Shown: positions 1 through 64,000 of the stretch, piece by piece
How positions within the stretch are numbered: the stretch's first letter is position 1
How the letters are laid out: each line of letters starts with the position of its first letter
Source of the DNA: Acidobacteriota bacterium
Lineage (GTDB): Bacteria; Acidobacteriota; UBA890; WLXD01
Reading direction: 5' to 3'
Assembly (NCBI GenBank): GCA_965205505.1
Contig: CBDBHB010000009.1
Location: forward strand, 1,600,001 to 1,664,000
Length of the DNA stretch: 64,000 nt
Program-made: the position numbers and the translations under genes
Notes under the pieces: model-generated
Database searches by the model: none
Told to the model about the DNA's origin: nothing
The model's input: only the letters and a program-made list of their open reading frames with translations

Positions 1-663
1 GCTGCGGCCGAGATCTGGCTGTACGGCCATGTCCAGCGATCCGAGCCCGACGATGAAAGGGGCCAGCACCTCGAGGGGGTTGGCGCCCTCATGCGGCACG
101 CTGGCGTGCGCCGAGCGGCCGGTGATATGAACGATGAGCTCGCAACGGCCGCGATGGCCTCGCCGCAGCGTATTACCGCTCGGCTCGCCGATTACTGCCA
201 ACGGTGGCGTCAAGTAGGTGTTCAGGTGGCGTGCGCCGAGGCCTCCGACTTCCTCCTGTACGACCGCAGTCACCCAGACGTCGCCGGCCGGTGTCGTCCC
301 CGACTCCGGCAGCCGCCCGACACCGTATACCTGCGCTGCCAGAGGGCCCTTGATGTCGACCGCGCCGCGCCCCCAGATCTTGTCGTCGTGGATCTCGGCG
401 CCGAAAGGAGAATGCGGCCAGCGCTCTGCCTCTCCGACATCGACGTGATCCAGGTGCGTATTGAACATGACGGCCGGAGCGGCGCTCGATCCGGGCACGC
501 GCCCAACGACGTTGCCGACGTCATCCAGCTCGACGTCGGCGTAGCCGAGGTCTCGCATTTCAGTTGCCACGAGCTCGGCGATAGCACCCTCCTCGCCAGG
601 CAGGCTGGGGGTACGAATCAAACGCTGCGTGAAGTCGACACAGCGCTGCAGGTCCGAGCTCAT
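1..663 (-). CDS. M20 family metallopeptidase/deacylase (ArgE/DapE/YgeY-like), 3' end outside window
   Basis: Manual translation from ATG at 663: MSSDLQRCVDFTQRLIRTPSLPGEE...FNTHLDHV...IWGRGAVDIKG, containing the M20 metal-binding HLD and GRGxxDxKG motifs. Confidence 0.88.
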   Translation of the reverse strand, partial: MSSDLQRCVDFTQRLIRTPSLPGEEGAIAELVATEMRDLGYADVELDDVGNVVGRVPGSSAAPAVMFNTHLDHVDVGEAERWPHSPFGAEIHDDKIWGRGAVDIKGPLAAQVYGVGRLPESGTTPAGDVWVTAVVQEEVGGLGARHLNTYLTPPLAVIGEPSGNTLRRGHRGRCELIVHITGRSAHASVPHEGANPLEVLAPFIVGLGSLDMAVQPDLGRS

Positions 664-698
664 GGCGAATTTCCAGGCGCCGCGTGCTGCGTCGATGC

Positions 699-1463
699 TC
701 ACCGGTCGCGGCTCAGCCGCTCAATCGATCGCAGGGTATCGGTGCCGACCAGCTCGTCGTTGTCGTTTCGATACCAGGAGCGCACCTTCGGAAGACGCAT
801 TCCATCGCCCTCGATGATGCGATCCAGGATGATGTACTCGCCGTCGTTGGCGGTTTCGTCGTGGTAGAAGCGGTAACCAACGAGCGCGAACGACCGAGGG
901 TCGATGTAGAAGTACCAGGTATCGGTACCGACCTCGGGGTCGTAGGTCACGCGCACCTGCCACACGACGCCTCCCTGGAACTCGGTTCGTATGGCCTCCG
1001 GGTCAACGATCGTCCCCCGGTCACGGAGCTTCATCGGCAACCCGTAGAGGAAGGTGTGGTAGTCGCGTTGTCCGCGCATTTGCTCGCAGCTCAAGCGGTA
1101 GCGCTCCGCTTGTTCCGGGCTGAATTCCGACGAGCCGTCGAGCTTGGTCCAACACTCGTCTCCGCTGACCGCGGTCTCGATGAGCAGGCCGTAGCGGTCG
1201 CGGGCCATGGTGAATCGCCCGGCGGCGTTGTCGATGACGATCTCGGTCAGGGTCGGCCCGGCGATCGGACGCGTGCCGGCGATCTGCAGCCGGAACGCGT
1301 TCCAAGACCACAGACCCTGGGGATCGTGATAGTCGATGCTGTGCTGCAGGATGTCCACCGCTGGCGGCATCTGTGCGTTCGCGGTTCCTGCAAGTCCGGC
1401 GACGAGCAGGACAATCGCGGACGATGCGCGGCGGCTCAAGGTCGGTGTTTGCGGGGTGCTCAT
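699..1463 (-). CDS. Secreted protein, DUF6503-like
   Basis: Signal peptide ending ANA-Q; motifs YHTFLYGLPMKL and VTYDPEVGTDTWYFY recalled for this family. Confidence 0.75.
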   Translation of the reverse strand: MSTPQTPTLSRRASSAIVLLVAGLAGTANAQMPPAVDILQHSIDYHDPQGLWSWNAFRLQIAGTRPIAGPTLTEIVIDNAAGRFTMARDRYGLLIETAVSGDECWTKLDGSSEFSPEQAERYRLSCEQMRGQRDYHTFLYGLPMKLRDRGTIVDPEAIRTEFQGGVVWQVRVTYDPEVGTDTWYFYIDPRSFALVGYRFYHDETANDGEYIILDRIIEGDGMRLPKVRSWYRNDNDELVGTDTLRSIERLSRDR

Positions 1464-1667
1464 GATGTTGCCCTCGAGCTGTCGGGAGCGACCGTGACGA
1501 GTGACGAACTCCCGTCACCCTATGCTGTTGACGATGGCGCGGCTTCCCGAAAGTTAACAGAGACCAGTAAATACGGTCTGTTTTCGGGGGTCTATACCCA
1601 CGAAAAGCGACATTTCTGGCCACCAACGCAGCCGCAACGTGCCCACCTGGGGAGTAGGCTCCCGCGC

Positions 1668-1754
1668 ATGAAGCTCACTCCGAGCATCCAGATAGCCCAC
1701 CTCGACGGCATCTGGATCGAGACCTCCTTCAGCCCTATTCACGCCTTCCTCTGA
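1668..1754 (+). repeat. Copy A (5' part) of a dispersed small-ORF repeat family (MKLTPSIQIAHLDGIW...)
   Basis: ATGAAGCTCACTCCGAGCATCCAGATAGCCCACCTCGACGGCATCTGGATC closely matches 47692ff and 45513ff. Confidence 0.85.
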
Positions 1755-1876
1755 TCGCAACGCGCCGTGAAGCAAGGCCTGCTCGGCGCAGGGCGGCCCG
1801 CTGCGGCGGCGGTGTGCGTTCTTGTGGCCGGCGTCAACGCGGACTACCTTGGCAGCATCTGCCAATTATCCGTGAG

Positions 1877-2563
1877 ATGACGATGAACGAGCACGACTTC
1901 TTGCGCCGCGCGTTCGAGGAACGCGCCACCGCGATTCTGCGCACCGATGATCAACAGACGGCGGCCCGCGCCATGGAGGCTGTGGTCCGCGGTGGCTTCC
2001 GCATTATCGAATTCACCCTTGGCTGTCCGGGGGCCTATGAGCTCATCGAGGACTTCGCGCGCCGCGATGACTTGCTCGTCGGTGTGGGCACGGTGCTCGA
2101 GCCTGAGCAGGCTCGCCGCGCCGTCGAGGCGGGCGCCTCGTTCGTGGTGTCGCCGGCAACCGACGAAGCAGTGATCCGCACCGCGCTCGAGCTCGGTGCG
2201 GTGGCCATGCCCGGCGCCTATACCGCCACCGAGATGGTTCTGGCGCAACGCGCCGGAGCGCAGCTTCAGAAGCTGTTTCCGGCGCCGGCGAACGGTCCGG
2301 AATACGCGCGCATGTTGCTTGGTCCGCTGCCTGGGCTCCGCCTGGTGCCGACGAGCGGCGTAACACCCGACAATGTAGGGGAGTGGTTCGCTGCCGGGGT
2401 CTTCGGGGTCGGGTGGGTCGCTAGCCTGTTCGACGCAGACGACCTGCGAGCCGGGCGCTTCGATCGCATCGAAGAACGCGCCAGGCAATGCCTCGCGGCA
2501 ACCCGCGCGGCGACGCGGCCGCAACGCGATTGGGGTCTGACGACCGCCGCGGCGATGGTCTGA
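1877..2563 (+). CDS. eda: KDPG/KHG aldolase
   Basis: AILR, IIEFTL, VGVGTVL, FVVSP, KLFPA and PTSGV motifs; start placed at ATG 1877 or 1883. Confidence 0.88.
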   Translation: MTMNEHDFLRRAFEERATAILRTDDQQTAARAMEAVVRGGFRIIEFTLGCPGAYELIEDFARRDDLLVGVGTVLEPEQARRAVEAGASFVVSPATDEAVIRTALELGAVAMPGAYTATEMVLAQRAGAQLQKLFPAPANGPEYARMLLGPLPGLRLVPTSGVTPDNVGEWFAAGVFGVGWVASLFDADDLRAGRFDRIEERARQCLAATRAATRPQRDWGLTTAAAMV

Positions 2564-3456
2564 TGACGAGCGCTCGATCTATAACGCTCGTCGCCAGCCT
2601 GGTGCTGGCGGCCTGCGGAACGGAATCCGTCGAAGATCTGCCGTACGACGCCGACGCGCATCGCGAAGCTGTGGAGTCGTGGCGACAATGGCGCCACGAT
2701 CAGCTAACGCGTCCCGACGGCTGGTTGTCGCTAGTGGGCCTCTACTGGCTGGAGCCCGGCGACAACTGGCTCGGCTCCGCCGACGACAACAAGCTGGTCT
2801 ACGATAGCTCCGGGGTTCCGCCGCGACTCGGCGTGTTCCGCGTCGCGGGCGACTCGGTGATGTTCATCGCCGCCGAGGGTGTCTCACCCAGCGTCGACGA
2901 TGAGCCGGTGGAGTCGGTGTTGGCTCACGACGGTGGTGAGGGCTCCGGGCCGGTGATCGCCTGGGACACGCTGCGCTGGAACGTGATGGTGCGCCAGGGC
3001 GAGTTTGCGGTGCGGCTAAAGGACGCAAGCAGCGTTGTGCTGACCAGCTTCGAGTCGATCGACAACTTCCAGCTTGCTGCCGAGTGGCATCGATCGGGCC
3101 GTTACGTGGGCTACGAGCCAGCGAAGATCATCAAGGTTCCGAACGTGCTCGGTACCGTTGCCGACGTCGAGTCGCCGGGTGCGGCGGTCTTTGAAATCGA
3201 CGGTAAGACGTACCGGCTCGACCTCCGGAAAGACTCGGACGACTCGGTAAACTTCTTCACCGCTTTCGGCGACCAGAGCAACAACGAGTCGACCTATGGA
3301 GCCGGTCGGTTCCTTTGGATCGATGCGCCCGACGACCAGGGCCGTGTGGTAGTTGACTTCAACCGTTCCTACAACCCGCCCTGTGCGTTCACCGCTTTCG
3401 CCACCTGCCCCCTGCCACCGCAACAGTGCCGCGCCGTGATTCAAGGCGTTTCGTGA
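2563..3456 (+). CDS. DUF1684 lipoprotein; native C-terminus displaced by the integrated element
   Basis: Lipobox LAAC; motifs GWLSLVGL, TYGAGRFL and DFNRSYNPPCAFTAFATCPLPP. The last ~9 codons derive from the element; the native tail is at 14019-14066. Confidence 0.9.
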   Translation: MTSARSITLVASLVLAACGTESVEDLPYDADAHREAVESWRQWRHDQLTRPDGWLSLVGLYWLEPGDNWLGSADDNKLVYDSSGVPPRLGVFRVAGDSVMFIAAEGVSPSVDDEPVESVLAHDGGEGSGPVIAWDTLRWNVMVRQGEFAVRLKDASSVVLTSFESIDNFQLAAEWHRSGRYVGYEPAKIIKVPNVLGTVADVESPGAAVFEIDGKTYRLDLRKDSDDSVNFFTAFGDQSNNESTYGAGRFLWIDAPDDQGRVVVDFNRSYNPPCAFTAFATCPLPPQQCRAVIQGVS

Positions 3457-3541
3457 AGACACCAATCTAGGGAATATTCCCTACCCTCAGCCGTTATTGT
3501 GGTGCACGCGAGCTCGACTTGTTACACTATGTTTCGTTCAT

Positions 3542-3561
3542 TTGTGACCTTTGCGTGACCT
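3542..3561 (+). promoter_or_regulatory. Putative integrase arm-type sites (left)
   Basis: TTGTGACCTTTGCGTGACCT, a tandem GTGACCT repeat; 18/20 identical to 13878-13897. Confidence 0.7.
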
Positions 3562-3573
3562 CAAGAGCATGGA

Positions 3574-4836
3574 ATGCCACCGCTGACGGCTCGTCGGGTA
3601 TCGGGCGCCAAGGCCACCAGCAAGGCCTACGCGATCCCCGATGGCACGGTACCCGGCCTTGAGCTTCGGGTTTCGAGGCACGGTGCGAAGACCTTTAGCC
3701 TCCGATACCGGATTGGCGCATATCAGCGCCGACTGACGCTGGGCTCGGCCAGCTTTCTCACCTTGGCCGACGCCCGGGACATGGCGCGAGAGGCACTCCG
3801 GAACCTCAAGAAGCGGGGCATCGATCCGGCAGAGGTGCAACGCGTCGCCCGCAACGCGCTGAGTTTCGCGGGTCTCGCTGAGCTCTACCTCGATCGGCGC
3901 GCCTTAGGCCGTACTGCGGGAGCGCGAGATGCGACGGGTGGCCTTGTCGAAGACGTTTGGGCACTCGCAAGCGCCGAAGGTTCCCCGACCATAAGGGGAT
4001 GGAAAGAGGAGCGGCGCTACCTGGCTAACGAGGCGCTTCCGGCGTGGCGTCATCGGCCGGCCGACTCAATCACGCGCCGCGATGTTCGATCGCTCGTCGA
4101 AGGTGTCGCGGATCGAGGGGCCCCCGTCTCAGCAAACCGTCTGCTTGGCCTGCTGCGCCGCGTCTTCGCTTGGGCCGTTGAGCAGGAGTTACTCCCGGCC
4201 AACCCGGCCGCTGGGATGAAACCGCCGGGCGGCCGAGAGAAGGCTCGCGATCGCGTTCTCAACGACGACGAGATCCGCCAATTTTGGCAGGCGACCGAGG
4301 GCATGGACCTCACGTCGCGCGCGTTCTGGCGACTGCGGCTGATCACCGCCCAGCGCTCCGGCGAGATCGCCACGATGAGTTGGCGCGACATAGACCAGGC
4401 GCGGCGCTGGTGGACGATTCCGGCCGAACGCGCCAAGAACGACTTGGCCCACCGCGTCTCCCTCACCGGGATGGCACTCGATCTGCTGCAGCAACTCCGA
4501 GAGCAAGGCATAGTGAGCGCGACGCTGGTGCTGCCGGAGGTGCGCAACCGTCGCCGTCTTCGCGCATCGGCGAGAGCTTTCGAGGGGATCCCTGACTTTC
4601 GCGGCCACGATCTCCGGCGTACGGCCGCGTCGGGCATGGCGAGCGCGGGGGTTCCCCGCCACCACATCGGGCGCGTTCTCAATCACGCGGAGACGGGAGT
4701 CACAGCGACCTACGACCGTCACATCTACGACCCAGAAAAGCGCCGCGCGCTTGAAGCGTGGGAGGCCGAGCTACGCAAGATTCTTGACGGCCGGCCCTTC
4801 CGGCAGGCTGGCGGGCAGGGGCGCCGGGGCGGATGA
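3574..4836 (+). CDS. int: Tyrosine integrase, P4-like, with N-terminal arm-binding domain
   Basis: PGLELRV...KTF...RRLTLG arm domain; catalytic R (TAQRSGE), K (AKN), HDLRR, LNH and Y are all present. Confidence 0.95.
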   Translation: MPPLTARRVSGAKATSKAYAIPDGTVPGLELRVSRHGAKTFSLRYRIGAYQRRLTLGSASFLTLADARDMAREALRNLKKRGIDPAEVQRVARNALSFAGLAELYLDRRALGRTAGARDATGGLVEDVWALASAEGSPTIRGWKEERRYLANEALPAWRHRPADSITRRDVRSLVEGVADRGAPVSANRLLGLLRRVFAWAVEQELLPANPAAGMKPPGGREKARDRVLNDDEIRQFWQATEGMDLTSRAFWRLRLITAQRSGEIATMSWRDIDQARRWWTIPAERAKNDLAHRVSLTGMALDLLQQLREQGIVSATLVLPEVRNRRRLRASARAFEGIPDFRGHDLRRTAASGMASAGVPRHHIGRVLNHAETGVTATYDRHIYDPEKRRALEAWEAELRKILDGRPFRQAGGQGRRGG

Positions 4837-5777
4837 GGCAGCGTAGCCGCCGCCTCGAGCCGGAGCGCGCCACCCGCACGCGCGCCGAGGTCGCCTTCGC
4901 GAACGCGGTTATAAAAGTCCTTCCGGCTGAAGCATGCAGGGAGCTAGAACCGATTGCCGAAGAGTTCAACGACAAGACACGTGAAACTCTACGACAGCGG
5001 TTCATACCGCGGCTCGAGCGAGCCGGATTCACGGACCTATTTAACCGAGCTGGCGTCACCAAGCAACGCGATATCGAGGCATGGCTCCGCGATGCCGCGC
5101 CGCCCGAGATTCGGCAGGTGGTCGCCGAGTTCAACCGTGCCGCAGCGGAGCGGCAAAGGCAGTACGAGGACCGGATCGGCGACTGGCTGCGAAAGCGGCA
5201 CCTCTACTGCCCAATCATGGAAACCTGGGTGGGCCATTGGATCAACAGTTTCTTGAGGACGGGCCGCCCCCCGGGCTGGAAGGGGCGCGAGCACAGGTGG
5301 GTTAGCTTTCCGGTAGTTTCACAAGAGTGGGATCAGGTGCTCGCCGGGTTTGATGCCTTGAAACCGTTAGGCGCCCCTCGGGTTGGCGATGCTGAATTAG
5401 ACGATGATGCGTTCTTGGCTCCACTATCCTTGAACCCGCTCGGTGAGTCTCCTGACCAAGCGCTGGAGCGGGCTCGTAAACACTACGCGGCCCGGGCAGC
5501 CGCGGCCGAGTCGCGTGGCTATGTCCCGGTGCTCGCCCGGCACCGGCTGGACGACCACGCGCGCTGGCTCGCGCGGCATCAGGTCCTTGGGGAATCGGTC
5601 GAGGAGATCCTCGCACACGAGCCGAGTGTGTCCGACCGTCGGACGATCGAAAAGGCGCTAGAGAACCTGTGTCGTGATTTGAAACTTCGGAAGCGCCCCG
5701 CGAAGCGCGGCCGTCGGCCGGGCGCCAAGAACTCGGCGAGAAGCCGGAGGGTGAGTCGACGGCGCACGGCGAAATAG
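4833..5777 (+). CDS. Hypothetical satellite protein with a basic, possibly HTH-like C-terminus
   Basis: ATGA overlap with int; sits in the position typical of PICI-like regulators. Confidence 0.6.
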   Translation: MRQRSRRLEPERATRTRAEVAFANAVIKVLPAEACRELEPIAEEFNDKTRETLRQRFIPRLERAGFTDLFNRAGVTKQRDIEAWLRDAAPPEIRQVVAEFNRAAAERQRQYEDRIGDWLRKRHLYCPIMETWVGHWINSFLRTGRPPGWKGREHRWVSFPVVSQEWDQVLAGFDALKPLGAPRVGDAELDDDAFLAPLSLNPLGESPDQALERARKHYAARAAAAESRGYVPVLARHRLDDHARWLARHQVLGESVEEILAHEPSVSDRRTIEKALENLCRDLKLRKRPAKRGRRPGAKNSARSRRVSRRRTAK

Positions 5778-5842
5778 GGAATTCGTTTCGGCGTTACGAA
5801 TTCCGCTATATCAATTCGTCCGGGGATGGTCCCCTCCGGTGC

Positions 5843-6085
5843 ATGGATAAGCACCAAGTCACCCGGAAGCCTGATCGGATCATTCCCGAGCCGCAAACGA
5901 GAGAACGTCTCGGCGGCATCTCGCGAACGACGCTCTGGCGCATGACTCGAGCGGGCATTTTCCCGCGCCCTATGCGTATCTCGCCCGGCCGCATCGGCTG
6001 GCGGGAGTCCACCATCGAGGAGTATCTCGAGGCTCGTGAGCGCGAGGCCGCGAGATTTTCCGTTCCCGGCCCGGACGATGGCTGA
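5843..6085 (+). CDS. alpA: AlpA-family excisionase/regulator
   Basis: LGGISRTTLWRMTRAGIFPRPMRISPGRIGWRESTIEEYL is the AlpA signature. Confidence 0.92.
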   Translation: MDKHQVTRKPDRIIPEPQTRERLGGISRTTLWRMTRAGIFPRPMRISPGRIGWRESTIEEYLEAREREAARFSVPGPDDG

Positions 6086-6145
6086 CGCAGGAAACCCCGG
6101 CCACCGGGCAACTAACCGGCACGATTCTGATACTGGATCCGCGCT

Positions 6146-7852
6146 ATGAGCACGCAGGACGGTCCGGCGACTGACGGCGACAACGTCCCGGTCCCGGCAG
6201 AGGAGATCCCGTGGGAGCCCCCTGTCCCATCGGCGCGCGACCGGTCGCTAGAGGCGCGGGCCGCGCGCGCTATCGAAGCTGGCGCCGACGAGTTGGAACC
6301 GGCGACCCCGCACCTGGCCACCGTGCAGGCGTGGATCAGCGCACAGAAGCTAGCGCGGGCGGAGGCAAAGGCCGAAGGTGAGAACCCCCGCGGCGACTTG
6401 AACGAGATCCTCGAGGAGTTGGCGAAGCTCGACGTCGCAGACTACGAGCCACTGCGGTCCGAGCTGAAGCGCCTGTCTGGCTGGCGAACCGCGGTGATCG
6501 ACAGCGAGCGCGCGAAGCGGCGCCGGCAGCGCCCCACGGAAGGCCTCGCCGAGGGCCTGGGCGCCTCGGCGGTCGTCGCGGACGTTGAGCCGTGGGCTGA
6601 TCCGGTGGATGGAGCGGACCTGCTGTCTAGCATAGCCCGGTGCTTTGGCCGGTACGTGGTTCTTCCCGAAGGCGCCGCGACAGCCGCGACCCTTTGGGCG
6701 GTGTTTTCGCACGCCACCGCCTCTTTCGATATCTTCCCGCTCCTCGCGATTTCGAGCGCGGAAATGCGATGCGGCAAGTCAACGCTGCTCACAGTCCTGG
6801 GCCGTCTCGTGCCGCGTGCGATCCCGGCCTCGAACGTGAGCGCCGCCGCGCTTTTTCGCTCCGTCGAGCTGTGGAAACCGACGTTGCTGGTCGACGAGGC
6901 GGACAGCTTTCTGACGGACAACGAGGAGCTTCGCGGCGTCTTGAACTCGGGCCACCATCGTGCAAACGCGTACGTCGTGCGCTGCGATGGCGAGGCTAAC
7001 GAGCCGCGCTGCTTTTGCACATGGGCGCCCAAGGTCGTGGCGTTGATCGGCCGCCTGCCGGCCACGCTGGCAGATCGTTCCGTCAGAATCCGCATGCGGC
7101 GGAAGGCGCCTACAGAAGAAGTCGAGCGCGTGCGCCTAGACCGGTTCGATGTCGAAGAGCTGTGTCGCAAGGCGGCGCGCTGGGCCGCCGACAACGCCGC
7201 CGAGCTTCGGGCCGCGGACCCCGAGTTGCCGGAGAGCCTTGACGACCGGGCCTCCGACAACTGGCGGCCGCTGGTCGCGATTGCCGACCGCGCTGGCGGG
7301 AGGTGGCCGGAGCGTGCCCGCAAGGCGGCCGGGTTGCTTGCGGGCAATGGGGACGACGACAGCGCCTCCGTCGGCGTCATGCTCTTGGCCGATCTCAGGG
7401 AGCTGTTCGCGGAGCGCGGGGTCGACCGGCTCCGGTCATCCGAGATCGTTGAAGCGCTCGTCGAGCGGGAGGAACGGCCGTGGCCGGAGTTCCGCCATGG
7501 CAAGCCAATAACGGTTCGGCAGGTCGCATGGCTGCTACAGGCATTCGAAATCCGGCCGCAACAGCTCCGCGTCGGCGCCGGCAAGTTCCGGGGCTACCGG
7601 AAGAGCGACCTCGTGGAGACATGGAAGCGCTACCTCCCAGAAGGCCCCCCTATTTCATCCGGTACACCGGTACAAGGCCCGCCGGACGGGGCTTTTCCTG
7701 TACCGGATCACCCGGACGGATCCGGGACTGTACCGGATCGTGTACCGGATGAGAAGACCCAGAAACGCCTGCCCCGCAAGGGTTGTACCGGTGTACCGGA
7801 TGGATCCCCCCCTCCCCGGCGCGCAATACACTGCCGGGCGCCACGGAGCTAG
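6146..7852 (+). CDS. DUF3631 replication/helicase-associated protein (P-loop)
   Basis: VEPWADPVDG, CGKST Walker A, LLVDEAD Walker B, DRASDNWRPL, WPEFRHGKPIT and RGYRK motifs. Confidence 0.88.
   Translation: MSTQDGPATDGDNVPVPAEEIPWEPPVPSARDRSLEARAARAIEAGADELEPATPHLATVQAWISAQKLARAEAKAEGENPRGDLNEILEELAKLDVADYEPLRSELKRLSGWRTAVIDSERAKRRRQRPTEGLAEGLGASAVVADVEPWADPVDGADLLSSIARCFGRYVVLPEGAATAATLWAVFSHATASFDIFPLLAISSAEMRCGKSTLLTVLGRLVPRAIPASNVSAAALFRSVELWKPTLLVDEADSFLTDNEELRGVLNSGHHRANAYVVRCDGEANEPRCFCTWAPKVVALIGRLPATLADRSVRIRMRRKAPTEEVERVRLDRFDVEELCRKAARWAADNAAELRAADPELPESLDDRASDNWRPLVAIADRAGGRWPERARKAAGLLAGNGDDDSASVGVMLLADLRELFAERGVDRLRSSEIVEALVEREERPWPEFRHGKPITVRQVAWLLQAFEIRPQQLRVGAGKFRGYRKSDLVETWKRYLPEGPPISSGTPVQGPPDGAFPVPDHPDGSGTVPDRVPDEKTQKRLPRKGCTGVPDGSPPPRRAIHCRAPRS
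7657..7801. repeat. Iteron-like TGTACCGG repeats bounded by a perfect 19-bp inverted repeat (putative origin)
   Basis: ATCCGGTACACCGGTACAA (7657-7675) is the reverse complement of 7783-7801; TGTACCGGAT also at 7699, 7729 and 7741. Confidence 0.75.
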
Positions 7853-7898
7853 ACCGCAGCGACGACGACCAGCCACTCGGATGGGTAGAGGTTCTAAC

Positions 7899-8216
7899 GT
7901 GAGCGACCGCGCCATCGGTGTAAGCCTGCTGCGAGAGGCCCGCGACGCCGGCCTGATCGTTGCCCTCGATGGCGACACGGTTCGCCTGCGAGCTTCGGCC
8001 GAGCCACCCCAGGTGCTCGTTCAATCGCTCCGGCGCCACAAGGACGCGCTTGTGCGGGCACTCCGCAGCGAACACTGCGGCATCGGCGCCGCGCGACCGC
8101 CCGAGAGAACCTGCCACTCCTGCGGAGGCGGCCTCCAGCCGGACGACGATGACTTGTCTTTGTGTTCGGCGTGCCGATGGTACGCGGACCGCTTTGCCCC
8201 AAGGCGGATGCAATGA
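7899..8216 (+). CDS. Small satellite protein (TubC-N-like fold plus CxxC...CxxC zinc finger)
   Basis: GTG start with GAGG RBS; LLREARDAGLIVALDGDTVRLRA...LRRHKDALVRAL followed by CHSC and CSAC. Confidence 0.6.
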   Translation: MSDRAIGVSLLREARDAGLIVALDGDTVRLRASAEPPQVLVQSLRRHKDALVRALRSEHCGIGAARPPERTCHSCGGGLQPDDDDLSLCSACRWYADRFAPRRMQ

Positions 8217-8340
8217 AAAGCCGCCTTGCGTCCCGCCAAGGCCGATCTGCCCGTGGTGCGGGGACAACTGCGCCGCGTGTCGCGTCAGCCCCAGAACGCC
8301 CTGCGACAAGCCCGCCCGACAGGCCCCCCCGGGGGGCTGT

Positions 8341-8400
8341 AGGTTCTTCCGGGGCTTTCCGTCAACGGGTGTGTTCGGCGCAGAATAACGTAAGTTTTTT
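8341..8400 (+). other. Putative cos-like packaging site
   Basis: AGGTTCTTCCGG...ACGGGT...GTTTTTT immediately upstream of the terS-like gene; resembles the lambda cosQ/cosN layout. Confidence 0.4.
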
Positions 8401-8423
8401 GTACGGCTCTAAGGGGTTATGGG

Positions 8424-9590
8424 TTGTCTAAAGGTCAAGCACGCACGGCGTGGGTCGGCCGCAACAGCAAAGGACCCTCGGAGGCGTTCGAAGGGCTCGC
8501 CGATGGTTGCTCGATCCACGGCCTCTCTGACGGGACGTGGTCGCTGATCGACGGGATTGAATACCTGCTCGACCGGTGCGGACCGAGCGATGTCACGGTC
8601 TCGACCTGGACCGCGGCGAACGCGGATATCGAGCGGGCGGAGAGACTCCTGCAGGACGGGCGAATCAAGACGCTCCGGCTACTCGTTGACCGGTCGTTCG
8701 AGGGTAGGCAGCCCCGCTACTGTGGCCGCGCGCGGCACCTATTCGGCGATCAAGCGCTCCGGGTGTGGAACTCGCACGCGAAGTTCGCGCTCGTCCTGGG
8801 TGGGAAGCTCGACGTGCTGTACACCACGTCGGCGAACCTGAACGCCAACAAGCGCCTCGAGAACTTCACGCTATTCGCCGGTGGCGACCTGCCCGGGGAA
8901 TACCTCGCGGCGGTGGAAGAGCTGTGGAAACTCCAAAAGCCGGGCGAAGCCTTCGAGGGTGGGTCGTTCCTTGGGCGTGCTCATACCGAAGAGATTCTCG
9001 GGGTCGAAAAGCTACTCGGGCGTGCGGAACTGTCGGCCGCTTTAGGCCGGAGCGCGAAGGGGATTGCGAAGCTGGTAGACGCTGGGATGCCGGTGGCGAG
9101 GCGCGGTTCGAGTGGCCGGCCGCATGGCTACAGGCTCGAGGATGTCGAGGTGTGGATGGCGTCGCGCGACGAGACGCGCCAGCCGGGCGAGTTTCTCGAC
9201 GCGGTGCGCGAACGGGCGCTCAAGGAGCGGGCGCAGAGGCATCTTGCCGAGCAAACGCTCGAGGTGCGGGCCGGGGAGCTCGTGGCGGAGGACGAAGTGA
9301 TAGCGGAGTGGAGCGGGCATGCGGCCGCGGTGCAGACGAAGCTCGTGGCGATCTCCGCCGCGCTGCCGCGGACCGGGGCCACGGGGAGCACGTGCTTCGT
9401 AGACGAAGGCCAGTGCGTCGCGTTGCCGACCCCGCGGTGTTTGATCCGATGTCACGCCGCCCAGCCGACGGACAGCACCACCGCTTGCTGGAGCACGGCC
9501 TGCGCCGCCCTTTCCTGTTTGTCGGGCGGAGCCATTGAGACCGCACAGGTGATCGCGGAGCTGATCCAGTTGACCCCCGGAGATGCGTGA
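8424..9590 (+). CDS. PLD-superfamily nuclease domain fused to a Nu1-like terminase small subunit; C-terminus corrupted after ~9370
   Basis: N-terminal STWT, LLVDRS, HAKF and SANLN motifs; then [11 protein letters not shown]...AGMPV...YRLEDVEVW wHTH, a coiled coil and GELV. Last residues read into an hsdR remnant. Confidence 0.75.
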
Positions 9591-9702
9591 GGCAAGTGCC
9601 CGCGGTGAAGAGCTGAGGCTATCCAAGGATGAGCTGGCCTTCTACGATGCGCTGGAGACCAATGACAGCGCCGTCCATGTGCTCGGTAACGACACCCTGC
9701 GC
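9531..9702 (+). pseudogene. Fragment of type I HsdR C-terminal domain (DUF3387), frameshifted
   Basis: [14 protein letters not shown] / [41 protein letters not shown]. Confidence 0.85.
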
Positions 9703-9992
9703 AGTGCTGGAGCAAGCCGAAGTGCTGTCCGCAGAGGTGGGATGCCTGAATCGTTGAACGACCCGCACAGCTTGCCGCCTTATCGACGCATTGAAACAGC
9801 GACACTTCGGCGTTGTCGTCAGCAAGACCTGTGGCCGCCTGCTTCGCACGCGGGCGACAGTGGGTGGTTCACCGACGGCCTAGTCGACGCTCATCTGCGT
9901 GAGGCCGTGATTACGCTGTCGGAGGCTCGGAAGGCCCTCGAGGACCTGGCGAGAGCGCCCGGAATCCGCAGCGGGGACACGCCTGGCCGTTG

Positions 9993-10466
9993 ATGACAGC
10001 GGTAGCCCGGGGCGCCAAGCGACGGAAACGGCGAGAACTTGCACGTCGTGGCGGCCCATCACAAAATCGTGCTAGGGTCCGTCCGAAGCTATTCGAGTAT
10101 GTGGACCACAGAGGAGTCCTCGCGATTTCGTCCTGGCGAAAGGATCTCCAGCCTGGGCAGCGCGGCGCGTTCGACGACAAGGTCAGACTGCTCAAAGAGC
10201 AGGGTGCGGAACTCTCCGTCTCCCATACGATCCTTGCCGGTCCTGTCGAGAAGCACCTTTACAAACTGCGGTTCTCCGCTGGACGCGTGCAGCTGCGCCC
10301 GGTGTTATGCAGGGGCCCGATCGTTAACGCCAGCGAGTTCACGTTCTTAGTCGGTGCCAAGGAAAAAGGCGACAAGATGATCCCACGTAACGCGTACAGC
10401 AAGGCGCTAGAATGTCGGCAGATCATTCGCGGCGACCCTGACCGGAGACACGAATATGACTGCTGA
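9993..10466 (+). CDS. RelE/HigB-like toxin (start uncertain, possibly GTG 10100)
   Basis: FEYVDHRG...ISSW...LYKLRF...LRPVLCRGP...FTFLVGAKEK; overlaps the downstream HTH gene. Confidence 0.65.
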   Translation: MTAVARGAKRRKRRELARRGGPSQNRARVRPKLFEYVDHRGVLAISSWRKDLQPGQRGAFDDKVRLLKEQGAELSVSHTILAGPVEKHLYKLRFSAGRVQLRPVLCRGPIVNASEFTFLVGAKEKGDKMIPRNAYSKALECRQIIRGDPDRRHEYDC

Positions 10467-11064
10467 GATGAACCGCATCCGCGAAGAGTTCCGGGATCCA
10501 GAATACCGGCACGGATACATCCAATCGTTCGTCGACTCCGTGGTCGCCAGCCAGGTCCGGATCCTTCGAAAGCACCACGGCCTGTCCCAGGCGGAACTCG
10601 CGGAGAAACTCGGCACGAAGCAATCCGCTATCTCGCGGATCGAGGACCCGAACTCTTCGGCGTGTAGCGTGACGACGCTGAAACGGCTCGCAAAGGTGTT
10701 CGACGTGGGCCTGTCAGTGCGCTTCGAGAGCTTCGGCGAGATGCTATTCGAGATTGAGGACCGTAGCCCGGACACACTGTGGCAACCTTCCTTCGACAAG
10801 GATCCTGCCTTCCAATCCCGACCGGCGTTCGTGACGCACTCAGACCCAGAGCCGTCGCAAGGGAGAGAGTTTTTGAAGCCTTTCTCTAACGCCTTGGCGG
10901 AAGACTGGCGTGAGCAAGTTCTCCCTGTTGAGGGCAAGGGCCTCGACCAGCCTCTCGCCACCTCTAAGCAGCCCCTTAGTGACGCACGCGCTTCGCCGGA
11001 CACGTTCCGAATAGCCAGCGCTACCTCCACTTCTCCGCATGTTAGGGACGGGGCAGCTGCGTGA
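10456..11064 (+). CDS. XRE-family HTH antitoxin (HigA-like) with long C-terminal extension
   Basis: LRKHHGLSQAELAEKLGTKQSAISRIE...TTLKRLAKVFDVGLSVRF, followed by ~90 aa of S/P-rich tail. Confidence 0.85.
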   Translation: MTAEMNRIREEFRDPEYRHGYIQSFVDSVVASQVRILRKHHGLSQAELAEKLGTKQSAISRIEDPNSSACSVTTLKRLAKVFDVGLSVRFESFGEMLFEIEDRSPDTLWQPSFDKDPAFQSRPAFVTHSDPEPSQGREFLKPFSNALAEDWREQVLPVEGKGLDQPLATSKQPLSDARASPDTFRIASATSTSPHVRDGAAA

Positions 11065-11759
11065 AAGTGCGCCGCTTGGAAGTCACACAGACCCGTATCT
11101 TCAGGTCCGATGTTCTCCCTGTGAGCGCCCTGCTATCGACGAAGCTTGGGAGTCATCTTGTGTCGCAGTTCGGCTTCGGTGACGTACGCCCGAATCTGGT
11201 TGAAGGTGAGCTTGACTCGATCATTTACGCTCGCGGGTCGCTTGAGTTGGATGATGAGCGCTCGGTGTTAATTCTCAGCATGGCGGTGGGGCCTCGCCGG
11301 ATCGTATCGGCCATACACGGACCATCTGCCGACGCAGACGAGTTCTTCGCCCGGATCGTGCACATCCTGGCCGAACTGGGCTACGGTGAGCCGGAGACAC
11401 TCGTCCCCGTCGTTGCGGCTGAGGAGAGCGTGTGTGTCTGCACGCTCGACATCAACTTCGGCGCGATGTTCTCCCCGGCGCTCCACGAATTCGTCGCCGA
11501 TACAGTGGCACCGGCAACGGCTAGCCCCTACGCCGACCATCATGAATTGATGCCTCAGCGACTTGGGTTCCGCGTGAGATACAAGGCCGCTGAAGACGTC
11601 ACGTCATTCGAGGCGAGCCTTGCGGACAAGATCTTCGTTCTCGAACCAAGAACGGGTGCCGGAGACGGCGAGCCGCTGTACTACGCGTCGCTGCCGGGCT
11701 CGACGGACGCTTTAATCAGAGTGCTCAATGAGCTCGAGACAAGATTCCCGCCAGCGTAG
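11061..11759 (+). CDS. Hypothetical protein coupled to the TA pair (candidate chaperone/third component)
   Basis: GTGA overlap with the antitoxin stop; 232 aa mixed beta/alpha sequence. Confidence 0.7.
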   Translation: MKVRRLEVTQTRIFRSDVLPVSALLSTKLGSHLVSQFGFGDVRPNLVEGELDSIIYARGSLELDDERSVLILSMAVGPRRIVSAIHGPSADADEFFARIVHILAELGYGEPETLVPVVAAEESVCVCTLDINFGAMFSPALHEFVADTVAPATASPYADHHELMPQRLGFRVRYKAAEDVTSFEASLADKIFVLEPRTGAGDGEPLYYASLPGSTDALIRVLNELETRFPPA

Positions 11760-11901
11760 TCTTCCTTTTGCGGGGTGAGCCGGTGCTCGGCAAAGGGCTT
11801 GCGAGACATCAGCCCTCACCTCGACACTACCTCGCCTGGAGGTTGCTTCCGCCCTGGGGCGGGGGAAGCAAGGCCAAGTCGAAGCGATTCGGGTAGGTCA
11901 C

Positions 11902-12411
11902 ATGGTGAAGAGGACGATGTGTTTGCTGTCAGCACTTGCAGTCGGCTGCGCGAGCACAGCGTCGGTGCCGGAGCTTGGCACGGTGCCCGGGAGCGAAGCG
12001 CAGGGGCAGTCATCGTGGCGTGGTTTGGTGGTGGCGCCGGAGCGGCGATATTCACCGTACGAGGCGGGTGCGTACCGGTACTCGCAGTCGGTTGAGGATC
12101 GCATCGTCGCACAACTCGGCGGAGTGTACGGCCCGTATGCAGGACGCTGGTTCGCATCCAAGTCGGAGACCGACATCGAGCACATCGTGGCGCGGTCGGA
12201 AGCGTACGATAGCCGTCTATGCGCCGCCGACGGGGCGACGAAACGACAGTTCTCCAACGATCTGATCAACCTGACATTCGCTGCGCCGGACGTGAATCGG
12301 TATCAGCAACGGGACCATGATGTGTCGATCGGCCGTTGGTACCCGGCCGGGTTCATCCGTTGGTACATGCGTGCCGTGGCCGGTGAAGTCGGGCCGGTGC
12401 TCGCCTACTGA
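11902..12411 (+). pseudogene. DUF1524/HNH-like lipoprotein, truncated and fused to a Rieske-oxygenase C-terminal fragment
   Basis: Lipobox AVGC; DIEHIVARSEAYDS...FSNDLINL...N motif. The tail PAGFIRWYM... matches the end of the 58100 gene. Confidence 0.75.
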
Positions 12412-12413
12412 CC

Positions 12414-13523
12414 GTGTCGAGCGCGGCGGCACCGAGCCCGCGGTTCGCGTTCATCGACGGGTTGCGTGGCCTGGCTTCGCTGAGCGTTGCGTTGTCGCAT
12501 CTCGTGTGGCTGCTGCCGTACCCGCTGCCGCTGCTCGAGTACGGTATGCACGGCCTCGAAGCGTTTTTCGTCATCAGCGGCTTCGTGATCGCCCATGCGC
12601 TGCGACGAACTCACGTAACCTTCGCCTTCGTCGGCAACTTCCTCTTGCGCCGATCGGTCCGCCTAGACCCCGCCTACTGGATCGCGATCCTGGGGCAGTT
12701 GTTCGTGCTGTGGCTGTGGTCAGAGCCTCTGCCGAGCCTCGCGGTCATCGGTTTGAACGCCGCCTACCTTCACGACCTGGCGCAGGTGGCCCATGTCGTT
12801 GAGGTGTCGTGGACGCTCTGCCTCGAGTTCCAGTTCTACATCGTCTACGTCATGGTCCTGGGGCTGAGCCAGTTGCTGGCAGCGCGGCTCGCCACCCCCG
12901 TCGGCCGAGTACGTATGGCGCTCTTCGGATCGCTGACGGTTCTGTCCGTGCTCTCGGGCATTCCCTGGGGAATCCACCCTTGGCTCGAGGCGATCGGCAA
13001 CGTTCCGGGGCTGTTTGTTTCACTCTGGTACATGTTCTTCCTGGGCGTAGCAGTGCAGTGGACGCTGACCAATGAGCTGCACCGTGCTTGGTTCGTTGCC
13101 TTCCTCGTGGCACTGGGGGCTGTGGCCTGGCTCTGGCGCGACCCTGTGCTCGTTCCACGCGACGAGATCAGCCCGGCAATAGCCCTTGCCACCGCGCTGC
13201 TCGTATACGCCGCCGGCTCGCTGGGTCGGCTACCAGCCGCCCTGGGGCAAGGCTGGCTACAGTACTTCGGCAGGATCTCCTACAGCCTCTACTTGGTGCA
13301 CGTGATGGTGGGCATGAACCTGGTCTACCTAGGCGAGCTCCTGCATGGGTCCGGGCCCGTCGCGATGATCGCTTGGTTCCTGGCCGCCTTTGGCGCCAGC
13401 GTTCTCGCGGCTCATCTCCTCTACGTTGCCGTGGAGCGGCCGAGCCTGCGGCTGATCGAGCGCCTGAAAGGACGCCAACTAGCTCAACCTCGACGCTCAC
13501 CGAGGGTGGGCGCCGTCGTGTGA
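12414..13523 (+). CDS. Acyltransferase family 3 (OafA/YrhL-like)
   Basis: IDGLRGLA, FFVISGF, SWTLCLEFQFY, GRISYSLYLVH and VERP motifs; multiple TM segments. Confidence 0.93.
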   Translation: MSSAAAPSPRFAFIDGLRGLASLSVALSHLVWLLPYPLPLLEYGMHGLEAFFVISGFVIAHALRRTHVTFAFVGNFLLRRSVRLDPAYWIAILGQLFVLWLWSEPLPSLAVIGLNAAYLHDLAQVAHVVEVSWTLCLEFQFYIVYVMVLGLSQLLAARLATPVGRVRMALFGSLTVLSVLSGIPWGIHPWLEAIGNVPGLFVSLWYMFFLGVAVQWTLTNELHRAWFVAFLVALGAVAWLWRDPVLVPRDEISPAIALATALLVYAAGSLGRLPAALGQGWLQYFGRISYSLYLVHVMVGMNLVYLGELLHGSGPVAMIAWFLAAFGASVLAAHLLYVAVERPSLRLIERLKGRQLAQPRRSPRVGAVV

Positions 13524-13543
13524 CGGGTCGCCGCCGTCACGGG

Positions 13544-13759
13544 TTACGTACCCGGGTACTCGGTGAAGAGCACGACGTTGCCCTCCGAGTCGGTCGCGAC
13601 GAGCTGCGTGTAGCCGGGTTGGTGATCGATCCCCGTGCGGTCATTGATGGCAGGTATGTGCGGGAATACAGACCCCTGCGCGCAAAGGTACTCGTAGAGT
13701 CGATCCACCGATCGGACCCAGAAGCTCACGTAGCCATTAGCTTTACCGGGCCGCAACAA
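13544..13759 (-). pseudogene. VOC/glyoxalase C-terminal fragment
   Basis: VSFWVRSVDRLY...ATDSEGNVVLF; no clear N-terminus. Confidence 0.5.
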
Positions 13760-13877
13760 CTCCTAGGCGTCGACGCGGCCTTGTATGGCGACCGTTGGGC
13801 CGAAGCCTTTCACTGCCGCAACTGACCGCCTCAATCACCCTGAATCGCTGCGCGTTCCCCTGGATGGGCCTGTCAAG

Positions 13878-13897
13878 TTGTGACCTCTGTGTGACCT
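13878..13897 (+). promoter_or_regulatory. Putative integrase arm-type sites (right)
   Basis: TTGTGACCTCTGTGTGACCT, matching 3542-3561. Confidence 0.7.
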
Positions 13898-13971
13898 AAT
13901 AGCAACGAACGCACGCAGTCTACCGGGACGATATCGACCGTAAATAGCTTATTTCATTTGAGTTATTTTAA

Positions 13972-13997
13972 GTCTGGGTGAGAGGATTTGAACCTCC
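13972..13997 (-). other. tRNA-Pro-like 3' remnant (T-arm plus acceptor strand), not a full tRNA
   Basis: Minus strand reads GGAGGTTCAAATCCTCTCACCCAGAC; no D or anticodon arm upstream. Confidence 0.75.
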
Positions 13998-14018
13998 TGA
14001 ATACTGTCACTGCAGCAG

Positions 14019-14066
14019 AATCGCCTGCCGCTGCGCATCGAAGCCGGCGAGAGAACCTTCAAGTAG
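14019..14066 (+). pseudogene. Displaced 3' end of the DUF1684 gene
   Basis: NRLPLRIEAGERTFK* continues CPLPPQQ to give the typical DUF1684 ending. Confidence 0.9.
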
Positions 14067-15126
14067 CTGGTGTGCGGACCGTTTCGGGGGCGGCGTCTGC
14101 GCGGTCGGAATCGAGCGTCTCGGCGATTCTGTAGGGCGTCTGGCCGACCGCCTCGTAGTACGTGCGCATTGCCATCTCTGCTAGCAAGCCCGTACTGACT
14201 ATCTGGATACCGATGAGCACCAGCCCGAAGGCGACGATAAGCAGGGGACGGTTGGCGATGGGTTCGAACACCACGAAGCGCACGTACGCGAGGTAGGCGA
14301 GCAGCGCTGTGCCGGCGAGTGTCAGGCTGCCCCCCAGGGCACCAAAGAACAGGAACGGACGCGTCGCATAGCCGAGCAGGAAACGTACCAGCAGGATGTC
14401 GAGCACGACCTTGAACACGCGAAACAGCCCGTATTTCGTGGTTCCGGCGACGCGCGCCCGGTCGCTGACGGGGATCTCGGTGATGCGCGTTCCTTGCCAG
14501 CTGGCGATGGCCGGGATGAAGCGGTGCAGCTCGCCGTAGAGCTTGATGTTGCGCAGAATCTCGCGCCGATAGCCTTTCAGCGAGCAGCCGTAGTCGTGCA
14601 GCGATACCCCAGTCGTTCGAGAGATGATGCGATTGGCGATCATCGAGGGCAGACGTCGGGTCAGGAACGGCTCCTTACGGTTCAGTCGCCAGCCGCTGAC
14701 GATATCGAAGCCCTCATCCATCTTGGCCAGCACCATCGGGATGTCGGCCGGGTCGTTCTGCAAATCGCCGTCCATCGTCACCACGACATCACCGCGAGCC
14801 GCCTCAAAGCCGGCCGAGAATCCCGCCGTTTGCCCGAAGTTTCTCCGTAGTCGGATGATGCGCCAGCGATCATCGCGTCGATGCACGTCGCGCAGCTTCT
14901 CGAACGTGCCGTCGCTGCTGCCGTCGTCGACGATCACTACCTCGTAGGGACGCCCCAGATGCTCCAGCGCGCTCGTAATCTGTTCGTATAGAGGTTCGAC
15001 ATTGTCGACCTCGTTGAACATCGGGACCACTATCGATAGGTCAACGGCGGCGCGCGATCCGGGTCGCGTCTCGGCGGCCAACGCCGGGGAGGAGCCGGAG
15101 GTGGCCGGTCCTGATACTCCGGTCAC
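14059..15126 (-). CDS. GT2 polyprenol-phosphate glycosyltransferase (ArnC/GtrB-like)
   Basis: SIVVPMFNE, VDDGSSDGT, RRNFGQTA, MDGDLQNDP and YGELHRFIP motifs; two C-terminal TMs; GTG start 15126. Confidence 0.92.
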   Translation of the reverse strand: MTGVSGPATSGSSPALAAETRPGSRAAVDLSIVVPMFNEVDNVEPLYEQITSALEHLGRPYEVVIVDDGSSDGTFEKLRDVHRRDDRWRIIRLRRNFGQTAGFSAGFEAARGDVVVTMDGDLQNDPADIPMVLAKMDEGFDIVSGWRLNRKEPFLTRRLPSMIANRIISRTTGVSLHDYGCSLKGYRREILRNIKLYGELHRFIPAIASWQGTRITEIPVSDRARVAGTTKYGLFRVFKVVLDILLVRFLLGYATRPFLFFGALGGSLTLAGTALLAYLAYVRFVVFEPIANRPLLIVAFGLVLIGIQIVSTGLLAEMAMRTYYEAVGQTPYRIAETLDSDRADAAPETVRTPAT

Positions 15127-15335
15127 AGTCGCTCTCCGCGACGTAGCTTTTCGAGCGCTTTGTCGAGTCGCCGCTGACGCGTATCTTCGCGCTTGGCGTC
15201 GGCGATCCAGCGGGCGTACTCCAGCACCCTTACCTGGCCGCGGGTCCCGTGCGTCTCTTGTACCGAGAAAGGAATCTCTACGAGGCCGCCGCCGCCGCGG
15301 CCCTCCGTGATGACGGCGTCGAACTCGTGGGTCAC
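15123..15335 (-). pseudogene. DUF1905/YdeI-OmpD-associated protein with large in-frame internal deletion
   Basis: FDAVI...GGGLVEIPF...GTRGQVRV is joined directly to EYARWIADAKREDTRQRRL; only 70 aa. Confidence 0.65.
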
Positions 15336-16585
15336 TCGACCTTCCAGATGGCAATGCCGCCGGCCTGTTTGCCGATGTCGATGTTGCCGACGCGCTGCGC
15401 CGTGTGCAGATCGTAGGCTTCGACCGACCCCGGTTCGCCGCCGATGCCCTCGATGGTCACGAACGCGTAACGGCCGTCGGGCGAACAAACAACACCGTGT
15501 GGGATTGGTCGCAACGTGTCGATCTTGGCCACCTCCTCACCGAGCTCGAGGTCCCAGATGCCGACGGACTTGCTGCTCTTGTATGTGACCACGAGCAACT
15601 TGCCGTCTGGCGTGACGTCGAGGTTGTAGGGTCCGGCCGCGGTGCTGAACGTGCGCTCGACCTTCCAGTCCTCGACGTCCACCTCGAGCAGGCGAGCCGA
15701 CCCGTTGCCGGCGACATATACCTTCCCCTGGGGGGTGACCGGCGACACCCAGGTGGGCTTGATGAGGGGAGGCTTCATCGCCATGCCCTCGTCGTGGCTC
15801 ATGTCGCTCATGCTGTCTGCGCCCCCGAGGTCCTGTGCGAGACCGTTGCCGGTCTGCTGATAGCGCTCCCAGGACGGGGCGTTCTCCGAAAGCGGAAGGA
15901 TGCGGCGATTGCGCAGTTGGTAAGCGTCGATCTCGCGCAGCTCATCGTTCATCATCGCGACGCTGTATTGACGACTGCCAGCCGTGTTCATGCGCGAGCC
16001 ATGCGGCATGACGCCGGTGGGAATCTGCGCCACCTCGGTCATCGACTCGGTCTCGACCACCGAGACTGTGCTGGGCACGTGGTCGCCGTGGAGGTTGAAG
16101 TTCACGGCGAACAACAGTCCGGTGCTCGGCGAGATCACCGCCGAAGCAGGGAACAGCCCCAGGGTCACGTCGCCGACGTACTCGTCGGTCTCGGTGTCGT
16201 ACTTGAACAGGATCCCGAATGGGTTGCCGTGGGCGACGGTGACGTACCAATAGCGGCCGTCGGGCGAGATCGTCATGCCATGGGGGCCTTCGGTCTCCGT
16301 AGGCCATATACCTACCGGAATGCTGCGGATGAGTCGAAAACCCTCCGGGCCGAAGGCGATCTTCTCGACGACGTCGTCAGATTCGGCGGCGACGTATAGG
16401 TAGTAGGTGTTTTCGGGGGCTGCGGCGCCAGGCACCGGGTTCAGCACCGCGAGCGCGGTCATCAGCAATAGCGTCAGCATCCCTGAACCGACCACCTGGG
16501 CTCTTGGGCGAGGTAGGTGCCTCAAGGTTTGCCACGCTGTCGGCCGGGATCGCGTCTGCTTCATCCTGCCTCGCTCATCTGCCAC
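15332..16585 (-). CDS. Secreted YncE/YVTN beta-propeller protein
   Basis: Repeated PHG...SPDG / TPDG blades; signal-like N-terminus. Confidence 0.85.
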   Translation of the reverse strand: MADERGRMKQTRSRPTAWQTLRHLPRPRAQVVGSGMLTLLLMTALAVLNPVPGAAAPENTYYLYVAAESDDVVEKIAFGPEGFRLIRSIPVGIWPTETEGPHGMTISPDGRYWYVTVAHGNPFGILFKYDTETDEYVGDVTLGLFPASAVISPSTGLLFAVNFNLHGDHVPSTVSVVETESMTEVAQIPTGVMPHGSRMNTAGSRQYSVAMMNDELREIDAYQLRNRRILPLSENAPSWERYQQTGNGLAQDLGGADSMSDMSHDEGMAMKPPLIKPTWVSPVTPQGKVYVAGNGSARLLEVDVEDWKVERTFSTAAGPYNLDVTPDGKLLVVTYKSSKSVGIWDLELGEEVAKIDTLRPIPHGVVCSPDGRYAFVTIEGIGGEPGSVEAYDLHTAQRVGNIDIGKQAGGIAIWKVE

Positions 16586-18620
16586 CGGTAGTCGCGTCCT
16601 CGTCGTCGCGCGGCTTCAGTCGCACCGCCCAAAGGCCGGAGTTGTAGTCGGAGAAGAAGATGTTTCCCTTGTATGGTTGCGGGGCCCATGTGAACGGCGC
16701 GTTGGGCACGTGGCCCTCCGGGTCGAACGGCAAGAAGTAGGCGATCTCGCGCCCCTGCCGGTAGAGATCGCCGAGTAGCTCGCCCGATATGTCGACAACG
16801 CGGAGCCCGCCCTGATAGTAGGCCACGTAGAGGATCTCGTTCTCCTCATCGACCCAGAGGTTATGGGTGCCAGCCTCGGGTACCTCGTAACGGGCGACCT
16901 CCTCAGGGTTGTCCCAGTCGTCCCACTCGTAGATGTGGACCCAGCCCTGCATCCGCTGAGGCTCGCCTGCATAGCCCGGTGTGCCTCCACGCAGGCCCGC
17001 CTCGTCGCCGCCGATCATGTAGAAGCGGCCGGTGGACTCGGAGCGGAACGGGAACGCTGCGTGGTTCCAGCCGCTCGGATAGGGTGTGTTGCCAAGGAAC
17101 ACCGGGTTGTTCGGTGAGCCGCCCTTGCCGCCGCCGCCTACATCGACCGCTACTACACCGTCGATCCAGTTTGACGAGTAGGCGACGCCGTCGGTCACCC
17201 AGACGTCATGGATCGAGTGTCCGGGTGTGTCCATTTCGAAGGAGCTCACCCGGTGTGGCTTGGTCGGGTCCTCGATGCTGATGATGTCGTAGCGTTGGCC
17301 GGCGCTCAGCGCGTATACGTGGTCGTCGTAGACGAAGACGTTATGCACGCCCCCGGTCAACTGCTCGTCGTAGCGAGACAGCACCTGCGCACCCTGATCG
17401 TAAAGGTCCGATACGTCGAGGATGAGCAGGCCGTTGCGGCGGTTCGAGGCTCCCTCTCGGCTGATTACCGCGATGCGGCCGTCCTCCGACACCTTGACGT
17501 CGTTGACCGTGCGCGCATCGACCTTGATGGTGTCGATGAGCTGCATGTTGGCGGGCTCGGTAACGTCCCAGAAGTACGCATGTCCATCGGCGTTGTGGGT
17601 GCCGGTTATGGCGTAGTCACGTCCGTCCGGCCCCTCCCAGACCCAGAGGTCGGAGGTGGCTCGGTCGCTGACGCGCCCTTGTCCGAGGACCTCGATCTCG
17701 CGCCTGATATCGCGCGGCCTGATGGCGACCGTGACCGAGGCGGTGTGCGTGCCGCTGGCCGCGATGATGGTGTACTCGCCCGGCAGATCAGCCACGAAAC
17801 GGCCGTCCTGTGTGACCAGGCCGGAGCCCGGGTCGCCGATGCCGTACTCGACGCTTCGGGACTGGAAGGCGTACTGGACGGGCAACCCGGGGATGACGTT
17901 TCCGGCGCTGTCGCGCGGTAGCGCGGTGACGTGAATTACATCGCCTGTGCGCGCATCCAGTGCGCTTGCCTGCAGTTGCAACGATGCGGTGTTGTTCTCG
18001 TTCACCCGTGTCGCGAGGTCGGCGCTGACGTTGTCGGCAGCGACCGTAAAGGTCACGCTGCCCGGTGTCTTGAGCGTTACCGTACCCAGCGCGTTGATCT
18101 CGGCGATGCTCGGATCGCTGCTCGTGAAACGAAGTGCAACGTCGCTACGCTCGGCTCCGGAGGCGTCGGTGAGGCGCGTTTCCAGGCGTAACCGCGTCTG
18201 TGCGTAGAAGTTTTCAGGTGGCTCGACGAACTCCACTGTCGCAAGCGGTGGATTGGGAATCGTCACCCGAATCGTAGTGCGCACCGTGTCGGAGAGGTTT
18301 CGACGGCTGAACGCCACGCCCGGCTTCGGTACCAGGGCGACAACATCGAACGTGCCCGGGCGATAGGCCTCGAGCTCCCCGGTGCCACTCACGCCAAGGT
18401 TGCGGCGTGCCCTGGAGAAGTAGATGACCGCCGCTTCGAGGACGTTTCCATCCGCGTCCATCACCGTCGCCGAAAGCTGCATCTTCTGCCCCACCTCGAG
18501 GGTGAGGGACGATGGCTCCACGGCGATCTCGGTAGCCTCCGCCGGCTCCTGTGCAGGAATGCTCACGGGTAGGGCGGCGAGCGCCAGCAACAGCAAGGCC
18601 ATGGAGATCGGTCGTTTCAT
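16575..18620 (-). CDS. Secreted Ig-like (Big_2) plus LVIVD-repeat protein
   Basis: Signal peptide; FTSSDPSIAEI Ig repeats; GLLILDV, GVVAVDV and GLRVVDI blades with HN/HD motifs. Confidence 0.82.
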   Translation of the reverse strand: MKRPISMALLLLALAALPVSIPAQEPAEATEIAVEPSSLTLEVGQKMQLSATVMDADGNVLEAAVIYFSRARRNLGVSGTGELEAYRPGTFDVVALVPKPGVAFSRRNLSDTVRTTIRVTIPNPPLATVEFVEPPENFYAQTRLRLETRLTDASGAERSDVALRFTSSDPSIAEINALGTVTLKTPGSVTFTVAADNVSADLATRVNENNTASLQLQASALDARTGDVIHVTALPRDSAGNVIPGLPVQYAFQSRSVEYGIGDPGSGLVTQDGRFVADLPGEYTIIAASGTHTASVTVAIRPRDIRREIEVLGQGRVSDRATSDLWVWEGPDGRDYAITGTHNADGHAYFWDVTEPANMQLIDTIKVDARTVNDVKVSEDGRIAVISREGASNRRNGLLILDVSDLYDQGAQVLSRYDEQLTGGVHNVFVYDDHVYALSAGQRYDIISIEDPTKPHRVSSFEMDTPGHSIHDVWVTDGVAYSSNWIDGVVAVDVGGGGKGGSPNNPVFLGNTPYPSGWNHAAFPFRSESTGRFYMIGGDEAGLRGGTPGYAGEPQRMQGWVHIYEWDDWDNPEEVARYEVPEAGTHNLWVDEENEILYVAYYQGGLRVVDISGELLGDLYRQGREIAYFLPFDPEGHVPNAPFTWAPQPYKGNIFFSDYNSGLWAVRLKPRDDEDATTGGR

Positions 18621-18867
18621 TGTTTACCTCTGAGGGTGCGAGAATCGCCGAGCGAAGCGTTGGCCGCGCAACGACATCGGAACGACAGTGAGAATGGCGC
18701 TGTGAAGCGCCCGCATGGAACAACAGTGTAGAAGCTTAAGCTTGCCACCGGCGGGGGACGGGCTCAACGGCCGCCGGCGGTCGCGTTCCCCCACGTCGGC
18801 ATCCCCGATGACATGTGATAGATAGAGACCTGTCAGTCTCGATCGCATGCATCTTGCCGGAGATCCG

Positions 18868-19251
18868 ATGCCGACCCACATAACGGCGCCCAGCCGCCCG
18901 CCGGCGGCAGGCAACTCTCCGAAGGTAATCGAGGAGTACGTTGGCCGCATGAACACCGGCTCGGAGCAGGTGAGTATTGCCCACATGCACAGCCCTGGCG
19001 GCTGGCAAGAGCCAGGTCAGGCGCCGGAGTTCGATGAGTACACGCTCGTGCTGGCGGGGACGTTGCACGTCGAGCATGCTGACGGCAGCTTCGACGTCAC
19101 CGTCGGGCAAGCGGTCCACGCGCGCAAGGGAGAATGGGTACGCTACAGTACGCTCGGTGCTGACGGGGCCGAGTATGTGGCGATTTGCACGCCGGCCTTC
19201 TCGCCGCATACCGTGCATCGGGACGACCGAGCCCCAAACCATTCCACATGA
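18868..19251 (+). CDS. Cupin-domain protein
   Basis: PKVIEEYVGR, GWQEPGQAPEFDEYTLVLAG and WVRYST motifs. Confidence 0.88.
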   Translation: MPTHITAPSRPPAAGNSPKVIEEYVGRMNTGSEQVSIAHMHSPGGWQEPGQAPEFDEYTLVLAGTLHVEHADGSFDVTVGQAVHARKGEWVRYSTLGADGAEYVAICTPAFSPHTVHRDDRAPNHST

Positions 19252-19601
19252 TTCCAGCAGCGATCAAGCCGACTGTTTCCTTTGCCGACTTCGAGAAGCT
19301 GGACGTGCGCGTCGGAACCATCGTGATGGTCGAGGAGGTTGCGGGAGCCGACAAGCTCATGAAGCTCACCGTCGATCTCGGCGACATGACGCGCACGGTG
19401 CTGGCCGGGATCAAGGGCGAGCGTGATGATCCGCTGCAGATCGAGGGCAGGCAGGCACTCTTCGTCGTCAACCTGGAGCCGCGGCGCATGATGGGGCAGG
19501 TTTCCGAGGGCATGCTGTTCGATCTCGGCTATGCCGACGGCATCACGCCGTGTTTGGCAATCCCGGAACATCCGGTTCCGAATGGAACGAGGGCAGGATG
19601 A
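19248..19601 (+). CDS. tRNA-binding OB-fold protein (CsaA/Trbp111-like)
   Basis: DFEKLDVRVGTI...ADKLMKL...VNLEPRRMMGQVSEGM. Confidence 0.88.
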   Translation: MIPAAIKPTVSFADFEKLDVRVGTIVMVEEVAGADKLMKLTVDLGDMTRTVLAGIKGERDDPLQIEGRQALFVVNLEPRRMMGQVSEGMLFDLGYADGITPCLAIPEHPVPNGTRAG

Positions 19602-20809
19602 TTCGGCGAGAGTGGTTCAACGGAGGGTTCTGGCGCACCTTGCCGTTGGCGTTGATGGTCTTGATGGCGGGGTTGGCGGCGTCTGCCTGCATGGAAGACG
19701 AGATGCTCGATCCCGAGCTCCTGGAGGATCCCAACGAAGCGGTTATCTACTTTCCGGGTCGCGGCGACGTGTGGGAGGAGCGCGAGCCGGCCGAGGCCGG
19801 CTTCAGCCCCTTGTTGTTGGAGGAGGCCATCGACTACGCCGTAATGAACGAGACCGACATACCCACCGATCTGCGAGAGTACCTCGAGAGCCGTTCCGAG
19901 GGGCGCGATGATCAGGAGATCACCGGTTCGGTGAAGGATCGCGGCTCGATGAACGGCCTCGTGTTGCATCGCGGCTATGTCGTCGCGGAGTGGGGCGACA
20001 CGAGCCGCGTTGACATGGCGTTCAGCATCACCAAAAGCTTCTTGTCGACGGTCGTCGGGTTGGCCGCCGACCGTGGTCTGATTCCTGATCTGGAGGGCCG
20101 GGTCGCGGACACGGTCGACGACGGCGGCTACGACTCGGAGCAGAATGCGCCGATAACCTGGCGGCACTCGCTGCGTCAGACAAGCGAGTGGGAGGGCGTG
20201 CTGTGGGACAAGGCCGATACGGCGGACCGACGCGAGGGCGTTGACCGCCAGCTGCAGATACCCGGTACGTTCTGGGAATACAACGACGTACGAGTAAATC
20301 GTACGGCGCTGTCGGCAGCGCGGGTTTGGCAACGGTCGCTTCCCGACGTGCTCGATCGCGAGATCATGACGCCGATTGGCAGCAGCCGATCGTGGCGCTG
20401 GCACGGCTATCGCAACTCGATCGTCGAGATCGGAGGTGCGGAAGTCGAGTCAGTAAGCGGCGGCGGCCACTGGGGTGGTGGCCTGTGGATCTCCAGTCGT
20501 GATCTGGCGCGGTTCGGGCTTCTCTATTTGCGCCGCGGCGTGTGGCGAGAGGAGCAGCTGCTGTCGGAAGAGTGGATCGACGACGCCACCACTCCCGGCG
20601 AGCTGAACCTGACATACGGCCACATGTGGTGGCTCAATACCGATGGCGAGCTATGGCCAAGCGCGTCGGAGGAGTCGTTTGGGGCTCGAGGTGGCGGTGC
20701 CAACCTGCTGTGGATCGACCCCGCGCTTGATCTCGTGGTGGTCGTCCGATGGATCCAGCCAGGTACGGAGGACGGCTTTCTCGAGAAAGTTATCGCCGCG
20801 GCCGGTTGA
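19598..20809 (+). CDS. Serine hydrolase (beta-lactamase family) lipoprotein
   Basis: SITK (SxxK), WEYND, LARFG and YGHMWW motifs; lipobox ASAC. Confidence 0.88.
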
Positions 20810-20831
20810 TTTGCCTGAGACGCGCCGGGCG

Positions 20832-21533
20832 ATGGTGGTACTGCGCGATCTGGTAAAGGAATACGGCGAAGCCGATGTCGTGCACCGGATTCTCGACGGC
20901 GTCAGCACCAGCATCGGACGCGGTGAGTTCGTCGTGGTATTGGGACGCAGCGGCTCGGGAAAGTCGACCCTGCTGAATCTGATCGCCGGACTGGACCAGC
21001 CGACAGGGGGCGAGGTGCATGTCGGCGATGCTCGCATCGATGCGCTTAGCGAGCGCGACCGCACGCTGTTTCGCCGTCGCTGCATCGGTTTCGTGTTCCA
21101 GTTCTTCAACCTGCTACCGACGCTGACAGTCCAGGAGAACGTTCTCCTGCCGCTCGAACTATGCGGCACGCTGAACACTCGCACAGGTTTGGCCGCCAAC
21201 CAGCTGCTCGCCGACATCGGCCTGGCTGACCGCGTGAACAGCTTCCCTGACCGGCTATCCGGCGGCGAACAGCAGCGACTCGCGATAGCTCGGGCGCTGG
21301 TGCACGAGCCGGAGCTGCTGCTGGCGGATGAGCCCACAGGCAACCTCGACATTGAAACCGGGGAGGAGGTTCTCAGTCTCCTCGACCGACTCGTGCGGCA
21401 GCGGGGCCGCACGCTGATCATGGCGACGCACAGTCACGAGATCGCCGCGACCGCCGATCGCGTGCTGCAGATCCGTGACGGCCAGTTGCAGGAGTCGGTA
21501 GCTCGGCGCCAGGGAGAGTCGCTGAGGAGATGA
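20832..21533 (+). CDS. ABC transporter ATP-binding protein (LolD/AttE-like)
   Basis: [17 protein letters not shown] and ADEPTGNLD motifs. Confidence 0.95.
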
Positions 21534-24103
21534 CGGCCTCGGCTCGCCTGCTTCGACGCAGCAGCTACCGCTACCTTCAGAAACATCCCTGGCAGCTGGT
21601 GCTTTCGGTGCTCGGTGTAGCGCTGGGCGTCGCGGTTGCGGTCTCCGTCGACCTCGCTACGGGGTCGGCGCAACGCGCCTTCGAGCTGTCGACGGAGGCT
21701 CTAACCGGAACTACAACGCACCAAGTGGTCGCGGGTAGCGGCGGGCTCGACGAGGCTACCTACCGGCGCATACGCGTTGACCTGGACATCCGGACCGCCG
21801 CACCCGTCGTCACGGGCTACGTCGCCCTGGCAAGCGACCCTACTCAGGTACTGCGCTTGCTAGGAGTCGATCCGCTGGCCGAGAGGGCGGTGCGTACCTA
21901 CCTTGCCGCGAGCCTGGCAGATGCGCAGGCCCCTGACGAGTCCACCTCCTTGCCCCTTGGGGAGCTGATTGGCAGGCCGGGCGCAACGGCAGTTACGGCG
22001 CAAACTGCGGAAGCTCTCGGCTTGGCACCTGGTGCGCGGCTCGAGGTGCTCGTGGACGGCCGCAAAGAGCAGCTGTCGGTGGTGGCGGTAATGGGTACCG
22101 ACCGCACGGTGAATCGTGCTGGTCTACGCGACGTGCTTGTGGTCGACGTTTCCACCGCCCAGGAGGTTCTGGGCATGACAGGTCGGCTGACACACATTGA
22201 CCTACGGCTCGAGCGCGCTGACGTTGCGGCTGCTCTCGAGCGCATCGAGCCGGTGCTCTCGCCGAGGGCGCAGATCATCGCCGCTGGTGCTCGCACCGAG
22301 ACCACACTGCAGATGACGCGCGCGTTTCGCACCAACCTGCGCGCCATGAGCCTGCTGGCGATGGTCTGCGGCATGTTCCTCATCTACAACACGATGACGT
22401 TCTCCGTGGTGCAGCGGCGGTCGCTCATCGGTACCCTGCGCTCCCTCGGCGTGACGCGTGCCGAGATTTTTCGGCTGGTGATCGGCGAGGCCATGGTTGT
22501 CGGCGTGGTGGGCACCCTGGTGGGGTTGACCGCGGGCGTCGGTCTGGGACGTTTCCTCGTGGACCTAGTGACGCGTACGGTCAACGATCTCTACTTCGTG
22601 GTGACGGTCCGCGAGCTGGCGGTGTCCCCGGTGAGCATCGCGGTGGGCGCGCTGCTGGGGCTCGGCACGACGGTCGTGGCCGCACTCGTGCCGGCCCATG
22701 AGGCAACCCGAACGGCACCTCGTAAGGCGCTGGCGCGCTCGGAGATCGAGATTCGAACGCGCGCGTTGACTCCGAGGCTGGCAGCAGTGGCGACGTTACT
22801 GGGGGTGCTGGGGGCGGCCGCCATCGCCTTTCCGTCGGCGAGCCTGGTAGCCGCGTTTGCCGGACTGTTCGCCCTTCTCCTCGGCGCCGCGTTGCTGACC
22901 CCACTGGCCACGCGCGCCATGGCTGACCTGTTGCGTCGCCTGGTGCTCCGCCGCCTCGGGCCGGTGGGCACCCTGTCGTCGCGCGGCGTTGCCGCAGGGC
23001 TCAGCCGCACGGCGGTCGCGGTGGCGGCGTTGATGATCGCAGTGTCCGTAGTTATCGGCGTCGGGGTGATGGTGGCGAGCTTCCGGCTCACGTTGGTTCG
23101 CTGGCTCGACTACACACTGCAGGCGGATCTCTATGTGTCGTCGGCCTCGGCGCGTCGTTCAGCGGCGGATCTGGTGTTGGACGAGTCGGTGCGGACAACG
23201 CTCGAAGCGCACTCCGCGATCGTCAGGCTCGGTACCATCCGTATGGTGACGCTGCCGGCGGGGAACGCCGAGATCGCTCTGATCGCCATCGAGGATGGGG
23301 TCGACGATGGGTCGGCTTATCGACTGAAGGCGGGCGATTCGGACGCCTGGCAGACGTTCGTCGATGGAGACGTGCTGGTGTCCGAGCCCTACGCTTCTCG
23401 TCACGGCACCGAAGTAGGCGACGAGTTGGTCCTGCGCACCGAGCGCGGCGACCGCGCCTTCCGCGTCGCCGGCATCTACTACAGCTATGCCAGCGATCGG
23501 GGTGCCGTGTTGATGCATCGCGGTACCTACGATCGGTGGTGGTCCGATCGCGGCATCAGCGGGCTATCGATAACCGCGCAGCCGGGAGCGGCGCTCGACG
23601 CCTTGGCGGTAGATGTGCGCAACGCCTTTCCGCAGCAGCGGGTTGTCGTCACGACGAATCGGCTGCTGCGGGAGCGTTCGTTGCGCATATTCGATCGCAC
23701 GTTCCTGATCACCGGCGTGCTGCGGACACTGGTGATGATTGTTGCGTTCATCGGCGTGTTCAGTGCCCTCATGGCGATCCACCTCGAGAACACCCGGGAG
23801 TACGGCGTTCTGCGGGCCACCGGTCTTACACCGGCGCAGCTCTGGGCAATGATAACGTCGCAGACGGGTCTGATCGGCTTCATTGCGGGCGTCCTGGCGG
23901 TGCCGCTGGGCCTCGGCCTCGCCTGGGTCATGATCCACGTCATCAACAAGCGCTCGTTCGGCTGGACGCTACAGATGCATGTGCCGGTGGACATTCTGCT
24001 GCAGGCGATCGCACTGGCGATGATCGCGGCGCTGCTGGCCGGACTGTATCCAGCAGCTCGGATCGCGCAATTGCCTCCGGTGGCAGCGTTGCGCGAGGAA
24101 TAA
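21530..24103 (+). CDS. FtsX-like ABC permease (AttF/G-like)
   Basis: Two FtsX repeats (IGTLRSLG, YGVLRATG) and INKRSFGWT. Confidence 0.92.
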   Translation: MTASARLLRRSSYRYLQKHPWQLVLSVLGVALGVAVAVSVDLATGSAQRAFELSTEALTGTTTHQVVAGSGGLDEATYRRIRVDLDIRTAAPVVTGYVALASDPTQVLRLLGVDPLAERAVRTYLAASLADAQAPDESTSLPLGELIGRPGATAVTAQTAEALGLAPGARLEVLVDGRKEQLSVVAVMGTDRTVNRAGLRDVLVVDVSTAQEVLGMTGRLTHIDLRLERADVAAALERIEPVLSPRAQIIAAGARTETTLQMTRAFRTNLRAMSLLAMVCGMFLIYNTMTFSVVQRRSLIGTLRSLGVTRAEIFRLVIGEAMVVGVVGTLVGLTAGVGLGRFLVDLVTRTVNDLYFVVTVRELAVSPVSIAVGALLGLGTTVVAALVPAHEATRTAPRKALARSEIEIRTRALTPRLAAVATLLGVLGAAAIAFPSASLVAAFAGLFALLLGAALLTPLATRAMADLLRRLVLRRLGPVGTLSSRGVAAGLSRTAVAVAALMIAVSVVIGVGVMVASFRLTLVRWLDYTLQADLYVSSASARRSAADLVLDESVRTTLEAHSAIVRLGTIRMVTLPAGNAEIALIAIEDGVDDGSAYRLKAGDSDAWQTFVDGDVLVSEPYASRHGTEVGDELVLRTERGDRAFRVAGIYYSYASDRGAVLMHRGTYDRWWSDRGISGLSITAQPGAALDALAVDVRNAFPQQRVVVTTNRLLRERSLRIFDRTFLITGVLRTLVMIVAFIGVFSALMAIHLENTREYGVLRATGLTPAQLWAMITSQTGLIGFIAGVLAVPLGLGLAWVMIHVINKRSFGWTLQMHVPVDILLQAIALAMIAALLAGLYPAARIAQLPPVAALREE

Positions 24104-24105
24104 CC

Positions 24106-25263
24106 GTGCGACGCCATCCCACGCGAGCCCTGGCAAGCCTCTTGATCCTGACGATCGGCTGCACTCGAGGCTCAGCACTGGCACCGCCGCGTGCCGGGCT
24201 TTCGGTGACGTCGGTGCTCGGTGGCGAGACGCTGGGCTTCGCTCGGGCAGAAAGGCCCAGAGAGTTCGTCTTTCCACAGGATCACGCCGAGCACTCTGAC
24301 TTCCGCAACGAGTGGTGGTACCTCACCGGGCATCTCACCGACGATGATGGCGACGATTTTGGCTACCAGCTGACCTTCTTCCGCACCGCGCTCACGGCCG
24401 CAGCACCGCAACGAGAGTCGGCGTGGGCGGCCCAGAACCTGTACATGGGGCACTTCGCGCTGAGCGACGTGGCAGCCCAGGAGTTTCATTTGGCCGAGCG
24501 GTTCGCGCGCGGTGCCCTCGGGCTTGCCGGCACGACCGTCGACCCCTTGTCGGTTTGGCTCGAAGGCTGGCGCATGGAGGCCGTGCCTGCGGAGCCGGGC
24601 TCGACACCAGGGGATCTTCCGGAGCTCCGGCTGCTGGCCGCCGAAGACGGCTTTGCTGTGGATCTGCGCCTGCAGCCGCGCAGGCCGGTCGTTGCGCAAG
24701 GCGACAGCGGCCTCAGCCGCAAGGGGGCGAGTCCCGGCAACGCCTCGCACTATTACAGCGTCACCCGGTTGCAGACAGCCGGCGTGGTCCGCGTTGGTGG
24801 GGTGTTCCACGAGGTCACCGGGTCGAGCTGGTTCGACCGTGAGTGGAGCACCAGCGCCCTCGAGCCCGACCAGGTCGGCTGGGATTGGTTCTCTCTTCAA
24901 CTGTCAGACGGTCGTGACCTGATGCTGTACCTGATGCGTCGCGCCGACCGCACCAACGATCCGGTGAGCAGCGGCACGGTGATCGAGTCCGACGGCTCCT
25001 CGATTCATCTGCGGAAAGCCGACTTCGACGTGCAGGTACTCGATCGGTGGCGAAGTCGTGCGGGTGTGGTGTATCCGTCGCGATGGCGGATTCGGGTGCC
25101 GAGCATCGAGCTCGATCTCGAGGTGGAGCCGATGCTTGCCGATCAGGAGTTCGCGGCCACATTTCGCTACTGGGAGGGCATGGTGCACGCCGAGGGCAGA
25201 GCAGCCGGCGAAGCCATCAGCGCCCGCGGCTTCGTCGAGTTGACGGGCTACACGGTCAACTGA
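24106..25263 (+). CDS. Lipocalin-like/CrtC-family (AttH-like) protein
   Basis: FPQDH...EWWYLTG, YYSVTRL, WFDREWS, GWDWFSLQL, YWEG and GFVELTGY motifs. Confidence 0.9.
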   Translation: MRRHPTRALASLLILTIGCTRGSALAPPRAGLSVTSVLGGETLGFARAERPREFVFPQDHAEHSDFRNEWWYLTGHLTDDDGDDFGYQLTFFRTALTAAAPQRESAWAAQNLYMGHFALSDVAAQEFHLAERFARGALGLAGTTVDPLSVWLEGWRMEAVPAEPGSTPGDLPELRLLAAEDGFAVDLRLQPRRPVVAQGDSGLSRKGASPGNASHYYSVTRLQTAGVVRVGGVFHEVTGSSWFDREWSTSALEPDQVGWDWFSLQLSDGRDLMLYLMRRADRTNDPVSSGTVIESDGSSIHLRKADFDVQVLDRWRSRAGVVYPSRWRIRVPSIELDLEVEPMLADQEFAATFRYWEGMVHAEGRAAGEAISARGFVELTGYTVN

Positions 25264-25278
25264 CGCCGGACACGCAGC

Positions 25279-25638
25279 TCAGCCAGCCTGGAGGATCTCG
25301 ATGTCGTAGCCGTCGGGATCCTTCACGAAGATATAGCGTCCTGGATCGGGCTGGGAGCGGCGGTGCCACCAGCCTCGTGCCTCCACATCGCAAACCACCA
25401 CCTCCAGGTCGTCGGCAGTGAACGCCAGATGCCCGAACTGGTTGCCGGGTTCGTAGTCGCGCCCGTCATGGTTGTAGGTGAGCTCGATGTAGTGGTGTTC
25501 CTCTGCGTCTGCCAGGAACACCAGCGTGGCGTCGTTGAGCTCGGACCGCCGCACCTCGCGTAGGCCGAGGAAGCCGCTGTAGAACTCGATCGACGCCTCC
25601 ACGTCCCGGACCCGAATCATGGTGTGCGCGAGTTTCAT
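25279..25638 (-). CDS. gloA: Lactoylglutathione lyase (VOC family)
   Basis: HTMIRV, IELTYNH, FGHLAF and FVKDPDGYDIE motifs. Confidence 0.85.
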   Translation of the reverse strand: MKLAHTMIRVRDVEASIEFYSGFLGLREVRRSELNDATLVFLADAEEHHYIELTYNHDGRDYEPGNQFGHLAFTADDLEVVVCDVEARGWWHRRSQPDPGRYIFVKDPDGYDIEILQAG

Positions 25639-25726
25639 GCTTCCTCCGCTATAGGGTGGCCACCACGGTCTGCTAGGGCTTCTGGAGGCAGTCTACCGTT
25701 TCGTCGTCCTCGTCTATGATGCCGCC

Positions 25727-26944
25727 ATGGCGGAGCGGTGGCGAGTCTTGTGGTGGCTTTCGCTGGCGGAGCTGCTGGCGATGTCGTTATGGATGTCGGC
25801 GTCAGCCGTGGTCCCGGCGCTCACCACCGAGTGGGGTCTCGATGCGGGCGAGCGCGCATGGCTGACGGTGAGCGTACAGCTCGGATTCGTGGTCGGTGCT
25901 TTGGCCCTGGCGATCACCAACGCTGCCGACCTCGTCGCTGCGCATCGCTTGTTCCAGCTCGGCGCGGTGCTTGGAGCGTCGCTGAATGCGGCCATCCCGC
26001 TGATCGAGCAGGGATTGCTAGCCGTGTTGATATTGCGGGGCGCCACCGGCGCCTGCCTCGCCGGCGTATACCCGCCGGCGATGAAGCTCATGGCGAGCTG
26101 GTTCGAGCGCGGGCGCGGCCTGGCGATCGGTGCTCTGGTGGGTGCCACAACCATCGGCACCGCCTTGCCTCACCTGTTCGGTGTGTTGCCGCTTGCGACA
26201 TCACCCGACGGCTTGCCTTCGTGGCGCGTGGTCATGCTCTCGGCGTCGGCGGCGGCGTTGATTTCGGTGGTGGTCATCGGCTGGACGGTACGCCCGGGCC
26301 CACACCTGCCGGCGGCCACTCGCTTCAGGTGGCGCCAAGCAGCGCGCAGCCTACGCGACCCGGCGAGCCGCCGCGCCAACTTCGGGTACCTGGGACACAT
26401 GTGGGAGCTGTATGCGATGTGGGCTTGGGCACCCATCCTGCTGCTCGAGAGCTACCGCGCGGCCGGCTATGGCGAGGCCGCGGCACATATTGCCGGTTTC
26501 GCCACCATCGCTGTCGGCGGCGTGGGATCGTTGGTTGCGGGGGCGCTCGCCGACCGTATCGGCCGCACCACCACTACCAGCATCGCGATGGGGGTGTCGG
26601 GGGCCTGCGCCCTGCTGGTGGGCTGGCTCGGACCCTGGCCACTGCTGCTGACTGTCGTATGCCTGATATGGGGCCTCACGGTGGTTGCTGACAGCGCCCA
26701 GTTCAGCGCCGCGGTCAGCGAGTTGGGTGATCCGGCCTACGTCGGCACGGCGCTCACGATGCAAACCGCTATGGGGTTCCTGCTCACGACGGTCACCGTT
26801 CGCCTGGTGCCGTCGATGGTCGACTCGTTCGGGTGGGGCGTGGCGTTCGGAGCTCTGGCGGTCGGTCCGATCTTCGGCATTGCCAACATGGTGGCGCTGC
26901 GGAGAATGCCGGAGGCGCGGCGACTCGCCGGCGGGAAGAGATAG
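25727..26944 (+). CDS. MFS transporter
   Basis: About 12 TMs; GVYPPAMK, GYLGHMWELYAMWAW and ADSAQFS motifs. Confidence 0.92.
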   Translation: MAERWRVLWWLSLAELLAMSLWMSASAVVPALTTEWGLDAGERAWLTVSVQLGFVVGALALAITNAADLVAAHRLFQLGAVLGASLNAAIPLIEQGLLAVLILRGATGACLAGVYPPAMKLMASWFERGRGLAIGALVGATTIGTALPHLFGVLPLATSPDGLPSWRVVMLSASAAALISVVVIGWTVRPGPHLPAATRFRWRQAARSLRDPASRRANFGYLGHMWELYAMWAWAPILLLESYRAAGYGEAAAHIAGFATIAVGGVGSLVAGALADRIGRTTTTSIAMGVSGACALLVGWLGPWPLLLTVVCLIWGLTVVADSAQFSAAVSELGDPAYVGTALTMQTAMGFLLTTVTVRLVPSMVDSFGWGVAFGALAVGPIFGIANMVALRRMPEARRLAGGKR

Positions 26945-27024
26945 CGTCGCGGAGTCGTCACGCCGGTTTAACTATCGATGTGATTTAGAAGGCAAACGCG
27001 ATCACCGTAGGCCATCTACGGCCA

Positions 27025-27142
27025 AGATTTGTTATGTTTAGATAAGTTTTTGTTCTTTTTACTTATTCATGATATGAAATAGTGATTAAATAAGCGTAAT
27101 AACATGAATTTCATAGTTTAAGTGATTAATACTATCTATTGG
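27025..27142. promoter_or_regulatory. Strongly AT-rich intergenic/promoter region
   Basis: ~120 bp dominated by A/T within a GC-rich context, upstream of the GGDEF-EAL gene. Confidence 0.5.
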
Positions 27143-27243
27143 ATTCGTCATGACCGACTCCGATTGCCGCTGCCCAACAGCGCTGCTGGTCGTCGTCGAC
27201 GCGCCGATGCGCGCGCTCGCGGTGGCGGCCACCACGCCACCGT

Positions 27244-28692
27244 GTGCGCTACCTGCTGCGCGCCGGCGCCGCCCTCCGAGAGCTTCGCGACAGTCGCACC
27301 AGCCTGGCGACGGCGCAACGCCTAGCGTATCGCGACACCCTCACCGGCCTGCCGAACCGACGCCTGTTTGCCGACCGGCTCGAGAGCGCCGTGGAGGATG
27401 CCCGGCAAACGCAGCGGCGTGTCGCTTTGCTGCATCTCGATATCGACCATTTCAAGACCATCAAAGAGGGGTTCGGAAACGACTTCGGCAACCAGCTCCT
27501 GCAGCAGGCCGCCGAGCGACTCGCCAGCTGTCTGCGCGGCGACGACACGTTGGCGCGAGGCGCAGACAAGGCAGACCCTACACTCTCGCGTCTCGCCGGT
27601 GACGAGTTTATGGTGGTGCTCTCGGGGCTCGGAGACGGATCCGACCCTGGGCAGATCGCCGGCCGGTTGCTGGAAACCCTGGCCTGGCCCTTCCGAGTTG
27701 ACCAGGCCGAGCTGTTGGCCACCGGGAGCATTGGGGTAGCGATCTTTCCCGACGACGGCGAGCGCTGCGACCGGCTGATCGAGCGCGCCGGTACGGCGCT
27801 CGCGCATGCCAAGGCGCAGGGTGGCAACTGCCATCTCTTCTACAGCGACCGGATGAACACCGGTGCTGCTTCCAGGCTCGAGCTTGCCAGCCGGCTGCGC
27901 AAGGCGCTCGCTGAGCAGGAGTTCGAGCTTACCTACCAACCGATCTGCAATACGGCGTCGGGGCGCGTCGGCAGTGTGGAAGCTCTACTTCGCTGGAACG
28001 ATCCGACGCACGGCCCGGTACCGCGGTCACGGTTCGTTCAGGTGGCCGAGCAGACGGGGCTCATCCTGCCGCTGGGCGAATTGATGATTGAGCGCGCCTG
28101 CAAGCAGTGGCGCGATTGGCTCGACGCCGGGGTCGGGCGCGTCGTGATAGCGATCAACGTGTCGGCCCGGCAGTTCCGGCACGCCGGCTTCGTCGACCGC
28201 GTACGGTCGATCGTGGACAAGCATGGCGTCGATCCGTCGTTCCTCCGCTTCGAGATTACCGAGGGAGTGTTCATGCGGGCGACCCCGGGCGCAGTAGCCA
28301 ACACCCAGGCGCTCCGCACCATGGGAATCGGCCTGTCGGTCGACGATTTCGGCACCGGGTACTCGTCGCTCAGCTACCTGCGACGCTTTCCAGCCGAAGT
28401 GTTGAAGATCGATCGGTCGTTCTTGCAGGGTGTGCCCGAGAATCAAGAAAACTGCAGCTTGGTGTCGGCGATCATCGCCATGGCGCACAAGCTCCACCTG
28501 GGCGTGGTCGCCGAGGGCATCGAGAACGAGGCTCAACTACGCTTCGTAGGTGCTCTGGACTGTGAGTCAGTGCAGGGCCCTCTGCTTGGAAAGGCGATGC
28601 TCGCGGATGAGATCGAGCCGCTGCTGCGGAGCAAGCTGGAGTATTCGAGCGGCTCCTCGGTAGTGCCTTTCCGCCGTCGCGCGGCATCCTAG
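27244..28692 (+). CDS. GGDEF-EAL protein, apparently lacking its N-terminal sensor domains
   Basis: DTLTGLPNR, RLAGDEF, EALLRW, DDFGTGYSSL, KIDRSF and AEGIE motifs. Confidence 0.9.
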   Translation: MRYLLRAGAALRELRDSRTSLATAQRLAYRDTLTGLPNRRLFADRLESAVEDARQTQRRVALLHLDIDHFKTIKEGFGNDFGNQLLQQAAERLASCLRGDDTLARGADKADPTLSRLAGDEFMVVLSGLGDGSDPGQIAGRLLETLAWPFRVDQAELLATGSIGVAIFPDDGERCDRLIERAGTALAHAKAQGGNCHLFYSDRMNTGAASRLELASRLRKALAEQEFELTYQPICNTASGRVGSVEALLRWNDPTHGPVPRSRFVQVAEQTGLILPLGELMIERACKQWRDWLDAGVGRVVIAINVSARQFRHAGFVDRVRSIVDKHGVDPSFLRFEITEGVFMRATPGAVANTQALRTMGIGLSVDDFGTGYSSLSYLRRFPAEVLKIDRSFLQGVPENQENCSLVSAIIAMAHKLHLGVVAEGIENEAQLRFVGALDCESVQGPLLGKAMLADEIEPLLRSKLEYSSGSSVVPFRRRAAS

Positions 28693-28742
28693 TATTCCTG
28701 ACTCAGGCCTACTAGTGTCCTGACTCAGGACACTAGTAGGCC
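28689..28742. repeat. Collapsed MITE-end palindrome (CTAGTGTCCTGA-C-TCAGGACACTAG) preceded by a degenerate unit
   Basis: Perfect 37-bp palindrome with a 1-nt centre at 28706-28742; same ends as the MITE at 48429. Confidence 0.8.
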
Positions 28743-28788
28743 CAGGTATCTGCGCCGCGCCATCTCTGTCCGCCGCGGGGCCGTTCGG

Positions 28789-29016
28789 CTATGATCCTGA
28801 CGCCGCGCCCGGCGTCAGGCCCGGTTCGGGCCTCGCAGCACTACGCGCGGGCAACAGCAACAGGGCGTGCAGTGTCTCGAAGATCGCCGCGACCCCGAAG
28901 CCGATGAGTCTGAACGGCAGCGTCAGCAGCCACACGAACGGGTAGACGATCAGGGCGAGTAGCGCCACCGGCCAGCAGATCACCAGCAGGATCACCCACA
29001 AGAAAAACGTCCACAT
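28789..29016 (-). CDS. Small membrane protein
   Basis: Hydrophobic 75-aa ORF with GGAGG upstream; CWP...YPFVWL...PFRL motif. Confidence 0.7.
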   Translation of the reverse strand: MWTFFLWVILLVICWPVALLALIVYPFVWLLTLPFRLIGFGVAAIFETLHALLLLPARSAARPEPGLTPGAASGS

Positions 29017-29126
29017 ACCGATCTTCCTCCGCTCCGCCGGCCGCAGAGAGCTTTGCGGCCAGCACCGTTGCCTACCTATGTTAGACGCAGCGCTGGCGGT
29101 GGAGTTTCAACAACGCGGAGACCGCC

Positions 29127-30443
29127 GTGTATCGACGACTCGGAGCTCTTGCTGGTGTCCTTTTCTGCCTCAGCGCGCTGATTCCAGCCGCTGCCAACGG
29201 GCAAGAGGCTAGAAGACGGTGGGAACGCATGGCGCAGATTCGGCGCGACAAGTTCGACTACGTGCTGCCGGAGGCAATGCGGGAGAATCGCATCGACATG
29301 TGGATCACGGTGGTCAAAGAGGGATTGCCCGATCCGCTCACCGACGATCTGGGGCGCGGCTACGTCGGGAGTACCGGTTACTACATCTTTGCCGATCGGG
29401 GTGAGGGCCGAATCGAGCGCGCCGCCCTGGGTATCGAAGGTTACCTTCTGGAGGAGAACGGTGCCTATGACATCGTCGCCGATACCGACCTGCGCGATTT
29501 CGTGCAGGCGCGCGATCCGGAGCGCATCGGCGTGAATATGTCGCAGCAGATCGGTGGCGCCGACGGGCTATCGCACAGCAGCTACATCCATCTGGTCGAG
29601 ACGCTCGGCGAGCCCTACGCGGAAAGGCTGGTGTCGGCCGAGAAGCTGATCTCCGATTTCCGCTCCCGGCGCGTTGCCAGCGAGATCGTCGCCTTTGCGG
29701 AGGCCGGCGAGATTTCGCGTGAGATCGCCGAGCGAGCGCTCTCGAACGAGGTCATCACGCCGGGCGTAACGGCGTTGGAGGATGTCGCCTGGTGGATCAT
29801 GGACGAGCTTCTGGACCGCGGCCTGGAGACCTCGTTCGACTTTCCGTCCGTCTACATCACCGGCCCCGAGGGGATTGTTGCGACCTCTAACGAGCGCATC
29901 ATCCAGCGTGGCGATCTGCTGATGATCGACTGGGGCGTCGGCTTCCTGAACATGTACACGGACATGAAGCGCATCGCCTATGTGCTTGGCGACGGGGAGG
30001 TGGCGGCACCGGCGGGCATCCAGAACGCCTTCGATCGTGCCCGTGAGGTGCGGGAGATCATTCGTCGCACCATCAAGCCCGGCCCGACCGCGGCCGACAT
30101 GCTCGAACGCCTCCACGACGAGATCACCGCCGGCGGGTTCGAGATGATGAAGGAGTTCAATGTCACCTCGGGGAGCGACCAGACCGAGGTAATCGTCGGC
30201 TGCCACTCGGTGGGCAACCTCGGCCATGGCGTCGGACCGTCGATCGCCTGGTTCAACCCGTTGCGGCTGAGCTTCGAGATTCAGCCGACGAACCTTTTTT
30301 CCATCGAGCTATTCGCCTACACGGCGGCTCCCGAATGGGGCGGTGCGAAGGTCCGAATCCCGCTGGAGGACGATGCCATCGTCACCGAGCGCGGCGTGGA
30401 ATGGCTGTACCCGGCCAACGACCGTATTCTGCTGGTGCGCTGA
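29127..30443 (+). CDS. M24 family metallopeptidase (Xaa-Pro peptidase-like), secreted
   Basis: IQRGDLLMIDWG...TDMKR, GHGVGP, SIE and LEDD metal-ligand motifs. Confidence 0.88.
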   Translation: MYRRLGALAGVLFCLSALIPAAANGQEARRRWERMAQIRRDKFDYVLPEAMRENRIDMWITVVKEGLPDPLTDDLGRGYVGSTGYYIFADRGEGRIERAALGIEGYLLEENGAYDIVADTDLRDFVQARDPERIGVNMSQQIGGADGLSHSSYIHLVETLGEPYAERLVSAEKLISDFRSRRVASEIVAFAEAGEISREIAERALSNEVITPGVTALEDVAWWIMDELLDRGLETSFDFPSVYITGPEGIVATSNERIIQRGDLLMIDWGVGFLNMYTDMKRIAYVLGDGEVAAPAGIQNAFDRAREVREIIRRTIKPGPTAADMLERLHDEITAGGFEMMKEFNVTSGSDQTEVIVGCHSVGNLGHGVGPSIAWFNPLRLSFEIQPTNLFSIELFAYTAAPEWGGAKVRIPLEDDAIVTERGVEWLYPANDRILLVR

Positions 30444-30593
30444 CGCCGGGGCGGCAGTCGTACCCCGGACAATCAGCGCCGCCCCACACAGCGGCCTCGC
30501 TGGTCCCAACTGCGATAGAAAGCATCGGCGATGGGGCCTGCCCGCCGGGTGTAGACTCCGCCGGTCGCCCGACCCGCCGCAGAGGTACCGATC

Positions 30594-31127
30594 TTGAGCT
30601 TCGTTCGTCTAGTCGACGCGCTCAACGAGAGGATCGGCCGCGCCGTGTCCTGGCTCGTTCTCGCCATGGTGGTGATTGGGGCGTACAACGCGCTGGCGCG
30701 ATACGCGGGTCGCTGGATCGGCATCAACCTGAGCTCGAACTCGTACCTGGAAATGCAGTGGTACTTGTTCAGCCTGGTTTTCTTGCTCGGTGCTGCCTAC
30801 GCGCTCAAGCACGACGACCACGTTCGCGTCGACGTGCTGTACACACGTTTGTCGAAACGCGCCAAGCTGTGGGTTGACCTCGTCGGCACGATCGTCCTGA
30901 TGTTGCCGTTTGCGATCTTCTGTATCTGGGCGAGCATACCCACGGTGCTCAACTCCTGGTCGATTCGCGAGGCCTCACCCGATCCCGGGGGGCTACCGCG
31001 CTACCCCATCAAGATGATGATTCTGGTGGCGTTCGGGCTGCTGCTCCTGCAGGGGATGGCGGAAGTGATCCGCAAGGTCACGCTGCTACGCGGCGGGTCG
31101 CATTCCGAGCGCGGGGAAGACCAGTGA
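30594..31127 (+). CDS. dctQ: TRAP transporter small permease
   Basis: EMQWYLF, HVRVDVLY and SPDPGGL motifs; 4 TMs. Confidence 0.9.
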   Translation: MSFVRLVDALNERIGRAVSWLVLAMVVIGAYNALARYAGRWIGINLSSNSYLEMQWYLFSLVFLLGAAYALKHDDHVRVDVLYTRLSKRAKLWVDLVGTIVLMLPFAIFCIWASIPTVLNSWSIREASPDPGGLPRYPIKMMILVAFGLLLLQGMAEVIRKVTLLRGGSHSERGEDQ

Positions 31128-32446
31128 CGGGTGACTCGCTCCCCATCCTGATGTTCGTCGTTCTGTTGCTGATGATCTTCACGGGCTTCCCGGTGGCATT
31201 CGCGATCGGCGGTACAGCCGTGATCTTCGCGTTCGTCGGAGTTGCAGCGGGTTACTTCGACTGGCCGCTCCTGCTGGCCATGCCGGAGCGCATCTTCGGC
31301 ATCATGTCCAACTTCGTGCTGTTGGCCGTGCCGTTCTTCATCTTCATGGGAACGGTGCTGGAGAAATCCGGGCTTGCCGAGGACCTGCTCAAGACCATCG
31401 GCAAGCTGTTCGGCCCGCTGCGCGGAGGGCTGGCCCTGGCGGCGGTATTCGTCGGTGCGCTGCTGGCGGCTGCGGTCGGGGTGGTAGGCGCATCAGTAGT
31501 GATGATGGGTCTGATATCGCTGCCCGTCATGTTGCACTATCGATACTCACCGGAGCTGTCGGCCGGGGTGATCGCGGCGTCCGGAACGCTCGGCCAGATC
31601 ATCCCGCCCAGCATCGTGCTCATCGTCCTCGCTGACCAGATGGGAATTTCCGTCGGGTCGCTATTTATCGGCGCTCTGCTGCCTGGCCTGTTGTTGGCGG
31701 GAATGTACGCGGCGTATGTTGTCGGCGTCGCCATCTTCAATCCGGCCGCCGTGCCTGCTTTGCCGCCCGAGGACCGCGAGCGGCTGGGCTGGCCGCTGCT
31801 GCGCAAAGTGGGCCTGGTATTGTTGCCGCCGTTGGCACTCATTCTGGTGGTTCTGGGAAGCGTGTTCGCAGGCATTGCCACCCCGACAGAGGCCGGCGCC
31901 TTGGGCGCGGTGGGGGCAATGACGCTTGCCTGGCTCAACGGGCGCCTGTCAATGACGGCAGTGCGACAAGCGCTCGACCACACCACCCGCCTGACGGCCA
32001 TGGTGCTGTTCCTGCTCATCGGATCGACGGCGTTTACGCTCGTGTTTCGCGGTGTCTACGGCGATATATGGATCGAGGAGCTGCTGACCAACCTTCCGGG
32101 AGGCCCCACGGGGTTTCTCGTCGCCGCCAACCTGACCGTCTTCATCCTCGGTTTCTTTATCGACTTCTTCGAGATCACCTTCATCATCGTGCCGTTGCTG
32201 GTACCGGCTGCTGCTCTCCTGGGCTTCGATCTCGTGTGGTTCGCCGTGATGATCGCGGTCAACATGCAGACGTCGTTTCTGACGCCGCCGTTCGGGTTCG
32301 CGCTCTTCTATCTGCGCGGTGTTGCTCCGCCAGAGGTGCGGACGACCCAGATCTATCGCGGGGTGGTGCCCTTCATCATCATCCAGCTCATCGGACTGCT
32401 GCTGATCATCATCTACCCCGGCATTGTCACCGTGCTGCTGGACTGA
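31124..32446 (+). CDS. dctM: TRAP transporter large permease
   Basis: LLAVPFFIFMG, GTLGQIIPPS, TPTEAG and TPPFG motifs. Confidence 0.93.
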   Translation: MTGDSLPILMFVVLLLMIFTGFPVAFAIGGTAVIFAFVGVAAGYFDWPLLLAMPERIFGIMSNFVLLAVPFFIFMGTVLEKSGLAEDLLKTIGKLFGPLRGGLALAAVFVGALLAAAVGVVGASVVMMGLISLPVMLHYRYSPELSAGVIAASGTLGQIIPPSIVLIVLADQMGISVGSLFIGALLPGLLLAGMYAAYVVGVAIFNPAAVPALPPEDRERLGWPLLRKVGLVLLPPLALILVVLGSVFAGIATPTEAGALGAVGAMTLAWLNGRLSMTAVRQALDHTTRLTAMVLFLLIGSTAFTLVFRGVYGDIWIEELLTNLPGGPTGFLVAANLTVFILGFFIDFFEITFIIVPLLVPAAALLGFDLVWFAVMIAVNMQTSFLTPPFGFALFYLRGVAPPEVRTTQIYRGVVPFIIIQLIGLLLIIIYPGIVTVLLD

Positions 32447-32481
32447 AGGCGGGGTGCGCGGCGAGAGGTCGAGGATGCGGG

Positions 32482-33672
32482 TCAGTTCGCCCGAATGACG
32501 AAGAGGCCGCGCTGCAAGTCCGACACGATCACGTTGCCGCTCGGGAAGCCTGCGTAGACCCCCCAGGCACCGTTGAACGTGGCGTTGTCGCTCTCCGGAT
32601 ACGTATCGAAGTAGCCGCGCGCTTTGAGCTTGCGCGGGTTCTCGACATCGATCACCCGCAAGCCGCCTTCGTAGGCGGAGACGTACATACGGTCGCCCTG
32701 AATCATCGAGTTGTGGTCGATAACGGAAGTATCCCAAGCGATGGTGTCGGTAAGTACCGGACGCTCCAGGTTGCCGACGCGCACGACGTAGGTGGTCATG
32801 CGATCGACTTCCGGATTGCTGCGCTCGTCGAGCTCATCGTTGACGTATAGAAAGCGGCCGTTGGCGCTGAGCGATCCGCTATGACCGTACGTGGCGTTCT
32901 CGTACTTCAGATGGGCGAGCGTGGTGGGGTTGGTCTTATCGGTGACGTCGATGATGTGCAGGCCGAGCCCACCCGTGAAGGCGAAGGCGATCTCGCGACC
33001 CTTGTTCCTACCCTTCTTGTAGGTGGTGACGTGAACGTCGTGGACGTACGCGACCTCCCAGTTGATGGGCTCCAGTCGCGGGTTCGCCGGGTTGCTGAGG
33101 TCAACCGCGAGCAGGCCGCCCCGGGCGATGTTGGAGCCCAAGACGTAGGCGTAACCGCTGTCCTCGTTGACGAAGATGTTGTGGCCGTGCGACAGGCCTG
33201 CGTCGGTCACCGTCCGTAGCAGCGAAACGGTGCCGTCCTCGATCCGCGAGAGGTCGATCACCTGAATGCCGTCGCCGCTCTCGTTGATCGAGTAAGCGTA
33301 ACTCTGGTACACTGCCATATCGCGCCAGGCGGAGTCCGCGCCTCCGATGACGCCCACGGTCCGCGGATTGGTCGGATCTGTAATCTCGACAAAGGCGGTG
33401 CCGATCTGCAGGCCAACGATGGCGAACTCGCGTCCGCTGGGCGACGTATAGCCCCAGATATCGCTGGCGTCTGTCGGCACACCGATCATGTCGGTGCTCG
33501 ACATCCACGACAACCTGACGGTTCTTTGCGAGGGGAACACGGGGTCGACGGATCCCGAGTAGGCGGGCGCCGAGCGGCCGGCGCCGGGGGGCAGCTGCGC
33601 GGCATACGGGGTCGCGACCGACGCTGCGCTGAGCAGCAACGCCGCAGCGGCCAGGAAGCGGGCTCTATACAT
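32482..33672 (-). CDS. Choice-of-anchor B / LVIVD-type secreted propeller protein
   Basis: SDIWGY...REFAIVG, WRDM, HN, YVHD, DELDE, IDHN and GAWGVY...PSG motifs. Confidence 0.88.
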   Translation of the reverse strand: MYRARFLAAAALLLSAASVATPYAAQLPPGAGRSAPAYSGSVDPVFPSQRTVRLSWMSSTDMIGVPTDASDIWGYTSPSGREFAIVGLQIGTAFVEITDPTNPRTVGVIGGADSAWRDMAVYQSYAYSINESGDGIQVIDLSRIEDGTVSLLRTVTDAGLSHGHNIFVNEDSGYAYVLGSNIARGGLLAVDLSNPANPRLEPINWEVAYVHDVHVTTYKKGRNKGREIAFAFTGGLGLHIIDVTDKTNPTTLAHLKYENATYGHSGSLSANGRFLYVNDELDERSNPEVDRMTTYVVRVGNLERPVLTDTIAWDTSVIDHNSMIQGDRMYVSAYEGGLRVIDVENPRKLKARGYFDTYPESDNATFNGAWGVYAGFPSGNVIVSDLQRGLFVIRAN

Positions 33673-33805
33673 GAACCGAGTCTCGACTTTCCCAGGGGCT
33701 ACAGCGAGTGTAGCAGGCGCGGGCCGAGGGATTCCTGTGCGCCAGCCGCGCGGGTGCAAGCTCCCCGACAAGACCCGCGAACGTCGAGAACAAGATGAAC
33801 GCTCC

Positions 33806-34930
33806 TCAGTCGCCGTACTCGAAGGCGAAGCTAGTGTACTCGGTCTCGACCGTCTTGAACCAGCGATAGGAGCCAGCGCGGAACTGTTTCCATTGCTCGT
33901 AGAGCTTCCGATACCCCGCGTCGGCGGCGGCCTGTTCCTCGTACAGATCGAACGAGGTTCGATAGGCGGCTTCCATAATGTCGCGCGAGAAAGTGCGGAG
34001 CTCCACACCGGCCGCGATCAATCGCTCGAGTGCCTGTGGATTGAGGCTGTCGTAACGAGCCGTCATTGTCATCGCCGATTCCATCGTGGCGCCGCGGAGT
34101 ATCTCCTGGTACGTGGTCGGCAGCGTTTCCCAAGCATCGCGGTTCACGTAGAACGAGAGGCTCGGCCCGGTTTCCCACCAGCCGGGCGAGTAGTAGAAGT
34201 TCGCGACCTGATGCAGCCCCAACCTCTCGTCATCGTGTGGCCCTACCCACTCGGTGGCATCAATGGCGCCGCGCTCCAGCGCTTGATAAATCTCGCCGCC
34301 GGCGATCACCTGCACGGCCACTCCCAACCGACTCATGACCTCGCCGCCCAGCCCCGGAATGCGCATCTTGAGCCCGCCAAGATCGGACAACTGTGAGATC
34401 TCGCGACGAAACCAGCCCCCCATTTGTGCTCCGGTAGAGCCTGCCGGGAAGTTGATGATGTTGAAGTCGGCGAACAGCTCACGTGTGAGCTCGAGCCCAC
34501 CGCCCTCATACAGCCAGGCAAACTGCTGTCTGGTTGTAAGGCCGAAGGGGACCCCGGTGTCGAACGCCAGCGCCGGGTTCTTGCCCGTGTAGTAGTAGCT
34601 CGAGGTCTCGCCGAACTGCACCGTGCCCTGCTGCACCGCATCGAGCACTTGCAGTGCCGGAACGATTTCGCCAGCGGGGTATGGACGAATCGTGAAGCGG
34701 CCGTCCGACATCTGGCTGACGCGCTCGGCCAGGTAGTCGTTGATTCCGTACAGCGTATCGAGGCTGCGTGGGAAGCTGGATGCGAGACGCCAGCGCACGT
34801 TGGGTTGAGTGTGAACGGCCGGCGCGCCGGCGTCGTCGCTGGCGCAGGCGCCGAGTGCCGCGACACCGGCCACCGCGCCTGTCGTCCGGGTAACGAAGCT
34901 CCGTCGATCGATGCGGTTCTGCTTGCTCAT
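33806..34930 (-). CDS. dctP: TRAP substrate-binding protein (TakP-like), Tat lipoprotein
   Basis: DRRSFV Tat motif and LGAC lipobox; KMRIPG, EIYQALERG and DATEWVGP motifs. Confidence 0.92.
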   Translation of the reverse strand: MSKQNRIDRRSFVTRTTGAVAGVAALGACASDDAGAPAVHTQPNVRWRLASSFPRSLDTLYGINDYLAERVSQMSDGRFTIRPYPAGEIVPALQVLDAVQQGTVQFGETSSYYYTGKNPALAFDTGVPFGLTTRQQFAWLYEGGGLELTRELFADFNIINFPAGSTGAQMGGWFRREISQLSDLGGLKMRIPGLGGEVMSRLGVAVQVIAGGEIYQALERGAIDATEWVGPHDDERLGLHQVANFYYSPGWWETGPSLSFYVNRDAWETLPTTYQEILRGATMESAMTMTARYDSLNPQALERLIAAGVELRTFSRDIMEAAYRTSFDLYEEQAAADAGYRKLYEQWKQFRAGSYRWFKTVETEYTSFAFEYGD

Positions 34931-34977
34931 GTGGACTCGGTCAGGGGGTTGGGTTGCAAAGAGGGAGGCCCAGGTTA

Positions 34978-35646
34978 TCACCCGCCGAAACGATCGGCCC
35001 CGTCGCGCCAGGGATCCACGGTGACGTCCAAGAGTGTCAACAGCTCCGCCAGAACCATGGCGGTGGCGCCCCAGACTTCGAGGTCGTCAACCGCGAAGAA
35101 TGGAACCTCCGACGGCACGCCGCGGCGCTCTGACCGCTTGTGGCTCCAATTGCTCGGCGAAGCCAAGCTGGCCAGCGAGGGCTCGATCACCCGCGCGACC
35201 TCGTTGTCCGAGGGCGTAAGCGCCGGCCGCTGCACTGCGTGGCCGACGATTGGATGGAGGATGAATCGGCTCACCGGGATATGTAGTGGGGTGAGCTTGC
35301 CGACAACCTCGACATGCTTGCGGCTGATGCCAACCTCCTCCTCGGTTTCCCGTAGGGCCGTCTGAACGCTGGTCTCTTCGGCGTCCATCTGGCCGCCTGG
35401 CAGGGAGACCTGACCACCGTGTTCCGCCAGGTCGTGGCGTCGCTGCGTGAGCAGAAGATGGGAGCGTCCGTCGATCGGGTAGATGAGCACCAGCCCCGCC
35501 GCGTGTCGGCACCCGTCCGGCAATACGCCCGGCTCCCAACCGGTGCGCGGGCGCGGTGACATCGTCACCTGCGCCGGCGGCCCGGGTAGCTGGCCGTCGA
35601 GCCGCTGGCACAGTTGTCTCAGCAACAGGGGGTGATCCGGGAACAT
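34978..35646 (-). CDS. Nudix CoA pyrophosphatase
   Basis: LLTQR...HGGQVSLPGG, TALRETEEEVG and VWGATA motifs. Confidence 0.92.
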   Translation of the reverse strand: MFPDHPLLLRQLCQRLDGQLPGPPAQVTMSPRPRTGWEPGVLPDGCRHAAGLVLIYPIDGRSHLLLTQRRHDLAEHGGQVSLPGGQMDAEETSVQTALRETEEEVGISRKHVEVVGKLTPLHIPVSRFILHPIVGHAVQRPALTPSDNEVARVIEPSLASLASPSNWSHKRSERRGVPSEVPFFAVDDLEVWGATAMVLAELLTLLDVTVDPWRDGADRFGG

Positions 35647-35969
35647 GTTTGTGGTCGCCAGCGAGGAACCCCTATGGGAAGCGATCTGTGGGCCACCGAG
35701 CAGGCACGGTCGGTAGGCAGCGGCGCTGCCTCCAGATGTGGCTCCTCAACCGGGACCCTCGGACGCGCTGCAGTCGAATCGCCGCGTTGATCGCATGGAA
35801 CCATCCACCGACCGAGCGCGCAATCCGGCGAGCGTGCCGCGCACGTCCTTGCGTACACGCGGGCCGAATAGAATGGGAAGGTTCCCCTGACGTGCTCCCA
35901 AGACGGCGCTGGCGACGCCCATGCCGCGTTTCGCGTTTCGCCATGGGTCCACGCCCGCGACACGATCCC

Positions 35970-38483
35970 ATGCCCGCTCGCCGCCGTAGCTATCAGGCTG
36001 TCTTCCTCGCAACGATCGCGCTTGCGTTGGCGCCTGCCATTACCGTGCCTCGGGCGCGGCACGCCGAGCCCAGCAGTGCCCTCGACGTACCCTTTGACTC
36101 GCCGTCGGCGGCGCAGCAATACCACACGGCCAAGCGTCTGCCGAGCGGGCCGGCGATCGACCCGCGTGCGGCGTACCGGCAAGCGGCGGCGCATGCTGCC
36201 CGGATGCCGCTCTACTCCAGCGCCCGGGGACGGTACCTGAGTGCCGCCGAGGCACGCCGGTCGCGCTTGCGCGGCGGAGCGGTGAAGGGCAGTTGGAGGC
36301 CCCTGGGGCCGGGAAACGTCGGCGGCCGGACGCGCACGCTGGTGATCGATCGTGACCGCCCCGAGACGATGTATGCGGGCGGTGTTTCCGGGGGCGTGTG
36401 GAAAACGACCGATGGCGGTGCCGAATGGAGTGCGGTGGGCGATGGTCTGGCGAACGTCGCGGTCAACTCCATGGCGATGCATCCCCGCGACTCGCGCCTC
36501 CTGTACGTAGGCACGGGTGAGGGGTACTTCCGCGAGGACGTACGCGGCACCGGGTTGCCGCTACGCGGCGGCGGCGTTTTCCGTACCACCGATGCGGGGA
36601 AGCACTGGTCGATGCTGGCTTCGACCGGCGGCGAGGACTTCTGGTTCGTCAACGACCTGGTGTTCTCGCCCGCCGACGGCAATACCCTGTACGCGGCTAC
36701 GCGCTCCGGCGTCTTCCGCACCTCTGACGGCGGCACCAGCTGGGATCAGATCCTTGACCCGCAAGTCAATGGCGGTTGCCTCGATCTCGAGATTCGCACC
36801 GATCGGCCCACCGATGTGCTGTTCGCCGCTTGCGGTACGTTCGCTCAAGCGACCATCTATCGGTCGAGCCACGCCGCCGCGCGCCGGCCCGATGGCGCTC
36901 TCTTCGAGGTCGTGCTGCGCGACCGCGGCATGGGCCGCACGTCGATCGCGTTGGCCCCGTCGAACCAGGACGTGGTGTACGCGCTGACGGCGAGCAACGA
37001 TCGCGGCGCCTACGAACAGGCGTTGCATGCAGTGTTCCGTTCCGACAACGGCGGCGACGTGGGCACCTGGAAGGCGCGCGTACGCAACACGGATACGGAC
37101 ACTCAAGCCACCCTGTTGCTGCACAACGCGGTGCTGGCCCGGCTGGAGGCCTGCGGCTTCTCGGACTCGAGCGACTTCCTGCCGATGGGCTGGTACGTGA
37201 ACACCATCGCCGTCGACCCGGTGAGCCCCGAGATCGTATGGGCGGCCGGGGTGGATTGGTTTCGGTCCAGCGACGGCGGCCAATCGTGGGGGCCAACGTC
37301 GTTCTGGTGGGCTGGCGATGCCGCACCCGCGTCCAGCTTCCTACATGCCGATCAGCACCGGATGGTCTTCCACCCGACCTACGACGGGGCCGGTAACCAA
37401 ACGCTGTTCGTTGCCAACGACGGCGGCGTTTGGCGAACCGACAACGGGCGCGCGCCGGTATCGATCGCAGCCGAGGCGACGTGCGATCCGGCCAACAGCG
37501 AGGTTGCCTGGCGATCCCTCAACAACGGCTACGAGGTGACGCATTTCTATCATGGCCTGCCGTTCCCTGGCGGCAAGGCGTTTCTCGGCGGGACGCAGGA
37601 CAACGGCACGCGCATGCGGCGGCCGCACAGCGGTCTCAACGGCTGGCAGAGTCTCTTTGGGGGCGACGGCGGCTACGTTGCGGTCGACCCTCGAAACACG
37701 AGCGTGCTCTATGTCGAGTCGCAGAACGGTAACCTGCAGAAGTCGATCGACGGCGGCGCGACGTTCGACGCGGTTACGCTCGGGCTTCCGGCCGGGAACG
37801 GTAACTTCCTGGATCCTGGCGGGGACTTCATCTTCATCACCCCGTTCGTCCTGGATCTCTCGCGACCTGATGTGCTTTGGATCGGCGGCAGGCTCATGTA
37901 CCGCACCATAGACGGCGCGCGCAGCTGGCAGGTCGGCAGCCGAGCCTTGCGCGGAAGGGCCAGCGCAATCGCGGTGGCGCCATCCGATTCGCGGCGTGTC
38001 GCGGTGGCAACGGAGAAGGGCTTCGTCCACGTCACCGATGGCGCGCTTGCGGCTGAAGCCGGCACCATCTGGCCGCGGCGGCGGCCCAGCAAGGCGTGGG
38101 CGACCTGGGTGACGTACGACCCGAGCGACCCCGACCTGATGTACGTTACCTACGGTGGCTTCGGAGGGTCGCACGTGTTTCGTAGCATCGACGGCGGCCG
38201 CCGATGGAGGAGCATCGATGGCGTCGGAGACGCCGCGCTGCCCGACCTCCCGGTGCACGTAATCGTGGTGGACCCTGACGACCGCGACCGCCTGTTCGTC
38301 GGCACCGACCTGGGGGTCTTCGTCACTACCGATGGCGGCGTTGGGTGGGCGCAGGAGAACGCTGGCTTCGGCAATATCGTCACCGAATCGTTGACTCTCC
38401 AACGGGAGGGCTCTCGACTGATGCTCTACGCCTTTACCCATGGCCGCGGCGCCTGGAAGGTGAGCGTGAAGCGGGCCCGCTAG
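35970..38483 (+). CDS. Secreted BNR/Asp-box (VPS10-like) beta-propeller glycosyl hydrolase-like protein
   Basis: LGPGNVGGR; many S/TxDGGxxW Asp boxes; HADQH, GGTQDNG and THGRG motifs. Confidence 0.88.
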   Translation: MPARRRSYQAVFLATIALALAPAITVPRARHAEPSSALDVPFDSPSAAQQYHTAKRLPSGPAIDPRAAYRQAAAHAARMPLYSSARGRYLSAAEARRSRLRGGAVKGSWRPLGPGNVGGRTRTLVIDRDRPETMYAGGVSGGVWKTTDGGAEWSAVGDGLANVAVNSMAMHPRDSRLLYVGTGEGYFREDVRGTGLPLRGGGVFRTTDAGKHWSMLASTGGEDFWFVNDLVFSPADGNTLYAATRSGVFRTSDGGTSWDQILDPQVNGGCLDLEIRTDRPTDVLFAACGTFAQATIYRSSHAAARRPDGALFEVVLRDRGMGRTSIALAPSNQDVVYALTASNDRGAYEQALHAVFRSDNGGDVGTWKARVRNTDTDTQATLLLHNAVLARLEACGFSDSSDFLPMGWYVNTIAVDPVSPEIVWAAGVDWFRSSDGGQSWGPTSFWWAGDAAPASSFLHADQHRMVFHPTYDGAGNQTLFVANDGGVWRTDNGRAPVSIAAEATCDPANSEVAWRSLNNGYEVTHFYHGLPFPGGKAFLGGTQDNGTRMRRPHSGLNGWQSLFGGDGGYVAVDPRNTSVLYVESQNGNLQKSIDGGATFDAVTLGLPAGNGNFLDPGGDFIFITPFVLDLSRPDVLWIGGRLMYRTIDGARSWQVGSRALRGRASAIAVAPSDSRRVAVATEKGFVHVTDGALAAEAGTIWPRRRPSKAWATWVTYDPSDPDLMYVTYGGFGGSHVFRSIDGGRRWRSIDGVGDAALPDLPVHVIVVDPDDRDRLFVGTDLGVFVTTDGGVGWAQENAGFGNIVTESLTLQREGSRLMLYAFTHGRGAWKVSVKRAR

Positions 38484-38624
38484 GCTCTGACGGCCGTCCT
38501 GCCAGTGCGCGCACCGGCAGCAAGGTGGCGCGGAGCCACAGGCCACTAGTACCCACGATGAGCATCGCCGCCGACCAGGCGGAGCGGTGTTCCGTAACTG
38601 CGACCGGGGAATGATATTCCAGCC

Positions 38625-39248
38625 ATGCACCGACAGACGGAATTCGACGCTCGCCATGGCACCGACACCGATGGCGAGATCCCGCTCGAGCTCCTGGACC
38701 ATTCGGTCGAGGTCGCGCGACAGGCAGTCTCGTACGAGGCGACAGAGCCTGCGGCCTTCCGACACATGATGGGCGAGCTGCCGATCCGGCCCGAGGACTA
38801 CACGTTCGTCGACCTCGGTTCCGGCAAGGGTCGCGTGTTATTGCTGGCTGCGCACCACCCGTTTCGCCGGATCATCGGCGTGGAAGCATCGTTGTCGCTG
38901 CATATTATTGCCAGCCGCAACGTGCGCGCCTGGGCGCGCGCCGGCAACGACACCCGCCGCATCGAGCTCGTCCACGCCGACGCGTCGCAGCTGGAGGTTT
39001 CAGGCGAGCCCAGTGTGATCTACCTGTTCAACCCATTCCGCGAGCGCGCCCTGGCGCGTGTGATGCTGAACGTCAAGTGGTCGCTGCAACGCTGCCCGCG
39101 CGACCTTTGGCTGATCTACTACAACCCGCAGTTCGGCTACATGTTGGAGAACGCACCGTACATGGCGCGGGTGCGCGCCGGGCGAGGCTTCCACCAGGGC
39201 GACTACGCCATCTGGCGTTCCCACGGCGAGTACGGCCGGCCGAAATAG
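38625..39248 (+). CDS. Class I SAM-dependent methyltransferase
   Basis: FVDLGSGKGR, IIGVE and YLFNPF motifs. Confidence 0.88.
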   Translation: MHRQTEFDARHGTDTDGEIPLELLDHSVEVARQAVSYEATEPAAFRHMMGELPIRPEDYTFVDLGSGKGRVLLLAAHHPFRRIIGVEASLSLHIIASRNVRAWARAGNDTRRIELVHADASQLEVSGEPSVIYLFNPFRERALARVMLNVKWSLQRCPRDLWLIYYNPQFGYMLENAPYMARVRAGRGFHQGDYAIWRSHGEYGRPK

Positions 39249-39263
39249 CGCAGCGAAGGCGGC

Positions 39264-39404
39264 GGTCGGAGCGCGGTGGCATGCACCTCGGCCAGGGTGG
39301 AGCGGTGGAGGTGGCTGAACGGCGCAGTCAACGCGTCATCCGTTGTAATGGATCACCGCCGTGCCGGCGAGCCTGGCTACGGTGCATGCCACCGCGCTTC
39401 GACC
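39264..39404. repeat. REP/REPIN-like long inverted repeat
   Basis: 24-bp arms at 39264-39287 and 39381-39404 with one mismatch, between convergent genes. Confidence 0.7.
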
Positions 39405-39521
39405 TCCGGCGAACGCCGTCAATTCCGGGGCTCCCGCCCTTCCCCGGCCAGCAAAAGAAGCCACGCCCCGAACGCTCTCCCTGGTTGGCCGGAACAGCGC
39501 TCCGGAGGGGCCAGCCAACAG

Positions 39522-41519
39522 TCACTCCACGTGAAAAGGGGAACGGTTGTCGCGTGCGAACTGGCTACCGGAGTCCGGCCAGAACACGAAGGCCTCGACC
39601 GAGTAGCGCCCTGCCTCGGCCCTAGAGAAGGTGTACTCGATGCCGAAGCGATTGTTGGCATCGAGGTCGGCCCTGAGCTCGATGTCCTCGGCGCGCCGCT
39701 GCGCGGCGGGCCCATCGGCGTTGCCGACGCTGGCACCGAAGCGGGCGTTGCCCGCCGGGTCATGCTTGCGAATCCGGACTAGCACCCTGGAGAAGTCGTC
39801 GCGGTCGGCCGCCACGACCTGGCCCGAGAAGTTGATCTTCTTGCCGGGCTTGATCTTGGTCGGAAGGCGCTTGTCGAATCTCACCGCACGCCAGTCGTCA
39901 GGCTCGAAATTCGAGTACGCGATCTTCAGCTTACCCTTGGCCTTGGGCCCGCCCTTCGCGTCTACGACGTCGACAAGCTTGGCCTTCCCGCCGCTCGCTT
40001 GGAAGAAGGAAGCATAGCCGTCGAACGACGTGATTCCGTCGTCCCTCTTGGCGTAGGTGTGGCGCTGGGCGATCCAGGTCCAGTAGTCGAACTCGGCCTG
40101 CGTCAATTGCTCCTCGCGCGAGACGACGATGACTGTCCGCTTCAGCTTCCGTGGGATCTTGGGGCCCTTGCGCTTGCCTTGCACGGCGATGATGTCGTCG
40201 ATGCTGATCGTGCTGGTGCCACCGGTCACCGTGGTACCCACGTCGGGCGATATAGAGGTATCAGGGTCGAACTGGCCCTGATACGTGAAAACGGGTAGCG
40301 GCGGCACCTTGTTTGCCGGGAGCAGGCCCATAGCGTACAGAACCCACGGGTGGAAGATGTACGGTGGCTGGGGGAACCCGATGCTGAAGGCGCCGCGGCC
40401 GCCGAAGCGCGCCGAACCGACCACCTCGCGATCGGCCTCGAGGACCGCTCCGACCAGCGTCGGGCCGCCCGTCGCCAGGGGCAGGTGTCCGGCGGGCTGG
40501 TGCCCGGCTCGCACCAGCCCGGCGATGGTCTCCCAGTCGAAGAAGTGCCCCCATTGATGCGCCAGCTCGTGGGTCCAGGTCTCGTTTCGTTCCAGGGCTC
40601 GATTCGGAAAGAACTCCACAGCCAGTAGCGCCTTGGGGTCTCCATATTGGTCGTTGCGGTCCCGCTGCGATGCTCCGATACCCTGGACCGTCTGATTGGT
40701 GGCTCGATGAAATGCGCCGAACTCGGAGGACAGGTGTGGCCGGCGCGGTACGATCGCCAGGATCTGCGTGGTGTCCTTGAAGTTGTCGTAGAACACCTGG
40801 GCCAGTTCACGATCCTGGATCGAGAAACCGTCGTCCGTCACCCGATCGTTGCCATAGCCGGGTAGCACGATGTTGACCACATCGCTGCTGTACGACACCT
40901 GCGAGCTGAGCTTCTTGACGCTCACCTTCTTCATACTGGTCGGAGCGACGCGTAGGCGGATGTTGAAGCGCGTGATTACCCGGCTCCCGTCACGCTCCCT
41001 GATATCGGGCTCGAGCGCGCCGATGAAGAGATCGGGCCGGTCGAAACCTGTCCTCCGGCTGTTGAAGAACAAGTCCATCTCCTCGGCCGTGAAGGTGCGC
41101 TCGAACAGGCTCACCTTGACGCCGTCGATCGTGTCGGTGCCGACGCGCCGCCACTTCTCGTCGGGGTGGTCCTGGTTCGTGTCGGCGATCGACGGGTCGA
41201 ACGTGATCGCCGGGACATTCCCTACCACGGTCACGTCGCTCAGCGTCACGTCGCCACGATAGTCGTAGTTGAAAACAGGTGGGTCCTGCCGAAAGAACAC
41301 CGGCGTGCCCTCCGGCACGGCGCGGACCTCGCGGGAGGTCGGCAGGTCGTCTGGAACCGCACCGCACAATAGAAGCTCGTCCTCGAGCACCTCCTCCAGA
41401 AACTCCTGGTAGGCGCGCTCGCGATCGAACCGAGCCTGCGGAACAGCGGACCCGAGTGCCGCAGAATTGAGGAAAACGACCACCAGCACGACTGAGAACG
41501 GGAGATGACGCAAGCTCAT
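39522..41519 (-). CDS. Secreted hypothetical protein with HEXXH zinc-metalloprotease motif
   Basis: Signal peptide after a GGAGG RBS; THELAHQWG, a later H, and a LYAMG Met-turn-like motif. Confidence 0.7.
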   Translation of the reverse strand: MSLRHLPFSVVLVVVFLNSAALGSAVPQARFDRERAYQEFLEEVLEDELLLCGAVPDDLPTSREVRAVPEGTPVFFRQDPPVFNYDYRGDVTLSDVTVVGNVPAITFDPSIADTNQDHPDEKWRRVGTDTIDGVKVSLFERTFTAEEMDLFFNSRRTGFDRPDLFIGALEPDIRERDGSRVITRFNIRLRVAPTSMKKVSVKKLSSQVSYSSDVVNIVLPGYGNDRVTDDGFSIQDRELAQVFYDNFKDTTQILAIVPRRPHLSSEFGAFHRATNQTVQGIGASQRDRNDQYGDPKALLAVEFFPNRALERNETWTHELAHQWGHFFDWETIAGLVRAGHQPAGHLPLATGGPTLVGAVLEADREVVGSARFGGRGAFSIGFPQPPYIFHPWVLYAMGLLPANKVPPLPVFTYQGQFDPDTSISPDVGTTVTGGTSTISIDDIIAVQGKRKGPKIPRKLKRTVIVVSREEQLTQAEFDYWTWIAQRHTYAKRDDGITSFDGYASFFQASGGKAKLVDVVDAKGGPKAKGKLKIAYSNFEPDDWRAVRFDKRLPTKIKPGKKINFSGQVVAADRDDFSRVLVRIRKHDPAGNARFGASVGNADGPAAQRRAEDIELRADLDANNRFGIEYTFSRAEAGRYSVEAFVFWPDSGSQFARDNRSPFHVE

Positions 41520-41763
41520 CAGGCCTCCAGGAGGCAGTACCCATCTAAGCGCACCGTGTAGCCTGGACGCGGCCAGTGTCAAGCCGGGTGTCGGCTTCGC
41601 TGGATGCGGCCGATATCGTCCCGAAACGTCTACTGCCGGCAAACCCGCAGTGCTGGGATGATAGGCTCTGCGGCCGATCGGGTTGTTCGCGATGGAGGCG
41701 GTCGCCGCCGGTGGCCGGGTCGCGTTTGGTTACCCGTGTTCGGGATCACGATCGGAGGTCGGT

Positions 41764-43236
41764 TTGAGCTCTGAAGCTGCCGGAGCAACGTTTTTCGGGC
41801 ATCCCCGAGGATTGTCGACACTCTTCTTCACCGAGATGTGGGAACGGTTCAGCTTCTACGGCATGCGGGGGCTGCTGATCCTGTACTTGACCGACAGTGT
41901 TCGCGGTGGCTTCGGGCTCGACACGCCGACCGCAGCGGCGATCTACGGGCTGTACGTATTCGGTGTGTATGCGCTGGCGCTACCTGGCGGCTGGATCGCC
42001 GACCGGCTGATCGGCCAGCGAGTAGCAGTGTTGTACGGCGGCATCATCATCGCCCTCGGCCACTTTTCGATGGCGATTCCGACCACCTCTACCTTCTATC
42101 TCGGGCTCGGTTTGATCGTCGTCGGCACCGGTCTGCTGAAGCCCAACGTGTCGGCGATCGTCGGCGACCTGTATCCCGAAGGCGGAGCTCGGCGCGACGC
42201 GGGGTTCTCGGTTTTCTACATGGGGATCAACATCGGCGCGGTTCTGGGACCGACGATCTGCTCTTTCCTGGGCGAGGGCTACAACTGGCACCTGGGGTTC
42301 GGCGCTGCCGGCGTCGGTATGACTTTCGGCATCATCCAGTACGTCGTTGGTAGGCAACACCTGTTGGGCTGCGGTGAGCTACCGGAAGCGGCGCGACCGC
42401 AGGAGGTGCACGCTGCCTCGGTGCGACAGTTCTTCGCCGGGTTGGGCCTGGTAGTGGCACTGACCGTGGCCATCTTTCTGTTGAGCGCCGGCGGCTTGAT
42501 AGCGCTGACCTTGGTGGGGTTCGCGCAGGTTACCGGCGTCCTCATCACTGCTGTATCGATTGCCTACTTCGTCGGGATTATCGGGTTCGTGTGTCGCGAT
42601 ACCACCGAGCGCAAGCGAGTCTTCGCAATCTTCCTGCTATTCATCGGCGCGGCGATGTTCTGGTCGGGGTTCGAGCAAGCCGGCTCGTCGCTCAACCTGT
42701 TCGCGCGCGACTTCACCAACCGAGTGATCTTCGGTTGGGAGATGCCCGCTTCGATGCTGCAGAACATCAATCCGACGTTCATCATCCTGCTGGCTCCGGT
42801 AGTCGGGGCGCTCTGGGTGCGCCTGGGCTCGCGCAACCCGTCGATTCCGATCAAGTTCGGCCTCGGCCTCGTGCTGCTCGGCGTGGGCTTTCTGGTGCTG
42901 GCCTGGGGCGCGCAGTTCGTAACCGAGGGTAAAGTAAGCCCGATGTGGTTGGTGGTGACCTACTTCTTTCACACTGTCGGTGAGCTTTGTCTGAGTCCGG
43001 TCGGCCTGAGCTCCACGACCAAGCTCTCGCCGCAACGGTTGCAGGGCCAGATGATGGGTATCTGGTTCATGGGCACAGCTTTGGGCAACCTGATCGCCGG
43101 CCTCGCCGTCGGCTACATCGACACGCTACCGGTGGCGGAGCTGTTCAGCACCGTAGCGATGATCGTCATCGCCACCGGCGCGCTGTTCTTCATGTTCGCG
43201 ATCCCGATCCGCAAGCTCACTGTGGGCGTGAGCTAG
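41764..43236 (+). CDS. POT/PTR proton-dependent peptide transporter
   Basis: GHPRGL...EMWERFSFYGMR (ExxERF), GLLKPN, FYMGINIG and GELCLSP motifs. Confidence 0.95.
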   Translation: MSSEAAGATFFGHPRGLSTLFFTEMWERFSFYGMRGLLILYLTDSVRGGFGLDTPTAAAIYGLYVFGVYALALPGGWIADRLIGQRVAVLYGGIIIALGHFSMAIPTTSTFYLGLGLIVVGTGLLKPNVSAIVGDLYPEGGARRDAGFSVFYMGINIGAVLGPTICSFLGEGYNWHLGFGAAGVGMTFGIIQYVVGRQHLLGCGELPEAARPQEVHAASVRQFFAGLGLVVALTVAIFLLSAGGLIALTLVGFAQVTGVLITAVSIAYFVGIIGFVCRDTTERKRVFAIFLLFIGAAMFWSGFEQAGSSLNLFARDFTNRVIFGWEMPASMLQNINPTFIILLAPVVGALWVRLGSRNPSIPIKFGLGLVLLGVGFLVLAWGAQFVTEGKVSPMWLVVTYFFHTVGELCLSPVGLSSTTKLSPQRLQGQMMGIWFMGTALGNLIAGLAVGYIDTLPVAELFSTVAMIVIATGALFFMFAIPIRKLTVGVS

Positions 43237-43247
43237 TGTCCTTACTG

Positions 43248-43439
43248 CTAGCCCAGTCGCAGGCGCATTAGCGACACGTCGTCGTCGAAGGTGCCGCCAG
43301 CGTACTCACGCAGTCGCCCGATGGCGGTATCGAGATCGTCGCCGTCCGCTGTTGTGATGATCTCGGCGAAGCCGTCGTATCCGAGCATGTGCTCGGCGTC
43401 TTCATCGCCAGGCGGGAAGATCTCGTAAACGCCATCGTC
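43248..43439 (-). pseudogene. PP2C/SpoIIE (RsbU-like) phosphatase C-terminal fragment
   Basis: Manual translation DGVYEI...MLGYDGF...FDDDVSLMRL*; an in-frame stop lies just upstream. Confidence 0.6.
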
Positions 43440-43554
43440 TTATTGGGCCTTTCTAACCCCATCCGCGAGCAGGTTATGGTCGACGTTCTTCGAGAGCGTC
43501 GCCGCCGTCGCGGAGTGATCGTCCACCAGTTCACCAGCGACGCGCCGCCGGATT

Positions 43555-45280
43555 CTAGTCAAAACGCAGAGCTAGAACGGGGCGCAACTCGTCGATGCTG
43601 CCGGGGCGTTGGCTGGGATCCTTCTCCAGCATGGCGGTCACGGCGGACTGTAGTTTGTCCGGCACTTCTTCCAATGGCAGCACCAAGGCAGCTGCGGACT
43701 CATTGAGGATCGCGCTAGCCGTGTCCATGAAGGTGGCTCGTTTGAACGGGTGGGCACCTGTCAGCATCTCTTGCAACAGCAACGCCGAAGGAGAAGATGT
43801 CGGATCGGGTGTCGACCTTCGATCCCCGTAGCTGTTCCGGTGACATGTAGGCCGGCGTTCCGATGACTGTTCCCGACTGAGTCAGCTTCGTCATCAAGTT
43901 CTGGGGCTCGCTTGCGTCGACGCGCTTGGCGATCCCGAAGTCCATGACCTTGACGTGGCCGTGGGCCGTGAGCTGGATATTCGCTGGCTTCAGGTCGCGG
44001 TGTACTAGGTCATGCCGGTGCGCTAACTGCAGCGCCTCGGCGATCTCGCCAGCGACCGCGAGCCCGCGTTTCAGCGACAAAGGGCCGTTTGCCAGCTCCG
44101 CCTCGAGCGAGGTTCCCTCGATGTACTCCATGGCGATGAAGGGCCAGTCGCCAGCCTCACCAATCTCGTAGATCTTGCAAATGAACGGATGGTCCAGCGC
44201 CGCCGCTAACCGTGCTTCGCGGAAGAGCCTTTGCTGTGCGATCGGATCTCGTCGGAGGTCGTCGGGCAGGAGCTTGAGGGCGACCTTCCGCTCCAGGGCA
44301 GTGTCGTGCGCCAACAGCACCTGACCCATACCTCCCTCACCGATCTTCTCGAGGACCTCGTACTTGCCAATCGCGCCGCTCGCCATTGGGCGATTGTCTA
44401 GGGCCGTCTGTAGTCGTGCGACGATCGGTGTCTCCTCGGTTGGTATGCCGAGGAACGATCGCATTTCATCGAGGAAGGTCTTCCAGCCGGGCTCGTCTTC
44501 CAGCAGCAGATGGTTCCTGCTGCGGATAGGTACGAAGCGCGCACCCGGCACCCGCGTGGCGATGTTGCGACCCAGTTTGAAGGGCACCACGGCGTCTTCG
44601 TCACAGTGCATCACAAGGGTGGGGACCCGGATTTGCGCCAGGCGGCCGCTGATATCCGCTTGTGCAAAGTTCTCGAGAAAGCGTGCCGCGTTATCGGACG
44701 AGGCTGATAGCCGCTGCAGCTCGTCGAACCAATCCATCTGTGCAGCTGTACCGTCAGGAATGAAGCGTTGGGTCCAAATCTGCCGATAGGCGGGGTTGTC
44801 CCTACCCCAGCCGTGTCTAGTCAGCGTTACCATCGCGTTCCAAGCCTCGATCTGTTCGGCGGAGGCGCCCGATCTGGCGATCCCCTGAGCGTAGGTTCCG
44901 AACACCACGAGGTGCGTCACGCGCTCGGGATAGCGGAAGGCGTACTCGATCGCCAGCTGACCACCCTGGGAGACGCCCAGGATCGAAAATCGATCGAGAC
45001 CCGCGGCGTCGATAATCGTCTCCAGATCCTGGAAACAGGCTTCGAACGAAACGTCGTCAACGTCCCAGTCCGATAGTCCCAGCCCCCGCTGGTCGTAACG
45101 GATCAGCGTGTGGTTGAGCGAGAGCGCCTCTGCCCAATGCCGCCAGATCGGGGTGCTCCACTCGAATTCGAGATGGCTCATCCAGTTGGCGGCCTTGACA
45201 AGCGGTGGGCCGCTCCCGCTAGTGGCATACGCGATCCGGACCCCGTCGGGAGTTTTGCAAAAGCGAGTCTGCTGTTGCAC
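43555..45280 (-). CDS. Alpha/beta hydrolase - Ser/Thr kinase fusion with one frameshift near 43782
   Basis: DGVRIAYA, RYDQRG and GVSQG hydrolase motifs; GEGGMG, VALK, HRDLKPAN, DFG and YMSPE kinase motifs. The kinase end continues in the 43555-43782 frame. Confidence 0.85.
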
Positions 45281-45512
45281 GGGGGTCGCTCCTGGCCGGG
45301 CTGGTGGCTCGCAGTCTGGGGAACGCTAGCAGTGAGGAGGGGCGATCCACCACCGGATATGCTTGAGAAAATCGGTTCTGGGTGAGTTCGTTCAGTGCCT
45401 CGCCAATGTTAGGCACTGGTCGATGCCGGGATCCGGACCGTCGCCGCACCGTCGTAGTGCCTCGGCGGTGCGTTGGCGCGGAGAGCATCTCAGCGATCAA
45501 GGCGCGTCCTAC

Positions 45513-45560
45513 ATGAAGCTCACCCCCAGACCCAGAGAGTCCACCTGGACGGCATCTGGC
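45513..45560 (+). repeat. Copy B (5' part) of the small-ORF repeat family
   Basis: ATGAAGCTCACCCCCAGACCCAGAGAGTCCACCTGGACGGCATCTGG, with a 1-nt deletion relative to copies A and D. Confidence 0.82.
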
Positions 45561-45775
45561 TTGTCGGAAAAGCCAATGTGGGCGTTGTTGAGGAACGCGA
45601 TGCGTGGTCCGATCGCGAACAATGTGCTGATGAGCGCGCGCCCGCTCAGGTTCCTTGACCGAGAAACCGACACTATGGGGTGAGCATGTCTCGAAGAGAC
45701 GAACGAGAACAAGGGAGCATCAGCCGCAGCATTGCGCGGACCGGGATATCTGAGAGCGGCGACGCTGCGGCCCAG

Positions 45776-46573
45776 ATGTCCGAAAGCGACAAGGGGCAAA
45801 TCAGCGCCAGTGCCGCTGAGGTGTACGAGGAGTTCTTCGTTCCGGCGCTCTTTGCCGAGTGGCCACCAATTCTTGCGAGCGCAGTCGGGATCAGGCCGTC
45901 GCACCGCGTTGTCGACGTTGCCTGCGGCACCGGTGTCCTGGCGCGCGCCGTCGCTGAACTTCTGAGCGATGGATCGGTAGTCGGCGTCGACATCAATGAA
46001 GGGATGCTCGATGTAGTGCGACGACGGTCACCGCAGATCGAGTGGCGTTGTGGCCCGGCTGAGGCGCTGCCGCTGGCCGATGAGAGCTTTGACGTCGCTG
46101 TCTGCCAGTTCGGCTTGATGTTCTTCGAGGATCAGCGTGCTGCGATCCAAGAGATGGTCCGGGTACTGCGCTCGGGCGGCAGGCTTGCTGTCGCCGTCTG
46201 GGATTCGCTCGAGAACGTGCCCGGCTATGCCACGATGGTCGAATTGCTCCAGCGGCTGCTTGGTGACCAGGCCGCCAATGCGTTCCGAGCGCCCTTCCTG
46301 CTGGGCGAGGTGGATACTCTCCGCAGCTTGTTCCAAACGGCCGGCATAGCCGATGTCGAGATCAGTACACATGAAGGCACGGCGCGGTTCCCGTCGATCG
46401 AGTCCTGGATCCACACCGACGTCAAGGGGTGGACGCTGGCAGACATGATCGACGACGACCAGTACGACCGACTGCTCGCGGAAGCAAAACCGGTTCTCGA
46501 ACGCTACGTTGTCGCTGATGGCACGATCGCCTTCAAGGCGTCCGGGCACATCGCCAGCGCAACGAAAGCGTGA
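45776..46573 (+). CDS. UbiE-like SAM-dependent methyltransferase
   Basis: YEEFFVP, VVDVACGTG, VGVDINEGML and CQFGLMFF motifs. Confidence 0.92.
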   Translation: MSESDKGQISASAAEVYEEFFVPALFAEWPPILASAVGIRPSHRVVDVACGTGVLARAVAELLSDGSVVGVDINEGMLDVVRRRSPQIEWRCGPAEALPLADESFDVAVCQFGLMFFEDQRAAIQEMVRVLRSGGRLAVAVWDSLENVPGYATMVELLQRLLGDQAANAFRAPFLLGEVDTLRSLFQTAGIADVEISTHEGTARFPSIESWIHTDVKGWTLADMIDDDQYDRLLAEAKPVLERYVVADGTIAFKASGHIASATKA

Positions 46574-46632
46574 TCGCGCGAGCTTCGACGACCGACTCCA
46601 TCAATCGAGATCGCCGACGATCAGCCTCAACT

Positions 46633-46765
46633 CTGCGATACGGCAACATCCGCACGCTGCAGGATCTGACGCTGGTGAACCTGGCCAGGATTCGAGAGTC
46701 GCAGCTAGCGTTGCTCCTGGAGGCTGCAGGCACCGCAAGAGTGCAGGCGCGGGAGGTGCAGGCCA
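46633..46765 (+). repeat. Copy C (3' part) of the small-ORF repeat family
   Basis: GNIRTLQDLTLVNLA...QLALLLEAAG...VQAREV; GCAACATCCGCACGCTGCAGGA matches copy D. Confidence 0.82.
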
Positions 46766-47044
46766 CTAGTGCTCCTGATCATAAGTACGGTGACGTTTGC
46801 AGGAGCGAGATGCGGGCGAGATCAAGGAAGGGTGAGGAAGGCGATGCCTTAGCCATCCTCGACGAGCCCTGACGCCGAGATCGCCCGCATCTCGCTCCTG
46901 CCCTCCGGGTGGCCGCGGGACCGGCCACCTTGGGCGTCGCGGTGCCTCGACGATACACCCAGCATCGCCCTCGTCGCCGCTCCTACAATTCGCCCCGGTC
47001 GCGCGCGCCACAAACGTCACCGTACTTATGATCAGGAGCACTAG
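46766..47044. mobile_element. MITE (279 bp) with CTAG at both ends and perfect terminal inverted repeats
   Basis: 35-bp perfect IR at 46765-46799 / 47011-47045; internal perfect 21-bp IR at 46799-46819 / 46881-46901; no transposase. Confidence 0.88.
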
Positions 47045-47067
47045 TAGCTCGTCTCGTAGCGAATGGA

Positions 47068-47538
47068 CTACGAGGCCGGTCGGGTCAATGCCCAAAGCGG
47101 TAGAAGACCGAGACAGCCGAAGGTTGCAAGCCTCGTCAACGCGATCTTCTGCCAGGTCGTCCCCCGATCCAAGAGCGCCGCGTCGATCGTCTCCGAATAG
47201 GGTGACGATACGAGCGCCGTGTACCCGGGAAAGATGTAGGCGAGCGAGACGATTGAGATCGCGATCGATCCGACTAGGGCGGAGAGCAGAAGCGTGCGCC
47301 GTGTACTGCGCCAATTTGCCGCGAGCGCTGCAACCAGGAACACGATAGCGAGCGTGTTAGTGATCCGCCAGAACGGTGCCGGATTGTAGACGTACTCGCC
47401 CTGGTACATCGCAAGAGAGGCCGGCGGCGCGGACAGAGCGACGGGGGTGATGGACGCCTGGCTGTAGGCATCGGCGCCGACGAGCAGGTAGTGAGTGACA
47501 ATCGCGCCTATCAGCAGAACGTCTCGGACCCTATCCAT
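47068..47538 (-). CDS. Membrane protein, DUF1772-like
   Basis: About 4 TMs; SAPPASLAMYQG...PFWR motif. Confidence 0.7.
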   Translation of the reverse strand: MDRVRDVLLIGAIVTHYLLVGADAYSQASITPVALSAPPASLAMYQGEYVYNPAPFWRITNTLAIVFLVAALAANWRSTRRTLLLSALVGSIAISIVSLAYIFPGYTALVSSPYSETIDAALLDRGTTWQKIALTRLATFGCLGLLPLWALTRPAS

Positions 47539-47691
47539 GCGGGAATCCCTCTTGTTGCCGCCATCGCCTCGACTTGGGGAAGCCTTCTCCTAGAAGTATT
47601 CGGTTGCACTTCCCGTCCGGGCATAGTTCATGAATCTCGCAGCCAATGCAAAGGGCGGCCGTCGGTCTGTCCATGAGCTACCCTCCGGTGC

Positions 47692-47897
47692 TTGAAGCTC
47701 ACCCCCAGCACCCAGATAGCCCACCTCGACGGCATCTGGATCACGACCTCCTTGGCCCTGCTGCAATGCAACATACGCACGCTGCAGGACCTTTCGCTGG
47801 TGAGCCTGGCAACCACACCGACAGAGATCGACGAGCAGTAGTTGGCGATTCTGCGGAGGCCGGCGAGGTGGCCGGAGTGCAGCATCGGGAGGTGTAG
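47692..47897 (+). pseudogene. Copy D (full length, internal stop plus frameshift) of the small HhH-like ORF family
   Basis: LKLTPSTQIAHLDGIWITTSLALLQCNIRTLQDLSLVSLATTPTEIDEQ*LAIL / EAGEVAGVQHREV*. Confidence 0.75.
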
Positions 47898-47899
47898 AG

Positions 47900-48331
47900 A
47901 TGACTCAAGTGCATGTGGTTCTACCAGAAGACGACGCAACGACGATCTACGGCGCCGGTGATGAGTATCGGTTCCTGATCACAGGCGACCAGTCGAGCGG
48001 CCGGTACTTCGCCATGGAGGCGTTTGTACCACCGGGAGCTGGACCACCGCCTCACATCCAGAATCGGGAAGAAGAGGCCTTCTACGTGCTATCCGGCGAG
48101 GTGGTTTTCTACGCGAATGGTCAGCGTATCTCCGGAAAAGCAGGGACGTTTCTTCACGTACCGCGCGGAGTACCACACCGTTTCAAGAACGAATCGACTG
48201 CCGATTCGAGGCTCTTGATATGGTTCGGACCAGCGGGGATAGAGGCGATGATGGAGCGCATGGCGGCAGACCCAGACAACTATGTTGCGATTGGCGCCGA
48301 GCATGGGGTTGAGTTCGTCGACGAGGCTTGA
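47900..48331 (+). CDS. Cupin-domain protein (quercetinase-like)
   Basis: GPPPHIQNREEEAFYVLSG and PRGVPHRFKN motifs. Confidence 0.9.
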   Translation: MTQVHVVLPEDDATTIYGAGDEYRFLITGDQSSGRYFAMEAFVPPGAGPPPHIQNREEEAFYVLSGEVVFYANGQRISGKAGTFLHVPRGVPHRFKNESTADSRLLIWFGPAGIEAMMERMAADPDNYVAIGAEHGVEFVDEA

Positions 48332-48345
48332 CGACCTCGCCCCAA

Positions 48346-48432
48346 ACCCCGTCGAAGATCCCAGAGCAGCAGCTGGCGATTCTGCTGGAGGCTGCTGAGG
48401 TGGAGCCGCGGGAGCTGCAGCTCAGGTACTAG
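48346..48432 (+). repeat. Copy E (3' part) of the small-ORF repeat family
   Basis: TPSKIPEQQLAILLEAAEV...RELQ; GAGCAGCAGCTGGCGATTCTGC matches copy D GAGCAGTAGTTGGCGATTCTGC. Confidence 0.78.
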
Positions 48433-48626
48433 TGTCCTGAGTCAGGAATCCGTTGCATATTGCTGCCCCTATATCGTCCCAGCCTTCCGGGTGGCGGCGG
48501 GACCGGCCGCCTCCGGCGTCGGCGCTCCTCGACGATGCTCATTGCATCGCTGTCGTCGCGCCTCCTGGGATCCGGCTTGGTCGCGCTCGCCACAATATGC
48601 AACGGATCCCTGAATCAGGACACTAG
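48429..48626. mobile_element. MITE (198 bp) with CTAG ends, related to the 46766 element
   Basis: 34-bp IR with 2 mismatches (48429-48462 / 48593-48626); interior CCGGGTGG..GCGGGACCGGCC...CCTCGACGAT...GCATCGC..TCGTCGC shared with the first MITE. Confidence 0.88.
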
Positions 48627-48700
48627 CCGGCCTTGCGTCGGTCCTCTGGCTCCGCGTCCTCGAAGTCGGTCGCGGTCGTTTGCCGGAGTCTCAGCGGCGA

Positions 48701-49636
48701 TCACCCTGAGGCTCCTGGCGTCTGCGCTGCCAGCTTGCGGAAGTAGAGCGCCAGTCCTCTCCACGAATCGCCGGCCCCGCCTTCGTTCAGATACACGTCG
48801 ACGTCGCCCGCCAGGGTCGCCTCGAGGTCAACTCGCACGCGCCGGCAAAACCGTTCCACGTGCCCCTCGTCGTCATCTGTGTCGCTTTGCAGATCGGCGC
48901 GCACGATCGCCGCCCAGTCGGCCAGCCGCCGCTGGTGTTCGTCAATGTGCGGCGCCACCGGGCGGGCGGGACCGAAATGGGTGAGGCACAGGAGAGTAGG
49001 ATTCCAGGCACGGATCTTGGCAGCGGAGTCCTCCCATCCTGCAAGGTCGACGTCCGCCGGTGGCGTGGCCGGCATGACGTAGGGACGGTTGTCGATACGG
49101 ATGCCGAGCGTGTCGCCAACATAGGCCGCGCCCGTGCTCGGGTCGAAGTAGCCGACGTGATGCTTGGCATGGCCCGGCGTGTGCTCTACGACGATCTCCC
49201 GAGCGCCGATGTGGATGGCTTCGCCACCGTCGAGCGCTTCGACATTGGCCTCTGTAACGCCCACGAACTCGCCCCATAGCTCGTCCATCATGTCTCCGTA
49301 GACGCGCTCGGCGCTGGCCAGCAGCCGTGTAGGGTCGGTCATGTGGGGGGCCCCGCGGCGATGCACGTAGACGCGGATCGACGGGTTGCGAGCCACCAGC
49401 GTGCCGGTGGCTCCGGCATGGTCGAGGTGGATGTGGGTGAGCAGAATGGCGCTGACATTGTCGATCGACAGACCTCCGAGCCGCAGCCCGTCTTCGAGGG
49501 CCGCCAGTGTCGACGTGGGGCCAGGATCCACCAGCGCGACGCCGTCGCCGGTCTCGATGACGTAGCAGCCGAGGTACTCGGGGCTGCCACGAAAGCGCAA
49601 GTCGATCAAATGCGTTCCCGGGGCGATCGGCCTCAC
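48701..49636 (-). CDS. MBL-fold metallo-hydrolase
   Basis: THIHLDHAG, TPGHAKHH, VGD and THFG motifs; GTG start overlaps the upstream stop. Confidence 0.92.
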   Translation of the reverse strand: MRPIAPGTHLIDLRFRGSPEYLGCYVIETGDGVALVDPGPTSTLAALEDGLRLGGLSIDNVSAILLTHIHLDHAGATGTLVARNPSIRVYVHRRGAPHMTDPTRLLASAERVYGDMMDELWGEFVGVTEANVEALDGGEAIHIGAREIVVEHTPGHAKHHVGYFDPSTGAAYVGDTLGIRIDNRPYVMPATPPADVDLAGWEDSAAKIRAWNPTLLCLTHFGPARPVAPHIDEHQRRLADWAAIVRADLQSDTDDDEGHVERFCRRVRVDLEATLAGDVDVYLNEGGAGDSWRGLALYFRKLAAQTPGASG

Positions 49637-51270
49637 GAGTCGAGCCAGTAGTCTTTGTAGGTCTCGCGCAAGACCAACTTCTTGAACTTGCCGGTGGAGG
49701 TTCGCGGAATGGTGTCGGTGATCTCCATCGCGTCCGGAAGCCACCAGCTGGCGAAGTGCGGGCGCAGGTAGTCGCGCATCTGTTCGAGCGTCATCGTCTG
49801 TCCGTCTACCAGCACCACCACGGCCAACGGACGCTCGCTCCACTTCGGGTGTTCCACCGGGATCACCGCCGCCTCGGCGATGCTCGGGTGGCCCATGAGG
49901 GCATTCTCGAGCGCGATCGAGCTGATCCACTCGCCGCCCGACTTGATGAGGTCCTTCGATCGGTCCTCGATGCGCACGTAGCCTTGCTCATCGATGCTCA
50001 CGATATCGCCGGTCCGAAACCAACCGTCATCGGTAAAGCTCTCGCTGCCCTGATCGCTTTCGTAGTAGGCGCTGGCGACCCACGGGCCGCGGACCTCGAG
50101 CTCTCCCATGGTTGCCCCGTCCCACGGCACCAGTCCGTCGTCGCCACGAGCGCGCAGGTCAACCAGCGGGGACATGCGTCCCTGCTTGGCGCGCAGCGCC
50201 AGGCGCTCATCGCGATCGAGTTCATCGTTGGCGGGCCCGACCCTACAGATCGTTCCCAGGGGAGATGTCTCGGTCATGCCCCAGGCGTGTACCACCTGTA
50301 GGTCGTGGCGCTCTTCGAGCGCCTGGATCATGGCAGGCGGAGCGGCGGCGCCGCCCACGATCATCAGATCCAGAGCGCTGAGGTCATAGCGATCGGGCTC
50401 GGCGTCGAGATGTTCGAGGATCCCCATCCAGATCGTCGGGACACCGGCAGTGATGGTCACCTGCTCGCTGGCGAAGAGCTCGCACAGGCTCTCCGGATCG
50501 AGATGAGGGCCGGGGAACACTTGCTTGGCACCGAGCATCAAGCAGACGTACGGCGTGCCCCACGCGTTGACGTGGAACATCGGAACCACAGGCAGCATCA
50601 CGCTGCGCTCGTTGATGCCGAACATGTCGGCCAGACCTAGCGCCATGGCATGCAGGATCATCGACCGATGGGAATACACCACCCCCTTCGGCAACCCTGT
50701 GGTGCCTGACGTGTAGCACATTGCCGCCGCGTCGTTCTCGTCCAGGTCGACGACGCGATAGTCGTCCGGGTCGGCCTCGGCGATCAGCGCCTCGTAATCG
50801 AGCATGCCGTCCGGTAACTCGGGCGCGGCGACCCCTTCGGGCAGCTGTGACATCACCACGATTCGCTCCGCATCGATCCGGTCTATTACCTTCTCGAGCA
50901 GTGGTAGCAGGGTGGCGTCGGCGAGAATCAGCCGGTCGTCGGCGTGATTGATGATGTAGGCGAGGTCGTCCGGGTGCAGCCGGAGGTTCAACGTGTGGAG
51001 GACAGCGCCCATCGCCGGCACCCCGAGATACGCCTCCAGGTGCTGGTAGTGAGTCCACGCCAGGGTGCCGACACGGTCGCCCTTACCGATCCCCCGCTGG
51101 CGGAGTGCCACGGCGAGTCGGCGCGCCCGTTGCGCGAAGTCGCCGATGGTGTAGCGGTGGATCGACTTGTCCGGCCTGCGCGACACGATTTCGCGATGCG
51201 AATAAAGGCTCTCGGCACGGTCGAGAAGAATCGGCAGCGTTAGCTGATAGTCCATCATCAGACCGCGCAT
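49633..51270 (-). CDS. Medium/long-chain acyl-CoA ligase (AlkK/DmdB-like)
   Basis: [40 protein letters not shown] and TSTGK motifs. Confidence 0.93.
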
Positions 51271-51376
51271 GGTCGGCTCCCAGACGGGTTAATCGGATGG
51301 TGTCGTGGCGCGTCCCGGCCCTGTTGCCCGGCGCGCTGCCGGGGGGGCACGGCGGCCCAAAGCATATACTTCGCTC

Positions 51377-54300
51377 ATGCCGCTGCAGAACTTTCACCCC
51401 GCCGTCGCCGCCTGGTTTCAACGCACCTTCGATACGCCTACCGAGCCGCAGGTGCGGGGCTGGCCAGCAATTCAGTCAGGTCGCCATGCCCTCATCGCAG
51501 CCCCGGCCGGGTCGGGAAAGACGCTGGCCGCGTTTCTCGCCGCGATCGACGATTTGGTGCGGCAAGGCCTCGATGGAAGTCTCGATGATGCCACTCAGGT
51601 GGTCTACGTATCGCCGCTGAAGGCGCTGTCCAACGATGTGCGCAAGAACCTTCGGCTGCCGCTCGAGGGGATCGCCTGCGAGTTGCTGGCGCGCGGTCTG
51701 TCGAGCCCGGAGATCCGCACCGCCGTACGTAGCGGCGATACCCCGTCGTCCGAGCGGCAGCGCATGCTCCGGACCCCGCCGCATATCCTCGTGACCACGC
51801 CGGAGTCTCTCTACCTGCTACTTACCTCAGACGGCGGTCGGGCGATGCTGTCGACGGTGAGGACGGTCATCGTCGACGAGATCCACGCGGTTGCCGACGA
51901 CAAGCGCGGATCGCATCTGGCGTTGACGCTCGAGCGGCTCGAAGCCCTGGTGGCGGGTCCACTGCTCCGCGTCGGCCTGTCGGCTACACAGAAGCCGATC
52001 GATGAGGTCGCCCGGTTCCTCGTGGGGCAACGGCACCTCGACGCGCAGGGTTGCCCCGACTGCGAGATCATCGACGCCGTCGGTCGACGGGACATGGATC
52101 TTGCGGTCGAGATGCCCGGATCGCCTCTCGAGGCGGTCATGGCTGGCGAGGTCTGGGACGAGATTTACGATCGTCTGGCCGCACTTGTCGGAGAGCACCG
52201 CACGACCCTCATTTTTGTCAATACCCGCCGCATGGCCGAACGCATCGCCAAGCAGCTGAGCGAGCGGCTTGGCGAGCGGGCGGTAACGTCGCATCATGGC
52301 TCGCTGTCGGTAGAGCAACGCCTCGACGCCGAGACACGCCTCAAGGAGGGAAGCCTGTCGGCGCTGGTTGCTACGGCATCGCTGGAGCTCGGCATCGACA
52401 TCGGTGCGATCGACCTGGTGGTCCAGATGGGCTCGCCACGGTCAATCAACACGTTGCTACAGCGCGTCGGAAGAGCCAGCCACCATGTGGGCGGAATCCC
52501 CAAGGGCAGATTGTTTCCGCTGTCGCGGGACGAGCTCATCGAGTGCATCACGGCCATCGATGCGGCAAGGAGGGGCGAGCTCGATCGGCTCGTGGTTCCT
52601 CAAAAACCGCTAGACATTCTGGCGCAGCAGATCGTCGCCTGCGCGGCGGCGGAGGAATGGTCCGAGGATGAGCTGTTTGACCTGGTCCGAGCCGCCTACC
52701 CGTTTCGTGACCTGTCGCGTGAGGAGTTCGACAGCACCGTCGACATGCTTGCCGAAGGCTTCAGCACGCGGCGTGGACAGCGCGGGCGGTATCTGCACCT
52801 CGATGCAGTGAACCACCGTATCCGTGGTCGGCGTGGCGCACGGCTGGCCGCGCTCACCTGCGGCGGGGCGATACCGGACGCCTTCGAGTTCAAGGTCGTT
52901 CAGGAGCCACAAGGGATTCAGGTGGGCACGCTCGACGAGGATTTTGCCATCGAGAGCCTCCCGGGAGACATCTTCCAGCTGGGCAACACCTCCTGGCGGA
53001 TTCTACGCATCGAGACCGGTACGGTTCGTGTAGAGGATGCCAGGGGGCAGCCGCCCAGCCTGCCGTTCTGGTTGGGCGAGGCCCCAGGGCGTACCAAGGA
53101 GCTGTCCGAGGCGGTGTCGCGCCTGCGGGCCGAGGTCGACGCCAGACTGGGACCGATTGTACACGCCCCACCTGGCGACGATTCCGTGGCTCTCGAGAAC
53201 GGCGATCTCGGGCCCACCGACAACCCCGGAAGCGCGCTAGATCCCAGTGCCGTGAGGGCGACGATCGAATGGCTTCGCGACGAGGTTGGAATCGGCGAGG
53301 TGGCGGCAGCGGCGGCGACCGAGTACCTGGCCGCATCGCGAGTGGCGTTGGCGTCGATGCCGACGCGCGACAACATCGTCATGGAGCGTTTCTTCGATGA
53401 GGCCGGCGACATGCACCTCGTGGTGCACTCTCCGTTCGGCATGCGGGTCAATCGTGCCTGGGGTCTGGCGTTACGCAAGGTGTTCTGCCGCACCTTCAAC
53501 TTCGAGCTGCAGGCGGCCGCCAGCGACGATGCGTTGATCCTGTCGCTCGGGCCGACGCACAGCTTTCCGCTAGAGGAGGTCTTTCAATACCTGCAGCCGG
53601 GGAGCGTGCGCGACAAGCTCGTGCAGGCCTTTCTCGACGCGCCGATGTTCCCGATTCGATGGCGGTGGAATGCGACCCGCTCGTTGGCGGTCAAGCGCTG
53701 GGTGGGCGGCAAGCGGCTTGCACCGACGCTGCAACGCATGGATGCGGAGGACCTACTGGCTGTTATCTTCCCGGACTCCCTGGCCTGCCTGGAGAACATC
53801 CAGGGCGCACGTGAGATTCCGGACCATCCGCTCATCGACCAGACGATTCGCGATTGCCTGCAGGAGGCCATGGACTTCGACGAGTTCAAGGCTTTGCTCA
53901 CCGAGATCGCCGACGGCAAGAAAACGCTGATAGCGCGCGACGTACGCGAGCCCTCCCCGCTGGCCTACGAGATCATTGCTGCGAAGCCCTACGCCTTCCT
54001 CGACGACGCTCCGCTGGAGGAGCGTCGCACGCTCGCCATTCAGACCCGTCGTCTCGCCGACCCGCAATCCGCTGACGACTTGTCGGCGCTCGATCAGGGG
54101 GCGATCGACCGGGTTCGCAACGAGGCCTGGCCCGGCGCGGAAAGCCCGGACGAGCTACACGATGCGCTCTTGCTGCACGGGTTCGTCAGCGAGACGGAAG
54201 GCGAGTCGTGGTCGGATTACTTCGCGGCCTTGGTGCGCGACCAGCGGGCCACGACAGCGATACTGGGAGAGCTGGATCGCCCCATGCAGGAGCGTTGCAG

Positions 54301-55898
54301 GGTATGGATCGCGGCGGAAAGGCTGCCGCAGTACGACGCCCTGCTCGGGCCACCAGGTGACCGGTGGGAGATGGTGCCGGAGATCGTGGCTCCGGTGCGC
54401 TCGACTCGCCGGGAGTGGTCGGCCGAGCAAGCGTTGATCGAGATCATCAGGGGGCGCCTGCAGGCGTTGGGCCCGGTGACCGTGCCCCAGATTGTCGACT
54501 CGCTGGGTGTCGACACTCGCCGAGTCGACGCGGCGCTCCTGGGTCTCGAGGCCGAGGGATTCGTGTTCCGCAGCCACTTTACCCCCGGCCTCGAGGTTAC
54601 CGAGTGGTGCGAGCGGCGGCTGCTCTCGCGGATCCACCGCTATACCCTCAATCGTCTCCGCGCCGAGATCGAGCCCGTGCGAGCGCGCGACTTCATGCGC
54701 TTCCTGTTCGCCTGGCAGCGCGTCGCGCCCGGCGAGCAGGCCGAGGGGCCCGCGAGCCTCGCCGGGCTCCTGGGGCAACTCGAGGGGTTCGAGGTGCCGG
54801 CGGGGGCCTGGGAGTCGGAAATCTTGCCGGCTCGATTGCTGCAATACGATCCGGTGTGGCTCGATACGCTCTGCCTCTCGGGCCGGGTGGCCTGGGGCCG
54901 TCTCTCACCGCCTGGTGGGGGGCCGCGGGTCAGCCCGCGGTCGGGGCCGATCCGCAGCACACCCATTGCATTGGTGACGCGCCCCAACCTCGATCTGTGG
55001 GAGGCGCTCGCTCCCGGTGCCAACCCGCCGGATCTGGAGCTTTCGTCCGCGGCGCGGCTAACGCATGCTGCTCTGCATCGGGATGGTGCCAGTTTCTTCG
55101 GCGACCTCGCTCGTGCGACCCGACTGCTCGACAGCCAACTCGAGGATGCCCTCGGTGAGCTCGCGGCGTGGGGCCTGGTAACGGCGGACTCCTTTACCGG
55201 CCTCCGAGCCCTGCTGGTGCCATCGAGTCGTCGGCGACCAGGCAAGGGTGCCAAGCGCCGCGGCCGCACGGCAATCTTCGGAATGGAGAACGCCGGTCGC
55301 TGGTCACTGGTGCGGGCCAGCTCCGACGGCCTACTCGAGGGCGATGCCGAGCGGGTTGACGCGCCAGCCAGTGGTGGCCGCGTGCCGGAGAACGGACGCC
55401 AACTCGCCTCGAATGTCGTCGAGGCTGCCGCCGAGATCTATTTGCGGCGCTACGGGTTGGTCTTCCGTCGTCTGCTGACGCGGGAGGCTACGGCGCCACC
55501 GTGGCGCGATCTCGTGCGTGTCTATCGCTGTATGGAAGCGCGCGGGGAGATTCGCGGCGGTCGTTTCGTGGCCGGCTTTCAGGGAGAACAATTCGCGTTG
55601 CCGGAGGCGGTGGGACGCCTGCGAAAAATCCGGCGGCAGAAGGATGAGGCGCTCATCTCGCTGAGTGGTGCCGACCCGCTCAACCTTGTCGGCATCGTCA
55701 CGCCGGGTAGTCGCGTTGCCGCGCTCACCGACAACCGGGTGCTGTACCGGGCGGGAATCCCGGTTGCCGTTCGATTAAGCTGGCGAGGTGCGGTTCCTCG
55801 TCGACGAGGAGCCCGACGTCCGTTGGCAGTTGCAGCGCGCGCTGGTGCGGCGGAGCGTGCCGCCACAGCTGCGGGCCTATCTCGGTCGACCCGCCTGA
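51377..55898 (+). CDS. lhr: Lhr-family ATP-dependent helicase, frameshift near 55777
   Basis: AGSGKT, SPLKAL, TTPESL, DEIH, LSAT, LELGID and QRVGR motifs plus C-terminal wHTH/glycosylase-like region. Removing one base restores ...LAGEVRFL...YLGRPA* at 55898. Confidence 0.92.
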
Positions 55899-55899
55899 T

Positions 55900-55999
55900 T
55901 CGTCCACGACGGGCACCGTATCGCCGTCCTCATCGCGCTCTGAGCTTGCCCCCATCTCGACCCAGCAATATGCAACGATCATCTGTTGCAGGCCGCTAG
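55900..55999. repeat. Right-half remnant of the CTAG MITE family
   Basis: CAATATGCAACG...CAGGCCGCTAG resembles the right end of the 48429 MITE; its CTAG contains the nuclease stop codon. Confidence 0.6.
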
Positions 56000-56946
56000 A
56001 AGTTGGCCTGCAGCAATCGCGCGAGCCGATGGCCCGCCAGCAACGCACGGTGCTCTGCGATAGGCCGGATGGCATCGAGGTAGCCTGACGGAAGCAGGGT
56101 GCCGGAATTCCGCGTGCCACCGCGCAGCTGGCCGCTCAAGTACACGTGCTCTACCGCCATTTGTGCGCCCTCGGCGGCCCACGCCTCGAAGTCGGCGCTG
56201 CCGACGAGTGCCCCTCCGTCGGTCATCGACGCTGCTGCGCGGCCGCGGATCTCGATGGCGCGGTTGCGAACCTCTCGAAAGCGGTCGGTTCCGATTACGA
56301 GTGCATCCCAGAGCTGATGCAAGTTGATCGTGTCCTCGCCCGGTCGCACGCGGATGTAAAAGGAATTGCCGCCTCGATCGCCCTCGGGGTAGCGCTCGGT
56401 GGTCAGGGCAACGCTGTGCAAGGGCTGATGGATGTCGCCAACGAGGTGAAAGAGCCAGGTCAACGCCAGGGCGCGATCGGCGGCGCTGGCGCTCGACGCC
56501 AGCCGGTCCCTGTTATCGCGCAGCGCGTTGAGCAGGTCTCCGTCGCCGCTTGCCTTGGGCGGAGTCAGCTCGGGTGGCGAGTAGTGGTAGTTGACGTAGT
56601 GCCACGTCGGGCGGCTATGGCTCTCGTGCCGTCCAGAGCGGATGTCGTCGGCCCACCGTGCGGCGCGCATGAAGATCGCCTGTCCGCGGTCGTCGTTGTC
56701 CAGGTTCCACTCGCGCGGCGGTGCCAGCCGGTCGGTGAAGTGCGGGTGCTGCTCGAGCAGCTCGATCACCGCGCGCAGCGTGGCTGGATCGGACTGTCGG
56801 AGCTCCTGGTAGGCGATGGCCGCGGTGACCATGTGGCCCTGGGGGCTCCATGCTGCCGCGTTGGGGGAGCTCCCAAGCACGAGAACCACGCATACCGAAA
56901 CCAACATCAACGGACGTCGCTGCAATGCACCGCTCCTGTGTGCCAC
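55996..56946 (-). CDS. S1/P1 nuclease, secreted
   Basis: Mature N-terminus W-S-P-Q-G-H; [23 protein letters not shown] and NLHQLWD motifs. Confidence 0.95.
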
Positions 56947-56965
56947 TCGAGATCCGCAATGTAGT

Positions 56966-57011
56966 CTAGTGGCCTGTTACAGGCCACTAGTCCCCTGTTA
57001 CAGGCCACCAG
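56966..57011. repeat. Tandem collapsed MITE-end palindromes
   Basis: CTAGTGGCCTGT-T-ACAGGCCACTAG (56966-56990) followed by a degenerate second unit sharing the CTAG. Confidence 0.72.
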
Positions 57012-57174
57012 CGCCTGACGTGTGGTTGGCGGCCGCACGACTGCGCCAGTACCTGGGACGAGGCGGGTTCCTGATGATGCAACCATGGTCGGAGAACAGA
57101 GCCGCGCATCCCGCCACCCGTCCACTAACACGTCGGATGGACAGGTTGCTCGATCCACTGCTCAGGCGTTAGCG

Positions 57175-57507
57175 GTGACCGACGAGCGGGATCCGATCGA
57201 GCGCGCCGAGCGCACCACGATGGCTCAGGACGCGCAACTCGATGCCCAGGAAGTGATCGGGCCCTACCGAATCCTCCAGAAGATCGGCGAGGGCGGCATG
57301 GGCGATGTCTACCTGGCCGAGCAGATCGAGCCCGTGCGCCGCCGCGTGGCCCTGAAGACGATCAAGCACGGTATGGACACCAAGCAGGTCGTGGCGCGTT
57401 TCGAGTCCGAGCGCCAAGCCTTGGCTATGATGGATCACCCATGCATCGCCAAGGTGTTCGACGCCGGAGCAACCGAGAGCGGGCGGCCGTACTTCGTCAT
57501 GGAGTGA
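57175..57507 (+). pseudogene. Ser/Thr protein kinase, 5' fragment truncated at subdomain V by an insertion
   Basis: IGPYRIL...GEGGMG...VALK...RFESE...HPCIAKV...RPYFVME then a stop and non-coding sequence. Confidence 0.9.
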
Positions 57508-57679
57508 TGACACGCTTGACGATTCTTTCTATCCCTTGACGTGGCTTGAACTTACGGGCTGGTGGTATTGACGCTAGTTGCGCCTGTTTGACGCTGTTTG
57601 AACCAAAAATGTCATAGAAAACGTCATCGTCCTGCTCACCCCGGGCGGCGGAGTGCACCAATGCGCCGCCAGCAGTTAT

Positions 57680-57832
57680 GGAAGCAGCGCTGGCTCATGT
57701 AGCGTGCGAGCCGACGGACACTCTTCGTTCAACATCACGATTGACGTCTACGGCCACCTGATCCCTAATGCGAAGCATCTACTCGACGAGGTCGAGAGCC
57801 TCCGTAGGGGATGCATCTACGGGACCTCGTAG
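57680..57832 (+). pseudogene. Tyrosine integrase C-terminal remnant
   Basis: Manual translation from 57716: GHSSFNITIDVYGHLIP (box II His and catalytic Tyr). Confidence 0.75.
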
Positions 57833-58099
57833 ACGTCGGCCGGGCGATGAGCCGGTCAATAGCACTAGCGCCATGCCTCTCCGCTGTGGATCTCACCGCA
57901 GCGCCTTCGGCGGCGTTGCAGATCGGTGCAGCGATGCCCAGCGAAACGCGTGGCGAAAGGAAAGGTTTGCAGGCATCGAATCCGATTGGCAAGAACTCGA
58001 CTACGTACGCTACACAGCGGAGCGTCGGGCTGATCGATAACTGATGGCGGTAGCGGAGGGGCGCACGGGGACCTTCCCGTCGACGCCAGCCGTCACTCG

Positions 58100-59422
58100 T
58101 CAGTAAGGCAACGCCTGCCCGATGTCACCCGCAACGGCGGCCATGTACCACCTGATGAACCCTGCCGGCATCACTTTCCCGAGCTCGTGCGTGGCGTAGC
58201 GTCCCGACCGGTAGGCGCCGGAGCAGATCCCGGCGTGGTTGTTCTCGCACAACCAGATGTCCTCAAGGAGCGTAACGAGCCACAACTCCTTCAGCCTCTC
58301 CGGGTCGTAATCCACGTCTCGCTTCGCATTCGGGTGCACCAGCCAGAGGCACTCAACATCGGTGAGGTCGATATCACGGGGCGTGAATCGAACCGCGAAG
58401 ACGTAGTCGTCGTAGCCGAGCCAGTAACTGCTCGACCAACCCGTAGCGGTCTCGCTTTGCGTAACCCTGGTGCGCTTGATGGCGGGAAGCAGCGGTGCCG
58501 CCGGCTTGCCGTCCATCGTGCCGCTGACGTAGTCCTGAGCCCACCATTCCCGTTTTCCGGGCACCGTGAGGTCAGAGCCCGGGTGCACGTGGCAAAGGTA
58601 CTCGTGGGACGGCCCACAGTGGTAGCACTCCAGGAAGTTCTCTAGCGCCAGCTTCCAGTTGGCGTGCATCGGAACGTAGACTCGCTCGCCGACCTTCAAT
58701 TGCGCGGTGCCGTGTCTTTGACCCACCTTGCGACGGAAGGGCTCGACTGCTGAGACGAAGTCCGGCGGTTCCAGCTCTCGTGACAGGTTCACGAAGATGA
58801 AGCCGTCTGCGGTGCGGACGTGGCAGGGGATCAGGCCGTTGTCCGCCGGGTCGAAGTCCTCCTGCATGCCGTAGGCGTACACGAGCTTTCCGTCCAGGTC
58901 GTAGGTCCAGGCGTGGTACGGGCACCGGAACACCGGCGTGTTGCCCGTCTGCTCCAGCTGTCGAACCGACAGGCGGGGATCCTCCGGGATGACGTCGCCG
59001 TCGTGGCGACATAGCCGGGATCCTCGATGTCGGCAGACGTTGTAATAGGCGCGCACCGCGCCGGCGTCGTCGCGCAGGATGATGACGCTCTCGCTGCGAC
59101 CGTACTCGAACACGAAGTAGTCGCCCGGCTCGGCGATCCTGCTGTCGTGATCGACCATGAGCCAGAAATGATCGGCCACTAAACGCTCATCGAACAGGTA
59201 GCGCCCCTCGTCCGTGTAGTACTCCGCGGGGGTGGTCCAGTTTCTGCGCCAACCTTTGGGGTATTTCTGCTCCCCCGGCGGAGCTTCTGTGCTCGTATCC
59301 GGAATCGCCCTGGCGAGCAGTTTGGTCGGGAGTCCGGTGGCGGCCGCGGCGTACGCCGCAACGGCGCTGCGCGCAAGATCACGCCGGCTCGACTTATTGC
59401 CTGTGTTGTCTTTCTTGCTCAT
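58100..59422 (-). CDS. Rieske non-heme iron oxygenase alpha subunit (GbcA/choline monooxygenase-like) with Tat-like leader
   Basis: NVCRHRG...CPYHAW Rieske ligands; NWK...ENFLECYHC...H and ED...CE iron ligands; N-terminal SRRDL plus Ala-rich segment. Confidence 0.92.
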   Translation of the reverse strand: MSKKDNTGNKSSRRDLARSAVAAYAAAATGLPTKLLARAIPDTSTEAPPGEQKYPKGWRRNWTTPAEYYTDEGRYLFDERLVADHFWLMVDHDSRIAEPGDYFVFEYGRSESVIILRDDAGAVRAYYNVCRHRGSRLCRHDGDVIPEDPRLSVRQLEQTGNTPVFRCPYHAWTYDLDGKLVYAYGMQEDFDPADNGLIPCHVRTADGFIFVNLSRELEPPDFVSAVEPFRRKVGQRHGTAQLKVGERVYVPMHANWKLALENFLECYHCGPSHEYLCHVHPGSDLTVPGKREWWAQDYVSGTMDGKPAAPLLPAIKRTRVTQSETATGWSSSYWLGYDDYVFAVRFTPRDIDLTDVECLWLVHPNAKRDVDYDPERLKELWLVTLLEDIWLCENNHAGICSGAYRSGRYATHELGKVMPAGFIRWYMAAVAGDIGQALPY

Positions 59423-59888
59423 GCCGTTTCCCTCTATCCGCGCAGAACTCCGGCCGGGGACATCGTGCCACTCGACCGGGTGCAGCGCATCGACTTCGTG
59501 TTGCAGTAAGAATAGCTGTAATTAGCATGCACCGGAAATGTGGAGCGAATCTACGCTCTCCCAGAGGGGAGAGGGGGGTCCGTTGCGTTGTTGCATTAGG
59601 GGCCCAAGTGGTCCACTGCGTCAGGGGAAACTAACTAGCAATACGCTGCCGCGGTTATCTTGCGGTGTGTTACGTGTTGCTAGGATCACAAGGGGGTAAA
59701 ACCCTTAAATCCGAGCCTTTTGACGCTGGAGAAGGAGGGCTCGGTTAATCGAAGCGCAATCTGCGGAAATCCGTTGCGCTGTTGCCCCTCACTCGACCGC
59801 AGGAGCCGCCGCGGGCATCGGGGTCGTTCCGATCGCAGGATTGCGAGAAGGTGCAAGGTCATAGTTGGCTCTACACAGCGAGGTGACT

Positions 59889-60068
59889 GACGAGATCCTC
59901 CGCGGTGACCGCGAGCTGGTGCAGACCGTGCGCGGCGACATCACCATCGACTGGACGCTGGGGAGAACGTACGCGGGCACCTCCGCATGCTGGTTAAGCG
60001 GATCCTGCGCCGTTACAGCTACCCGCCCGACAAGCAGGAAAAGGCGACGCGGACGGTGCTGGAAGTAA
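59889..60068 (+). pseudogene. HsdR DUF3387 extreme C-terminal fragment, frameshifted
   Basis: [22 protein letters not shown] / [34 protein letters not shown]. Confidence 0.85.
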
Positions 60069-60087
60069 CTGTCGAGGCGCCTGCCTG

Positions 60088-60290
60088 CTAGGCCCCGTAG
60101 CGCAACCGAGCAACCGCACCGCGCGAGGCGAGCTCACCGTGAGCGTAGCGTGCTGGCATGGTCGGTGAGAGCCACCGACCAGCCTGTTGCATCTCGACCA
60201 GGCCAGCACCAGCGCGGCGCATGGCACGATCCGACAGGCGCCCGCGCACCGTGCCACCCCGGTCGATGCGCTGAAACAGGGGCGCATCGG
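60088..60290 (-). pseudogene. Cre-like tyrosine recombinase remnant (internally deleted)
   Basis: APLFQRIDRGG...LSDRA is joined to RAGAGLVEMQQAGRWLSPTMPARY; the HxxR box is missing. Confidence 0.7.
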
Positions 60291-60474
60291 CTTCGTCGGT
60301 ACCCAGATCTATGGTCAGGAAGACTTCGTCGCCGAGCTGCTCCACGGCGTAAACGGCCACGAAGTTGAGGTGGTTGATCGCCGCCATTGCCCCCGATAGC
60401 CGCACGGGATATTTCTCGTCAGAGACGCCCACCAGCGCATCTACGGGTTCCCAGAGCCCGAACTCCCGTACCCC

Positions 60475-63447
60475 CTACGCAGCTTCGTAGGTGATCGAGA
60501 AGACAGTATCCGTCAGCCACCGGCGGAACGACTCGTTGTCACTGAACTGCTTGAACAGCTCCGTGTCGTCTTTCAGCAACGCCGTCATCACCCGCCGGAG
60601 CGCCTTGTCGTGCTCAATCCGCGCGTTCTGCTTGTCGGAGTTCTGCTTGGCGTTCTGGTAAGCACTGTCGGCCGCCACGCGGTTCGGGATGTCCTCCGTG
60701 ATAAGTCGGTGGACGCGGTCGCCATCGGTCCATGGGATGTTCCCGAACTGGTCGTTGAAGGTCTTGAGGATGTTCGAGAGGCGGTCGAGCTCGGGTTCCG
60801 GCCTGTGGCCAGCGCCGGTACCCGGGACCGGCTCGATCTCGGCCTCCTCGTCCGCCAGTTGGACCTGTCTCGCTGCCTTCTTCTCGACCCGGTAGCTGTC
60901 CATGTCGATGAGCTCAAGAATGCCTTGGGACAGATCCTCTTGCACCGGTGCGGGGAGCTTCGGCACCAGGAAGTTCAGGAAGATAGAGAGCTTCTCCCAC
61001 TCGGCGTTCGTGTAAGGCAGGATCGAGGCCAGAAAGCCGTATACGCGCCCGAACGCCTTGGCCTTGCCCTTGAAGTCCACCTGCCCGTCCTCGTCCAACT
61101 GCTCCTTGTAGACCGCTACGCAGGCGTCGAGGATGGGGTCGAGACGGTCACGGTCAGCCCCTTCCAGGTAGAGCGTCACGAGCTGGTCGATCTGCGCGTC
61201 GGCATACACCTGATAACCGTCGAGCGCCGCCTTGAGGTCGTGCAGCTTGTTGGGGTCCGTCTCCTCGCTGAGGATCGTCGTGCGGTAGTAATCGGCAAAC
61301 GCCTCTTGGATGGCGTCGGCATCGTTCATGAAGTCGAGAACGAACACGTCGTGTTTCTTCGGATGCGCCCTGTTGAGACGCGACAGCGTCTGCACCGCCT
61401 TGATCCCGGACAAGATCTTATCCACGTACATCGTGTGCAACAGCGGCTCGTCGTACCCGGTCTGGAACTTGTCGGCACAAATGAGGAACCGATACGGGTC
61501 GTGCTGGATCTCGTCGGCGATCCGCCCGGAGGGGAAGCCATTCAGGGACGCTTCACTGACCTGCGCCCCGCCATACTCGTGCTCGCCTGAGAACGCGACG
61601 ATGGCCTGATACGGACTCTTGCGCTCCACGAGGTACTGCCGGATCGCGTGGTAGTACTGGATTGCGCGCTGGATGCCGCTTGTCACCACCATCGCGCGTG
61701 CGTTGCCACCGATCTTGTTGAGCGCCAGCACCTGTTCGTGAAAGTGGTCCACCATGATCTCGGCCTTGAGCTGGATGGCATGCTCATGGCTCTCGACATA
61801 GCGGCGCAGCTTCTTCCGGGCGCGCTTGGTGTCGAATTCGGGATCACCCTCGATCTTCTTGATGAGCTTGTAGTAGCTCTCGACCGGCGTGTAGTGCTGC
61901 AGCACGTCCAGGATGAAGCCCTCCTGGATCGCCTGCTTCATGGTGTAGCTGTGGAAGGAGCGGTGCTTGCTCTGCCCGCCCGCGCCGTACGCCTCGCCGA
62001 AGATCTCCAGCGTCTTGTTCTTGGGCGTGGCAGTGAAGGCAAAGTAGCTCGCGTTCGGCAGGAGCTTCCGCGCCGCCATGATGCGGTTGATCCTGTCCTC
62101 GGTGGTCTCCTCCTCCTGCTCGGCGCCCGCCTCCGAGAGCGCCATATGGACCGCCGCTGCGGTCTTGCCGCCCTGGCTCGAATGCGCCTCGTCGATAAGG
62201 ATGGCGAAGCGCCGGCCCCGCTGCTCGTTGCCGATCTCATCGAGGATGAACGGGAACTTCTGCACCGTCGAGATGATGATCTTCTTGCCGCTCTCGATAA
62301 ACGCGCGGAGATTTGCCGAGCGTTCGGCATGCCCGACGGTGGCCCCAACTTGGGCGAACTGCTTGATCGTGTCGCGGATCTGCTGGTCGAGGATGCGTCG
62401 GTCCGTGACCACGATGATGGAGTCGAACACCTCCGCGTCGTCTTTCCGTAGCCCGATCAACTGGTGCGCAAGCCAGGCGATGGAGTTGGACTTGCCGCTA
62501 CCGGCCGAATGCTGAATGAGATACTGCTTCCCTGCGCCGTGCTGGCAAGTATCGGCCAAGAGCCGACGCACCACGTCGAGCTGGTGGTAGCGGGGCCAGA
62601 TCTGCACCCTCCTCTTCTTGCCTGTCTTGTCGTCCTTGGTCTGGACGATCTGGGCGTAGTTCTCCAGGATGTTGGTCAGGCTGTCGCGGGTGAGCAGGCG
62701 CTTCCAGAGGTAGTCGGTCTTGAGGCCATCCGGATTCGGCGGGTTGCCGGCACCGTCGTTGTAGCCCTGGTTGAAGGGCAGGAACCACGAGCCCTTGCCC
62801 TTGAGGTGCGTGCAGAACCGCACCTCGTTGTCATCCGCGGCGAAGTGCGCCACGCAGCGGCCGAACTCGAACAGCTTCTCGCGCGGGTCGCGGTCACGCT
62901 TGTACTGCTGCACGGCATCCTGGACTGTCTGCTTCGTCAGGCTATTCTTCAGCTCGAACGTGGCGACCGGCAGGCCGTTGATGAACAGGCCGAGGTCGAG
63001 CGCGAGCTGGGTTTCGTCACGGCTGTAGCGGAGCTGGCGCGTGACCGAGAAGCGGTTCTGGGCGTAGCGTTCAGTGGCGAGAGGGTTATCGGGAGACGGC
63101 GTGCCGTAGAACAGTTCGACGTGATGCGGCCCGTCTTTGACCCCCTTGCGGAGCACGTCGATGACGCCGCGCTTGCTGACCTCACCTTGGAGGCGCGCCA
63201 GGAACTTCCGGCGCGCTGGCCCGTCGTCTTCCAGGTGCAACCCCTCGAACCCATCCGGTTGCGTTTCGACGAGGAATGCCCGCAGCTGCGCCAGATCGAC
63301 CGTGTATTCCCGGTCGTACTCGTTGGGGTGGCCGCAGATCCATCCGGCTCCGCATGAAGGAGTGGCAGCTTCGCCATCGCAGGCACTGCCGGTCAAGGCT
63401 GTGCAGATCAGCCGTTCGAGTCCGCGTTCGCTCGTGTCGGTTGTCAC
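60475..63447 (-). CDS. hsdR: Type I restriction enzyme R subunit
   Basis: D...NGLP...ELK nuclease motif; HSAGSGKS, DEAH, FTATP, KFQTGYD and QTLSRLNR helicase motifs. Confidence 0.96.
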   Translation of the reverse strand: MTTDTSERGLERLICTALTGSACDGEAATPSCGAGWICGHPNEYDREYTVDLAQLRAFLVETQPDGFEGLHLEDDGPARRKFLARLQGEVSKRGVIDVLRKGVKDGPHHVELFYGTPSPDNPLATERYAQNRFSVTRQLRYSRDETQLALDLGLFINGLPVATFELKNSLTKQTVQDAVQQYKRDRDPREKLFEFGRCVAHFAADDNEVRFCTHLKGKGSWFLPFNQGYNDGAGNPPNPDGLKTDYLWKRLLTRDSLTNILENYAQIVQTKDDKTGKKRRVQIWPRYHQLDVVRRLLADTCQHGAGKQYLIQHSAGSGKSNSIAWLAHQLIGLRKDDAEVFDSIIVVTDRRILDQQIRDTIKQFAQVGATVGHAERSANLRAFIESGKKIIISTVQKFPFILDEIGNEQRGRRFAILIDEAHSSQGGKTAAAVHMALSEAGAEQEEETTEDRINRIMAARKLLPNASYFAFTATPKNKTLEIFGEAYGAGGQSKHRSFHSYTMKQAIQEGFILDVLQHYTPVESYYKLIKKIEGDPEFDTKRARKKLRRYVESHEHAIQLKAEIMVDHFHEQVLALNKIGGNARAMVVTSGIQRAIQYYHAIRQYLVERKSPYQAIVAFSGEHEYGGAQVSEASLNGFPSGRIADEIQHDPYRFLICADKFQTGYDEPLLHTMYVDKILSGIKAVQTLSRLNRAHPKKHDVFVLDFMNDADAIQEAFADYYRTTILSEETDPNKLHDLKAALDGYQVYADAQIDQLVTLYLEGADRDRLDPILDACVAVYKEQLDEDGQVDFKGKAKAFGRVYGFLASILPYTNAEWEKLSIFLNFLVPKLPAPVQEDLSQGILELIDMDSYRVEKKAARQVQLADEEAEIEPVPGTGAGHRPEPELDRLSNILKTFNDQFGNIPWTDGDRVHRLITEDIPNRVAADSAYQNAKQNSDKQNARIEHDKALRRVMTALLKDDTELFKQFSDNESFRRWLTDTVFSITYEAA

Positions 63448-63682
63448 ACCGCGGCCTTCTCGGGGGTGGCAAGCTCGTCGCTGTGTTCTTCCTCGCTGTT
63501 GATGAGAACCTCAGCCTCGTCTAGATGCTCGGGCCCCTCGGCCTCATCCGGTAGCCGGGACGCCGCCTCCCGCACGTCGAGCTTGCCGGTGACGACGTCG
63601 GCGATTAGGCGAGTGCGATACTGAGTCAGGTGTTGAATCTGACGTTCAACTGCGTCAGAGGCAGCTGCCAATTTGCTGGCCT
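63444..63682 (-). pseudogene. hsdS: Type I specificity subunit 3' fragment, interrupted by IS3
   Basis: QIQHLTQYRTRLIADVVTGKLDVRE is the conserved HsdS end; GTGA overlap with hsdR. Confidence 0.85.
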
Positions 63683-64000
63683 TGGAGGTTGACCCAAACC
63701 CCGAAAACGGTGCCAGGTTGATGTTTAGGAAATCGGTGTACCGTCGTCCTCCAAGCAGGAGGACAGATGAAGCGGAAGAGGTACACGGACGAGCAGATCG
63801 CCTACGCGCTGCGGCAGGCTGAGGCGGGCACGCCGATCAAGGAGGTGTGTCGCAAGCTGGGCGTCAGCGAGCAGACGTTGTACACGTGGCGCCGCAAGTT
63901 CGCCGGGATGGGCGTGGCCGAACTTCGGGAGCTACGACAACTCCGCCATGAGAACCGGAAGTTGAAGCAGCTGGTGGCAGATCTGAGCTTGGACAAGCAC
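63683..64000 (+). mobile_element. IS3-family insertion sequence (left end)
   Basis: TG-starting end at ~63683 where the HsdS-like sequence stops; orfA follows. Confidence 0.85.
63767..64000 (+). CDS. IS3-family transposase OrfA (IS407-group-like), partial
   Basis: AGGAGG RBS; MKRKRYTDEQIAYALRQAEAG...CRKLGVSEQTLYTWRRKF...ENRKLKQLVADLSLDK. Confidence 0.93.
   Translation, partial: MKRKRYTDEQIAYALRQAEAGTPIKEVCRKLGVSEQTLYTWRRKFAGMGVAELRELRQLRHENRKLKQLVADLSLDKH

Follow-up and report, generated by a model that had tools for sequence, protein, structure and literature searches.

In a 64,000-nucleotide stretch of genomic DNA from an Acidobacteriota bacterium (hereafter the window), we read three coupled genes on a small integrative island as a toxin-antitoxin (TA) module in which a TBP-like third protein takes the role of a SecB-like chaperone for a long-tailed antitoxin, a reading to which we assign a probability of roughly 0.55. 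As far as sequence can tell, the architecture fits a toxin-antitoxin-chaperone (TAC)-like system with a non-SecB partner. An earlier note on this DNA had proposed such an architecture, and it gained comparative support: homologues of the third gene directly follow long-tailed antitoxins of three TA families, and among relatives of the antitoxin a long tail was present wherever a third gene occurred (13 of 13 loci) and in none of the 15 loci without one.

Results

The three genes are same-strand ORFs on the forward strand. Gene 1 (9993..10466) was assigned from the ORF list and remote homology as a divergent, putative Gp49/HigB-like toxin of the RelE/ParE superfamily, gene 2 (10456..11064) from Pfam HTH_3 and alignments as a 202-aa XRE-type HTH antitoxin, and gene 3 (11061..11759) from the ORF list, a family search and a fold model as a 232-aa acidic protein of an unnamed family. 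The ORFs of genes 1 and 2 share 11 nt and those of genes 2 and 3 share 4 nt (GTGA), in agreement with the three overlapping genes described before, and translation of gene 3 is coupled to that of gene 2. Toxin, antitoxin and third gene in a three-ORF operon is the gene order of TAC systems. The order of the triad was kept in the genome G003 at 53-55% identity and also in G244, G070, and G128, which are distant members of the phylum.

The earlier note had placed the genes in a satellite cargo region, which proved to be a real insertion of 10.6 kb (3427..14007). In two congeneric genomes, G004 (94-95% identity) and G002 (80-81%), the island is missing and the positions corresponding to 3426 and 14008 of the window are adjacent. 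The junctions carry an imperfect 11-bp direct repeat on the forward strand, caccgcaacag on the left (3416..3426) and cactgcagcag on the right (14008..14018), with 9/11 positions identical; it was found by genome comparison, having been missed by a direct-repeat finder. Besides the triad, the island encodes an integrase (3574-4836), a DUF3631 protein (6146-7852), an endonuclease/TerS-like ORF (8424-9590; TerS-like segment phrog_57, 2.9e-15), a C-terminal HsdR remnant (9583-9760), a GmrSD_C-like lipoprotein (11902-12411) and an acyltransferase (12414-13523), and no tRNA was found in the window. Phage satellites (PICI/P4-like) have an integrase, a replication module and genes for redirecting packaging between att-flanked borders about 10-15 kb apart. 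The island, at most a candidate satellite, has the integrase, the DUF3631 protein, the TerS-like segment and a repeat-flanked size of 10.6 kb; no capsid-related or helper-interaction genes were identified in it.

Read from ATG 9993, gene 1 encodes 157 aa, including a basic N-terminal extension of 36 aa (pI 12), whereas the alternative of the gene caller starts at GTG 10101 and encodes 121 aa (P0003). The ATG 9993 start is favoured, since the G003 orthologue has GTA, a non-start codon, at the position matching 10101, and since the RRKRR(E/Q)LA stretch upstream of 10101 shows synonymous third-position changes relative to G003 in 6/8 codons. An imperfect palindrome, ATCAC-N6-GTG (10058..10071), falls within what is probably coding sequence of gene 1. 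It had been described as overlapping promoter-like hexamers; the palindrome exists, but the pattern is no more frequent than expected by chance (one occurrence in the window vs 2.08 expected), and a promoter and terminator scan of 9500-12500 returned no sigma-70-like site and no terminator. The one observation that speaks for this possible operator is a similar, better 5+5 palindrome at the aligned place in G003. No Rfam match was obtained between 2000 and 14500.

Gene 1 had no match in Pfam (E<=0.1), NCBIfam, PHROGs or PADLOC, and it does not reach the gathering score of the Pfam model PF05973 (Gp49), whereas the syntenic toxin of another locus (L011) passes it with 29.1 bits against a cut-off of 23.9. 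When the clade of gene 1 (A10) was aligned with a PF05973-positive clade (A9, in which the domain is carried by 2/3 of the database homologues), hhalign returned 96.7% with an E-value of 4.3e-10 over 114 columns. An HMM chain from gene 1 reached the toxin of locus L012 at E 4.8e-13 and that of L011 at E 0.016 (Z=1e6), and 14 of the 30 atlas clusters nearest to gene 1 belong to the set carrying Gp49. A toxin profile gave chance-level matches only among PDB sequences (best E 0.11), and a word-index search with gene 1 found no relative besides gene 1 itself, as compared to three relatives with the L011 toxin and only two with gene 3. Together, the profile comparisons support gene 1 as a remote relative of the Gp49/HigB toxins of the RelE/ParE superfamily. 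The earlier designation of gene 1 as RelE-like holds as a remote relationship but not as a direct family recognition.

Gene 2 begins with a conserved N-terminal segment (aa 1-34), followed by a Cro/C1-type HTH domain (HTH_3, aa 35-86, nt 10558-10713, Pfam E 5.8e-12; HTH_31, 2.8e-9), which, being encoded directly after the toxin gene, is the arrangement of an XRE/HigA-type antitoxin. Past the HTH follow approximately 110 poorly conserved residues that form a C-terminal extension (aa 93-202, nt 10732-11061). Residues 121-202 comprise 71% disorder-promoting residues according to a composition count, and are only 23% identical to the G003 orthologue (19/82) compared to 76% for residues 1-120 (91/120). 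The long tail after the XRE domain noted previously is confirmed, and by its composition it may be disordered. Toxin first and HTH antitoxin second, with remote PF05973 homology in gene 1 and HTH_3 in gene 2, is the layout of two-gene Gp49/HigB-HTH pairs. In contrast to these pairs, gene 1 lies below the reach of Pfam and carries its basic extension, and gene 2 has some 110 additional residues and is followed by a coupled third gene.

The tail was compared among relatives of gene 2 at 28 loci, 13 of which have a third gene (gene 3 in three loci and a DUF3467 gene in ten). Here, wherever a third gene was present (13 loci), the tail after the HTH measured 67-125 residues, and in each of the 15 loci lacking one it measured -13 to 36 residues; hence the extension is missing in the two-gene relatives, as expected of a TAC antitoxin. 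Part of this correlation reflects descent, since the antitoxins from loci with a third gene are also those most closely related to the query. A conserved tail motif was found neither within the alignment of the XRE set nor within 19 HicB-type antitoxins.

The gene-3 family comprises 306 cluster representatives of approximately 230 aa with full-length matches at E<=1e-3. No model of Pfam, NCBIfam, PADLOC or PHROGs corresponds to the family, and 145 members were without any Pfam match. Residues R79, K190, and E226 of gene 3 are nearly invariant. While an AF2 model based on an alignment of only three sequences was unusable (pLDDT 39.5), a confident model was obtained for gene 3 (pLDDT 95.7, pTM 0.89). 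It predicts a saddle built from two repeats, each TBP-like, at aa 1-105 and aa 118-228. As in the TBP superfamily, two tandem alpha/beta repeats of the S1-H1-S2-S3-S4-S5-H2 type would build a curved antiparallel beta-sheet with the helices on one side, on top of the saddle. A VIA fold search with the model matched TBPs with Z-scores of 9.7 (archaeal TBP, rmsd 3.8 A), 9.5 and 9.2 over 163 residues, and Foldseek returned TBP with a probability of 1.00. Further fold matches were the VCR/KA1 domain of METTL16 and, with Z-scores of 8.0 and 7.9, the tRNA-binding domain at the N-terminus of archaeal-type SerRS. In BFVD, all matches of the fold search were TBP-like proteins from giant viruses, and none was a phage protein that would be informative. 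The likeness to TBP concerns the fold only: sequence identity is 7-12%, gene 3 is acidic, bacterial and TA-linked, and common descent is not implied by the fold. An internal duplication of gene 3, as once guessed, is seen in the two repeats of the model but not in the sequence, where the N- and C-terminal halves are unlike (hhalign 2.7%).

As for SecB, neither gene 3 (PF02556, E<=0.1) nor any of 145 family members matched, and the gene-3 alignment (A4) and the SecB alignment (A12) gave 0.22% in hhalign. Gene 3 is consequently not a SecB homologue, in line with the earlier note, which had called it not recognisably SecB, and the AF2 and Foldseek check that the note had suggested led to the predicted TBP-like saddle instead of SecB; SecB was absent among the 50 fold matches listed for gene 3, which by itself does not show a difference in fold. 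A complex prediction of antitoxin (A6) and gene 3 (A4), run without controls, gave ipSAE values of 0.00 and 0.00 compared to a mark of 0.32, a result that speaks neither for nor against a complex. We also considered an enzymatic role from the SPTDSETHL and IEPR motifs conserved in the family and set it aside, since the protein of the window has LPGSTDALI in place of SPTDSETHL.

The fold suggests that gene 3 could instead be a nucleic-acid binder whose saddle senses phage nucleic acid or binds RNAs that the RNase toxins cut or produce, with the tail of the antitoxin being a mere tether or linker. All of its best fold matches named above are DNA- or RNA-binding modules, and since binding of nucleic acids is common among TBP-like and KA1-like domains and the partner toxins of the family (Gp49/HigB, HicA, and BrnT) are all RNases by family, gene 3 might be directed at RNA. 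However, gene 3 has a pI of 4.85 (family median 5.56, with 120 of 145 members below pI 6), which suits a protein binder better than a general binder of DNA. Moreover, binding of nucleic acid would leave the strict link to long tails unexplained, and a common fold shows no function. We consider this explanation unlikely and prefer gene 3 as a putative partner of the antitoxin tail.

Across genomes and metagenome contigs, the upstream DNA of gene-3 homologues was readable at 28 loci, and at 27 of these the homologue directly follows a TA pair (Gp49/XRE, HicA/HicB or BrnT/BrnA), the sole exception being L010; for this sample, the co-occurrence check proposed earlier speaks in favour of linkage. 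A long C-terminal antitoxin extension was present in 26 of the 27 TA-linked loci. The antitoxins preceding gene-3 homologues extend 70-119 residues past the last Pfam-matched residue, with the exception of L025 (114 aa). In other phyla, represented by six genome loci, the homologue follows HicA/HicB in five and BrnT/BrnA in one. On metagenome contigs, the upstream gene belonged to the HicB family in 16/16 tested cases, and the small gene preceding it matched HicA_toxin in 3/16. In total, the TA-linked loci span at least five phyla and three TA families. The HicAB-linked sample was drawn with a single motif, SPTDS[EKD]THL (sub-alignment A7), and is biased because this motif is missing in gene 3 of the window. 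No related loci were found when sub-alignment A7 was searched against viral contigs or alignment A1 against genome contigs. In G007, only a fragment of gene 3 was seen, away from any TA pair.

These partners bear on a possible role of gene 3 as a second neutraliser. HipBST is a tripartite TA system with split roles, and in HipBST and in PaaR-PaaA-ParE the third component serves as part of a split antitoxin or as a regulator. Similarly to these systems, the present module has three coupled genes and involves an HTH protein; the known systems are, however, not known to have a TBP-like protein or an antitoxin-tail signature. By analogy with HipS in HipBST, gene 3 might bind and neutralise the toxin while the HTH, HicB or BrnA protein mainly serves as a DNA-binding regulator, to which the translational coupling of gene 3 to the antitoxin would be suited. 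However, the partner toxins Gp49/HigB, HicA, and BrnT have at least two different folds and are unrelated in sequence, so that one conserved protein is unlikely to neutralise them all, and the antitoxins retain conserved toxin-facing parts of their own, which makes this explanation quite improbable. Even less can be said for gene 3 as a transcriptional co-regulator of the operon, like PaaR in paaR-paaA-parE; although TBP is a classical DNA-binding fold, gene 3 is acidic, DNA-binding domains are already present in the antitoxins, and the link between tail and third gene would have no reason, and we regard such a role as very improbable. Finally, that the TA pair is an ordinary one of two genes and gene 3 an unrelated cargo gene hitch-hiking downstream might be proposed from the lack of any family-library match for gene 3 and from the stray fragment in G007, but is hardly credible given homologues immediately downstream of TA pairs in nearly all assessable loci and overlapping start and stop codons.

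A second type of triad was found at ten loci, where DUF3467 (PF11950) proteins of 101-127 aa follow homologous pairs of a Gp49-like toxin and a long-tailed XRE antitoxin, in the same slot as gene 3. No similarity of DUF3467 was detected to gene 3 (hhalign 0.24%) or to SecB (0.23%), and its profile found nothing among PDB sequences (best E 0.56). In InterPro, DUF3467 is presumably grouped with SecB-like proteins. Thus, two unrelated proteins fill the slot after homologous antitoxins, as expected of an exchangeable accessory.

Discussion

The accessible parts of the literature describe TAC systems as HigBA, HicAB or MqsRA pairs combined with a chaperone that recognizes a C-terminal extension of the antitoxin (PMC5105189; 10.1101/2024.02.24.581848). 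As in HigBA1-SecB(TA) of Mycobacterium tuberculosis and HigBAC and CmdTAC of Escherichia coli, the present module has toxin, antitoxin and third gene in one operon and lies in a mobile or defence context. An antitoxin with a C-terminal extension and a third gene that is combined with more than one TA family, HigBA and HicAB among them, are likewise shared, as far as the available part of the source goes (PMC5105189). In contrast to TAC, the third protein is here predicted to be a 232-aa monomer with a double TBP-like fold and not SecB, and BrnTA is among the partners of the family. PF02556 (SecB) was not found in 41 related genomes including that of the window. To our knowledge, all described TAC cases use SecB homologues. 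Since gene 3 is similar to neither SecB nor DUF3467, the chaperone analogy is drawn from gene context alone. PADLOC 2.0 contains no model matching the triad, and full-text searches returned no description of the gene-3 family or of a TBP-like third TA component, although subscription journals and the supplementary tables on TAC systems could list such partners.

Chaperone TA systems are the best-understood case of phage sensing by TA systems, the chaperone being both guardian of the antitoxin and sensor. What is observed here is how the genes are ordered and coupled, to which families they are related, what fold is modelled for gene 3, and that long tails go with third genes. The scheme that we draw from this would be the working mode of the SecB-like chaperones in TAC, here with an unrelated protein. 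By family analogy, gene 1 would be toxic as a ribosome-dependent mRNA endonuclease, in line with the description of Gp49-family toxins as ribosome-dependent mRNases in the accessible part of PMC11980606. Gene 2, again by analogy, would neutralise gene 1 through its conserved N-terminal part and repress the operon. Gene 3 may take the role of a SecB-like chaperone in three-part systems: it would bind the tail of gene 2, probably by its broad beta-sheet face, and thereby keep the antitoxin soluble or shielded from proteolysis. A trigger, e.g., a phage protein, might then occupy or remove gene 3, upon which the tail would be exposed, the antitoxin destroyed and the toxin freed, and the module would in this way serve defence.

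Its gene contexts and its predicted fold, a double TBP-like saddle, mark the widespread, unnamed gene-3 family as an accessory module of antitoxins with long tails. More tentatively, and with more doubt than belief on our part, the family may form a second, SecB-independent class of addiction partners, the saddle of which would hold the disordered tails of HigA-, HicB- and BrnA-type antitoxins and double as an infection sensor. By competing for the saddle, phage proteins would set the RNase toxin free, and the module would be a sensor cassette open to exchange and common in Acidobacteriota, Nitrospirota, Thermodesulfobacteriota, Dadabacteria, and Spirochaetota, lineages in which canonical SecB is often not found. 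Unless it is SecB-like, DUF3467 may be a third such class.

A structurally unrelated family in the position of SecB would show that pairing an antitoxin tail with a guardian is a general design reached by convergent evolution, a point that the parallel DUF3467 triads would widen. If true, the finding would provide a new sensor module to test and recombine, and a role for an unnamed family of approximately 300 sequence clusters.

Gene Organization of the Triad

The triad consists of three overlapping open reading frames on the same strand, namely gene 1 (9993-10466, 157 aa), gene 2 (10456-11064, 202 aa) and gene 3 (11061-11759, 232 aa, GTG start), with overlaps of 11 nt between genes 1 and 2 and 4 nt (GTGA) between genes 2 and 3. 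The GC content is approximately 0.60 at 10001-12000 compared to 0.65-0.69 immediately upstream. While the public gene call starts gene 1 at GTG 10101, yielding a 121-aa form (P0003), we favour ATG 9993 as the probable true start, since the orthologous triad of the related genome G003 carries GTA, a non-start, at the codon aligned to GTG 10101, and since the shorter form would lack the first conserved strand (FEYVD/HEYVD). Moreover, six of the eight codons for RRKRR(E/Q)LA, upstream of GTG 10101, differ synonymously at the third position between the window and G003, marking this stretch as translated and thus again pointing to ATG 9993. This start gives gene 1 a basic N-terminal extension of 36 residues (9993-10100; pI 12, RRKRR) that is kept at the protein level in G003 and missing from remoter homologs.

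The earlier note had reported a palindrome overlapping promoter-like hexamers in this region. The palindrome (ATCAC-N6-GTG, 10058-10071) lies within the probable gene 1 coding sequence, its pattern is no commoner than chance (one occurrence in 64 kb, 2.08 expected from shuffles), and a promoter scan of 9500-12500 detected no sigma-70-like sites. Because the sequence aligned to it in G003 forms a better palindrome (ATCAC-N6-GTGAT), an operator at this position is conceivable.

A Putative Gp49/HigB-Linked Toxin and a Long-Tailed Antitoxin

Gene 1 had no match in Pfam, NCBIfam, PHROGs or PADLOC, and a word-index search returned only gene 1 itself. The toxin occupying the same position in the triad of locus L011 passes Pfam PF05973 (29.1 bits, cut-off 23.9), and aligning the profile of the window gene 1 clade (A10) with that of the L011 clade (A9) gave a probability of 96.7% (E 4.3e-10, 114 columns). 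In addition, among the 30 atlas clusters closest to gene 1, 14 fall within the Gp49-carrying set. Judged by such profiles, gene 1 is linked to Gp49/HigB via the toxins in the equivalent position of other triads; the RelE-like toxin first proposed thus stands as a remote relationship and not as a direct family-library match. Toxins of the Gp49 family have been described to cleave mRNA in a ribosome-dependent manner (PMC11980606).

Gene 2 carries an HTH_3 domain at residues 35-86 (E 5.8e-12). Compared to G003, residues 1-120 are 76% identical (91/120), residues 121-202 only 23% (19/82). What five triad antitoxins have in common ends soon after the HTH: they share the N-terminal segment, the HTH itself and a brief stretch following it, and no motif beyond. 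The long tail that had been suggested behind the XRE domain is present and fast-diverging, and 71% of its residues are disorder-promoting.

A search of 401 phylum genomes with the first 120 residues of gene 2 matched 45 genomes; with the window's own locus and that of G003 set aside, all 28 remaining returned loci were examined. By the profiles used, three of these are gene-3 triads, ten are triads with DUF3467 and 15 have no third gene. In the DUF3467 triads (L054, L055, L058-L061, L063, L064, L066 and L068, from ten phylum genomes), a Gp49-like toxin and a long-tailed XRE antitoxin are accompanied by a DUF3467 protein of 101-127 aa in the third slot, matched by PF11950 in all ten. Post-HTH tail lengths were 74-101 with gene 3 and 67-125 with DUF3467. 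Where a third gene is lacking they were -13 to 36, with no overlap between the loci that have one and those that do not. Hence, a long antitoxin tail and a third gene occur together, a correlation to which descent contributes, since the long-tailed loci are the closest relatives of the query. Compared by profile, DUF3467 resembles neither gene 3 (0.24%) nor SecB (0.23%, alignment built from seven loci), and SecB (PF02556) was not found in the 41 related genomes searched, the window's own included. A full-text literature search gave no relevant description of DUF3467, which is essentially undescribed; InterPro may place it among SecB-like proteins.

Family and Predicted Fold of Gene 3

A word-index search with gene 3 found two relatives (97% and 54% identity), and an exhaustive profile search brought the family to 306 cluster representatives (E<=1e-3), of which 194 reach E<=1e-10. 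The best 150 of the 306 measure 158-259 aa, with almost all lengths lying near 230 aa, and were matched near full length. Apart from two isolated weak matches, no meaningful Pfam family was detected in 145 aligned members, and 18 members showed no NCBIfam or PADLOC family. The proteins are mostly acidic (gene 3, pI 4.85; family median 5.56; 120 of 145 members below 6).

With the 145-row alignment, AlphaFold2 produced a model with pLDDT 95.7 and pTM 0.89 (pLDDT 39.5 with a 3-row alignment), in which two strand-helix-strands-helix repeats span residues 1-105 and 118-228. TBPs led a wide structural search (1mp9_B, Z 9.7, rmsd 3.8 A over 163 residues; 5fur_A, Z 9.5; 7o4i_O, Z 9.2), followed by the tRNA-binding N-domain of archaeal-type SerRS (Z 8.0 and 7.9). 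Foldseek concurred (TBP, probability 1.00, TM 0.41-0.54 by target length), and a viral fold library returned giant-virus TBP-like proteins only. By sequence gene 3 is not SecB, as the earlier note had held, and TBPs are its best fold matches; the internal duplication also suggested is visible as the two modelled repeats but not in sequence, where the halves lack similarity to each other (hhalign 2.7%).

Genomic Context of Gene 3

Gene 3 was found in three of 61 related genomes, namely its own, G003 and, as a fragment, G007, and the family profile found it in seven of 401 genomes of the phylum. In G003 the complete triad lies on the margin of a prophage-like region, beside a tRNA-Arg gene, and the order Gp49-like toxin, XRE antitoxin, gene-3 homolog is kept in G244, G070 and G128. 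In G072 (L010, G072:C10, 774-2580), a 202-aa protein without family assignment precedes the homolog and an HNH endonuclease (E 1.2e-11) follows; this locus, L010, is the sole one without a recognizable TA pair before the homolog and may represent another type of module.

Outside the phylum, we searched with a gene-3 sub-alignment carrying the motif SPTDS[EKD]THL, which the window protein lacks, so that the sampling is skewed to one subfamily. It retrieved six genome loci (two from Acidobacteriota and one each from Thermodesulfobacteriota, Dadabacteria, Nitrospirota and Spirochaetota) and 25 metagenome loci. None of the six genome loci has a Gp49/XRE pair; in five the gene immediately before the homolog encodes an antitoxin of the HicB family, and one has BrnT with a CopG/BrnA-type antitoxin. 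The gene-3 ORF was found in 24 of the 25 metagenome loci, with the upstream gene complete in 18, cut by the contig end in three and missing in three. Upstream genes were tested at 16 of the 18 (L024 and L026 being duplicates of L023), and all 16 belong to the HicB family, while the small genes before them match HicA_toxin in three. Except in L025 (114 aa), the HicB- and BrnA-type antitoxins extend 70-119 residues past the last Pfam-matched residue; the tails of the HicB type share one helical-looking stretch and nothing thereafter. Altogether, the gene-3 homolog directly follows a TA pair in 27 of 28 assessable loci. A viral contig collection contained no member of the subfamily searched.

In G007, from a different genus, gene 3 is reduced to its C-terminal 148 aa (L005, G007:C2, 9160-9606), identical in protein to the G003 copy by eye. 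The fragment is joined, in another reading frame, to the end of a restriction-modification methylase, with transposase genes adjoining. A broken antitoxin remnant with one TAG lies elsewhere (G007:C2:3768351-3768566). These remnants suggest recent transfer followed by decay.

The Island Carrying the Triad

Comparison with the congeneric, island-free genomes G004 and G002 delimited a 10.6-kb insertion at 3427-14007, as position 3426 directly abuts 14008 in both G004 (94-95% identity) and G002 (80-81%); the joints carry an imperfect 11-bp repeat. Besides the triad, the island encodes a P4-type integrase, a DUF3631 protein, an acyltransferase and a 388-aa ORF (8424-9590) with PHROGs matches to endonuclease-like and small-terminase-like parts (phrog_16945 at residues 19-175, E 8.3e-31; phrog_57 at residues 196-314, E 2.9e-15). 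Immediately upstream of gene 1 lies what is left of the C-terminus of an R subunit of type I restriction (9583-9760), with the look of a gene in decay: residues 1-40 of the ORF at 9583-9993 match T1RH-like_C (E 2.6e-10), and another frame (9629-9757) continues with an HsdR-like ending. Directly after the triad, 11902-12411 encodes a small protein that combines a lipoprotein-like signal (LAVGC) with a GmrSD_C/HNH-type nuclease domain (E 1.8e-5). The island is a mobile element, its cargo has a defence flavour, and it is a candidate phage satellite. Just inside its right junction, the minus strand at 13975-14000 resembles a tRNA T-arm and acceptor end (ggttcaaatcc...); ARAGORN found no whole tRNA in the window, and the segment may be an att-associated tRNA fragment.

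Proposed Role of the Third Protein

As published, TAC systems combine a HigBA, HicAB or MqsRA pair with a SecB-like chaperone that recognizes a C-terminal extension of the antitoxin and protects it (PMC5105189), and for HigBAC of E. coli, competition between this extension and a phage tail protein for the chaperone has been reported (10.1101/2024.02.24.581848). The window triad has the TAC gene order and the long-tailed antitoxin signature, and its gene-3 family, like TAC chaperones, is promiscuous across TA families, whereas its third protein is unrelated to SecB. Based on these likenesses of gene context, we infer that gene 3 would bind the antitoxin tail and guard the antitoxin, and possibly double as its sensor. 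The fold matches of gene 3 and the RNase toxins as its partners suggest an RNA- or DNA-directed role instead, and a second neutralizer or a co-regulator are rivals to a tail-binding guardian. That the gene-3 homolog follows a TA pair in 27 of 28 assessable loci speaks against a mere hitch-hiker.

We found no library model and, in the full-text literature searched, no description of the gene-3 family or of a TBP-like third TA component, and NetFlax is explicitly limited to two-gene systems (PMC10440598). We rate the triad as a tripartite TA system of the TAC-like kind whose partner protein is not SecB.

Follow-up and report, generated by a model that had tools for sequence, protein, structure and literature searches.

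The window analysed here is a stretch of 64,000 nucleotides from the genome of an Acidobacteriota bacterium (G000), which was compared with four congeners (G001 to G004). It contains an array in which small genes are interleaved with copies of a single repeat, named S, and with two MITEs. The order of the array (B, methyltransferase, C, MITE, membrane gene, D, cupin, E, MITE, where B to E are copies of S) and its coordinates had been proposed by a model-made first-pass annotation and were confirmed by the sequence itself, by Pfam and by an nhmmer profile of S.

Anatomy of the array and its chromosomal site

The features that compose the array and its surroundings, together with a distant copy of S, are the following.

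1553 to 1736, plus strand: A, upstream arm (about 160 nt) and S nt 1-69, an intergenic remnant
43248 to 43437 (start approximate), minus strand: 3' remnant, about 190 nt, of a GAF-SpoIIE phosphatase gene, collinear with G004 (L026) down to L026 position 6267
43715 to 45280, minus strand: alpha/beta-hydrolase and Ser/Thr kinase ORF (Pfam), with a kinase domain truncated at position 198 of the 263-position profile
45513 to 45561, plus strand: B, S nt 1-49 (as far as DGIW), 1 nt of which is deleted
45562 to 46621, plus strand: insert in S of about 1.06 kb, a 71-nt piece followed by the methyltransferase gene
45680 to 46573, plus strand: class-I SAM methyltransferase gene (Pfam)
about 46622 to 46766, plus strand: C, 3' part of S starting at nt ~59, lacking 12 nt internally and ending in CTAG
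46766 to 47044: MITE1, 279 nt including both CTAGs (271 nt between them), with perfect 35-nt terminal inverted repeats
47068 to 47538, minus strand: membrane protein gene, 156 aa, without a Pfam match
47566 to 47673: about 100 nt without counterpart in the G004 copy of the membrane-gene module
47676 to 47899, plus strand: D, whole-length S pseudogene with a TTG start, TAG at 47839-47841 and, after it, the loss of 1 nt
47900 to 48331, plus strand: Cupin_2 gene, 143 aa (Pfam), 3 nt past D and about 11 nt ahead of E
about 48343 to 48428, plus strand: E, S from nt ~110 to the 3' end, running into CTAG
48429 to 48616: MITE2, a 180-nt element between two CTAGs
48664 to 48764, minus strand: 5' remnant, about 100 nt, of the GAF-SpoIIE gene

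B and C are indeed roughly complementary halves of S, separated by a gap of about 1060 nt. D, which had been described as a full repeat, is whole in length but not intact, since it carries TTG in place of ATG, an in-frame stop and a frameshift; it retains about 15 nt of the upstream arm, and its tail, GGGAGGTG, lies 7 nt ahead of the cupin ATG. Similarly, copy A leaves D soon after the DGIW codons, as had been noticed, but S is preserved to about nt 69, some 20 nt beyond them. Copy A is common to G000 and G004 and absent in G002 and G003; its assignment to the island of a P4-type integrase (3574-4836) was discarded, as the two genes in between are conserved on the chromosomes of G002 and G003. 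The final ~46 nt of C are the same as in the G004 copy when both sequences are read.

The segment carrying the methyltransferase (45581-46560) finds a DNA match of 76% in G001 (C139:3405-4384), and the 71-nt piece that precedes the gene (45560-45630) is 91.5% identical to C8:1063613-1063683. A second short piece, 64 nt long (47595-47658), has a counterpart of 91% identity at the beginning of an amidohydrolase ORF (C9:2792170-2792233). The cupin gene has no paralogue in G000 and no DNA match among the matches listed for 40 relatives, while paralogues of the kinase part elsewhere in G000 are weak (63-75%, over 43742-44362). A resemblance of the membrane protein to the Anthrone_oxy family is a weak lead.

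The whole array is contained in a lineage-specific patch of 5.2 kb (43438-48663, with edges at 43437/43438 and 48663/48664), which replaced the middle of the GAF-SpoIIE gene and left remnants of it at both edges; the corresponding gene of G004 (L026:5116-6456) has both GAF and SpoIIE domains. The POT-transporter and MBL-fold genes that flank the site are collinear in all four congeners, and the interval between them measures 25 bp, 1.05 kb and, in both G002 and G003, 2.9 kb, against 5.2 kb in G000. As regards contents, the 25-bp interval holds no gene, another holds GAF-SpoIIE, and that of G003 holds DUF885 and GAF-SpoIIE. Gene content between fixed flanks is not invariant: it differs in all four relatives, at the level of species, and the site is a variable hot spot between conserved genes. 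The patch as a whole is nevertheless lineage-specific, and a single form of it is present in the contigs of four sequencing runs.

The two MITEs constitute a separate layer. MITE1 is bounded by CTAGs at 46766-46769 and 47041-47044, and its empty site is found uninterrupted in G004, where it reads GGCCAGTAGTAGCTCG. For MITE2, whose CTAGs lie at 48429-48432 and 48613-48616, no empty site was found. The two elements resemble each other in their cores, at 76% over 131 nt, and differ at their ends. MITE1 is present in G000 at 26 near-full-length loci, at least six of them at 96-99% identity, and MITE2 at three full-length loci in addition to 73 partial matches; paralogue depth over the two elements reaches 106 and 78. 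Inverted repeats, CTAG duplication, the empty site of MITE1, many copies and the lack of a transposase identify both as MITEs. In particular, perfect terminal inverted repeats, CTAG ends, a relative's empty site and tens of copies recall MITEs derived from the IS5 superfamily, a likeness that covers the two caps only and not the interleaving of S with genes. Both elements are later CTAG-targeted insertions, independent of that interleaving. C and E, the two 3' parts of S, do run straight into a MITE CTAG, because the CTAG target adjoins the S 3' end.

The repeat S and the small integrative elements of sister genomes

S is a protein-coding orphan gene of 68 aa, preceded by an upstream arm of about 170 nt. 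Eight S proteins of 66-80 aa share 73-85% identity, and differences among six copies are distributed over codon positions 1:2:3 as 162:110:299; S is a real gene family. Its spread is narrow, with only 12 representatives in 1.84 billion library proteins and occurrence in 6 of 41 related genomes (2 of 27 genera), among which it is confined to this genus and, as fragments, to one sister genus. Intact copies are found in three sister species, and none of the 12 copies in G000 is intact. A profile built on intact copies gives 15 nucleotide matches in G000 with nhmmer, and more in four sister genomes and the sister genus, so that the repeat extends well beyond the five local copies. The pieces in the window match this profile with E values of 5e-9 to 3e-59 and are not due to chance; moreover, the similarity among B, C, D and E is only 81-91% across stretches of 43-48 nt, which excludes a recent local duplication.

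No match for S was obtained in Pfam, PHROGs or PDB sequences; Rfam returned two sub-threshold chance matches in 44500-49500 and none in the intact S unit, hence the repeat is no known RNA. AlphaFold2, run on eight sequences, predicts two helices with a mean pLDDT of 66.6, too weak for the model to be used in a fold search. The ESM Atlas offers leads below 0.9 to the helix-hairpin-helix families HHH_5 and DUF4332, a resemblance that may serve as a lead, and an RpoA-CTD-like pattern is an impression from the sequence. A likeness to the C-terminal motif of tyrosine recombinases was dropped, the BLASTP alignment being not significant (E 0.25). In the intact S unit, the promoter scan found no promoter-like site, and the terminator scan found one terminator-like hairpin on the opposite strand. 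Viral contigs yielded 51 pattern matches, none encoding S, and metagenomes only six further loci; no integrase lies downstream of the only intact metagenome copy with 6 kb of flank.

The sister genomes place S in insertions of defined structure. In G004 (C10), a 1.8-kb segment at the start of an SRAP gene is flanked by the 19-nt repeat (G/A)TGTGCGGACGCTTCACGC and consists, in order, of arm, S, a collagen-like ORF and a C-terminal integrase fragment whose stop lies inside the repeat; the empty site is present in G003. A second insertion in G004 (C15), of 1756 bp with an 11-bp duplication, contains an excisionase-like ORF (HTH_17) and, at one end, an S unit with a deletion; its empty site is present in G000. 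In all four presence/absence comparisons the insertion edge coincides with the outer end of the arm. Moreover, at three loci in three species a tyrosine recombinase gene, or a fragment of one, follows downstream of S in the same orientation. Specifically, these are a 160-aa C-terminal fragment (L028), a fusion of S(1-37) with an integrase C-half (L051) and a full integrase of 415 aa with an S 5' piece 540 nt upstream of it (L055); none of them belongs to the window array. As the three are only 28-30% identical to one another, a single family of S-integrase elements is not established. A variant of the S unit with a 100-nt deletion recurs at three G004 loci and two metagenome loci, indicating that the unit has been copied.

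S with its arm is best explained as the integrase-distal end of small integrative elements in sister genomes. Flanking direct repeats, with an empty site in a relative, are found for S-bearing segments of those genomes and are missing in the window, where the 18-nt core of the G004 element has no match at up to three mismatches; an intact arm-S-integrase element was found in none of the genomes or contigs searched. The junctions of S-bearing insertions are heterogeneous, and include, besides the 19-bp and 11-bp direct repeats, target deletions of 61 bp and about 1.05 kb and a replacement of 47 nt.

Single-gene modules and breakpoints within S

Complete single genes bounded by pieces of S units are found at five places in G000, and four of these genes are co-oriented with S. 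Three are the methyltransferase, membrane and cupin genes of the window. The fourth, an ORF of 160 aa, belongs to a 2.4-kb insertion that interrupts a radical-SAM gene, and the fifth is RtcB, located between arm and S with flanks of 91 and 46 nt. In the radical-SAM insert, an S 3' piece from residue 20 is followed, around one gene, by an S 5' piece to about residue 24, which is the order expected from a circle opened inside S. The methyltransferase interrupts S and RtcB parts the arm from S in G000, whereas the respective copies in G004 are uninterrupted and contiguous.

The membrane-gene module occupies non-homologous sites in two species. Its copy in G004 (C15:1216090-1216616) is 98.5% identical over 527 nt, with 8 mismatches, against 89-96.5% for flanking orthologous DNA of the two genomes. 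The tract of high identity ends inside S on the right, past S nt 48, and at about S nt 150 on the left, as judged from reading both sequences. Breakpoints, in turn, are not scattered: 11 of 23 S fragment ends fall in one 27-nt stretch, S nt 52-78 (scan-statistic P about 0.003), a figure to be read knowing that nhmmer alignment ends are imprecise and that some events may not be independent. The positions themselves span about 20 nt (49, 58-60, 69-70), with no shared cut point or partner motif.

Features of integrons are lacking at the locus, as had been reported. Pfam detected no recombinase domain in any ORF between 43.4 and 50 kb, and the only TIGR02249 match above cut-off in G000 (C8:1214363-1215181) lies on another contig, where it has attC-like repeats and shares no sequence with the array. 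The attC consensus is RYYYAAC...GTTRRRY; between 43400 and 48700 it has no candidate on either strand, shuffled sequences giving a mean of 0.43. As single-stranded DNA, intact S has no fold excess over shuffles (z 0.18), and the value for D is -1.94.

Origin of the array

The observation that genes and S pieces alternate is therefore confirmed, and its reading as gene capture is supported in part: bounded modules recur and breaks cluster, but dedicated capture machinery was not found. The alternative offered at the time, the remains of a small mobile unit, is the closest match to the picture in sister genomes. Accordingly, the explanation to which we give about an even chance is that the array represents a fossilized patch of mobile DNA within a plasticity hot spot, derived from S-bearing integrative elements by accretion and recombination. 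S and its ~170-nt arm would be the integrase-distal end module of an element family, several units of which, each with one accessory gene, would have been gathered side by side, with S copies acting as shared homology and preferred junctions. The middle of the GAF-SpoIIE gene would have been lost during this assembly; the S copies would then have decayed, the methyltransferase segment landing inside one of them, and the two MITEs would have inserted at the CTAGs ending two S copies. The anatomy, the coding character of S, the hot spot, the MITE insertion, the S units within repeat-flanked elements of sister genomes, the relocation of the membrane-gene module and the breakpoint cluster are shown by the sequences. 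That the window array originated from such elements, and that it was assembled by recombination at S, either homologous or recombinase-assisted, is what we infer.

Several facts weigh against accretion as the preferred explanation. The window array has no upstream arm, apart from the vestige in D, no integrase and no att-like repeat, and simple tandem accretion would leave arm and core between modules, where both are missing. Target deletions (61 bp; 47 nt replaced) fit illegitimate recombination better than integrase action, and the clustering of breaks inside S is unexplained by accretion alone. Two further mechanisms were considered: rolling-circle, one-ended transposition was set aside given the clean 11-bp duplication and 19-nt repeat at two insertions, and homology-facilitated illegitimate recombination anchored on S was rejected, as the empty sites of relatives have no S anchor.

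A different possibility, which we regard as doubtful, is that S is the docking site of a gene-capture system analogous to integrons, where circular one-gene modules are inserted or exchanged by a recombinase encoded elsewhere, for example the tyrosine recombinase of an S element, cutting S at about nt 50-75, close to its 3' end and where the arm meets the ATG. The breakpoint cluster, the order of S pieces in the radical-SAM insert and the relocation of the membrane module with S pieces at both ends would all be accounted for, as would the five one-gene modules with short flanks (3 and ~11 nt for the cupin, 91 and 46 nt for RtcB); moreover, two or three lineage-specific insertions fell in S units, which together account for just about 0.1% of the genome. 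Nevertheless, the breaks are spread over about 20 nt and may be partly imprecise or dependent, neither a hairpin nor an attC-like signal is present, no recombinase is co-localised in G000, whose sole integron integrase is on another contig, and every S copy in this genome is dead. The contigs of the four runs display a single arrangement, although contigs cannot reveal rare excised forms. The version in which such capture is specific to the genus, with S-element tyrosine recombinases acting in trans at S nt ~50-75 and at the borders to insert, excise and shuffle circular one-gene modules and the window preserving a dead array, appears similarly improbable; it would amount to an integron-like platform recombining at a coding gene in place of a folded attC. 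No more probable is that S is passive and the patch is ordinary junk that illegitimate recombination and deletion have left at a permissive site. Other debris in the patch (the truncated kinase gene, the 71-nt and 64-nt distant pieces, the disrupted host gene) would agree with it, together with target deletions at junctions and an S-free mosaic in G004 (C7:34-54 kb) composed of pieces from more than 10 G000 loci. In addition, seven S copies drag along a 3'-end fragment of a neighbouring PD40-kinase-family gene, which indicates imprecise segmental copying. Against a passive S stand the clustering of breaks, the nature of the five modules as whole single genes rather than fragments, the clean 19-bp and 11-bp repeats that flank segments with S units and the high-identity tract of the membrane module that stops inside S on either side. 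Finally, an artefact of a mis-assembled or chimeric metagenome bin could be suspected at a locus so rich in repeats (MITEs and S), in a genome that looks metagenome-assembled and whose nearest public relatives are labelled MAGs. This is very improbable, as independent contigs of four runs from four studies give one fixed structure and bridge every junction outside MITE interiors with 0-9 differences (one of 2955 nt spans 43834-46788, others 47018-47741 and 47713-48456), and the same S-membrane-S module exists in G004. Where joints bypass parts of the array, their support is 20-33 nt long and lies inside MITE or S repeats; no inference is drawn from them.

Among known systems, tandem accretion and decay of integrative elements leave integrase-less, att-flanked remnants (CIME-like). 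The S segments of sister genomes, with direct repeats and integrase remnants or an excisionase-like gene, resemble these, and accretion followed by deletion leaves element ends in arrays, with cargo in between; in contrast, the window lacks att repeat, arm and integrase, the elements are very small (~1.8 kb), and breaks inside the end gene S are not predicted. With integron arrays the locus shares small, mostly co-oriented single genes parted by copies of one sequence, content that differs among relatives and some modules that are bare ORFs; it differs in having no adjacent IntI and no attC pattern or fold excess, and in a repeat that encodes a protein instead of forming an imperfect inverted repeat, with copies truncated rather than regenerated. 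Rhs/CDI toxin genes carry orphan modules downstream. There, too, small genes are interspersed with fragments of a single repeated gene, and homologous recombination could mediate swapping, but S encodes 68 aa without toxin or immunity features, and the cargo consists of a methyltransferase, a cupin and a membrane protein. In the minimal mobile elements of Neisseria, as described in two reports, variable genes between conserved flanks are swapped by homologous recombination (PMC1797815, PMC3787668). The POT/MBL flanks with different content in each relative and the high-identity tract of the membrane module, which stops inside repeated sequence, are comparable; here, however, the bounding homology is an internal multicopy gene instead of flanking genes, and the module was relocated to a site without homology.

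If S is no more than a marker of decayed elements, the locus would be of value for annotation and hold little surprise: a clear case of accessory genes piling up and rotting in plasticity zones of uncultured Acidobacteriota from soil and sediment, as well as of CTAG-seeking MITEs homing to gene ends. To our knowledge, how single complete genes are packaged for capture by integrons is still unexplained. If capture at S were true, a recombinase acting on coding sequence would represent a second, independent route to arrays of one-gene cassettes, and would provide a handle on that packaging. Either way, S and its arm are a sequence tag for mobile accessory DNA in this genus.

Anatomy of the array and of its site

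The array is built around a repeat, S, a 68-aa orphan gene that forms, together with a stretch of about 170 nt (the arm) common to several S copies upstream of the gene, what we call the S unit. A reading of the sequence at 45280-48760, combined with the ORF list and Pfam, bore out the order of pieces claimed by the first-pass annotation.

Features of the array in the window
45513-45561: B, S nt 1-49, with a 1-nt deletion
45680-46573: class-I SAM methyltransferase (ORF list and Pfam)
~46622-46766: C, 3′ part of S from near nt 59 onward
46766-47044: MITE1
47068-47538, minus strand: membrane ORF, 156 aa
47676-47899: D, whole-length S
47900-48331: Cupin_2 gene (Pfam)
~48343-48428: E, S from about nt 110
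48429-48616: MITE2

B, C, D and E were all recovered by a nucleotide profile made from intact sister-genome copies (E 5e-9 to 3e-59), and the same profile placed S at 15 positions in this genome in all. D, previously described as the full repeat, has indeed the whole length but is dead, with a TTG start, an in-frame TAG and then a 1-nt deletion. Copy A (1553-1736), described as diverging from D shortly after the DGIW codons, retains S to about nt 69, and the upstream arm is present too. The similarity among B, C, D and E is no more than 81-91% over 43-48 nt, so that they are not the product of a fresh local duplication, the alternative considered for the repeat copies. In comparison with G004, one of four congeners (sister species G001-G004), this genome has about 100 additional nt at 47566-47673, inside which a 64-nt piece (47595-47658) shows 91% identity to C9:2792170-2792233, the start of an amidohydrolase ORF. 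That gene lies beside an S 3′ fragment at locus L005 (5293-6611; C9:2792.3-2793.6 kb) and shows 95% identity to its counterparts in G002, G003 and G004, its flanks being about 80% identical to G002 and G003. At 47880-47902, the S 3′ tail (GGGAGGTG) stands 7 nt upstream of the cupin ATG, in ribosome-binding-site position, and the S 3′ end might be predicted to serve downstream genes as such a site.

The patch that holds the array (43438-48663) is delimited by a POT-family transporter gene (up to 43437) and an MBL-fold gene (from 48664), which are collinear in all four congeners. The content between these fixed flanks varies among the relatives: the interval measures 25 bp in G001, contains a GAF-SpoIIE gene of 1.05 kb in G004 and DUF885 plus GAF-SpoIIE (2.9 kb) in G003, equals the latter in G002 (2.9 kb, compared by size only), and reaches 5.2 kb here. 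Of the GAF-SpoIIE gene, some 190 nt from the 3′ end and 100 nt from the 5′ end persist at the patch edges, and therefore about 1.05 kb of that gene was replaced by the patch. The patch also carries, at 43715-45280 on the minus strand, an alpha/beta-hydrolase fused to a Ser/Thr kinase domain that covers its profile only to position 198 of 263; the gene is either truncated or an unusual fusion. Contigs of four runs from four studies span all junctions that lie outside the MITE interiors, with 0-9 differences, which contradicts an assembly artefact and makes that explanation scarcely credible; the array structure is real and fixed in the populations of the four runs, contigs being blind to rare variants. 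Elsewhere in the window, positions 3574-9590 form a separate genomic island, with a P4-type tyrosine integrase (Arm-DNA-bind_3, Phage_int_M, Phage_integrase) followed by an ORF without assignment and a DUF3631 protein, and an inverted repeat pair of 40 nt at 7656-7802 contains repeated CCGGTACA words.

The repeat as a gene and its breakpoints

The translation of D retrieved eight proteins of 66-80 aa with 73-85% identity. Differences among six S copies from three sister species are distributed over codon positions 1:2:3 as 162:110:299, as expected when coding sequence is moderately constrained. No relatives were found in Pfam, PHROGs or PDB, and an exhaustive search of 1.84 billion representatives with an S profile returned only 12 matches, many of them fragments. 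S is present in six of 41 related genomes, belonging to two of 27 genera. Whole copies exist in G004 (three), and whole or nearly whole ones in G001 and G002, while none of the 12 protein-level matches in this genome is a stop-free, full-span S. In five copies, the arm contains two GGTAY words whose starts are spaced 10 nt apart (sequence reading), and seven S copies are trailed by a short 3′-end piece of a gene that, from the reading of its C-terminal peptide, would belong to a PD40-kinase family. In the sister genus (G007), three unit copies of about 230 nt (L057, L058 and L059) stop at S nt 69-70; a palindromic segment of about 31-39 nt, occurring in both orientations, follows them and may constitute, at the point where S breaks off, a hairpin of REP-like or invertible type.

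Internal fragment ends of S amounted to 23 when orthologous duplicates were left out, namely L042 (orthologous to A), L058 (the same sequence as L057) and further deletion-variant copies. The possibility raised earlier that breakpoints are scattered was not borne out: 11 of these ends fall in S nt 52-78, a concentration reached by a 27-nt window with a frequency of 0.003 in 20,000 random placements, a statistic that assumes independent events and uses imprecise profile alignment ends. At the nucleotide level, 5′ fragments exit S at nt 49, 58, 59-60, 60, 69, 69-70, 70 and 70. In other words, the break positions form a zone with two sub-clusters and no single cut point.

One-gene modules, integrons and MITE caps

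S pieces bound five one-gene modules in this genome, three in the window and two elsewhere; each gene is complete, and in four modules it has the same orientation as S. Outside the window, a radical-SAM gene carries a 2.4-kb insertion, absent from all four congeners (61 bp there), in which a complete ORF of 160 aa is preceded by a 3′ piece of S (residue 20 onward) and followed by a 5′ piece of S (up to about residue 24); at the SRAP locus, an RtcB gene lies between arm and S, which are contiguous in G004. A second copy of the membrane module, with the structure S(6-67)-gene-S(1-21), lies in G004 at a site non-homologous to that of the window, with 8 of 527 positions differing between the two genomes, while orthologous flanks are 89-96.5% identical. 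Its high-identity tract ends on the right after S nt 48 and starts on the left at about S nt 150 (left limit by sequence reading), and the left S is interrupted by the methyltransferase in this genome only. In G001, a 264-nt radical-SAM piece (positions 1296-1559 of L048, contig C3), whose neighbours are an intact S unit and a fragment of the PD40-kinase family, is 98.5% identical to C8:850019-850282 of this genome, the orthologous copy being about 80% identical; this points to S-adjacent DNA having been transferred recently between species.

As the first-pass annotation had stated, a local recombinase is lacking (no recombinase domain by Pfam in 43.4-50 kb) and so are attC sites, with no attC-type box pair in 43400-48700 against a shuffle mean of 0.43. 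Moreover, intact S folds as single-stranded DNA no better than shuffles (z 0.18). The only integron-integrase match of the genome above the curated cut-off lies on another contig, at C8:1214363-1215181 on the minus strand (TIGR02249 of NCBIfam, 350 versus a cut-off of 265 bits; a frame of 286 aa, profile 42-315). Six or seven box pairs resembling attC, together with short shared repeats, stand on its 3′ side, and the region C8:1206890-1215181 is likely to be a chromosomal integron whose integrase has an unusual orientation. Since this probable integron shows no match to the window array, which has no recombinase, attC box pair or fold excess of its own, the array is neither an integron nor an integron outpost. 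It works somewhat like integron arrays, whose defining tests it nevertheless fails, like accreted integrative elements and like Neisseria minimal mobile elements.

The terminal inverted repeats of MITE1 are perfect over 35 nt and CTAG lies on each side of the element, whose family counts 26 near-full-length loci in this genome, six of them at 96-99% identity; MITE2 shares with MITE1 a 131-nt core (76% identity), the ends being different. The claim that the 3′ S copies run into a MITE CTAG was correct for both C and E, and in one further S copy the stop codon is part of a CTAG. Because the S-membrane junction of G004 is an empty site without MITE1, reading GGCCAGTAGTAGCTCG, and CTAG terminates C and E, the caps are a later and independent layer, drawn by a target adjoining the S 3′ end.

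Integrative elements and the origin of the array

Outside the window, in sister genomes, S units are parts of small integrative elements. Specifically, a 1.8-kb segment of G004:C10, ordered as arm, S, collagen-like ORF and integrase C-terminal fragment, lies between copies of a 19-nt repeat, (G/A)TGTGCGGACGCTTCACGC, which is the start of the SRAP gene and occurs singly in G003, the empty site; the integrase stop codon falls within the repeat. In G004:C15, a 1756-bp insertion flanked by an 11-bp duplication, at a site empty in this genome, carries an excisionase-like ORF (HTH_17) and, at one end, an S unit with a deletion. The insertion edge coincides with the outer end of the arm in four of four presence/absence comparisons, and a tyrosine recombinase gene or fragment stands downstream of S, co-oriented, at three loci in three species, with about 0.3-0.5 expected by chance (a rough, informal estimate from integrase densities). 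A 100-nt deletion variant recurs at three G004 and two metagenome loci, and the S unit has therefore been copied. Identity among the three S-adjacent integrases, one of them the 415-aa gene of L055, is only 28-30%, an intact arm-S-integrase element was not found in related genomes or metagenome contigs, and two other S-bearing insertions show target deletions in place of duplications, all of which speaks against a single element family.

We favour, with about even confidence, the view that the array consists of S-bearing end modules of small integrative elements that accumulated, recombined at S and decayed. The S gene with its arm would be the end module of such elements; S-bearing units with single-gene cargo would have piled up at this hot spot, recombining with one another at their S copies; the host gene would have been lost in part; the S copies would have decayed, the methyltransferase segment inserting into one of them; and MITE insertion would have come last. 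What concerns the sister genomes is shown there, whereas its application to the window array is an inference, since arm, core (the 19-nt/18-nt att-like repeat of the G004:C10 element) and integrase are all absent here.

The gene-capture mechanism proposed at first, recombining at a site inside S, agrees with the clustering of breakpoints, the complete one-gene modules and the 3′-gene-5′ order of S pieces, but the breaks are spread, neither a recombinase nor a structured site accompanies them, and the array is fixed and dead, so that such a system appears unlikely. Equally doubtful is that S is mere debris in a junkyard patch: the clustered breakpoints and the clean flanking repeats oppose this, even though the patch contains other fragments and S-free mosaics exist, for instance at G004:C7:34-54 kb. 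This locus (L067, G004:C7:34000-53999) is a 20-kb mosaic that lacks S; its pieces match more than 10 separate loci here and are separated by MITEs and IS copies, and extreme patchwork regions seem to be common in the genus.

A non-exhaustive literature search, by words and not by sequence, gave no account of an acidobacterial repeat of the S type, and no named relative of S was found in the libraries searched. While the general kind is already known, what we rate as new is a genus-specific end module of integrative elements that recurrently bounds one-gene cargo.
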